NCBI RefSeq assembly: GCF_028641065.1
Contig: NC_073413.1
Span: forward strand, 10,044,001-10,108,000
DNA: 64,000 bases
Direction of reading: 5' to 3'
Source of the DNA: Leucoraja erinacea
Lineage: Eukaryota
The stretch's first letter is position 1. Every line of letters starts with the position of its first letter. Under the pieces are notes generated by a model, which did no database searches, was not told the origin of the DNA, and worked only from the letters and a program-made list of their open reading frames with translations. Below, piece after piece: positions 1-64,000 of the stretch. Position numbers and translations under genes: made by a program.

Positions 1-12960: not shown

Positions 12961-13585
12961 ATGCTAGTGTTTATTTCAAGAGGGCTAGAACACAAAAACA
13001 GGGATGTAATGCTGAGGTTCTATCAAGCGCTGGTCAGACCACATTTGGAGTACTGTAAGCAAATTTGGGTCCCCCCCCCATATCTGAGGAAGGATGTGCT
13101 GGCACTGGAGAGGGTCTGGTGAAGGTTCACAACAATGATCCCAGGAATGAGTGGGTTAACCCATGATGGGCGTTTGACGGCACTGGGCCTGTACTCGCTG
13201 GAGTTTAAAAGGATGAGGGAGGACCTCATTGAAACTTACTGAATAATGAAAGTCTTGGATAGAGTGGTTGTGGAGAGGATGCTTCTAGTGGGAGAGTCTA
13301 GGACCAGAGGTCACAGCCTCAATATTAAAGGACATTCCTTTAGATAGGAAATGAGGAGGGATTTCTTTAGTCAGAGGGTGGTGAATCTGTGGAATTCATT
13401 GCCACATGCTGTGGAGGCCAAGAATGATATTTTTAAGGCAGATATGGATAGATTCTTGCTTAGTACGGGTGTCCGGGGTTATGGGGAGAAGGTAGGTGAA
13501 TGGGTTTGAGAGGGAACGATAAATCAGCCATGATTGAATGGTGGGGCAAATGGCCTCATTCTGCTCCTATCACTTATGACCTTAT
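12961..13585 (+). mobile_element. CR1-clade LINE fragment
   Basis: [21 protein letters not shown] through the 3' UTR. Confidence 0.85.
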
Positions 13586-14058
13586 GAGCTTTTATGTTCT
13601 TGTTTACTAGCACTATCCAAACCTGTGACCACTTCGATATGACTACCCCTCAGCGTCCTGCACATGGATAGGTGACGTTTCAGGTTGGGACCCTGTAGTT
13701 TTTAGTTTAATTTTAGAGATACAGCACGGAAACAAGCCTGCGCCGAACCAAGTCTGCGCCGATCAACGATCCCCGCATATTAACACAACCCTACACACAC
13801 TAGGGGCAATATTACATTTATACCAAGGTGATAAACCTGTACTTCTTGGGAGCGAGGGAGGAAACTGAAGATCTAAGAGGAAACCCACGCAGGTCACGGG
13901 GAGAACGTGCAAACTCCGTACAGACAGCACCCGTAATCAGGATCGAACCCGGGTTTCTGGCGCTGTGAGGCAGCAACTCTACCGCTGCACAAACCGTGCC
14001 GCCCTTCTTCAGACTTGTTTCCAGAAAGTTCCAGAGAGATAGAATGTGAATCTTCCAT

Positions 14059-14150
14059 CTGAAGAAGGGTCTCGATCCGAAACGTCACGCATCACTTCTC
14101 TCCAGGGATGCTGCCTGTCCTGCTGAGTTACTCCAGCATTTTGTGTCTGT
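14059..14150 (+). mobile_element. Penelope terminal-repeat fragment with hammerhead-like core
   Basis: CTGAAGA-AGGGTCTCGATCC-GAAACGTC; inverted relative to the adjacent Penelope fragment. Confidence 0.65.
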
Positions 14151-14228
14151 CTTAGATAGAATGTGAGTTGTTGAATAAGGATACACCATTGGTTTGCACG
14201 CTCCACAAAATGGACGTTTTTTTTCTGG

Positions 14229-14890
14229 ATGTTTAGGAAGGAACTGAAAATGCTGGAAAAATCGAAAGAAGACAAAAAATGCTGGAGAAACTCAGCGGGT
14301 GAGCCTGCATCTATGGAGAAAAGGAGTAGGCGACGTTTCGGGTCGAGACCCTTCTTCAAACTGATGTCAGGGGGGGGGGGGGGGACAAAGGAAGATGCTG
14401 GAGACAGTAGGCTGTGGGAGAGCTGGGGAGGGGGAGGGGGAGGGGAAGGAGGAAGAAAGCAGGGACTACCTGAAATTAGAGAAGTCGATGTTCATACTGC
14501 TGGGGTGTAAACTACCCAAGCAAATTATGAGGTGTTGTTCCTCCAATTTATGGTGGGCCTCACTCTGGCAATGGAGGAGGCCCAGGACAGAAAGGACAGA
14601 TTCAGAATGGGAGGGGGGAGTTGAAGTGTCGGGCAACCAGAAGATCAGGTTGGTTAGAGCGGACTGAGCGGAGGTGTTGGGCGAAGCGATCGCCAAGCCT
14701 ACGCTTGGTCTCACCGATGTAGAGCAGCTGACACCTAGAGCAGTGGATGCAATAGATGAGGTTGGAGGAGGTGCAGGTGAACCTCTGCCTACCTGGAAAG
14801 ACTGCTTGGGTCCTTGAATGGAGTCGAGGGTGGAGGTAAAGCGACATTTCCTACGGTTGCAAGGGAAAGTACCAGGGGAGGGGGTGGTCT
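14229..14890 (-). mobile_element. Penelope-like element 3' fragment with GIY-YIG endonuclease remnant
   Basis: FTCTSSNLIYCIHCSRCQLLYIGETKRRLGDRFAQHLRSV..VARHFN, frameshifted; the downstream UTR ends in a GAAGAAGGGTCTCGACCCGAAACGTC motif. Confidence 0.88.
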
Positions 14891-17800
14891 GGGTGGGATA
14901 TTTTTTCTGGATGCTCAGCAAAAATGAATTGCGAATCACAGACCAAGCAAAGGAATCTCGCAGGGACACCTATTTTCTTCTTCAATTCACCTGGTAGACA
15001 AGTGCACATGAAGCCAATATGCGAAAATTCCACACTCCCAGTCGCTAATTTTCCAAGCATTAACCCAGAAGCATTGAAGAGAAAATTTTGAACCACAGTA
15101 TCTAGTTTGTGTTTATGAGAAGCTGTTAAAAGAAATTCACCCTTGCAGAAACACGAAGGGAAAGGCAATGGGAAGTAAAGAACCCGCAATGTTAAATTGA
15201 AGGTTGTGAGAAGATAGGCAAGGCATTGTTAACGGCAAGGCACTGTCCACTTCAGAGTGGAGAATGCAGTTTAGTTTAATTTACAGTGTTGTCACATGTA
15301 CTGAGGTGCAATGAAAAGCTTTTGTTGCATGCTAACCAGTCAGCGGAAAGACAATACATGTTTACAAATGCTGGTTTATATCGAAGATAGACAAAAAATG
15401 CTGGAATAACTCAGCTGGTCAGGCAGCATCTCTGGAGAAAAAGGATGGGTGACGTTTCGGGTCTGAAGAAGGGTTCCGACCCGAAACATCCGGCAATCGT
15501 CACACAATCTACACTCACTAAGGATAATTTGCACTTATACCAAGCCAATTAACCTACAGGCCTGTATGTCTTTGGAGTGTGGGAGGAAAGTGATCTATAA
15601 CGTGCTATAATGATACACCGAGGGAGAAGAGGATATTCTTGAGTTGAGGCACCTCTCCAGATCTTTATTGCAGTAGAGTGCACAATTTGTGACGATATTG
15701 GGACCAACGGTGGAATGCTGGAGGAGTGGGGTGAAGACGGGAGATGGTGGTATTCCTACGGCAAACAGTGTTGCAGCTGGTAAAGCTGTTGCCTCACAGC
15801 GCAAGGCACACAGGTTCAATCCTGACCTCAGGGGCTGTCTGTACGGAGTTTGCACGTTCTCTTTGTGACCGTGCTGGTTCTCTCCGGGTGGTTCCCGTTT
15901 TATCCCGCACCCCAAAGACCTGCGGGTTTGTAGGTCAATTGGCCCTCGGCAAATTGCCCCAAATGTGTAGGGAGTGGACGAAAAAAGTGGGATAACATAG
16001 AACTAGCGTGAACAGGTGATCGATGGCCGGCATGGACTCGGTGGGCCGAAGGACTTGTTAAACTTGAGCTAAAGTAAATGAAACATCATAGTTGACAATT
16101 GGGGAAGATTCTCCCAAGCTGTTTCCACCTATTAAGGCTCAACAGATTTCTATATAACTCTATAAAGTATATATTCTGTTTTCTGTTGCGATTACAAGTA
16201 AAGCAAATGAAATGTGTAGAAAGGAACTGCAGATGCTGGTTTACACCGAAGATAGACACAAAATGCTGGAGTAACTCAGCGGAATAGAAGGATGTCGACC
16301 CGAAACATCACCCATTCCTTCTATCCAGAGATGCTGCCTATCCTGCTGAGTTACTCCAGCCTTTTGTTTATATCTTCATAGCTAAAGCAAATATTGTTTG
16401 TTCTGAATAAACTAGAGAATCTCCATTCATTCATCAACACAAATTGTTCAAATATAGCTGGCTAATGCACCTGGCCTTCTGACACCCACACTTGGTGCCA
16501 ATTTTATGTACAAATTTAACCCAGTTCATACTGTACAGGAGAGGGATGTTTAGATAGACACTAAGTGCTGGAGTAACTCAGCGGGCCAGGCAGCATCTCT
16601 GGAGGAAAAGGGTGATGTTTCAGGTTGGGACCCTTCTTCAGACTGGGATGTTTAGTTTAATTTAGTTTAGCTTAGAGATAAAGTGTGGAAACAGGCCCTT
16701 CGGCCCACCGGGTCCATGCCGACCAGCGATCATTGGTAAGCTAGTTCTATCCTACACACTAGGAACAATTTACAGAAGCCAATCAACCTACAAACCTGCA
16801 CATCTTTGGAATGTGGGAGGAAATCAGAGCACCTGGAGAAATCCCAAGGGGTAAACGTACAAACTCCATACAGACGTCACCCGTAGTCAGGATCGAACCC
16901 GGGTCTCTGGCGCTGCAAAGCAACATCTCTACCGCTGCGCCACCATGGCGCCCGGATGTTGTTACTCTGCAAAGTTAGGAGGCTGAGGGGTGATTTTATA
17001 GAGGAGTTGAAAATGATCAGGGACATAGACAGGCTGACTGCACACGATCTTTTTCCCCCCAGAGTTTGGTAATCAAGAACGGGAGGGCATAGGTTTAAGG
17101 ATTTAATAGGAATCTGATCTGAGGGGTAAGCTTTTCACACAAAAAGTGCTGGGTAGATGGAACGACAAAGCATTTGAGGCAGGCACAATAACATTGTACA
17201 TGTGGACACGTACAAGATTCAGAGGGATATGAATCAAATGTCTGCAAATGGAACTGGCATAGATGGGGCATCTTGGTTGGCATAGACGAGATGGGCCGAA
17301 GGGCCTGATGCCGTGCTGTAAGACTTTGTGGCTCTTTTCTAAAGTGACGAATCTTGTGGTTGCTGCAAAGCGCGCTCACATCAAACGATAAAGGCAAAAA
17401 AACTTTGTTGATGGCCATGTTTTCCGCTTGTAATCATTTTTCTTTAATCTCCCAAACAGCGTGGAAATGTGTTAAGTATTCCAAACTAATCCATCAAACA
17501 ACAGGACATCACAGAGCCTTTAAACCATCCAAATTTGCTTAACAAATGTCGCTTAGATCATGTATCTGTGTTTGGTATGGCTAGGAAATCAGATAGACAA
17601 TGTCTTTCATAAAGCATTATAGTATCATGTAGGACACATGATGTTCATAGTCCACCCTCGTTGTTACAGACCTTTTTATAATGGATTTTGGTTATAGCGG
17701 ACAAACCGACGCTTCTGTTTGTATCAGGAACAATAGACCGTTAATTGTTTAAGAAGGAACTGCTGATGCTGGAAAATCGAAGGTAGACAAAAATGCTGGA

Positions 17801-20800
17801 AAACTCAGCGGGTGCAGCAGCATCTATGGAGCAAAGGAAATAGGCAACATTTCGAGCCAAAACCGTTCTTCCTCTACCCAATATATCATGAGCAAGAGAT
17901 TCATTTTGACATCCCAATCAAACAATGGCAACTCCATCAGAGCAACACTCCTTCACGACTACACTTGTTTAGTTTAGAGATACAGCGTGGAAACAGGCCC
18001 TTTCGGCCCACCGAATCCATGCCGACCAGCGATCGCCTATACACTAGTTCTATCCTACACACGAGTGACAATTTACAGAAGCCAATTAACCTACAAACCT
18101 GAAGGCAGACATAAAAAGCTGGAGTAACTCAGCGGGTCAGGCAGCATCTCTGGAGAAAAGGAACTGGGTCGAGTCCCTTCTTCAGACTGCCTTTTCCCTT
18201 CTATCCAGAGATGCTGCCTGTCCCGCTGAGTTACTCCAACATTTTGTGGTTGTCTTTGGCTTAAACCAGCATCTGCAGTTCATTCCGACACATTTAACCC
18301 TCAGACCTGCACGTCTTTGGAATGCAGGAGGAAGCCGGAGCACCCGGAGAAATCCCACGCGGTCACAGGGAGAGCGTGCAAATTTCGTACAGACAGTACC
18401 CATAGTCAGAATTTGAACCTGGGTCTCTAGTGCGGTAAGACCAGAGAATCAGTCAGGACTCTAGACTGAGGCATGAACCCACAACACTCTGATTCAAGCA
18501 CGTGCGACCCACCCGCAGAAACAAGGAACTGCAGATGCTGGTTTACAAACAAAAACGACACGGATTGTCGGAGTAGCTCGGCGGGTCAGGCAGCATCTCT
18601 GGAGATCACAGCTAGGTGGCGTTTCATAGAAAACATAGAAATTAGGTGCAGGAGTTTCAAGTCGGGACCCTTCTTCAGCAGAAAATTAAAAAGTTCAAAA
18701 ATGTTTTAGAAGTTGGCTGTACATGTTACACACTGGGTGAACATTATTACCTTAATCTAGAGCTGGATTCATGTCGTTTTCATTTGCATTCCATTAAATG
18801 ACTTTATACTTAATAAACTATATTGAAGATGTTGGTGGGAGTTCACCATTAAGTAAAATAATGATAACAATTTTAAAAAAACTCAATGGCAAATTGAATT
18901 AAGCAGCTTATGGCAATTTATTTGCTTGTTTTTGTTATAACCATGTCTCTTTAATGGATAGACACAAAATGCTGGAGTAACTCAGTGGGATAGGCAGCTT
19001 CTCTGGAGAGAAGGAATGGGTGACGTTTCAGGTCGAGACCCTTCTTCAGACATACATGGCTCTTTAATGGATGTTATTCTTGCACAGGGGCTGACTATTC
19101 CCCAGAGTCAAGTCAGGCGGTGCAGATTGCCTGAATTTTATGTACACTAGCTGCTGCCACCATGATGCAGTGTTGAAGCAAACAAAAGAGAAATATGTAC
19201 CTCTGGGAAAAGCAGTGGGTGTCACTGAGTAGCAATAATAGACTCTGCTGGAACTATACATGGATCGCAGGACTCATTCAAATGTGCAAATTATTTACAA
19301 GTTTCTGCAGCTAACCCAAGCCGGCTCTTTATTTATCCACCAGGCTGGAGCCAAGGGTGCTGTTTGATTCTTATTACCTGTGTGTGTGTGTGGGGGATAT
19401 AACAAGCAGTATTTGTTCAACAGTGTCTCGCTGATGAGAGTCGACTTCTTCAAGTCATAGCGTCGAACAGCAGGGAAACAGGCCTTTCGGCCCAACTCAT
19501 TCACGCCAGCCAAGATGCCCCGTTTAAGCTTAGCTTAGTTTAGTTTAGTCTTTAATCTTTAGAGATACAGCGCAGAATCTGAGGCTAAGAAGGGTCTCGA
19601 CCCGAAACGTCACCTATTCCTTTGCTCCAGAGATGTACCAGCTGCCTGAATCGCTGAGTTACTGCAGTATTTTGCCTCCATCTTTGTGGTAAACCAGCAT
19701 TTGCAGTTCCTGCCTACAGATTTTCAGTAAGGTCGCTCTCACGGTTTTTTAAACGCTTGATAGCATTAACACAACCTGCTCAATCTTTCCTTCGAGATTA
19801 ACCAACGTTTCCCAGTTAGCAACCCCATGAACTTTCTCTGCACCTTTTCCAAGGATTCTTAGGTTAAAAAAAAGGTAAAAACTGTTAACCTCAATCACTC
19901 CTTGAGGTAGTGAGTTCCCTATTCTCACACCCTTGGACAACAGGAATACGTAGATGAAGACTCAATATAGATTTTCTCATTCTTTTGCTGTGAAAAATCA
20001 ATGGTTTATTAAGTGATTAGAATTGCTTGGAGGATGAAAATCTTTAAACTCCACCACAGAAGATTTTTCTTTCCTGTTTAATATTTTAGGTTTTAAAATT
20101 CCCTTGTTGTTCAGAGTTCTATTTTTAACCTTTCCTTTCTGACGGTATCTGACAGCTCTCTGACTCCTCAGCGGTTGGGAGCGCTCCACTTCCAAAGATG
20201 AAAGACGCAAGTTAAAAGTACCACGGGATACGAGGCAGAGTTGCATTGGCAGAAAGCAAAACTTCCAATTCTTCATACGTTCATAAGTGATAGGAGCAAA
20301 ATAGGCAATTCGGCCCATCACGTCTACTCTGCCATTCAATCATGGCTGATCTATCTCTCCCCCCTAACCCCATTTTCCTGCCTTCTCCCCAAAACCCCTG
20401 ACACCCGTACTAACCAAGAATGTGTCAATCTCCGCCTTAAAAATATCCATTGACTTGGCCTCCACAGCCTTCTGCAGCAAAGTTCCACAGACTCACCACC
20501 CTCTGAATAGAGAAATTCCTCCTCATCTTCTTTCTAAATGTATGTCCTTTTATTTGCAGGCTGTGCCCACTGGTCCTAGACTCTCCCACCAGTGAAAACT
20601 TCCTTTACACTATCCAGCCTTTCACTGTTTGGGAAGTTTCAGTGAGCCCCCCTCCCCCCACCATACCAAAGTATCTTTCACAATCTCTGGATGTCCCAAA
20701 GCTCTTTAAAGTCAACAAGGAAGCATTAAGATGCTGGCACTGTGCAGTAGATGCTATCCAACATGCATAGTGATAATATCCTAGTCAATAATGGAATATT

Positions 20801-21441
20801 TTATGTATTTTATTAAATAAAGATTAATTTGACATTTGGGTTTTGGGTTCTGAGTAAATGAAAGCTTTGAAATTTGGGTTCTGTAGAAGGGCTGAGTAAT
20901 CAGGAAATTGGAGGCCAGCATTCAAACTGCATCCAAGCTGCTTCCTGTTGTGCCCAAGCAAACGATATTGACAATGGTGACAGGGGATGTACTTCTTGAG
21001 AAGGTTCTGGCTTCTGTAAACACAAGCCTTAAGAGAGGATAAGTTTTCTGAAACGTTGGACGTTTCTGAATACAGAAATTTCTGTGGGCAACTGATAAGG
21101 ATCCTTACAATGTTTAAGAAGGTTCTGCTGATGATAGACCTTTAACTAACTTCCTGTTATTTGGGGGTTTCGTAACTAAAATTTGTGATCGATGTATCCA
21201 TAGCATGAGAAGTGTTGTATCAGTGACAAGCATGCTTTGAATGGGCAGAGCTGTGAATGATATGTTAGACGTCATTACTGCAACTCTGTATAAAACATGT
21301 GACTATGTTTCCGAAAATACTATAAAAGATGCTGTATGTCTTCATTCATTAGAGTGGTGGCCTAGGAGGAGTTAAGTATCTGCTGTATACTTGACTTTGT
21401 ATCTCCTAGCACTCTCGCTGGCTAAATGATCAGTAAAGCTT

Positions 21442-21998
21442 ATGTTGGTTCCTCCGAGGATCCTCCAGTGCTTCTACGCAGCGGCGGTGGAAAGCATCTT
21501 GTCCGGGAACATTACCATCTGGTTTGGGAATTGCTCTGCCCAGGACAAGAAGGCTCTGCAGAGAGTAGTGCGTTCGGCCGAACGCACTATGGGAACTTCA
21601 CTCATCCCCCTGCAGGAACTATACAACAGGAGGTGCAACTCCAGAGCAAACAAAATCATGAGAGACCCCTTCCACCCCTGCAACGGACTGTTCCAGCTGC
21701 TACAGTCAGGCAAACGCCTCCGTTGCAATGCGGTGAGAACGGAGAGGTTGAGAAGGAGTTTCTTCCCAGAGGCAATTCGGACTGTAAACGCCTATCTCAC
21801 CAGGGACTAACTCTACAGAACGTTTTTCCTTCCATTATTTATTATGTAAAAGAATATGTGTGTTATGATTGTGTTTATAATTTGTTTGGTTGTTTTGTTG
21901 TTTGTCTTTTGCACAAAAGTCCGCGAGCATTGCCACTTTCATTTCACTGCACATCTCGTATGTGTATGTGACAAATAAACTTGACTTGACTTGACTTG
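21442..21998 (+). mobile_element. Rex1/Babar-type LINE 3' fragment
   Basis: FYAAAVESILSGNITIWFGN..KALQRVVRSAER..DPFHP..LFQLLQSGKR..RTERLRRSFFPEAIR; (CTTGA)n tail; a short tail copy lies near 33773-33870. Confidence 0.88.
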
Positions 21999-22796
21999 GT
22001 TTTACCTAACTTATTGTTAGTTGTCTGTTTTAAGAAAATGAACTTTCACAATCGTGAGCCCTCCACCATCAAAGGGGTTTACAAAAAGATTATTATGGTT
22101 TAGTTTATTATTGTCACGTGTACCAAAGTACAGTGGAAAGCTTTTTCTTGCATGCTATCTCGTCAACGAAAAGACTATGCATGAGTACAATAGAGAACTT
22201 AGATCATACAAATATCCAAGATAGAGGATAAGGGGAATAACGTTTAGTGCAAGATAAGTCCAGTTAACTCTAATAAAAGATAGTCTGAGGGGCTCCATTG
22301 AGGTAGATGGGGGGTCAAGACCGCTCTCCAGTTGGAAATAAGGTTCAGTTGCCTGATAACAGCTGGGAAGAAACTGTCCCTGAATCTGGAGGTAGGTTTC
22401 CAGTCAGTGAAAAGACTATAAATGATTGCAATCAAGCCGTCCGCAGTGAACAGATACAGGGTAAAGGGGGCAGTACAGTGGAAAGCTTTTTCTTGCATGC
22501 TATCTAATCACCAAGGGAGACAGAGTCACAAGCAATGCAGAAGATCAAGTGAGGGAGAAGATCCAGAGATAAATATGGGAATGTAGGAAAGATAATGCGT
22601 AGCAGGAAGAGAGAGAGAGAGAGAGAAAGAGATTTTTGGGAAAGAGAATCCCCCAAGAATACAAATACGAATTTCATTGTTCTGTCTGAGACATATGACA
22701 ATATAACACTCTTGACTCAAGAGGAATAAGAGGATTGTGGAGGTATGTGGAAGAGGGAAAAGGTCTTGGGAAGAGGGAATGGATGGCAAATTGGGG

Positions 22797-23388
22797 ATGG
22801 CCTCTACAGCCATCTGTGGCAATGAATTCCACAGATTCACCACCCTCTGACTAATAATAATAATAATAATAATAATAATCTTATTTATATAGCACATTTT
22901 TAGTCAACTTGCATTGACCCCAAAGTGCTTCACATAATTACATTACATTTACACACAGGCAAAGGTGGGTGAAGTGTCTTGCCCCAAGGACACAACGACA
23001 GTATGCACTCTAAGCGGGATTCGAACCGGCTACCTTCCGGTCGCCAGCCGAACACTTAGCCCATTGTACCATCTGTCGTCCTAAAGACATTCCACCTCAT
23101 CTCCTTTCTAAAGGAACGCCCTATTATTCTGAGGCTGTGCCCTCTGGTTCTAGACTCTCCCACTAGTGGAAACATCCTCTCCACATCCACTCTATCCAGG
23201 CCCTTCACGATTTGGTAAGTTTCAATGAGCCCCCCTTTCCCCTCATCCTTCTAAACTCCGGAAAGTACAGGCCCAGTGTTGTCAAATAGTCATCATACGT
23301 TAACCCAATCACCCCTGGGATTATTCTCGTAATCCTCCTCCTGAACCCTCTCCAACGCCAGCACATCCTTCCTCAGATTCGGGGCCCA
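22797..23388 (-). mobile_element. CR1-clade LINE fragment
   Basis: [13 protein letters not shown]; split by the CORE-SINE. Confidence 0.8.
22854..23080 (-). mobile_element. tRNA-derived CORE-SINE with L2-type tail, nested in a CR1
   Basis: On the - strand: B box GGTTCGAATCC, CORE-like TGTGTCCTTGGGGCAAGACACTT, L2-like tail and (ATT)n. Confidence 0.75.
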
Positions 23389-23845
23389 TGCCATTCCACT
23401 CTTCTTTCCCCAAGACACCACAACTTCTTGCCTCAATCCTCTCTTCCTCTTGAAACTTGCATGTTTTTAATCACATCCCTTTCCTCTGTTTTTCTCACCC
23501 GGCAGCTTCTTGCACCCCTATTATTTCAAGATGCGGTGTAGGCCTCAGGCGTTTTACCGATGCTGTTCAACACATAACAGCAATGGCACAGAACTGACGG
23601 TGGATAACATTGTTACAGGCACATCAGCGAGAGAGAGAGAACAAGAAAAAAAAGAGACAGAAAACCAGCAAATCCCCTGGGTTCTGAGGGAAAGTCAACG
23701 CTAATGAAAAATACATTATTTATCAGTCAGAATACTAATCCGTGAGTAGGGTATTTTGTGTACAGTCTTTATATGATAACTAACACGGTGACATTGCTAG
23801 ATTATGTTTATTAACCAGACTTTGAACATCGAACATGCACTTTGG

Positions 23846-24135
23846 GCAGCACAGAGACACAGCGGTAGAGCTGTTGCCTTAGAGCGCTAGAGACCCAGTT
23901 TTGACCCTCTCTACCATTGCTGTCTGAATGGAGTTTGTTTCTGTGACAGTGTCAGTTTTCTTCCAGGTGCTGCAGTTTCCTCCCACATTCCAAAGACGTC
24001 CAGGTTCGTAGGCAAATTGGCTTTGGTAAAAATTATAAATTGTCCCTAGTGTGTGTAGGATAGTGCTGGTGTACGGGGATCGCTGCTCGACGCAGACCTG
24101 GTGGGCCAAAGGGCCTGTTTCCTCCCTGTATCTCG
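23846..24135 (+). mobile_element. tRNA-derived V-SINE (HE1-like)
   Basis: A-box GCGGTAGAG, V-domain GGAGTTTG..TTTCCTCCCACA.TCCAAAGAC, LINE-like tail GGGCCTGTTTCC..TGTATCTC. Confidence 0.75.
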
Positions 24136-24152
24136 AAACAAAAACACACTGA

Positions 24153-24682
24153 ACTGGAGTATTGCATACAGTTTTGGTCTCATAATCTGAGGAAAGACTT
24201 TCTTGCCATAGAGGGAGTGCAGAGAAGGTTCACCAGACTGATTCCTGGGATGGCAGGACTTTCACATGAAGAAAGACTGGATAGACTCGGCTTGTACTCG
24301 CTAGTATTTAGAACATTGAGGGGTATCTTATAGAAACTTACAAAATTCTTAAGGGGTTGGACAGGCTAGATGCAAGAAGATTGTTTAAGTCACGGTTTAA
24401 GGATAAGGGGGAAGTCTTTTCGGACCGAGATGAGAACAAAAATTTTCACACAGAGAGTGGTGAATCTGTGGAATTCTCTGCCACAGAAAGTAGTTGTGGC
24501 CAATTAATTGGCTATATTTAAGAGGGAGTTAGATGTGGCCCTTGTGGCTAGAGTGATCAGGAGGTATGGAGAGAAGGCATGTACAGGATACTGAGTTGGA
24601 TGATCAGCCATGATCATATTGAATGGTGGTGCAGGCTTGAAGGGCCGAATGGCCTACTCCTGCACCTATTTTCTATGTTTCT
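24153..24682 (+). mobile_element. CR1-clade LINE 3' fragment
   Basis: Nucleotide similarity to the other CR1 copies, ending TTTTCTATGTTTCTA. Confidence 0.85.
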
Positions 24683-27014
24683 AAACAAAGAACAGTACAG
24701 CACAAGAACGGGCCCTTCGGCCCACAATGTCTGTGTTCAACATGATGCCAAGCCCATCACTTATCTACAGTACATGTACATAATCCTTATCCCTCCATTC
24801 CCGGCATATCAATATGCCTATCCAAAAGTCTTTTAAATCCCACTAGTGTGTGAAATTCAATGGTTGAAATGCATCAACTGGTTCCCCAGATGAACAATGT
24901 TACAGCTTCCTAGGGACAGATGCAGAAACAAAGTCCGTGAACAATCAGGAGTTTAGAATTCCATTTCATGCAGTGGGTACAAATGTATTGGCCTATTCAA
25001 CACAGGCTAATGAATGAATGGATAGATGAACGGATGAAAAGATAGATACCCAAACGGTAGTCGGGGGAAAGCGAAACGAGAGATATAGACAGTGATGTAC
25101 AGAGATATAGACAGTGATGTAGCGAGATATAGAACAAATGAATGAAAGATATCCAAAATAGTAATGATGATTAGAGCTGGATTTACCACTAGGCTTCATA
25201 GGCTGAAGTCTAGGGCCTCGAAATCTAGGGGGCCTCCGGCCAAGGCAGGACACCTGCTGTTCAACTCTGAGCAGGCCCCCCCTCTCTCTCTCTCTCTCTC
25301 TGTCTCTGCCCGCCATCCGTATCTGTATCCGTGTCCAGGCCGTCGGGTCTCTGCTCGCCACTCGCTTCTCATCCGCCGGCACATGCACACTGCTACGGCC
25401 AGCACATCCTCCCCCTGCACATGCGCACAACCACGGCCAGCACATCATCGGCCGCCCTGCACATGCGCACTCCCACGGCAACTGGTCGCCGATGGGCACT
25501 TTCTCCCTCGCTTTGAATTGTGGGAGATCTGCCCGCCATTACTGTCTGGTCGCTGCCTCTCCGCAACCGCTAAAAACCAACGCAGAATCACTCCCTGGAG
25601 CTGGAGTAACTCCCTGGAGTAACTCTTGCTTCTGGTTTCCAGGTGTTCCGAAAATATTCTAAATGGAATTTAAACTGGAGGTGGTGGAGGGTCCATCACC
25701 AAACTCCAAACTCTGAACAATAACAGCCTATTGCATTTTATCTGTTTATTTATTGTGTATATATATGGTGTAGGTATTTTAACACACTGAACTTTTATCT
25801 CCTGTTCTGTATTATGTTTACATATTCTGTTGTGCTGCAGCAAGCAAGAATTTAATTGTCCTATCTGGGACACATGGCAATAAAACTCTCTTGACTCTTG
25901 ACTTGGACTTAAGCAAAAAAGAGTTCTTGGGGAAAATTTTAGTTGCGTCTGGTTGGGTAACTATGGTAGGGTGAAGACTATTCCATGCTTTAATTGTGCA
26001 GGGGAACTCCATGGAGCAGCTAGCAACTGGATAGAAGAAATTGGATGATGTTTCAGGTAGAGACCCTTCTTTAGACTCCCTCTGGTTTTAATGGTTTTAG
26101 TTTAATTTAAAGATACAGCGTGGAAACAGGCTTCGGCCCACCAAGTCCACGCCGACCACCGATCACCCGTACACTAGTTCTATCCCACACATTAGCGACA
26201 TAATTCTAGAGTCAAGAGTGTTTTATTCTCACGTCCCTGTTAGAACAATGAAGTCCATGTTAGTTCAAGAGTGTGCTGGAGTAACTCAGCGGGTCAGGCA
26301 GCATTTCTGGAGAACATGGATAGGTGAGTTTTCGGGTCGGGATCCTTCTTCCGGCTCGTCTTCAAAAGAATCCCGACCCTAAACGACACCGATCCATGTT
26401 CTCCAGAGATTCTAGAATTCAATGGATGTAGGTACGGTGTTGCCTTGCGCGCCAGAGACCCGGGTTCGATCCCGACTACGGGTGCTGTCTGTATGGAGAT
26501 TGTACGTTCTCCCCGCGACCTGTGTGAGTTTTCTCCGAGCACTCTGGTTTCCTCACACACTCCAAAGACGAGCAGGTTTGCAGGCTAATTAGCTTGGTAA
26601 AATTCCAAATTGTCCTTAGTTTGTGTAGGATAGTGTTAGTGCGCGGGGATCGCAGGTCGGCACAGACTCGGTGGGCCGAAGGACCTGTTTCTGCGCTGTA
26701 TGTCTAAACTAAACTGAAGATGCTGCCTGACCCGCTGAGATGCTCCAGCACTTAATGTCATTTTTCTTGAACTTGGTATCATGCCAGAGAATCACTTCTC
26801 TTGGTGGGATGGAATGGGATGTGAACTGCATTTTGGTCGCTGAGACAAAGTTGCCAACAGCTGATCCAGAGTTGGCACCATAAACTGTTCCAGCTGCAGT
26901 ATTGGATAGGGGCAAGCGTTTGGCATCCATCATCCTTGTCTGAAACAGATGTTGGGCATTTTCCTTGGATCAGAAGTTCTGTGCCCTCACGGTTACATAT
27001 TTGGACAGAACACG

Positions 27015-27310
27015 GCGGCATGGTGGCATAGCAGTAGAGCTACTGCCTTGCAGCTGCAGGGACCCGGGTTCGATCCTGACTACGGGTGCTGTCTGTACGG
27101 AGTTTGTATGTTCTCCCCATGACTTGCGTGGGTTTTCTCCGGGTGCTCCGGTTTCCTCCCACACTGCAAAGACAGGTTTGTAGGTTAATTGGCTTGGTAT
27201 AAATGTACAAATGTAAAATTGTCCCTAGTGTGTGTATGGTAGCATAAATGTGTGCGGGGATCACTGGTCGGTGGGCTGAAGGGCCTGTTTCCACGCTGTA
27301 TCTCTAAACA
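27015..27310 (+). mobile_element. tRNA-derived V-SINE (HE1-like), representative of more than 12 copies
   Basis: B-box GGTTCGATCC, V-domain and tail; other copies near 1-115, 408-670, 13700-14000, 15765-16060, 16650-16950, 26440-26715, 29977-30470, 32325-32470, 43793-44062 and 49120-49350. Confidence 0.82.
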
Positions 27311-29024
27311 GAACTCCTTTCTGTCCTTGCCCAATCTACTAGCTGTTCCTACGTCTATCAAATTCTGAACCCTGAAGAACAGAGGCTCAGCTAAATAAAT
27401 AAAATAAAGCTTGGCATCAGAACTTCCCTCATTCCTGGTGCATTATGGTGAGTTACTGTGAGTGCATTACCGTGAGTTCATTTTAAATGATAGATGTAAA
27501 TCTATCATCTGCACATCTGATGGATGTATTAACCAAGAATTACAAAGCTGAGTCTCGTGCACATCCCCAAAGCAACTGCACCATCTGCTGAATGTTCCCT
27601 GTCATTGTAGCAGTATAATTGTCATGGGCATCGAGATACAGTGAATAAAATGAAGATCCCGGCACAAAATGTCACCTGTCTAATTCATTGTTCTTCATGT
27701 CCTGCAGAGATTCTGCCTGACCCGCTGAGTTACACCAGCACTTTGCTTTGTTTAAAAAAACAGCATCAGCAATTCCTTGTGTAGGAAGGAATTACAGATG
27801 CTGGTTTAAGCCGAAGATAGACACAAAAATGGTGGAGTAACTCAGCGGGACATGCACCATCTCTGGATAGAAGAAATGGGGTGACGTTTTGGGTCAAGAC
27901 CCTTCTTCAAAATATTATTTTGGCAATATAATTTCCCAAATTACTCATTATTCATTCTATCAAATGTCTCTGAAGAAGGGTCTCGACCCTAAAATGTCAA
28001 CCCATTCCTTCTCTGCAGATTGCTTCCTCTATCTCTGTCCCTCCCCCACCTTAGTTCTCCAACTAGTTTCACTGCCCCCCTGATTAATTTTAATGTTTGT
28101 ACGCCTCGTTGTCACCTTCCCTCAGCCAACAGTGAACCATTCCACATTCCCTTGAACATCGTCTGCTTTAATCTGCCGTTTTCACACCTTACCCTTCCAT
28201 ATCTATAGATTTCCCTCATCCCTGAGTCTGTCTGAAGGTCTCGACCCGAAATGTCACCCATTCCTTCTCTCCAGAGATGCTGCCTGCCCCGCTGAGTTAC
28301 TCCAGCATTTTGTGTCTACCTTTTTGAAATGTTTGCCTGAAGAAGGCTCCCAACGCAAAACGTCATCCATCCTTTTTCTCCAGGGATACTGCCTGACCCG
28401 CTGATTACCTCCACTCTTTGTGTTTATCTTCAGTATAAACCTGAATTTGCAGTTCTTTGCTAACTTTTTTTAATTGACTTAGTATCCACAAGTTAGCCAA
28501 TAGCCCCATCTGCAGTGCAGTGTGATTATTGGCAGCGTCAGATAGCTACATCAACCACACCAAAGGTTATGAATTTCCAGGGACTTGGAACGGAATACTT
28601 TGTCACATGTGAAACGACACAGTCAAATTCTTCGCTTGCATGCCCAAGGTATACAAATAGTTGCCCATAAACAGTGCTGGCAAAGTTACAAAACATCCCA
28701 CGCTGTCTCCTCCTTTGTTCTCCCCCCCCCCCCTCCCCCCCCCCTCCGGCCCCCCCCCCACGTCTAGTCCTCTATTGCTCATTGTTCCCCTTCCCCCCTC
28801 ATGGCCCTGCCGCACCCCCCCACTCCAGGTCCTCCAGTGTTCTACCCCCACTCCCCCTCAGGGCGTTTCACCCACCGCCCTCATCAACCGCGGGTCTCGT
28901 GAGGCTCCACCGCTGCCGAGAGACCGCCATGAGACGCCACCGCCACGAGACGCCACCGCCATGAGACGCCACCGCCGTCACGAGGCTCCACCGCCTCCGA
29001 GGCCCCTCTGCTGCGACGCTTCTT

Positions 29025-29638
29025 CTATTCTTGCTATTGAGGGAGTGCAGCGTAGGTTTACAAAGTTAATTCCCGGGATGGCGGGACTGTCATATGCTGA
29101 GAGAATGGAGCAGCTGGGCCTGTACACTCTGGAGTTTAGAAGGATGAGAGGAGATCTCATTGAAACATATAAGATTGTTAAGGGTTTGGACACGCTAGAG
29201 GCAGGAAACATGTTCCCGATGTTGGGGGAGTCCAGAACCAGGGGCCACAGTTTAAGAATAAGAGTAAGCCATTTAGAACGGAGACGAGGAAACACTTTTT
29301 CCTCACAGAGAGTGGTGAATCTGTGGAATTCTCTGCCTCAGGGGGCAGTGGAGGCACGTTCTCTGGATACTTTCAAGAGAGAGCTAGATAGGGCTCTTAA
29401 AAATAGCGGTCAGGGGATATGGGGAGAAGGCAGGAACGGGGTACTGATTGGGGATGATGAGCCATGATCACATTGAATGCTCCGCTATTTTTAAGAGCCC
29501 TATCTAGCTCTCTCTTGAAAGCATCCAGAGAACCTGCCTCCACCGCCCTCTGAGGCAGTGAATTCCACAGACTCACCAGTCTCTGTGAGAAAAACTGTTT
29601 CCTCGTCTCCGTTCTAAATGGCTTACTCCGTATTCTTA
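29025..29638 (+). mobile_element. CR1 fragment followed by an inverted CR1 fragment
   Basis: [18 protein letters not shown]..; 29482-29638 is approximately the reverse complement of 29252-29409. Confidence 0.82.
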
Positions 29639-30139
29639 ATTAAGGATAGGAAATATGTGTAAAGGCCTTGTCAGTGGTATGACATCTTAAAAACACAAGC
29701 AAAAGTCGCTTTAACTTCATACACCTTCTCTGTCTGATGTATTTTTTTGTTTGCCTTCCAGCTATAACAATGTTGTGTTTTGTTATTCCCAGAGCTCCAT
29801 TTTTAAGTTTCACTGTAAGATACAAATCTTACCTCTTGTATATATTCAGACTCCAGGCGATGTGTTGGTGAGGGACACAACATGTGAATCCTGCACAGAA
29901 TAAAATGGAACAGAATATATCACAATATATCATATATTGGGTGAACAATACTATTTACACAACGTGCTAGAGGAAGGCGGCACAATGGTGCAGTGGTAGA
30001 GTTGCTGCCTTATAGCGCCACAGGCCCAGGTTTGATCCTGACTACAGGAGCTTGACTATACAGAGTTTGTACGTTCTCCCCGTGACTTGCGCGGGTTTTC
30101 TCCAAGATCTTCAGTTTCCTCCCACACTCCAGGTTTGTA

Positions 30140-30337
30140 AAACTGCAGATGCTGGTTTAAATCAAAGGTAGACACAAAATGCTGGAGTAACTCAGCGGGA
30201 CAGGCAGCATCTCTGGAGAGAAGGAATGGGTGACGTTTCAGTCTGAAGAAGGGTCTTGTCCCGAAACGCCACCCATTCCTTCTCTCCAGAGACGCTGCCT
30301 GTCCCACTGGGTTACTCCAGCATTTTGTGTCTACCTC
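30140..30337. mobile_element. Palindromic Penelope-derived element nested in a V-SINE
   Basis: Inverted arms; flanked by duplicated CAGGTTTGTA. Confidence 0.75.
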
Positions 30338-31747
30338 AGGTTTGTAGGCTAATTGGCTTGGTATAAATGTAAATTGTCCCTAGCGTGTGTAGGGTAATGT
30401 TAGTGTGCGGGGACTGCTGGTCAGCACGGACTTGGTGGGCCGATGGGCCTGTTTCCGTGCTGAGTCTCTGAATGAAAGTAAAAATAAACTCAGCATCTCG
30501 GGGGTCAGGCAGCATCTCTGGAGAATAAGGATGGGTGCCGTTTCGTGTTGGGACCCTTCATCAGACTGAAAGAAGTGTGGGGAGTAACTGGAGATAAGAA
30601 AAGGCCAGAACAAAACAGGGCGGGAACAGATGACCATGGAAGGGTGGAGCCCATATTAGCCCATTGTGGGCTGGGAGTGATAACAAAGAGACACAGGGAT
30701 GCAAACAGGAGAACTTGTAGGATGACTGAGGTGGGGGAGTGGGGGAAGAGAGAGAATGCAGGGGTTTCTTGAAATTAGAGATTAATATTCATACTGCTGG
30801 GTTGTAAGCTGCACAACGAAATATGAGTAAGAAAGAACTACAGATGCTGATTTAAATCGAAGGTAGACACTTGGGTTTCGGGTCGAGACCCTTGCGTCTC
30901 GACCCGAAACATCGCCCATTCCTTCTCTCCGGAGATGCTGCCTGACCCGCTGAGTTACTCCAGCATTTTGTGTCTACCAACAAAATGTGAGGTTCTGTTC
31001 CTCCAATTTGCATGTGGCCTGACTCTAACAGTGGAGGAGGCCCAGGACAGAAATGTCAGTATGGGAATGGGAAGGGAAGTTAAAATGTTGGGAAACGAGG
31101 AGATCACATAAGCCAAGGCAGGCATGAGTAGGAATACATTGGGTCTGAAGATGGATCCCGACCCTAAATGTCACCTATCCATGTCCTCCGGAAATGCTGG
31201 CTGACCCACTGAGTTGCTTTGTTTTTCACTCAAGATGCCAACATCTGCAGTTCCTTGTGTTTTAGTCTTATGCAAAGTTCATAGTAGTTCAGTGGTGAGG
31301 TTGGGTTGGGGGTTACGATAAAGATCACAACGTATTATTGCAAAACTGCGTAAAAATCTAAATTGGTGCATGACACTTGGACAGCTAGACATCATCTTGG
31401 GAGGACACGGATAGATGATATTTCAGCTTGGGACCCTTCTTCAGACTGATTGTAGTAGAGGTACATGGATGGTTTGGAGGGCTACGGGTCAAATGCAGCA
31501 GACAAATGGGACTGGCTTAGATGGGCACCTTGGTCAGAATGGACGAGTTGGGCTGAAAGGCTTCTTTCCACGCTGTATGGCTGTATGACCAACTATACTG
31601 CAGATGGAGGTCAATTCACTGGATGTTTTCAAGAGCTCTTGTGCACACGAAGCACAACGCCATTGTATGTAGATGCCGAGAAGTGGGTCCAACTCTGGCT
31701 GCACAGTTTTTAATCTTACGATGTGGACTCAATAAGACTCCAGTATA

Positions 31748-32165
31748 GGGTGATTTCACCAAAGGTCAAATGAGCGTAGATCCCCCCTCACGTGACCGAA
31801 AATTTTAACTGGAGGACATCTCTCAGTTTGGTACATGTAAGTGAATGGGGAAACACACACTTTCCCACCCGTTAAAAACATGGTAAACGGCCGATATTTG
31901 AGCTGAAATTTTCTGTGCTAGTCGGGGTGACCGTGAAGCACAGCGACCTAAATTTTCAGGCAAAAAAAAAGATAGAAAGTAAGGTAATTACAAGAGGGAA
32001 CTGAAGGTAGAAAGCGGCGGAAGTGAACAGCTGACAATTGCCGTGGTGATTTTAAGATCCAAAATATCGGGAATTATCGCGTTTGCTTGCTGAATTTCAT
32101 CAAAAGTAAGGCATTATTAACTTGAGGGGGGATCTACGCTCATTTGACCTTTGGTGAAATCACCC
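31748..32165. mobile_element. Non-autonomous DNA transposon (MITE) with perfect 43-bp TIRs
   Basis: GGGTGATTTCACCAAAGGTCAAATGAGCGTAGATCCCCCCTCA at 31748-31790 is the reverse complement of 32123-32165; TA on both flanks. Confidence 0.88.
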
Positions 32166-32482
32166 TATTTCGTGTCTATCTGGAGGGTCCGTTCTCCAGC
32201 TTCGTAATGCTTCTAGCAGAACAAAAGCATGGAAGATCTTAGGTTAAATCTTCGGTTGCATCTGCAGTTCCTCCCAACGTAAACGCACAGAAGAAAAACT
32301 TCTGGGCTAGCGGTGCTTCGGAGGTGCGAGGCACGGTGGGGCAGCCGGTAGAGTTGCTGCCTCGCGACGCCGGTGTCCCGGGTTGGATCCTGTTGCTGTC
32401 TGTGAGGAGTTGGCACGTTCTCCCCCGAACCGCGTGGGTTTCCTCCGGGTGCTCCCCTCCTCCTTCTCCTCCCGGTTTCCCT

Positions 32483-32750
32483 CCAATCAGAATGCACCGT
32501 TGTCGTGCCCTCATGCGTCATTGGACGGTGTGCAGGGACCAATCAGAACGGTGCGTTTCTCTCAGCTTCCCATTGGACCAGCGGCCAATCGAAGGGCGGC
32601 GATGATGGAGGACGCGGCCAATGGGAGAGGAGCTGTGCGTTAATTGGCCGTTGGTCGTGTTGCCGGGGGGGAATGGAGCAATCGGGAGCGAGGGAAGCGT
32701 CTGGGATTAGCCAATGGGAAGAGAGAGATTCAAAACGGACGGCGGTTGAA
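32483..32750 (+). promoter_or_regulatory. DLGAP5 promoter: CCAAT/NF-Y cluster plus CHR and MYB-like sites, in a CpG island
   Basis: CCAAT or ATTGG at 32483, 32520, 32539, 32572, 32585, 32618, 32643 and 32711; TTCAAA (reverse-complement CHR TTTGAA) at 32729-32734; AACGG and CGGTTG nearby; CpG-rich through exon 1. Confidence 0.75.
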
Positions 32751-32845
32751 AACAAACGTCACCCATTCCTTCTCATCGTTGATTCTGTTGGCGATCCCCC
32801 GCTCGCGAGGTTCGCTCTGCCCGGTCCGCCTCACCCTCGGCCGCC

Positions 32846-33071
32846 CGAAGCCCGGAGAGTCGTGACCCGAGTCCCCCCGAAGCCCCGAGAGTCGAGACCC
32901 GACACCCCCGAAGCCCGGAGAGTCGTGACCCGAGTCCCCCCGAAGCCCTGAGAGTCTGGCCCCGACACCCCCGAAGCCCCAAGAGTCGTGACCCGAGTCC
33001 CCCCGAAGCCCTGAGAGTCGTGACCCGAGTCCCCCCGAAGCTCTGACATTCGAGACCCGAGTCCCCCGAAG
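32846..33071. repeat. 31/32-bp minisatellite, ~7 copies
   Basis: Units CGAAGCCC..AGAGTCGTGACCCGAGTCCCCC start at 32846, 32878, 32909, 32941, 32972, 33004, 33036 and (partial) 33067. Confidence 0.9.
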
Positions 33072-33090
33072 AAGAGGAGCCGTCGCCGCC

Positions 33091-33262
33091 ATGGAGGCCG
33101 CGGGCAGCCGCTTCGCCGAGCGCTACAAGACGGCGGGCCTGAACACCGAGGCGCTGCGGGTGAAGCGCGCCCGCCGCCGCTCCGTCGCCCAGAAGGAGAA
33201 CCGCCAGGTCGCCTTCCGCAAGAGCCGCCGCTTCGAGCCGCCCGTCCTCGAGGAAGCCGCGG
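33091..33262 (+). CDS. DLGAP5: DLGAP5 coding exon 1
   Basis: Kozak GCCGCCATGG; [28 protein letters not shown]; donor G|GTGAGG, phase 1. Confidence 0.9.
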
Positions 33263-36200
33263 GTGAGGGAGGGAGGGGAGCCGCGGTGGTGGTGGTGTTG
33301 GTGGGAGGTAGTTGGGTTGGTGGAGGGAGGGAGGGAGGGGAGCCGCGGTTGTGGTGGGAGGTAGTTGGGTGAGTGGAGGGAGGAGGAAGGAGAAGGTGGG
33401 AGGGACAAGGAGGGTGGTGGGGGAAGGAGGGGTGGTGGGGAAGGAAGAGGGGAGAATTACATAGAAAATAGGTGCAGGAGGAGGCCATTCGGCCCTTCGA
33501 CATTCATTGTGATCATGGCTGATCGTCCCCTATCAATAACCCGTGCCTGCCTTCTCCCCTTATCCCTTAATTCCACTAGCCCCTAGAGTTCTATCTAACT
33601 CTCTCTTAAATCCATCCAGTTGGGAGCGGGTGATATTTGGGATGGGAAGGCAGTGGTGGGTTGGAGTGGATATTTAAGCAGAAGGAGCTGGGGGGTGGGA
33701 GGGAGAAGTGGGTGGAGGGGGTAGTTGGGGAAGGAGTGGTGGGGAGTGGGTGATGTTTGGGAAAGGAGGATAGTTTGTTTGTTGTCTTTTTGCACAAACT
33801 CTGCGAGCATTGCCACTTTTCATTTCACTGCACATCTCGTATGTGTAGGTGACAAATAAACTTGACTTGATAGTGGTGGGTGGGAGTGGATTTCTGAGCG
33901 ATTATGAGAGTTAATGTGCAAGACTCTGAAGAGAGGTTACTCATCCAGGCAGGAACTGCACATTCAAGCCTCCCATTCGCTATCTTTTCTTGCAACTGGT
34001 TTGCAAGAAAAGATAGTGTTGGAGTAATTCAGCAGATCAGGCTACATCTCTAGAGAATGTGGATAATTTAGACGTTGTCCCTTCTGACTGACCCAATCAA
34101 TCCCATGTTCTCCATATGTGCGGTGTGACCTGCTAAATTATAGACTATTATAGTGCGGTGTGACTATAGATTCCTGCTGAATTAATCTGGTACTTTGTCT
34201 TTAATTATCAAAACATCTTGGGCTTCAAACTGGGCAATTAGAATGTGGATTTGAGATTTTGGGCAAACGATACAAGGAAGATGTGAACGCTTTTCGATGC
34301 AGCAAGTCCTGGAATTTGATGCTCATGAATATGTTGGAAGTGGTGATGGTCTAAGATTTCGTATAGAAATTAGGTAGGCACTTGAAGGATATAATTTTGA
34401 GGCTAGGGTTATCAAGTGGGGGAATGGGCTAATTGGATATCTCTGCAGATAGCAAATTAAGCTTGGTTCTGATGGGTTTCATGCCCTCTATACTGACAAA
34501 AATTATAGATGAGTATGAATGGGTTCTTCATTCTGTACCAGATTTTTGATCCAATTCGGCACCTTGCAGGATTCTAGACAAAGCCTAAGGTGTTGCCATG
34601 TCTCATATTTCAAAGGTACTGATTGTGGTGTTCTGCTCTGTTCCTTTATCTCTTTTGCCATTTATAGCAAAGTGAAAAAGTCTTGTCTCCTACAGTACTG
34701 TATGCAGAAGAACCTTTTAATTTTTAAGGCTTGTGTTGCTTAATCTTCTTGCATTTGTAGAACCCTGCCCAGTTAAGGAGACGGCAGCAGCTTCTCGCCT
34801 GGCGATGCTGCAACGTTACAAGGAGGAAAAGGCCCTCCGGAAATTGAAAGAGCAACGCGAGAACCACAAACCTGTCTTTCGGGTTGGGGTTTATAGGCCA
34901 GACCTGATCCCATTCCGGGATTTAAAACCTCTGCCACCAAAATCCAAAGAGAAGGTAAGGTGTTCATGCATTGGAGCTACGCTGCAAATGTAGTCGTATG
35001 CTGCGGCTCGTGGGAGGATGGTGGTGCTTGCCTTGGGTTCAATGATTGGAATGGCCATTCATGCTGTGTGACTGAGAATTAGTGGCATTGCATCAAAGAT
35101 AGAATGTATAAAGGAAAGGTAATGGTAGCTTTGGAGAGAATGATGTTAGAAAGGACTCCTTGAAAGTCTGTGAACATCAGCACAGAGGCAAAGTACAGCT
35201 TGTTGACTCGGTTACAACTGATAAGAACCAAGGAAAAATTGAACAAACCTTTGATGGTACGAAGGTAATACCACCTCAATGATCCAACAGTGTAAATGAG
35301 TGTTAAATGATTGAAGTGCCATCTATGCTGTGTGACATTGCTTCATATGCTGGGTGATATTGCTTCAAAGACAGAATGTATAAAGGAAAGGTCATGGTAG
35401 CTTTGGGGAGAATTATGTATTAGCTCAGTTCATCAGTTATAGGAGCAGAATTAGGCCATTCAGCACTTCAAGTCTACTCTGCTATTCAATCATGGGTGAT
35501 CTGTCTCAAACCCATTCTTCTGCCTTCATCCCATAACACATGACATCCTTGAAGTTGTTGTGGGGAGAAGATTGTCGATGGGTGTTATCTTTCCATGTTT
35601 CCAAAAATGTACAAGTTCTTCCAATGGAATTGTTGGCTGATGTCTGCATGATGGTTTGTGCGGTGAGCAGATTTGGATGGCAAGATCTTGGAAGGAATGC
35701 ATTGATGTACCCAAAAACCCCTGGTATAAATTAATGTCCACAATTATTGAAAATAATGTTCCATTCCCTTTGACGACTAAGGATATGATCTAAAAGTAGT
35801 TGTTGGCTTTTCAATACAGTACAATAGAATACAATGAACCTTATTTTTCCGCTAGGAACTTTGGTTTCTGCAGCCATGCAACAAAAGAAACAATTTTACA
35901 AGACACACAACCATCCATCAGAGTGAATATCCTCCTCACTGTGATGGAAGGCAAAGACCTGTCGGAAGTGAAGTTAGCAAACACTTGTATGCCGAGGATG
36001 GTACAAGTTTAAAGTTTTCTCCAAAGCAAATGATGGTTGATGCTGCTTCAAATGTTAATTATAACCAAGGGTGATCATTTTGGTCCATTATTGAGGATGT
36101 AAAGGAAAGCTAACAGCTCAATAAATCATAGAATTTGCTCGTTCAGATGGTGTACTTATTTGACCTTACTTGTCCAATTCCCGTTGCACTTCAAGTTGAA

Positions 36201-39200
36201 GTGAGGCAAATAAGGTTTGCACAAAGAATATAGGCAATTGGAACAAAATGTGGTCTTTGGTGTTTCACAGTTTTCCTACTCGGTAATAAAGATCCGGAGA
36301 GTGCCAGAAACAAAGAATGCCAACATTCTCCTTTTATAATTACTGCATTCACTTGAGTTATTTTTAGGAATTAATTGGATGGTTCCTAGATGTGTATTTA
36401 GTTTGCTTATTGTGGTCTCTGCAATTTGAGTCTAACCAGCTGTTGATTTTTCAGTTTATTTGCAGTATGGCTCACATTACAGGTCCAGTGTATATTAGCA
36501 ATTCTAAAACTGCATTTCAATATAACGAGACTAGATTTGGATGCAAATTTGTTGAAAACTTGTTATTGAACCTGTGTTTGAAGATCATTTAGCACAAGGG
36601 ATAAATTACCTTTCATTAGCAATGTGTACACATTGTTAATGATTAAATGAAGCAGAGTTGCTATTTACTTTGTAATTGTAATTTGTTCGTTTTTTTTCAG
36701 GCTACATTGCCATCTACTGAAATGAGGGTAACAAGATCAATGGCAAAAAATGTGCCTAAGGCAGCAATGGGGCCTGGACTTGTAGCTCCAAAGGTAAAGG
36801 TTTATCAAAAAGATGGGGCTCTTGCGACTTCTGATGTTGCTGTTCAGTTTGGAAATTTCTCAGTTAATGTCCCTGAACATTACATAGATTACAGTATGGT
36901 TGATATGGCTTTAGTGAAAGAAAAATGAGTTGAATAGGACCATTAACTCATAAATGATAGAAGCAGAATTAGGCCCATCAAGCCTACTCTGCCATTCAAT
37001 CATGGCTGATCTATCTCTCGTACCTAATCCCATTCTCCTGCCTTCTCCCCATAACCCCTGACTCCCGTAACAATCAAGAATCTATCTATTTAGACACTTG
37101 TACTAATCAAGATATGGGTGTTTGGGTGAGACATTAGGGTGTTTGGATTAAATGATTTGACTTTTTCACATGAATTTCATTTAAGACACAATCCCAACAG
37201 GATTTTTTTTTTAATCAGTGGCTAGTGAGAATAATTCGTACATTGATTTTCATCCTTAAAATGAGGGAGAGGAGATGTTCTGGAATGGGTCCTATAGATT
37301 AGAGGGTTGTAAACGTGATCCTATGGCGCCTTCACGCCCACGTTGGTTTTGCATACAGCCTGTTACTGCTGACGACTCGCCAGTAGCCTCAAGAGAAGGT
37401 CCACCCACAAGAGCTCAATAACAACTGCAAGCTCAGGTGCACTAATTGGCCTTATCTGAACACGGGTTATGATTGGTAAGGATGTCGTTGGTAAGGATCT
37501 CAGCTAAGTGTCGTTTGTTCTTTGCCTTCTGTCGTGGGATTTAGTAGATTCTACTACAATCCCACTATTTAAGAAAGGGGGACGAAAGTAGAATTCAAGC
37601 CTGTAGTTTAAGAAATTGCTAGGACCAACGATGTGATTAAAAAGAGAATGAATAACGACAATATTAGCATAGATTTATGTCAGGAAAATCATGGTTCACT
37701 AATTTACGTTCTGACAATGTGACATGGAGTAGATTAAATTAATCCAGTAGATCTGGTGAATATAGATGGCTTTGTGGTATAAGGCTAGAATACTTGGAAT
37801 TAAGCATAGATCACCATGGATTGAAAATGCTCTCCCTGGCTGAGTAATTTAGAACTAGGAATTGGAGTCGGAACATGAAGTATGCCTGAGGGTTGCGATG
37901 GAAATATTTGTATTCTGGCTGAATCTTTTGAGTTATCCTACCCAGTCATTGAATTCATTCAAACCAGCTATTGTTGGGGTTCTCTTTAAGAGAGTAAAGG
38001 GTTATGAGAAGAGTACAGTAGATGGATCTTGCTAGATTGTCTGTGATCTTGTTGAAGGGGCTGAGGGGCTGAATGCCACTAATTTGATTCTTCGCTGTTT
38101 CACACAGGTAAGCCAAGTCAAATCCAATATGGCCAGTAACAAGGGGAATTGTACAGTGGCCGTGGGAACCAGAAGTCAACAACAAGGAGCAATTCAAAAG
38201 ACAGGGACAAAAGTGCCAGCTGCAAGGAAGAAAGAAGGTAAGGGTTTCTTTTTTATTGTTGGGGCTGTTGCAGGAGAAACTGTCTTATCTTGCATTCTTT
38301 AAATGAGTGAGGTTGCTGGGGTGTTGAGATAAGTTTAAAGTATTTCAAATATTCACTTCTGACTGGCAATTGCACACTAAGTAACATTTACATTGATTTT
38401 CGCAGTCCATCAAAATCAAATGTTCTGACTTTTTAAATTGATATGCAATTATTGATTACCGTGCCAAAAAGCTCTTACCTTTTGCTTGTCCACAAATTCA
38501 AAGCATGCATTAATTAGGATTAAGTGCATTAAATTGGATGGGCGATTGTAAATGCAGGGTTTCAAACTGATTTTCGTCCTCTGCTACTTGTCAAGAAGCA
38601 GAAGTCGAGTCGCCATCGTACCGCACTCATATGGGCCCTTTGGTCCACTATGTTTACCCGGTTTCCTTTGCCCACTTTCAATAGTCCCATTTCTTGCGTT
38701 TGGCCTGCATCCTTCTATACAAAGCTGCAAACAGTGCAAGTGTGGCCTAACCTGTGTTTTGTAAAGTTGTCCAACTTTTCTATTCTGCCTAGCGTATGAA
38801 GTCAAGAATGCCATATGCTACCTATAACCCCGTCTCCATTTGTGTTGCCACTGTCTGGGAAGTATGGACTGCAACGCCCCTCTGTTCTTCGACATTCCAC
38901 TGCCCTGTCAGGTGGAATTTTATTGCAACAAATGTGGTTAAAGCTATGCCCGTTGAATTTTCATCCTGAGCAAAAGGTTCTGTCTACCCTATCTATGTTT
39001 CCCACAATTGTGTATATATCAATTGGGTTTCCCCTCAGCCTCTGACAATCGGGAGAACACAATCCAAATTTGTCCAACCTTACATCTAAAATCCACTAAT
39101 CCAGCCTGACCAATGAAGCAAGCATGCCATACCCCTTCATTCCACTATCTACTTTTGTGCCACGTTCAGAGCAATGACGTGGACCCCAAGATCCTTCTGT

Positions 39201-42200
39201 ACTTTAATGTGGTTAAGGGTCCTTGCATTCGCCATTGCTAGAAATAATTGCAGTCCGCATAAATACATTGCTGTACAGCAAGGCAAAAGCTATGTGTTCA
39301 GTAGTGAGTGATTTGCTTCTCGTCTCCAGTCTTCCTGTCTACGTTGTACGTCCAATACTTGTAACTGGATAAGTCCAGTTCCAATAGTTATGCTCAATAT
39401 CTGTGCTGTTGCCTCCTAGGAAGTGTTTCACTCTTCTTTGATCATGCAAATCTAATTTGTGGTGCTACCCACCCAGACCATTGAATTTGAAAGAGATATT
39501 ATTGTCTAAGGCCAAACTGTGACAAAACTTACCTCAAAGCAAAGTTTAAAGATGGGTCTTTAAATTGGATTCAAGTAAGGATGGATTTAAACCATTAGGG
39601 ATTCATTGTCAAGACTGCTGTCAGATTTATTTGACAGATTTCATTGACATATCAATGATCGTGGCGACGTGCATGACAAGCACTTTGGGATATAATTTTG
39701 TCTGGCAGCTCTCCAAAATGCCAAAAGGAATATTGTGGTATGTATCCTAGATCAAAAAGGCTAATCTTGCAGTAACTATGTATTGTTCCGATACACCATT
39801 GCCGCATCAAACATTGTGCATTTGTGCACCCATAGCAAAAAAGATTTCAGTCAAGCTGGCTGGGAGAGTGGGAGTAAAATAGCAACCTAAGCTATTTCTT
39901 CCTGTTCTCAAATTGTTGTAGGTTGAAGGAGGATGGGCAAGTGTGTTAGTGCTTGGAATAGTTTATTAAACAGGTTGGGACTAATTGCTTTGATCTGCAA
40001 AACAAAATTGGAGAGATCTTGAGAAACATTCTGAGAATTAAGATAAAGGTAGACAAAATAAAAATCTGGTTGTCTCCATCTTTGGTCTTTCCTATTCTGA
40101 ATTGGGACTAGCTCACCAGGTCTGTCAATAATTAGCATGCCTTCATATTTACATTTTATATAAACTGCAACCTGTCATTCCATTCATAATTAATATAGTC
40201 TCTTTGCACTGGTTTAAAAAAATTCCTAGTTGAACTTTGATGTGGAGAATAGTCAGAATATTTAATATGCTACTGGCAACTGAAGCATTTGTGTGAATAA
40301 TTAAAATGGAAATCAAAGCGGTTTGTTGGATTAAATGTGTGCAAATACATTAACGTTATCCAAGAGTTCTTTTCTTGCCTTGGTATAATTTTCCCTACTC
40401 AAGACTTATTATTCTACCATGCCCTACTCTGCAGTCAAAAATGTTAAGGACACCTTTTTAAGATAGGTGTGTCCTCTATATGGCAGGTAATAACCTCTGG
40501 GCTTTGTTAGTCAAACTATCTTTCAAGTGATCTGTGAATTTACAGTGAGGGTTCAGTCATTGAAATTCAAATTATCTTGCCAGACTTCTAGACGTCAAAA
40601 TGACAAATGTTGCACTGTTTCTGACAAGGAGGCGGGCTGAGCCATCAGTTCTCAGTATGATCGGCTTTATTAATTTTAATGGCAGGTTGCTATTTAATTC
40701 TGAACAGTTGATCGTGTGTGAGGAGGGTACAAAATGCTTGTTCCTTAGCATTGTTCTCAATTAACACTAGCTGCTGGAAACCGACCAACCTTAAACTTTA
40801 ACTTGGGTGCTCTTGGCACAGTCAAGAGTATTTTTCTCAATATCAGCGGTCACAAGGACATATGAGAAATTATTGCCAGAGGGCTAGGGAAAAGGGAGTT
40901 CCTGAGATTCGTTAAGCCACTGTATTCCATCTCTGAAGAAGGGTTTCGGCCAGAAACGTTACTTATTTCCTTCGCTCCATTGATGCTGCTGCACCCGCTG
41001 AGTTTCTCCAGCATTTTTGTGTATTCCATCTCTAGTTTTGTACACATAAGCAGTTGCGAATTAACTAAAGTGGCAACGGTCATGTTTGAATGTAATTAAG
41101 AGATGATCAAAGCCCTAATTGTTTCACATTTTTCAGCTGTCAAGCCTCAGTCGACTAAAAAAAAACAAGGCGAGATAGTGGACAATTCGAACAGCAAATC
41201 GGTGAGCACCATGATTATATTTCTTGTTAATGTATCTTCATTTCCAAACTTACTGAAGCAATATATTTTCTAGATATTTTCTAACTGGTATCATAATGTA
41301 AAATTAATTTGTTGATGCTGTCCTGTGGTAATTCTTGCATTATTCCTTGCCAAATCTCATCGAATATGGCTGTGGCTCAATTTACAGATTATTTTTACTT
41401 GCACCTTCTGTTTTAGAAACTGAATTTAAAACTCCTCAATTGCCATAGTGAGGTTTTAACTAGTGTCTGGACTGCTAGTTCAGTAACTTAATCACAGGAG
41501 CACCACTGTTTTGGGGTGATGAATATTTGCAATATTTTAGTGTTTGATTTTACATTTCCAGGACCACAGTCAAGTTATTGGAATGTGGATTATTAATCTG
41601 TGATCTTTGGAATGTGTTGTATGACCCCAAAATTAAATAGCCCAGTTTTATCACCATGATTGTGGTGAACTGCTGCACACACATCCCTCATCGGAATTTT
41701 ATGCATTGAAGTATAGAATTTGCTTGACTTGAAAAATCCAGCATGGAAGCAGGCCCCTTGGTCCACTGAGTTCATGCTAGTCATTGATCATCTGTTCACA
41801 CTAGGTCAGTTTATCCTACTTTTGCATCCACCCCCAACGCACCTCGGGTAATTTAGAGGCCAGTTAACCTATAAACCCCATGTGGCTTTGTGGGAGGAAG
41901 CTGAAGCAAACTCATGTCGACATCAAACTCCACATACATAGCACCCGAGGCCAGGATGAAACCAGTACTTCTGGTGCTGTGAGGCAGTAGCTGTACCAAC
42001 TGTGCCACCCAGTGCAGTAGATCGGCAAAAGTTTGTTTACAATGTACAGGGAGAAATCGGATCAAATTGACCTGTGACTAAATTTAACGGTCTTTAACGA
42101 TTGCATTGTTAGCACGATGGAGGGTAGAATATTGTTTTGCCTCGAGCCTATAGAAATATATAGTTGAGCTAGCATTTTAATCTATTAAAGCAATTCTATG

Positions 42201-45200
42201 ACAATAAATTATCTTGAATCTATTTTGCATGCAGACTATCCCTGAACACGAGGCTCTGTTGCCAGAATTGGAGAGCTTGCCAACTGCGAGTGGCAGTGTG
42301 AGCCAACAACCGCTGGGTGCTCCTATGGACCTTGGAGATATGGAGAAGAAAGTCTCCTTTGCCCCTGACAACTACGTCTTTGCCCCTATGGAGGGGCTTG
42401 ACCAATTCAAATTTACTGCCCTCAGCCCACGAAGTGTGTCGAGCTTCTTTACCTCTCATACCTGGAGTCCTGCCAAACCCCAGTTGTAAGTATTTTGTAG
42501 AAGTACTTGTCTCTAACGAGTGTATATTAACATTTTTTTCACTTTGCTGTCTGGTGCAATCATAAGCTTCCTGCCAGAATTTTTCATTGTAATGAAGTAT
42601 AGTTGGCAAACCAAGTCATTGCAGTCTATCCAAGACGTGATTTTTTTTTTTTTTTTTTTTTTTTGTCAGTTCATCTTTAAACCTGTCCTGGCCTATTCTT
42701 GCACATTCTCATTTATTCCTATTAGACAATGTTGTTTGTCAGTTTTAAGCGGATGTCTGGCTGTTATATTTGCCTGTCCAAGTTTTGCTTTAGTCAGGGT
42801 AATTGAACCACCAAATGAGCCATACTCTAGGCTACACTGAGGTGGTTGTGCTGTTCTTCCTGTACTTTGGAGCTGAGGATGTTTGACGTTGAGAATCTGG
42901 TCCTGCTTTGAATGTTTCCTAAATCTTCCATAAACTAACTTCATAGTGAACTGGCAGCTGAATGGGGATTCTTTAGATGAAGTGTAGGGGATTGCTAGTA
43001 GTTATGCTACTAGGGAAAGGGGAGCAAAACCCCCAAATATTCAGGCATTTGTGGATGGCTGTGTTTGAGCAGTCATGCGGGAAGGGGAAACTTGAAGAAA
43101 GAAACATCGTTTGATTTTCCAGTTGTGGATCTATCTTTTCATTACAAAAAGAGCATCTGTGAGCAGAGGATAGTTGTGGAATACCTGCAAGGAAAATGTA
43201 GTATTGTTTGTATTGGCCTGGGTTGCAAATGGTAAAGTCGGACATTGAAAGTTTCAGAATAAAACTTGCACGTTCGCTAGAGTTGTCATGTGCTGGGAAT
43301 GGTCTCTTCCTGACCTGTCCTGTTATTGCAAAATGTTATTCCGGAGCTCCATCTTTTTCCTACCGTAACCCTTGTACTATCTCATCCCACGAGAGAAGGT
43401 CAAAGATGTTTTTGCTGATCTGCACTAGGCTTCGCGCTTTGCCGGCTTTCCATGTTTTGTTTTGTTCTTGATTAGACTTTGATACGTGTTCTCGATCCCG
43501 CCACAACAAATATACACAAATATTCTCTCTGTTCAGGCGAAGCAACGCTGAATCTCCCGCAACAGTGCGTTATGTAACAAGATCGCAAAAGAATATTTTG
43601 AAACAAGAGGTTGAGTCGAATCTGCCTGAGGCACAAACTGAAGATCCTGCTAGGCCTGGTATGCATCGCTACTGATGGGCATAAGTAATTGACTCCATCA
43701 CACTATAATTATTGGGTAACTGTACTGCCTAGTAAGATGCTCAATTTAAAATGAGGCGCCAAAAAAACATAAATGGTCTATTTGCAGTAACTGGCGGCAC
43801 AGCAGTAGAGTTGCCGCCTTACAGCACTGGAATCCCGGGTTCGATCCCGAATATGGGTGCTGTCTGTACGAAATTTGCACGCTCTCCCCGTGACCGCGAG
43901 ATCTTCGGTTTTCTCCCACATTCCAAAGACGTACAGGTTTGTAGGTTAATTGGCTTGGTATAAATGTACATTGCCCCTGGCGTGTGTAGGATGGTGTTGA
44001 TGTTCTGGTTGGTGCGGACTCGGTGGGCCAAAGGGCCTGTTTTCACATTGCATCTCTAAACTATACTGCTTTGTGCAACATAACCAGTTAAAGCAAGGGT
44101 TCCCAACCTTTTTCTTCCCATTTACCCCTGGCAACTTTAATGGCACATACCAATGTTATTTCACTTATTTATGAACAACTAATGATGAACAGATACCAGA
44201 ACCAAACACCGACAATCAATGAGAAAAAATATGTACATATCCAGAATCAACAAATGTATCCCCTGGGTGGGAACCCTTGGGTTAAAGATATCCCAGACTG
44301 TAGTATTAATTATTGAAATACAATGGTGCAGTTTATTGTTTGGGAGTATTGTTATCTATTTGATTGTGCGTTTTAAAGCTTGACACCCCTCCCCTCCTGA
44401 TTTTGCAGCTTTTGAAGTGCCTGTGGAAAACGCACCACAAGAATCTTTTGGGTGTTCTCAACCTGACGGCAGTGGACCGGTACATGATGTGGCTTATTTC
44501 AGGTCAGCATGTAGCAATAATATTGAAAGGAGATTGTTTTCTGCATCAGATACAATTTAATAAAAATGTTACCATCATAATCCAAGCTTCTTACAGGGAT
44601 ATTCAGCAGTTGACGGGATCTTAAATGTGTTGCAGACCTAATTTAGTCATAGTTAAGATCTTTTATTTTGCTGCAGTCCTGTAGGCCATTTGGAAAGTGC
44701 TGGTGAGAAATTGTGTGCATGATCAGGCTTCTTTCCAATTTGACTACCCGTAGCAGCCATGGTGGAGTTGCAAGTAGTTTTGAGAATTTGTATTTTCGAC
44801 TATAGCTTTGTCTATTTTGTAATAACAGTGCATTAAAACAGATTTGCCCTACTTTATGCAGAGGTACATAAATTATTGCAAATGCAACTTAGTAACTAAA
44901 TATTAAGTATGATGGAAGCACCGTTTTGCTGTGTGGAATTTAGGTTGGAATCAAGCAACCACTGCAGTAGAAAGGTGTCTTTTTTTTAAAATAAGGGATA
45001 GCTGATGGAAGTTTTTGTTCCTGGTGGCTTTATTAATCCAGATCACAGCTGAAACATTAACTGAAATGTCATTAGTTTATCAGTTTAGTTTATTGTCACA
45101 TGTACCCAGGTACAGTGAAAAGCTTTTATTGCATGCTATCCAGTCACAGAAAGACAATGCGTGATTACAATTGAGCCATTTACAGTAGATCGAACCGTTG

Positions 45201-48200
45201 CAAAGTGAACTCAATTGTAATTCTTCCCCGCAGAGGAGTCATCACATTGGAGACTGAGAAATTGACTCTGCTTTGTCAGCAGTGGGATGGATGGGAAAAC
45301 TCTGACGTGGTTCCAGATAGTGGTAAGATAAGCGATACGAGCAGAATTTTGCCATTTGGCCCCAACAAGTCTACTCCACAATTGAATCATGACTGATCTA
45401 TCTCCTCCTCCTAACCCCATTCTCCTGTCGTCTCCCCTTAACCCCTAACAACCATACTAATCAAGAATCTATCTATCTCTGCCTTAAAAATACCCATTGG
45501 CTTGGCCTCCACAGCCTTCTGTGACAAAGAATTCCACTAATTCACCACCCTCTGACTAAAGACATTTCTCCTCATCTCTTTCCTAAAAGGGTGTCCTTTC
45601 ATTCTGAGGCTATTATCTCTAGTCTAAGACTCTCCCACTAGTGGAAACATCCTCTCCATCGTATATGATAACCCACTCATTCCTGGGGATCATTCTTGTA
45701 GACCTCCTCTGGACCCTCTCCAGAGCCAGCACATCCTTCCTCAGATACGGTGCCCAAAATTGCTCACAATACTCCAAATGCGGCCTAACTAGCGCCTCAG
45801 CATTACATCCCTTCGATGATGAACATTATTAATTAATACAAATGTGGAAAGAATTTCCCCTGTCTTGAATCTTTTTGCAAAATTCATTTGTAGCAAGGTG
45901 GCTATAAATTTTCCCAGATGAAAACGGCACAGCAGTATACAGATCTGAAGTTGGTCATGATGTTTGCATTTTTAAACTTGCATTTGCTGAACATGCATTT
46001 CCCATTAGGTCATTTTTACAATGTTAGAATTGTGCAGACACAATGCATTGTTACCAAATATGCAGATGTTCAAAAGGATCTCTTGTGTGGAGTGATGCAG
46101 CTGATCCTGTGAAATTCGCTTTTATTTTCATGCAATTACACTTTTATGTAGATATAGATTTTTTTTTCCTGGGCTAGGCTACCATTTGAACTAATATCGC
46201 TTCTAAATTTCAAGTGCAGTGCAGTTGTTTTTTCTGGAATCTAATGGCACTTCATCAAGCTCAACTTCAATGAGATTCTTGAGTAGAACCCATCTTCTGC
46301 TTGCTTGCTTAGAGTTTGAGTATCGGGGACCCTGAAATCTGAACTTGCATGTTTTGGAAAGTTTTGTGGAATTGGTGAATTTTCTCTGAAGCATGAACAT
46401 TTTGCTTGGGCAGCATGCGACCCAGTGGTATGAATATTGATTTCTCTAATTTCAAGTAACCCTTGCATTCCCTCTCTCTCCGTCCCTCCCCTCATCCTGC
46501 TGATTTCACTGTTCGTATCCTCATGTTAACACCTTTCCCACAGGTTCTCATGGTTGAATGTCTAACATTCATGGCTTGTATGTTTGCTTGATAGTGTAAT
46601 GGCTGTAATTTATCTGTTTTTGTCACTGCCCTCAATCAGCAGTAATTTTTCAAAATCTTGTCCTTCCTAGCCTAGCAAAAATTGGATAACTTGAGTTTAA
46701 AATCACATAACATTGTTTTGCCCAGTTAAGGACCTGCTTCGTACAACTGTGGGACAGGCACGTCTCCTTATGGCTGAACGATTCAAACAATTCAGAGGTC
46801 TTGTCGACAACTGCGAGTTCAAGACTGGTGAAAAGGAAGTCACCTCTGCAGATCTGGAAGGGTTTTGGGACATGGTCTACTTCCAGGTATCTGAAGGCTT
46901 TGTTTTTAAACACCCAGGCAGAACATTGTGATTAAAATTTAGTCATTATGATTAAATTGGGACTGATTTTCCTTTTGCATCCTGATTGAGACTTTCAGGT
47001 GAATACTCTTTCTTGCTTTTAATGGGACGGGCGTCATCCACTGATTCTGCATTCCTCATCTGAAGTTGTTGACAACTTAACTTCGTATTGGAACGCATTT
47101 CTATAAACATCTATCAGTTTAAAGATTCCACAAATGATGAATGGCAAGGAGATTAACTCCTTGGTAGAAGGGGCTGGGGTGGGTGAGGGATATTGGGCAG
47201 GCAACATCATGACTTTGACATTAATTCATCCATTAGCATTTGCAACAGAAATCATTGAGCAGGCATATGACTTGGGCCACCTGACCAAGGGCCTGAGCCT
47301 GCCAGCAGGCAACTGCTACCCCTACACAATCCGGGCAATTGATCAGAGTTCTTCAAATAAAACGTCAACAGCAAGAAACTCCCATGCTGAATAATTGCTC
47401 GATATGTGCAGAGAAAGGATTAAGGTGCAAACAGCGCAAGAACGCCCTTAGTTTGCTGTTAGGTTCCAGTAAGCCGGTGTTACAAGAAATGTTCTACTTG
47501 GATTTATTGTAGAGTAAACTACCATGTAACTCATATTGTCACAAGTTGCATGCAGACACTTAAGTTAATTTTCTGAATTGAATACCCTGGAGTTGTACAG
47601 GGTATTGGTGAGACCACACCTGGAGTATTGTGTACAGTTTTTTGGTCTCCAAATCTGAGGAAAGATATTCTTGCCATAGAGGGAGTACAAAGAAGGTTCA
47701 CCAGACTGATTCCTGGGATGTCAGGACTTTCATATGAAGAAAGACTGGATAGACTCGGCTTGTACTCGCTAGAATTTAGATGATTGAGGGGGGATCTTAT
47801 AGAAACTTACAAAATTCTTAAGGGGTTAGACAGGCTAGATGCAGGAAGATTGTTCCCGATGTTGAGGAAGTCCAGGACAAGGGGTCACAGTTTAAGGATA
47901 AATGGGAACGATTTGAGAAAAACATTTTTCACACAGAGAGTGGTGAATCTCTGGAACTCTTTGCCACAGAAGGTAGTTGAGGCCAGTTAATTGGCTATAT
48001 TTAAGAGGGGGAGTTAGATGTGGCTAAAGGGATCAGGGCATATGGAGAGAAGGCAGGTACAGGATACCGAGTTGGATCAGCCATGATCATATTGAATGAT
48101 GGTGTAGGCTCGAAGGGCCGAATGGCCTATTCATGCACCTTTTTTCTATGTAATCTCCTGATATACAATAATTTAATAAAAAGGACTGGCCATTATTTCT

Positions 48201-51200
48201 CGTTTAAACTGACAAATGCAGTTAGAAAAACTAATCGAGGTGGAAAAAAAGTCAAAGTATATAAATGAAGATTTGTTGCAAAAAAAACTGGTGTCCTTGC
48301 AGTACCTAATGCCCACCTACGTTACTGCTCCACAATGTTGTTGCTATCTTGCTTTTAGATCACTGTTTGTTATTTCTCCCTAGGTTGAAGATGTCAACAA
48401 TAAGTTTCAGAGATTGAAAAAGATTCAAGAAAATAACTGGGAGGAGCCCTCATTGCCCAAAAGAGTGGTCAAGGTAAAGGATGTGAAATTTACAATCTAG
48501 CGCAGTTAACCACTTGGTAGTAAAATGTGGAATATTTGTACTTTCTAGTGCACAGTGATGCTGGTAGAGCTGCTGCCTCAGACCTGGGTTAGATCCTGAC
48601 CACTGGTGCTGTCTGTGTGGAGGTTGCAGTTGTGTTAATCTTGATAATTTGCAGTTGTGTTAATCCTGATTTTTTTTTAAAGTGGTAACTTTATTGGGTA
48701 ACAACAGTTTCAAAACAGTGAGATTTTCTGAAAACGGAGTTTCAACTGCCAACAATAACTGTTGCTCTATGGATTTGGTGATTTAAAAAAAAAAAAATGC
48801 TAACAATTGTTTTTCACTTAGAAAAAGGCTGTCAGGTCAAAACCGGAGGAAGTAATGAAACCAAGTGCAGCAGCAACGAGCCGCTTTGCAGCTGTGAAGG
48901 CAGCTCTGAAGGCCAAAATGAAGCAGGAAATAGCTGACTCCAGCAACAAAGAAGCTCAAAGTGATGCCATTGTGTTTGACGCAGGTTTCTTCAGAGTGGA
49001 GAGTCCTGCAAAATACTTCACCGGTAAGATTCATTCCACACAATTCATCGCAGCTGACTACAAATGTTTGTACGTTGGGCATGGCTTTGTGTAAGAACAC
49101 GGGAAGATGCAGAGAGGAATTTAGTTTAGTTTAGACTGCATGGAAACAGCTCTTCGATCCACCAAGTCCACATGATCACCGCACACAAACTATCTTCATA
49201 GCACTGGGGGCAATTTTGCCAAAGCCAATTAACCTGCAAACCTGTACGTCTTTGGAGGGTGGGAGGAATCCGGAGCACCCAGAGAAACCCACACGGTCAC
49301 AGGGAGAACGTACAAACACTGTACAAGCGGTATCCATTGCGGGATTGAACGGTCCATGGAGAGAAGGTGTTTTTAAACTGAAACTAAAAACCTTTTTTTA
49401 GTGCTTATCTGAAACATACTGCAAGAGGTGGTTGTGGAAACTGATACATCTGAATCATTTAAATGGGCAAATGTAAAATGATACATTGACCTCCTATTAA
49501 CTTTGGATATCTGTGCAACAAACAGAACAGGATTGCAGAGACTGGTGTACTTTCTCCATTCTCTTGTCTACCCTCCTCACTCAAATGATGTGACTGGGAA
49601 CTGCCAGCATAAACCGATGTTTAAAGATGTTGACTGCCAAAAGGTAACTTTAGGCACTCCAAATGCTGTGAGAATAGGAAATTCCGTGCTGGTCAAATTA
49701 ACGCTGACATGTTGAAGATAGGATCTTGCAATTATGTAGATTGTTTGCAAATTAGAAATTAAATGCTATGCTTTTAGTGGTGCAAGTTTTAGAGTATGAA
49801 TTTACTTGATCTTTGAGGTGACAATTAACTTTGAAATTCGAATGTTTAACCAGTGACTCCTAAAGCATGTCCACCAAGGCAAAGATCCAAAGGCCAATGC
49901 AGTGCCACCAGGTTGATTGTCCGTTCAGCGATTCCTGCATCTCCTGTGCCGTATGTCACAAAGAGTTCAAGCCCGCAGACTTGTGCAAGCTTTAATAACG
50001 TGACAAAGACAGAATCGCGTGTCATGACAAACCTCATTAGTTCCATGGATGGAGAGGGGTGAGTTTGCTGCTTGCTATTTTTTTTTAAATTATAAATGCT
50101 AAACATGTTGATGCGGGTTAACTTCTGTCCTATTCTAGAGTAATGCTAATTGGATATTCTTCCAAGCCATAATATCACATGCATGCCTTAATCTTGTCTG
50201 CTGTGCAGCATGGTAGAATAGTTGTCAGATTTCATGATTTTGTAGCTTGATCTTTTTACATTATTTTAGGGAACATTTGACGTCAATTAGAGAGCCGAGA
50301 GTTTATTGTCATGTGTCCCTGATGGGACAATGAAATTCTTGCTTTGCTTCAGCACAACAGAACATAGTAGACATAACGGTTGTCCATTGAAAGCCGATTG
50401 TGATAGGCGGTAGTCTCTTGCTAATACCAATTCTCTTCAGTTTGGTAAGCCCGGAGAAAGCAAAAGCAACAAACTGGAATTCAATGGAGGCAACAAAGGG
50501 TGTGTTTGAGTTGTGTGCAACTCTGAATAGCAATAGGTCCCAAGATGAATTTTGTTTTTCTGAAGGTGATACATTTTCAAATGTAAAATCGTGGTTACTC
50601 TGTGCTGAGTTTGTATTAAGATCCTGGTCTGGAAAAAGGAGGCACTCGCCAGATTTGGGTAGTCAGAATCAAGTTAACATCATGTTGATGATTATACTCC
50701 AGTCCATCGACAGGCCAGATGGCAACACGACAGATCTGGCATTCCATCTGAAAATCCTAAGATTTTACAGATATGTTGAGAGTAAAAGTATAGCAAGGTG
50801 GTCCTGGTGATTCCAGGTCCCTGGTCAGACCAGGGTATGGCCATGCTTTCTCTCTTCCCCCCTCCCCCCACAGGGTGGCAGATTCTAAAACTAGAGAACA
50901 TAGGCTTGAGGTGAGAGATTTAAGAGGGATCTCGGGGGCAACCTTTTCCACGAAGGGTAGTCCATATCTGCAATTTCAGAGGAAGTTGTGGAAGCAGATT
51001 CAACCACGACTTTCAAAAAACATTTGAACAGGAAAAAAAAAGATAGGAATGCTTTAGAGTATAGTCAAATTGGACTAACCAGGGATGACAACTTGGTTAG
51101 CATGTACGTTGGACTAAATGGCCTGTTTCCATGATGTATACACTATGTAGATTTTCTTGTAGCTGTTGGTCCGAGTGTCCATCAAAGTTGGACTGAAAAA

Positions 51201-52218
51201 GACAGAGCCATGGCCACTTTTTATAGGGAACACAGCAGCGAATGAAGTGTTGCATCCCTGTACACTTGGGGGAAATGAATGGGCAACTTGGACTTGTCCC
51301 AAGTTAAAAAAATCTGGATAACATGCAAGTTTAGCCATTAACAAAAATACGTTGACTCAGTTACGCAGTCATGAATTCCACAATCAACCCAATGCTTAAA
51401 GTTGTAATCGTTCCCTGTGGTTTCTATTTTTAAAAATGCATGTTTTGTGGCAAACAAAACTCTATGAAATGGTTGTGCTTCCAACTTTGGTTAATTATGG
51501 TTTCTTTTTTCAAGACAGTACTTTTGCAAACATTGCTAATGTGTACTTTAGAAAACATTGAAAATTAGTTTGCGGGAAAACTTCCATTTGCTTGACTTAC
51601 ACTTTAGTGGTTGTGTGCATGAACCTTAGTTTTCTAACTAAGATCTCTTCTATTTAGCACTGCACAGCAAAGTACTTGTTCTGGAAAGAGCACAAAACAG
51701 GTAAGAAAACATTTCATGCATAACGATATACTTGGTGTTACTTTAATAATCCAGTGCCATTGATTATTGGGAGTCGTACTTTTAAATGGGTGAGCATCAC
51801 TAGTGCTTTAGTGTACTTGATATACTTGGACAGTCAATCTCGAAATATAACCATATAACAATTACAGCACGGAAACAGGCCATCTCGGCCCTTCTAGTCC
51901 ATGCCGAACACATACTCTCACCTAGCCCCATCTACCTGCTCTCAGACCATAACCATCCATTCCCTTCCCGTCCATTTACCTATCCAATTTATTTTTAAAT
52001 GATAAAATCGAACCTATCTCCACCACTTCCACTGGAAGCTCATTCCACACAGCTACCACTCTTTTGAGTAAAGAAGTTCCCCCTTGTGTTACCCCTTAAC
52101 TTTTGTCCCTTAATTCTCAAATCATGTCCTCTTGTTTGAATCTTTCCTACTCTCAATGGAAAAAGCTTATCCATGTCAACTCTGTCTATCCCTCTCATCA
52201 TTTTAAAGACCTCTATCA

Positions 52219-52254
<36 letters not shown>

Positions 52255-55200
52255 TTAACCTGAACCTTAAATTGAAAATGAAACCATAGGTTTTTTGGAT
52301 GGAATCTTGTACGTTAACTTCTTTAAGCTATTTGAAAGAATAGCCAACATGGTAGGAATGTAACATTGGCATTTTAGAACTATTCACTGGATGGTCAGCC
52401 ATTTCCCCTCTTGATTGTAACTGAGCTGGGTTGATGGACCAAAGTGAAAGTGAACTCGTAAACATTAAATGTCTGGCGATTTCTAAATGTGTTCTTTTCA
52501 AGTGGCAGACACCTGCATTAGTGACCATGTCCCAAATGAATCTGTGAGAAATAGGCATGCAGATTATAGATATCCAGTTTTCAACTTGATTCTCTGCTAA
52601 ATTCTGCCCTTGACTGAGTAAGTCAAGTCACTTTTATTTCTATAGCACATTTAAAAAACAACTCTCGTTGGCCAAAGTGCTTTACATTGGTGGAGGTACT
52701 AACGTTATACAACAGTGGTTCATGGATTAAATATAAACATTACTACATACATATAGCCCTCGCTCGGAGGACGTCAATAAAGGCTTGGGAGTAGAGATGA
52801 GTTTTAGGTCTCGACTTAAATGAGTCGATGGAGGGGGCAGTTCCGATGGGAAGAGGGATGCTGTTCCATAGTCTAGGAGCTGCAACCGTAAAGGCGCGGT
52901 CGCCCCTGAGCTTATGCCTAGACCGCGGGATGCGCAGTAACCCCAAGTCGAACGATCTGAGGGACCTGGAGGTGGTGTGGTGGGTAAACAGACTTTTGAT
53001 GTAGGTGGGGACAAGCCCGTTAAGGGCTTTGTAGACATAAAGGAGGATCTTGATATTTATTCGGAACCACACGGAGCCAGTGGAGAGAGGCCAGGATCGG
53101 GGTGATGTGACACGTCTGAAGCTTTGAGCCAAGAGTGAGGGGGTGATAGTGGAAGGTGGGGTTATGATGTAACTATTTGCCCTCGTTGCCAGGTGTTGAT
53201 TAGTTTAGGTCTGGGTATATTATTTGCAAGAGTAGTTTAACACTTATTGTTTCCCCAGGTAGATTTTGAGCAGTATCTCCAGCCCAGTTTGAGTGCTCAC
53301 GACCAGCCAGAAGCAATGCAGTCTTCATTCCATAATGGTGTTAAGTCTAGTTGCCCCCAAGAAAGCTCGACAGGTGACATTGAGCTACCAGAGGAAGAAA
53401 CGCAATCTTCAGTGCAAGATGTGGAAATGACGAGTCCTGTGTGTGAGCAACCTTCGACTAGCACCCACACAACATCGCTGGGGGAGTTGCAATTGACCAG
53501 TCATTCAGGTACACTGAATTTTGTTCGTGCATGTAACACCTTGATTTTACTTCGGAGTCACGTGAGTGACTACGTGAAGAACCCACCCAGCGCGCAGGCG
53601 CGGCATTACGTCAGCAGTGCAACAGCGGCAGCAGCTCGAGCCAGGCTCTCCAGCTGCAGCATAAAGACGGGACCTCAGGTAAGTGTCTTTTTCGTTACAG
53701 AGTCGCGCTAGAGAGAATAATGGCCTCTCGCAAGCGACCAGCCAGGAGGACTGCCTGCCCTACTCCACCCGAGGACGGGTCCATAGCGGGACGGCAGCCT
53801 CTCGCAGCGGAGGAGCTTTTTCAACGCTCCCGCTCACCCGACACCGAGCCGCCCCCAGTGCTGCAGATCTCAACGCCCCGCACAGGGAGGAAGGCGACAC
53901 AGAAAACCGACTGGCCGGTGTCCTCCGATGATTCGGAGGAACGGGAACACTCTCCCCCACCGAAAAGGGGAGACGCTCGGATAAGCTGCATGAGGCAGCT
54001 CCTCGAGCGTATGATCAATGAGGAGATGCGGCATCTCCCAGGAGGACGGGCTTTGGCCTCCTCCTCTCCACACCCTTCTGTACCCTCTATATTCGAGGGC
54101 AGTAAGGGAGGCCAGGACTGGGCTGGCCTATCCCAAGGGCAGGCGGAGGATATCGTCAGCATGCCGGGCGTGCCGGAAGAAGAGCTACTGGGTGTAGTGG
54201 GCCGATATGCGGCACCACCAACAACTGGGATGGTGTTGCCACCCAGAATGGCGGCAACTATAAACTGGCTGTCCAACAACCCGCTGCAGGACAAGGCTGT
54301 CCAGCAGGCCCTTGACAACTACATCGCGCCCGAAAATTGCGAGGCGCTGAGGGTCAAGACGGTAAATGGGCAGATCTGGAACCAGCTGGGGCAGCACATA
54401 AGGGCTCAGGAGGTCAAAATGCAGCGAGTCCTGAAGCTCCACTCAGCAGCCGTCACCGCCTTTGCTCGGTCCGTTGGGGATGAAGACTTGACCATACCCC
54501 AGCAGGATGCCCTCGCACTGATGTGCAGCACCACGTATGAGCTAAACAACCTACGGCGGGACAACATCAGGCCTGCCCTCAACCCAACGTATGCCGGCCT
54601 CTGTAAAGCTCCAGCGCCCGAACGACAGGCGCTGCTATTTGGTGCGGATCTGGCCAAAAGGCTCAAGGAGTTGGAAGAGGCGGCAAAACCAGTAGGCCTC
54701 ATGAGGGCAGGGCCAGGACCGAGCAGGGCGAAGACACCCAGTTGGCCGCACGCCTCGGCAGCCACCAGCAGATACCGAGCTGGTGAAAGCCTGGTGACCG
54801 CCTCCCACTACCCCCAGTGCTCTTTTTTAGAGCGGGGCCCAGGGCGGAGCCGTGGGAAGATGCGCCGCCCCACCGCAGCACCAACACGGACAACCTTGGG
54901 CCAGACCCACCGGAAACGACCCCACAAGTGAACATGGAGGTAGGTGGGTCTGGTTCCTGTCAACATACACAGACAAAGGGTGTAGTATTAACAGGGGGAC
55001 GTTTGAGGTTCTTCAAGCATGTTTGGTGCTCCCTTACTAACAATCAGTTTATACTCAACAGTATTAGTGGATACAAAATTGAGTTCAAACCAGGCGTAGA
55101 ACCGCCAGTTCAGCACATGCCCCAAAGGGTGTTCCTTCCCTCGGCAGTTGAGAAGGTAGAAGGACAAGCTGAACTTGATCGGCTCGTGGCTAAAGGCATC

Positions 55201-58200
55201 ATAGAAATGACCACACACGAGCCGCAAGAATTTGTATCAAATATTTTTCTCAAAACCAAAAAAGATGGTGGATGTCGCATTATTATTGATCTGACATCAC
55301 TCAATCAGTCTGTTGAGTATCAACATTTCAAAATGGAGACATTTGTCACTGCCAGACAACTGATCTCCAAGGGATACTACATGGCAAGCATAGATATCAA
55401 AGATGCTTACTATTTGGTACCCATTCATAAAGATTACTTTAAATATCTGAAATTTATCTGGAGGGGCCAGCTATGGCAGTACCGAGCTTTGCCCAATGGT
55501 TTAACGACAGCTCCCAGACTATTTACGAAAATTCTTAAAGTGGCCATGAAGAAATTGAGAGAACTAAAACATTTAGTAGTGGCCTATCTGGACGATGTTC
55601 TCATATTAGGAAGAACACGGGAACAAGCTGTCGCAGGAGTGTTAGCCACTAAACAACTCCTTGAAACTTTGGGTTTTATCCTCCACCCAGATAAATCAAT
55701 ATTGGAGCCTACTACTAACATGGATTACGTAGGCTTCACTATTGACACGATTCACATGACTGTCACTCTGCCCAGAAACAAAACAGTTTCACTCATTGAA
55801 GCTTGTAGCCATTTAATTGCCACACCACAACCTAGAATACGGCATGTAGCCAGAGTTATTGGCTCTATAGTAGCAGCATTTCCGGCTGCCCAACATGGGC
55901 CCTTGCATTATCAAAATTTACAAAGAGCAAGGACTCATGCATTACGCCTTCATAGGGGGCATTATGATCGCAAAATGGATTTACCCGCTGAAGCCAAATC
56001 AGAACTTCAGTGGTGGGTTGACAATATTTGGCACAGTCACAGTCCTATCACCGTAACCAATCCTAACATAACCATTGCAACGGATGCCAGTGCTTTAGGC
56101 TGGGGAGCTACTAACTCCAAAGACAGCACAGGTGGCAGATGGACTAACTCAGAGGCATCGCTACTACAATCACTGGGCATTAACTTTTTGGAAATGCTCG
56201 CCGCCTTTTATGGGCTAAAAGCATATGCATCTGGTATGCGACACGTGCATGTTAGAATTATGATCGACAACACTACGGCAGTATCTTATATCCAGCACAT
56301 GGGTGGCATTAAATCAGTATCATGCGACAAATTAACTGCTATAATCTGGCAATGGTGTGTCGACAGACATATTTGGCTATCAGCTGCCTATTTACCAGGC
56401 AAACTAAATTTAGTGGCGGACACCAGGTCACGAAAATTCAACGACAACATCGAGTGGATGTTGGACCCAAAATTATTTGCTAAAATTATCAAACAATATG
56501 GTACGCCAGATATAGATTTGTTTGCGTCTAGGTTAAATCACCAACTACCCATGTATGTGGCTTGGGAACCAGACCCAGAGGCAGCAGCGGTAGATGCCTT
56601 CACGCTGGACTGGGGAAATTTCTTTTTCTATGCTTTCCCTCCCTTCTGCCTCATCAGTCGGGTACTCCAGAAAATTCAGGCAGACTCAGCCTCTGGCATT
56701 CTGGTCGTGCCCGACTGGCCTACCCAACCATGGTTCCCAATGTTCCACGACATGGTGGTAGAGACACCAATGGTCCTTCAACACCACCCCCAATTATTGA
56801 CTCACCCGGTAACTGGCATTAGCCATCCATGCCACCAAAAATTGAAACTCCTGGTTTCCAGATTTTGAACAGGCCTTACCGGGGATTGGGGTTATCAGAC
56901 AGAACAATCACCACCATGTCGGCATCCCTGCGAGTTTCCACCAAGAAACAGTACCTGACCTTCATCAGGAAATGGGAACAGTACTGTCTGGACGCAGGGA
57001 CATCCTACACGACGACTTCGATCTCGGATGTGCTGGAGTTCCTGGCCCACCTGCACCATGACCTCAAGATGAGCTACAGTGCCATCAATACGGCTTGGAG
57101 CGCACTGTCCGCATACCTCATGCCGATAGAACAGCATAGTGTGGGATCCCACCCTCTAGTCATCAGACTCCTTAAGGGGATCTTTAATACCAAACCCCCT
57201 ACACCTAGATACACTCACATGTGGGATGTGAGTGTAGTTCTTACACACCTTCGAGGTTGGCCTCCGGTGGAATCCCTGAGCCTGGAACAGGCCACTTACA
57301 AAACCCTCATGCTCATGGCGCTTGTCTCAGCACAGAGGGTCCATTCGCTCCATCAGCTTAATCTGAACTACATGGTGACCACCCCAGATACCATTACTTT
57401 CACCATGCCGGGGTTGGTAAAACAAAGTAGACCAGGTACATCAAACTCCCCGTTGATCTTCCGGGCTTACCCTCCAGAACCTAGGCTGTGTGTGGTGACC
57501 CACCTTCATCATTACCTAGACACAACCCAAACGCTAAGAGGGAGAGAGAAAGCCTTATGGGTTAGCCACAGAAAGCCTTTTGGACGGGTAACCAGCCAAA
57601 CATTATCCAGATGGTTGAAACAGGTCCTCAGCATGGCAGGGATTAACACAAATGTTTTTAAATCCCATTCAACCAGGGCAGCGTCCACCTCAGCGGCGGA
57701 TAGGATGCAGGTTCCCCTCGACCACATCCTCAGAGCAGCGGGATGGTCAAGGGAATCGACATTCCAACGATTTTACAACAAACCGCTGATGGAACAGGAC
57801 GTCTTTGCGGATACCTTTTTAAAAACCGCAAAGTTATGATTTAAAGCCCATGGGAGCTATTTTGTTTTTTGTTATAGTTAATAAATATTTCTTTTATAAC
57901 TAAACAAACTTGTTGGTCTCTAGCTACCACTTCCTCCCTCGATGATCTTTCGGCAGTGAGTGATATAACTGTTACACGGTTTGAAATCACAGACCTTTGA
58001 AGTCTTCACGTAGTCACTCACGTGACTCCGAAGTAAAATAGTAAGATTAAACGAGTACTTACCAGTACGAAGTTTGATCTGTATTTTATGAGGAGTTACG
58101 ATGAGGGATTACGTGCCCTCCGCTCCCACCCTCATTATATAGATCAAATTCGGACTAATGTCTCGTTGGTCTTCACTATCTTTACTTCAACTAGTGTCTA

Positions 58201-61200
58201 TCTGTGATTCCACACCGCTGCTTGGAAGTATGCCGCGCCTGCGCGCTGGGTGGGTTCTTCACGTAATCCCTCATCGTAACTCCTCATAAAATACAGATCA
58301 AACTTCGTACTGGTAAGTACTCGTTTAATCTTACTATTTAGGAGTTTGCTCCTTTTAGTTGAGCGATAAGGTGTAGAAACAGGTCCTTCAGTCGGAGAGT
58401 GCTTCCCAGCTGGGTCAAACAGTGCAGTGCTGGGACTGTTCCCAGTGCCAACCAAACCTCCAAAACATATTCCACAGCAGTGACATTACATGAATGTCAG
58501 ATGCAGCAAACCTTGTGGCAGGGGCACAGATTGCCACGCAATTCCATTTTAATTTGACCCAGAAATTGTCACCAATAATCACACTAAGTAAGTACATATT
58601 ATTTATATAGCATGTTTAAATCACTCGCGTTGAAATGAAAGTGCTTTACATAAAATAATTACGTATTCGTACATCCATAGAAAAATATTAAAAAACATTT
58701 AATCTGAAACCCCTGACTTGCACTCCAGACTAATGAGTGAACCTCAAATTTAAAAAAAGTCTGCACGTCGGAGACAATTGCATTCACCCGCGTTCCTTCC
58801 TCTAGCTTAACAATTTTCACCTCTTCTCGCATTTTGTCTCATTGTCTCTGGCCCTTGTTCAATAATCTACCTGTCAAACACCACCACCCCCCCCCCCCCC
58901 CACCACAACCTGTATCCATGTATCACCTGTCAAGCCCTGTCATGCCCCCTCCTCTCCTCCACCACAATCAGTCTGAAGAAGATTCTCTAGAGTTGCTGCC
59001 TGACCCGCTCAGATACTCCAATGCTTTGTCTTTTACTGAAAAATTCAGATGCTGAATTATTAGAGATTGACGGCACTCTGCCTGAACTCGCTGAAGTTTA
59101 GGGGGGGGGGGGGGGGCCTCATTGCGACTTATGGAATCGTGAAAGGCCTGGATAGAGCGGATGTGGGGAGGATGTTTCCACTAGTGGGAGAGTCTCGGAC
59201 CAGAGGCCATACATGGCCCTCCCTTTAATATAATTTTGGAATACTGGTTACACATCTCCGATTCCTGCTTTGATGAGCCACTAGATGGTGCTAAATGTAA
59301 CAGGCAGAAGCCTGCTACCTTTTATAATAGACAAAAGTGCTGGAGAAACTCAGCAGGTGCAGCAGCATCTATGGAGCGAAGGAAATGGGCAACGTTTCAG
59401 GTCGAGACCTTGAAGGGTTTTGGCCTGAAACATTGCCTATTTCCTTCGCTCCATAGATGCTGTTGCACCCGCTGAGTTTCTCCAGCACTTTTGTCTACCT
59501 TTGATTTTCCAGCATCTGCAGTTCTTTCTTAAACCTTTTAAAATAGTGTTGTTTGTCTAAAGTGGATTGAAACTATTTTAACTATCTGACACAGAGACTC
59601 AGAATACAAGGACATGCCTTTAGAAAGATGAGGAGGAATTTCTCTAGTCAGAGGGTGACAATAAACTGACCTTGAGACCTTGAATTAATTGCCACAGACT
59701 GTTGTGAAGGTCAAGTCAATGGATATTTTTATGACAGAGATTGACAGATTCTTGATTACTAAGGATGTCAGGAGTTATGGGGAGAAAGGGGTTGAGAGTG
59801 AAAAATAGATCAGCCAAGATTAAATGGCAGAGTAGACTCATTGGAAGGGACTACAGATGCTGGTGTAAACCGAATGGCAGAGTTGACTTGATGGGCTGCA
59901 TGGCCTAATTAATTCTGCACCGAGTACATGATTTATGACTATATATTGGGCATCTGGGGCCTCGACTTCAGGGGTGCCCTTCAACCAGAAGTGCTTTGTG
60001 CCAAGTGAATTGACCAAGATGATAAACAAAGAGATTCTCTCTCTGTCCCCTCCCTTTAATATAATTTTAGAATACACATCTCAGATTCCTGCTTTGACTA
60101 GCCACCAGATGTCACTAAATGTAACAGGCAGAAACCTGCTGCCTTTTAAAATAGACAAAAATGCTGGAGAAACTCAGCGGGTGAGACAGCATCTATGGAG
60201 CGAAAAATAGTGGGTGAGGCAGCATCTAAGGATCGAAAGTCACCAATTCCTTTGCTCCATAGATGCTGCCTCACCTGCTGAGTTTCTCTAGCATTCTTGT
60301 CTATCTTTGATTTTCTTTCCAGCATCTGCAGTTATTTCTTAAACCTTTTAAAATAGTATTGTGTGCCTAAAGTGGATTGAAACTATTTTAACTATCTGAC
60401 ACAAATTAGCTGGTGACTTGGGATTGAAATATTTTCTTTGCTGTTCAGATTGTTCTGATTTGCATTTGCTTCCTCCCCCAGGTCTGCTGACTCTCAATTC
60501 CCCTCCCACCACACTTGTTCAAACTACTCCTTGTTCAAATTCTATGGGTGATGTGTTGGCTAAAGCAACTGCTGTCCATAAAATGGTAAGGAAAGAACAG
60601 CTTCCATAATTACTAATTCTATATTCTTTTCTTGTTGTATGACTGCAGAAACCAAATTTCGTTTGAACTTCAAATTACAATAAATGGGTATTGTATTGTA
60701 AATGTGTATTTGTATTGTATATGCAATTGTCTCTGTTCGTATCCTAGATGTTCAGCAGGCAACTTGATTTTCAGGCCTCTCCCCTATCCAGTTTGGAATT
60801 ATCCAGTCCATTGTTGTTTATTATTATTATTTTCAGCTGTATTTGTGAAGCTGTGGTTATAACAAGTTGTGACTTTCCAGGGTTATGAAACCAAGATGGC
60901 CTGATGGAGATGAGATACAAAATGCCCGTAACGTAACCAAATTATGCAACGGGCTCAAGGATCAAGTGCTATTCGTATTTCTACTCCGTCCTGAACAACC
61001 CACTTTGTAAACCAATGCCAGAGGAACTCAGCGGGTCAGGCAGCATCTGGGGAGGAAATGGACAGGTGATGTTTTGGGGTTGGGATCTAATGGAGGATCC
61101 CAGCCTGAGACATTACATGTTCATACCTTCCCTGACTATTGCCTGACCTCCTGTGTTTCTCCAGCACTTTGCACTGTTTGAGATTGCAGCATCTGCATTC

Positions 61201-62531
61201 TCTTGTCTCCGTCCCACTTTGTAAACCACCTTTGGCCGTAACTTAAGTGACCTCCTTAACTTCTGCACGAACTACAATCCATTTGCCTCGACAGAGCACT
61301 TTAAATAGAAGCTTGTAAATGCAATAAGGAAGTGAATGTAGTAAGTAACTTGGGAAATATATTTGTTGCAGTGAACTTTTTTGAACTGCATCTTAACATT
61401 GAGATTCACTATTGAATTTGAAAGTGTTAAGTAACATTCAGATGTTCAAACCATCTGCCTTTCCCTCCCTAGCCTTGGGGTCCAGCTATTGTTTTGTGTT
61501 CTCTTCTACCTGATGTTGCTCAATTGTTTTACAGCTGGAATCTGATTAGCATGTGTGACTGATTGCCACTATTGAGGGGGGAGATGAGAGCTTGTACACA
61601 GACCAGACTTGGTCCCAATATGAAAGCTGATGCATCTGGGCTTTGTCCTTGGTGGCTGCACAGATTTCATAAGGTCGTAAGTGATAGCAGATTGGGCCAT
61701 TCGCCCATCAAGTCTACCCCACCATTCAATCATGGCTGATCTATCTCTCCTAACCACATTCTCCTGCCTTCTCCCCACAACCCCTGACACCCGTACTAAT
61801 CAAGAATCTATCTATCTCTGCTGTAAAAATATCTATTGATTTGGCCTCCACAGCCTTCTGTAGCAAAGAATTCCACAGATTCACCATCCTCAGACTATAG
61901 AAGTTCCTCCTCATCTCCTTCCTAAAGGAATGTCCTTTGATTCCGAGCCTATGACCTATACGAGACGATAGAACTTCATTCATCCCTGGAGGTGAATTCG
62001 TAACATTGGTCTAGGACTTTCCCACTAATCAATAAACAATAGGTGCAGGAGAAGGCCATTCGGCCCTTCGTGCCAGCACCGCCATTCAATGTGATCATGG
62101 CTGATCATCTCCAATCAGTACCCTGTTCCTGCCTTCTCCCCATATCCCCTGACTCTGCTATTTTTAAGAGCCCTATCTAGCTCTCTCTTGAAACCATCCA
62201 GAGAGCCGGCCTCCACCGCTCTCTGAGAGTGAGAGTCACCATCCTCTTCACATCCACTCTAGCCGAGCCTTTCACTATTTGGTAAGTTTCAATGAGGTTT
62301 CCACTGCAAATGCCTGTGGGTTTAACTTTTCAGCTGGATTTATTTTGGGTCCTTGTTTTACGTTTGGGTACTGAAAGCATTTTCAACTTTAGCGGCTCTT
62401 GTGTTTTTAAGCAGAAGGACGACAATTACATGAGCCCATTTGGAGCAAGTGCAGAGGACCAGCTCGTTCACCCATTTGGAGCTGCCCTCCAGGATTTGAT
62501 ATCATTCAGCCCCAGCGGAATCCCGCAATGA
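33091..62531 (+). CDS. DLGAP5: Disks large-associated protein 5 (HURP), spliced gene, 17 coding exons, ~793 aa
   Basis: Exon translations match recalled DLGAP5 motifs: [54 protein letters not shown], the GKAP-domain [66 protein letters not shown] and C-terminal DLISFSP. All junctions are GT-AG and phases chain from ATG 33091 to TGA 62529-62531. Confidence 0.93.
34761..34954 (+). CDS. DLGAP5: DLGAP5 coding exon 2
   Basis: Acceptor tttgtag; [36 protein letters not shown]; donor AAG|GTAAGG, phase 0. Confidence 0.93.
36701..36793 (+). CDS. DLGAP5: DLGAP5 coding exon 3
   Basis: Acceptor ttttttcag; [16 protein letters not shown] (like the RITRS/RMTRS motif); donor AAG|GTAAAG. Confidence 0.85.
38108..38237 (+). 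CDS. DLGAP5: DLGAP5 coding exon 4
   Basis: Acceptor cacacag; open frame [14 protein letters not shown]; donor AAG|GTAAGG; phase 0 to 1 fits its neighbours. Confidence 0.7.
40931..41025 (+). mobile_element. Penelope-derived short insert with hammerhead-like core
   Basis: CTGAAGAAGGGTTTCGGCCAGAAACGTTA; flanked by duplicated TGTATTCCATCTCT. Confidence 0.7.
41137..41201 (+). CDS. DLGAP5: DLGAP5 coding exon 5
   Basis: Acceptor tttttcag; [21 protein letters not shown]; donor G|GTGAGC; phase 1 to 0 bridges exons 4 and 6. Confidence 0.7.
42235..42485 (+). CDS. DLGAP5: DLGAP5 coding exon 6
   Basis: Acceptor gcatgcag; [41 protein letters not shown]; donor TT|GTAAGT, phase 2. Confidence 0.9.
43537..43658 (+). 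CDS. DLGAP5: DLGAP5 coding exon 7
   Basis: Acceptor ctctctgttcag; [24 protein letters not shown]..; donor G|GTATGC; phase 2 to 1 is required to join exons 6 and 8. Confidence 0.72.
44094..44279. mobile_element. hAT-type MITE, same family as 4046-4257
   Basis: TIR CAAGGGTTCCCA / TGGGAACCCTTG; TSD AGTTAAAG / GGTTAAAG; shared interior. Confidence 0.85.
44409..44502 (+). CDS. DLGAP5: DLGAP5 coding exon 8
   Basis: Acceptor ttttgcag; ends VHDVAYFR (start of GKAP domain); donor AG|GTCAGC. Confidence 0.85.
45234..45322 (+). CDS. DLGAP5: DLGAP5 coding exon 9
   Basis: Acceptor ccccgcag; [22 protein letters not shown]; donor G|GTAAGA. Confidence 0.9.
46726..46886 (+). CDS. DLGAP5: DLGAP5 coding exon 10 (GKAP domain core)
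   Basis: [53 protein letters not shown]; AG/GT boundaries. Confidence 0.95.
47588..48150 (+). mobile_element. CR1-clade LINE 3' fragment (intronic)
   Basis: [36 protein letters not shown]. Confidence 0.88.
48384..48473 (+). CDS. DLGAP5: DLGAP5 coding exon 11
   Basis: Acceptor ctccctag; [21 protein letters not shown]; donor AAG|GTAAAG. Confidence 0.92.
48822..49023 (+). CDS. DLGAP5: DLGAP5 coding exon 12
   Basis: [35 protein letters not shown]; donor G|GTAAGA. Confidence 0.93.
49854..50058 (+). CDS. DLGAP5: DLGAP5 coding exon 13
   Basis: Acceptor aaccag; TPKACPP..MDGE; donor GG|GTGAGT; phase 1 to 2. Confidence 0.78.
51658..51700 (+). CDS. DLGAP5: DLGAP5 coding exon 14 (43 nt)
   Basis: Acceptor ttctatttag; [14 protein letters not shown]; donor CAG|GTAAGA; phase 2 to 0 links exons 13 and 15. 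Confidence 0.68.
52618..53135 (-). mobile_element. L2-clade LINE 3' fragment
   Basis: [52 protein letters not shown]; tail AAAGCACTTTG..TGCTATAGAAATAAAA. Confidence 0.88.
53259..53508 (+). CDS. DLGAP5: DLGAP5 coding exon 15
   Basis: Acceptor ttccccag; [22 protein letters not shown]; donor CAG|GTACAC, phase 1. Confidence 0.8.
53720..54931 (+). CDS. DIRS ORF1, gag-like protein, 403 aa
   Basis: First ATG after the left ITR; [21 protein letters not shown] resembles DIRS gag; positional assignment. Confidence 0.8.
   Translation: MASRKRPARRTACPTPPEDGSIAGRQPLAAEELFQRSRSPDTEPPPVLQISTPRTGRKATQKTDWPVSSDDSEEREHSPPPKRGDARISCMRQLLERMINEEMRHLPGGRALASSSPHPSVPSIFEGSKGGQDWAGLSQGQAEDIVSMPGVPEEELLGVVGRYAAPPTTGMVLPPRMAATINWLSNNPLQDKAVQQALDNYIAPENCEALRVKTVNGQIWNQLGQHIRAQEVKMQRVLKLHSAAVTAFARSVGDEDLTIPQQDALALMCSTTYELNNLRRDNIRPALNPTYAGLCKAPAPERQALLFGADLAKRLKELEEAAKPVGLMRAGPGPSRAKTPSWPHASAATSRYRAGESLVTASHYPQCSFLERGPGRSRGKMRRPTAAPTRTTLGQTHRKRPHK
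54934..56868 (+). CDS. DIRS ORF2: reverse transcriptase, RNase H and DNA methyltransferase-like domain
   Basis: RT motifs [34 protein letters not shown]; RNase H TDAS..GWG, INFLEM, IDN, AD; MT-like [22 protein letters not shown]. The frame is open from 54817; first ATG is 54934. Confidence 0.93.
   Translation: MEVGGSGSCQHTQTKGVVLTGGRLRFFKHVWCSLTNNQFILNSISGYKIEFKPGVEPPVQHMPQRVFLPSAVEKVEGQAELDRLVAKGIIEMTTHEPQEFVSNIFLKTKKDGGCRIIIDLTSLNQSVEYQHFKMETFVTARQLISKGYYMASIDIKDAYYLVPIHKDYFKYLKFIWRGQLWQYRALPNGLTTAPRLFTKILKVAMKKLRELKHLVVAYLDDVLILGRTREQAVAGVLATKQLLETLGFILHPDKSILEPTTNMDYVGFTIDTIHMTVTLPRNKTVSLIEACSHLIATPQPRIRHVARVIGSIVAAFPAAQHGPLHYQNLQRARTHALRLHRGHYDRKMDLPAEAKSELQWWVDNIWHSHSPITVTNPNITIATDASALGWGATNSKDSTGGRWTNSEASLLQSLGINFLEMLAAFYGLKAYASGMRHVHVRIMIDNTTAVSYIQHMGGIKSVSCDKLTAIIWQWCVDRHIWLSAAYLPGKLNLVADTRSRKFNDNIEWMLDPKLFAKIIKQYGTPDIDLFASRLNHQLPMYVAWEPDPEAAAVDAFTLDWGNFFFYAFPPFCLISRVLQKIQADSASGILVVPDWPTQPWFPMFHDMVVETPMVLQHHPQLLTHPVTGISHPCHQKLKLLVSRF
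56829..57839 (+). CDS. DIRS ORF3: tyrosine recombinase
   Basis: N-terminal [13 protein letters not shown] helix; catalytic set SAQR, K, HSTR, AAGW, FQRFY; alternative Kozak ATG at 56916. Confidence 0.93.
   Translation: MPPKIETPGFQILNRPYRGLGLSDRTITTMSASLRVSTKKQYLTFIRKWEQYCLDAGTSYTTTSISDVLEFLAHLHHDLKMSYSAINTAWSALSAYLMPIEQHSVGSHPLVIRLLKGIFNTKPPTPRYTHMWDVSVVLTHLRGWPPVESLSLEQATYKTLMLMALVSAQRVHSLHQLNLNYMVTTPDTITFTMPGLVKQSRPGTSNSPLIFRAYPPEPRLCVVTHLHHYLDTTQTLRGREKALWVSHRKPFGRVTSQTLSRWLKQVLSMAGINTNVFKSHSTRAASTSAADRMQVPLDHILRAAGWSRESTFQRFYNKPLMEQDVFADTFLKTAKL
58003..58115. repeat. DIRS internal complementary region (ICR)
   Basis: 58003-58039 is the reverse complement of 53544-53580; 58036-58115 is the reverse complement of 58260-58339. 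Confidence 0.93.
59217..60403 (+). repeat. Local dispersed duplication (59217-59593 and 60048-60403)
   Basis: Both copies start CCCTCCCTTTAATATAATTTT, end GGATTGAAACTATTTTAACTATCTGACACA and contain a Penelope palindrome at the same site. Confidence 0.85.
60482..60585 (+). CDS. DLGAP5: DLGAP5 coding exon 16
   Basis: Acceptor tcctccccag; phase-1 start matches exon 15; donor ATG|GTAAGG. Confidence 0.75.
62415..62531 (+). CDS. DLGAP5: DLGAP5 last coding exon
   Basis: [23 protein letters not shown], matching the conserved C-terminal L(I)xFSP motif; NAGNAG acceptor makes the start uncertain by 3 nt. Confidence 0.82.
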   Translation, partial: KDDNYMSPFGASAEDQLVHPFGAALQDLISFSPSGIPQ

Positions 62532-63325
62532 AGTCGAGAGGGCCAGAGATGTTGCCATTCACTACTGGCCGTCAGGAGACCAGAAACATGTGTGGTGGAC
62601 TTGAAGGTTATCTTTTAAAACATTATGGACTTGTTGTAAACAGACTGGTGTTGCACTCGTGTTTAGTGGAGGAGAGTACACTGAAGACCAAAGCCAAATT
62701 TAGTATCGACTGAATCATGCAAGTCTTGTTACTCTTGAAGCCTCAGTCAACCACTGGTCTCAACCTAGTCGGTCAATGGGGTTTAACTTGCAGGCGTGCG
62801 TTCTGCCATTGGATAATAATATGCCACTATCCTGCAGCCATTCATTCATCATAGTCGTTGTTTGCCGTTCATTATTTTATGTTGTGTGGATCGTAAAAAG
62901 GAACTGGTGTGCTTAAGAAAAAGAATATTGATTTTATTATTTCCTGATCTGACCTGTCTATTTCCAGCTCTAAAGACTACTGCTGCACAAAAGGCCTATG
63001 ACTGCAGGATAGTGTGGATCGCAGTACTGAAGAGAGACACAAAATGCTGGAGTAACTCAGCGGGACAGGCCGCATCTCTGGTTAGAGGATCTAGAGGTTC
63101 TATCCAGAGATGCTGCCTGTCCCGCTGAGGTACTCCAGCATTTTGTGTCTTATCTTCGGTGTAAACCAGCATCTGCAGTTCCTTCCTACACATTGGGTCT
63201 CTGTACTGCTCTTGTGTGCGATATGGTCAGGGATGGACATACAAAAGCATTGGCTCCATGAACAAGTGGTCTTTCCATGTTGTCAAGGTTTTCAATTTGA
63301 ACTGTTGGATTAATAATACCTAAAC

Positions 63326-63462
63326 AATAAACCTCACTAACATGAATCTCCACTCACTAATTACAACGTTTGAAGATTTTTTTTTCAATTTAAAAAAGAA
63401 CAGTGTCATCTGAATTTGTAATTGCGTAACTATCTTGCTTTGTATGATATTGCTTAAATAAA
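63326..63462 (+). terminator. Candidate DLGAP5 polyadenylation signals
   Basis: AATAAA at 63326-63331 and 63457-63462, ~0.8-0.9 kb after the stop codon. Confidence 0.5.
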
Positions 63463-63679
63463 TGTTCAGACTTTCTCATAACTGTTTTAAGAACCACTTC
63501 AATTGATCATATGTGATACTATTGCAACCTTTCGCATTTCAAAACCTGTGCTTGTATTAGGCAAACAAACTGGACAGTTGGCAGGTCCTATTTCCTTTTT
63601 CCATGTGTTAAACTAACCAGCTTCACTCCTTGGGATCATATTTTCCCGAACCTTTCACCAAACTTGTTTATGTCCAGTC

Positions 63680-64000
63680 TGTCTATCTCTGCCTTCAATA
63701 TATCCACTGACGTGGCCTCCACAGCCTTCTGTGGCAAATAATTCCACAGATTCACCACCCTCTGACTAAAGAAATTCCTCCTCATCTTCCATAGGGAATG
63801 TCTTTTAATTCTGAGGCTATGACCTCTAGTCCTTGACCCTTCCACTAGTAGAAACATCCTCTCCTCATCCACTCTATCCAAACCTTTCACTAATCGGTAA
63901 ACTTCAATGAGGTCCCGCTCAGCCTTCTAAACTCCAGCAAGTACAGGCCCAGTGCCGTCAAATGCTCATCCTACGTTAACCCATTCATTCCTCGGATCAT
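63680..64000 (-). mobile_element. CR1-clade LINE fragment running off the window
   Basis: [32 protein letters not shown]. Confidence 0.82.

Follow-up and report, generated by a model that had tools for sequence, protein, structure and literature searches.

In the window, the whole 64,000-nt stretch of Leucoraja erinacea DNA analysed here, the plus strand carries a 4,796-nt element, counted with the ATTT at both of its ends, which comprises a gag, a pol with RT, RNase H and MT, a tyrosine recombinase (YR), inverted termini and an ICR (Table 1). The first-pass annotation had called it a DIRS1-like retrotransposon, and the ORFs, the Pfam matches, the ITR core and the ICRs all fit that identity; we hold it almost certain that the insertion in DLGAP5 is a canonical and young element of this type. 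The complementarity between ICR and termini, described there as free of mismatches, is indeed 100% over both the 37 nt of the left pair and the 80 nt of the right pair. The two ICR halves share an AAAT. When right end and left end are joined over one shared ATTT, the reverse complement of this junction is identical to the entire 113-nt ICR, so that a circle-junction read shorter than 113 nt is indistinguishable from the ICR. The earlier description did not include the 44-nt ITR core (95% complementary), the MT-like C-terminus of pol, or the gag/pol overlap of about 145 nt, stop to stop. No split direct repeats were found (no direct repeat longer than 18 nt has both copies inside the element), and membership among the Ngaro or PAT-like elements was rejected.

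The host gene is recognised by its exon peptides, which match PDB DLGAP5 chains (E 4.9e-10 and E 0.018) and give a weak Pfam GKAP match (E 0.0044, under the cut-off). The element is inserted at an ATTT 35 nt past the donor of the upstream exon. In run X5 a 2,722-nt contig maps only to 53256-53510, that is to the host exon, and the element is thus intronic; together with the PDB matches, this contig upholds the location inside DLGAP5 that had been proposed. X5 is taken as RNA from this exon-only contig; none of the matching runs listed is on record as RNA.

Table 1 Features of the element and of the flanking DLGAP5 exons (window positions).
Feature	Positions	Strand	Remarks
DLGAP5 exon upstream of the insertion	53259..53508	+	donor CAG/GTACAC, cut 53508/53509; frame and phase fit exon 60482-60585
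Full DIRS1-like retrotransposon	53544..58339	+	empty-site joint skips 4,792 nt
ATTT target/junction motif	53544..53547; second copy 58336-58339	+	single copy on the empty allele
Left terminus	53544..53580	+	complementary to left ICR, 37 nt, 100%
Left ITR core	53563..53606	+	complementary to 58230-58273, 44 nt, 95%
Perfect donor-like CAG/GTAAGT in 5' leader	53676..53684	+	not conserved in relatives
Gag-like ORF1, 403 aa	53720..54931	+	ATG to stop; position upstream of pol, homologues
Slippery heptamer U UUU UUA, putative -1 frameshift site	54823..54829	+	gag frame; pol open in -1
pol, 644 aa from first ATG	54934..56868	+	RT Pfam aa 109-270; RNase H; MT-like C-terminus DLFAS...FPPF
Predicted splice donor GAG/GTAGGT	54937..54945	+	cut 54939/54940; pol phase 0, 8 nt after gag stop
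Predicted 1,922-nt intron, nearly all pol	54940..56861	+	putative; absent from the RNA joints listed
Tyrosine recombinase ORF	56823..57839	+	Pfam; proposed coding exon from 56862
Pyrimidine tract and CAG acceptor	56846..56861	+	cut 56861/56862; phase 0 in YR frame
Left ICR	58003..58039	+	complementarity to left terminus
Right ICR	58036..58115	+	overlaps left ICR by AAAT
Right terminus	58230..58339	+	ITR core 58230-58273; 58260-58339 complementary to right ICR
Probable next DLGAP5 exon	60482..60585	+	suggested by splice signals and phase

Three uninterrupted plus-strand ORFs lie inside the element. The frame of pol is open from 54787, and the YR ORF (338 aa, stop to stop) stands in the -1 frame relative to pol; both have ATGs of their own, at 54934 for pol and at 56829 and 56917 for YR, a point against the fusion scheme proposed below. 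A Pfam search gave RVT_1 (E 1.6e-18) as the only match in pol, with no protease and no DDE integrase, and Phage_integrase PF00589 (E 2.5e-7, 31.1 bits against a cut-off of 27.1) in YR. The complete catalytic motifs of RT, RNase H and YR noted earlier in these uninterrupted ORFs consist of residues that prove near-universally conserved: all 119 aligned homologues share RT D154/D220/D221 and RNase H D384/E420/D445/D496, and YR R172, H282, R285, W308 and Y318 are retained in 111-114 of 112-115. No Dam domain was matched in the element's own pol at E 0.01; among aligned pol members 22 of 36 match PF05869 (MT domain), and the DLFAS and FPPF columns are common to them and the window pol.

The first ORF is homologous to the ORF that precedes pol in most related loci. 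It matches no Pfam family at E 0.1, LAP2alpha included, so its role as gag rests on its position; PF11560 appeared only on a low-rank atlas look-alike of ORF1 (score 0.90, 21% of members). The pol/YR overlap measures 40 nt counted from the ATG at 56829 (46 nt stop to stop), in agreement with the upper bound of 40 nt given by the first-pass annotation. Its shortness had been presented there as a peculiarity, which does not hold, since long overlaps occur in only half of the 28 elements annotated in the accessible part of PMC3266345; we have dropped it as a novelty.

Among known elements, LgDIRS1/3, AcaDIRS1/2, NveDIRS6b and DpuDIRS3, which are DIRS1-like elements of molluscs, cnidarians and crustaceans (PMC3266345, Table 3), are alike in having three ORFs, ITRs, two overlapping ICRs, ATT ends and a length of 4-6 kb, and in having no long ORF overlap, as far as the accessible part of that source describes them. 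Their ICRs are of about 38-45 and 82-89 nt, against 37 and 80 nt here, and that part of the source holds no expression mechanism for them (PMC3266345). In the accessible part of PMC7192593, Dictyostelium DIRS-1 likewise has an ICR that is complementary to both ends and is required, its proteins acting in trans; unlike the present element, it has ITRs of about 316 bp (here an ITR core of 44 nt) and a long pol/YR overlap. The DIRS-like families of Xenopus share the vertebrate host, RT/RH/MT, YR, ITR and ICR, but have LAP2alpha in all Gags, ITRs of about 120 bp and a YR of about 584 aa (PMC9210276, accessible part), whereas the skate Gag has no Pfam match; with LAP2alpha absent from ORF1 at E 0.1, assignment to the Xenopus-type DIRS of bony vertebrates was rejected. 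In Ngaro elements, too, YR stands in the -1 frame and the overlap is short; they differ by split direct repeats, the lack of MT and a proposed frameshift into YR, where splicing is indicated here (accessible parts of PMC13003380 and PMC3783388). All named YR matches are from invertebrates apart from one little-skate record, XP_055488383.1 (P0190), which is the nearest named relative, with 68% identity over YR and a position as sister to the window pol in a tree built without bony-vertebrate DIRS sequences. This record belongs to a different family and is an uncharacterised model in which a partial pol runs into a partial YR. The nearest relatives outside skates show 58-60% identity.

The arrangement of gag and pol points to translational recoding. 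Of 58 related loci, 44 have a pol that overlaps the end of gag in the -1 frame, and a slippery heptamer in the gag frame of the overlap was found in 33 of 36 families (UUUUUUA in 20, AAAAAAC in 6, UUUUUUG in 4, GGGUUUU in 2 and UUUAAAC in 1), compared with 4/36 in each of two same-length controls and with 9/36 and 3/36 in the other frames. The same heptamers serve retroviral -1 frameshifting, UUUUUUA in HIV-1 and AAAAAAC in MMTV and HTLV. RNA downstream of the window's heptamer is no more structured than shuffled sequences (z +0.83 and +1.14 in folds free of pseudoknots), and a strong stimulating hairpin there is unsupported; z averages only -0.66 over the 33 families. From this comparison of sequences, pol would very probably be reached from gag through -1 slippage of ribosomes at U UUU UUA.

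A second conserved signal lies just beyond the gag stop. By a splice-donor score and cut-offs that we defined ourselves after inspection of the data, 37 of 42 families have a donor scoring at least 6 within 120 nt upstream of the GGRL motif, and in 32 of these it falls in pol phase 0; among control windows such donors occur in 38 of 519 from pol and in 27 of 220 from gag. In all 23 families scored, the donor falls 2-38 nt 3' of the gag stop. At the other end of pol, the serine after FPPF is encoded by AGY in 27 of 30 families, compared with 393 of 1,657 other serine codons, and the YR frame is open from the AG of this codon in 20 of 21 families, opening exactly at TAG in 6 of them. The clade of the window has lost the FPPF-S AG, and the YR frame is closed there; a new phase-0 CAG is present at the start of YR conservation in 10/10 of its families. 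On the tree this switch of acceptor happened once, in one clade with support 1.0, and 2x2 tests on it therefore overstate independence. Altogether a donor plus an acceptor in frame with YR is present in 28 of 33 families, one or the other qualifying site being missing in the remaining 5. L082 (no FPPF match) and L087 (too distant) were excluded from the relevant counts.

Moreover, the RefSeq model XP_072015819.1 of the brittle star Amphiura filiformis consists of Gag and YR without pol, joined at KGE/PD, which corresponds to the homologous donor and acceptor of L012/L013; it is a predicted gene model, and only 1 of 17 long YR matches has this layout. The predicted joint of the window does not appear among the joints listed (15 of 30), those of the two RNA-type runs X5 and X23 included, where depth is low and many copies are passively transcribed. 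Contigs of X5 pass through both predicted sites without a break (54846-55776 and 56637-57009), and the raw reads of X23 contain no such joint, at mean plus-strand depths of 7 and 12.5 in those bins. In Logan, the spliced start form was found in 0 of 7 YR cluster members (lengths 307, 324 and 336), a weak test as these are ORF calls. Judged by the conserved sites and phases, a splice that removes pol and would put the recombinase in frame is probable.

We regard a young, structurally complete copy that uses one frameshift plus an alternative pol splice as the probable overall explanation. In DIRS replication a shortened transcript is reverse transcribed, its ends are rebuilt on the ICR, and the circle that results enters a matching short motif by recombination. 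Here the element's own tyrosine recombinase would have integrated the circle at ATTT in the DLGAP5 intron. One RNA would give Gag (403 aa), and a minority of ribosomes would slip -1 at the heptamer into the pol frame, producing Gag-Pol (1,049 aa) from the unspliced RNA and Gag-linker-YR (732 aa) from RNA that lacks the intron. In prototype DIRS-1 pol and YR share a long dual-coding overlap, whose place splicing would take here. Retroviral env, gypsy ORF3 and foamy-virus pol are downstream genes reached by splicing, and the present model shares with these systems a downstream ORF to which the removal of pol gives access. It differs in that the predicted splice comes after the frameshift site, so that a single frameshift would serve two alternative fusion partners, and in that the integrating enzyme is a tyrosine recombinase.

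With somewhat more reserve, we extend this scheme to a broad animal clade of DIRS1-like elements, which plausibly combines one -1 frameshift, two fusion partners and a pol intron of 1.7-1.95 kb, the acceptor lying in the MT-like FPPF-S in most lineages and having moved about 210 nt downstream in the skate-type lineage. If true, the scheme would explain many DIRS elements without a long pol/YR overlap, as well as recombinase ORFs that often have no start codon; the integrating enzyme would be a Gag fusion, host splicing would set the Pol:YR ratio, the conservation of FPPF-S in the MT-like domain would partly reflect a splice acceptor, and the annotation of such ORFs would change. The comparison yields exact sites for it, a frameshift at 54823-54829 and a joint 54939/56862. 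We found no slippery site or pol-removing splice described for DIRS1-like elements in the searchable literature, and no account in the accessible literature of how their pol and YR are translated; part of the scheme may already stand in Poulter and Goodwin 2005 or in Poulter and Butler 2015.

Other readings of the same ORFs are unlikely to different degrees. Pol and YR could each start at an AUG of their own (54934 for Pol; 56829 or 56917 for YR), through re-initiation or on separate subgenomic RNAs; such an RNA might, for example, join the leader donor at 53678 to UUUUUUAG or to the YR acceptor. The ATG of pol comes 2 nt after the gag stop, that at 56917 sits in the context ACCACCATG, the leader holds a perfect donor, and 16 of 34 families have a Met 3-4 codons ahead of the Trp of SWR. 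We nevertheless consider this unlikely, as in 8 of the 34 families the YR frame lacks any Met ahead of the conserved SWR motif, and AAAAAAC and UUUUUUG cannot serve as acceptors. Only 4 of 23 families have a leader donor scoring at least 7, and the closest relatives scored all lack one; as a shared first exon it was rejected as a family feature.

Access to YR by a second -1 frameshift from pol, giving a Ngaro-like Gag-Pol-YR read-through with the splice-like motifs as by-products, is also quite unlikely. YR overlaps pol in its -1 frame in 48/48 loci, a second frameshift has been proposed for Ngaro RT/YR overlaps (Poulter and Butler 2015, as quoted in the accessible part of PMC13003380), and the lack of spliced RNA among the joints listed for X5 and X23 agrees with it. 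However, only 8 of 34 families carry a canonical pol-frame heptamer within the pol/YR overlap, its position varying among them, and the 43 nt available in the window hold none; the phase-0 donor past the gag stop and the AGY codon bias would also be left unexplained.

Less probable still is a post-gag donor that makes a Gag-only RNA or tunes the Gag:Pol ratio, the in-frame join to YR being incidental. Copia makes a Gag-only RNA by splicing, and with the donor past the gag stop in 23/23 families most ribosomes on spliced RNA would make only Gag. Yet a Gag-only RNA needs no phase, although phase 0 prevails among the donors and both classes of acceptor keep the YR frame, and the Amphiura model reads through into YR.

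As for the copy itself, read mapping showed the empty site: the joint 53543 to 58336, at which four letters fit both sides, is present in 2/2 genomic-type runs, on an unbroken 1,005-nt contig at depth 20.1 in X1 and at depth 28.3 in X3. X1 and X3 are DNA from near-identical fish, which makes the insertion a young one; it may be polymorphic within one species or specific to one species. The empty allele has one ATTT and the filled allele an ATTT at both ends; integration is at ATTT without a true target duplication. That the assembly instead created the filled allele, by misplacing a repeat copy in the DLGAP5 intron, is very improbable: the filled site was seen in neither DNA run and N gaps occur elsewhere in the window, but both ends sit exactly on the empty allele's ATTT, as tyrosine-recombinase integration predicts, and the copy carries private differences of its own.

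The element is a member of a high-copy DIRS1-like family, with summed depths of 51,000-436,000 in the ORF bins against 20-40 on the left flank, sums that are not copy numbers and indicate only that related copies are very many. Of the earlier suggestion of a young and possibly active insertion, youth stands, on the empty site and on a pol with 638/644 identical residues present in Logan, while possible activity is weakened. The window copy differs from X5 contigs at 32 of 4,109 nt, and its YR carries private R-to-W and Q-to-H changes where 107/115 homologues have R and 111/115 have Q. The recombinase of this copy may be weakened, and the copy is probably not the source element of its family. 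DIRS elements are known from chondrichthyans (PMC4350176, accessible part), and a young intronic DIRS copy is in itself ordinary, at most a useful presence/absence marker.

The first-pass annotation had described an intact, probably recent DIRS1-like insertion, and the element is indeed a real, young and canonical one. The three ORFs, the catalytic motifs and the complementarity between termini and ICR were all found again at the same positions. The reverse-complemented ICR reproduces a junction in which the right and left ends share a single ATTT, and the element has all the sequence features that the available portion of PMC3266345 lists as defining for DIRS1-like elements. The acidic residues of RT and RNase H are invariant in all 119 homologues aligned, and the five residues of the YR catalytic motif are kept in 111-114 of 112-115. 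At the C-terminus of pol, Pfam Dam was matched by 22 of 36 aligned members; the window pol protein alone gave no Dam match. Judged from sequence, this C-terminus is an MT-like domain. At two family-variable ICR positions (58056/58319 and 58067/58308), the terminus letters of the window copy are complementary, as predicted if the ends are copied from the ICR. According to an excerpt of PMC7192593, ends are rebuilt in an ICR-dependent manner, the cDNA is mostly linear and single-stranded, and the proteins act in trans.

Coordinates of the element, its candidate expression signals and neighbouring host sites
Feature	Position	Strand	Remark
DIRS1-like element	53544..58339	+	in DLGAP5 intron
gag ORF	53720..54931	+
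pol ORF	54934..56868	+	RT, RNase H, MT-like
YR ORF	56823..57839	+
ICR	58003-58115
Candidate heptamer	54823-54829	+	U UUU UUA
Predicted donor	54939|54940	+
Predicted acceptor	56861|56862	+
Predicted intron	54940-56861	+
Host donor	53508|53509		CAG|GTACAC
Donor-like site 1	53561|53562		CAC|GTGAGT
Donor-like site 2	53678|53679		CAG|GTAAGT

The region 53150-58620 was compared with four of the 24 sequencing runs listed. An unbroken 1,005-nt contig of X1, a genomic-type run from organism A, runs from 53543 directly on to 58336 and differs from the window at 4 of 679 flanking nt, and the same joint is present in X3 (genomic-type, organism B); the empty allele contains a single ATTT. The read-mapping check proposed at first pass has thus yielded the empty site in both organisms, and the claim of recent insertion is borne out by it and by a pol in Logan identical to the window pol at 638 of 644 positions. 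The insertion is therefore about as old as the differences that separate these fish in the flank. Summed depth, which is not a copy number, is 51,000-436,000 in bins within the ORFs, reaches 1.7 million close to the termini and is 20-40 in the left flank; together with many different loose ends at 53544 and 58338, this indicates a large family. The claim of intactness holds for the ORFs, motifs and termini, which are complete, but the copy is not pristine. It shows 32 differences over 4,109 nt from contigs of X5 (RNA-type), and among the 32 element differences listed, 11 depart from at least 99% of X1 depth. Eight of these 11 are coding (five non-synonymous, three synonymous), and two private changes fall on conserved YR positions (R in 107/115 and Q in 111/115 homologues).

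Five differences from the family majority, four of them synonymous, are packed into 28 nt at 57332-57359, a pattern that points to a template switch from a different subfamily more than to decay. Depth over the termini and ICR (53516-53698, 57908-58456) is several-fold to more than 10-fold above the interior, and 53 reads of X23, a second RNA-type run, exit the element at 53584, possibly reflecting many non-autonomous derivatives or sister families with the same ends. An X1 contig in which 58338 is joined to 53544 with 34 letters between represents a closely spaced tandem pair of copies at another place in the organism A genome.

The short ORF overlap, first regarded as a peculiarity, proved ordinary: in the accessible text of PMC3266345, long overlaps occur in only half of 28 annotated DIRS1-like elements. 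Their absence leaves the translation of pol and YR to be explained. Clustering of the window element with 87 related loci at 75% pol identity gave 61 families; of these loci, 80 are the best among 560 confirmed ones from metagenome contigs, five come from genome contigs and two from viral contigs. Five of the loci (L081-L085), DIRS-like sequences within contigs of bacterial MAGs, most likely derive from DNA of animal hosts that ended up in these bins. Four YR protein records (P0178, P0179, P0182 and P0184) have ORFs of 802-927 aa with a C-terminal recombinase and an upstream part without pol or gag match, and are probably of the long-overlap type.

In 44 of 58 loci, pol and the end of gag overlap, with pol in the -1 frame; the others are in-frame fusions (3) or otherwise arranged or broken (11). 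Inside this overlap, a slippery heptamer in the gag frame is found in 33/36 families versus 4/36 in each of two controls (UUUUUUA in 20 families, AAAAAAC in 6, UUUUUUG in 4, GGGUUUU in 2, UUUAAAC in 1), and such swaps between families fit slippage, not a splice acceptor. The signal of a downstream stimulator is weak across families (mean z -0.66), and none is evident downstream of the window heptamer (z +0.83).

Relative to pol, YR occupies the -1 frame at all 48 loci, but a slippery heptamer in the pol frame of their overlap occurs in only 8/34 families; the window overlap has none. A donor-like site at most 120 nt upstream of the pol motif GGRL is found in 37/42 families (phase 0 in 32 of those), with 38/519 and 27/220 windows in the controls, on a score of our own whose cut-off was chosen after inspection of the data. 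The donor is situated 2-38 nt past the gag stop in all 23 families scored. Acceptors form two classes among families. The Ser codon after the MT motif FPPF is AGY in 27/30 families versus 393 of 1,657 Ser codons elsewhere, and from its AG onwards YR can be read without a stop in 20/21 families, in six exactly from TAG. In the window clade (support 1.0), a Cys codon replaces this Ser, with a closed YR frame at this point; all ten families of the clade have a pyrimidine-led CAG at the start of YR conservation, and the switch from FPPF-Ser AG to CAG counts as a single evolutionary event. Of 33 families, 28 combine a phase-0 donor with an in-frame acceptor. Five loci (L008, L012, L013, L029 and L061) have gag and pol as one ORF, and four of them keep the phase-0 donor before GGRL, so that splicing alone would give Gag-YR in these four.

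One of 17 long YR matches, RefSeq XP_072015819.1 from Amphiura filiformis, a gene model, consists of Gag and YR without pol; its joint KGE|PD corresponds to the L012/L013 donor, and when aligned with L013 it passes into the YR frame where the acceptor is predicted. The joint 54939 to 56862 is not among the 15 listed (of 30), X5 and X23 included, and X5 contigs are unbroken across both predicted sites. Coverage by X23 is low and spread over both strands, the pattern expected of passive transcription of many intronic copies. The pol-removing splice is thus unconfirmed, on what is a weak test. In X23, 67 reads with a T-run before 58194 suggest antisense RNA ending or primed at an A-rich site located past the ICR and ahead of the right terminus.

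From the comparative signals we infer a scheme in which ORF1 would give Gag (403 aa), a -1 frameshift would give Gag-Pol (1,049 aa), and an RNA spliced of a 1,922-nt intron would give Gag-linker-YR (732 aa). The main interest of the element resides in the comparative argument for combining a frameshift with a splice, a precise proposal that can be tested cheaply. No description of such a scheme in DIRS1-like elements was found in the searched literature, mostly listing entries. For Ngaro elements, Poulter and Butler 2015, as quoted in an excerpt of PMC13003380, proposed that YR is reached by frameshifting. DIRS elements are already on record in chondrichthyans (PMC4350176, in part). Xenopus DIRS families have a Gag with a LAP2alpha domain in the available text of PMC9210276, whereas the window Gag has none. 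The closest named YR relative is a Leucoraja erinacea model (68% identity); all named matches other than this skate record are invertebrate.

Peptides encoded by the exons have matches among DLGAP5 chains of known structure (E 4.9e-10 and E 0.018). A 2,722-nt X5 contig covers 53256-53510 only, which locates the host donor and places the element, in sense orientation, 35 nt into the intron. The element carries in two donor-like sites, 53 and 170 nt past the weaker host donor, and the DLGAP5 exon frame is open to 53711. If either site is used, the DLGAP5 C-terminus would be frameshifted in carriers. Elsewhere in the window, the assembly is not gap-free, with N gaps at ~1250-2070 and 8600-9070 alongside CA/GT microsatellites. 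The segments 52743-53204 (-), 4503-4871 (-), 28661-29467 (+) and 59328-59497 comprise what we take to be short remnants resembling LINE 3' ends and an 82-nt, SINE-like inverted pair.
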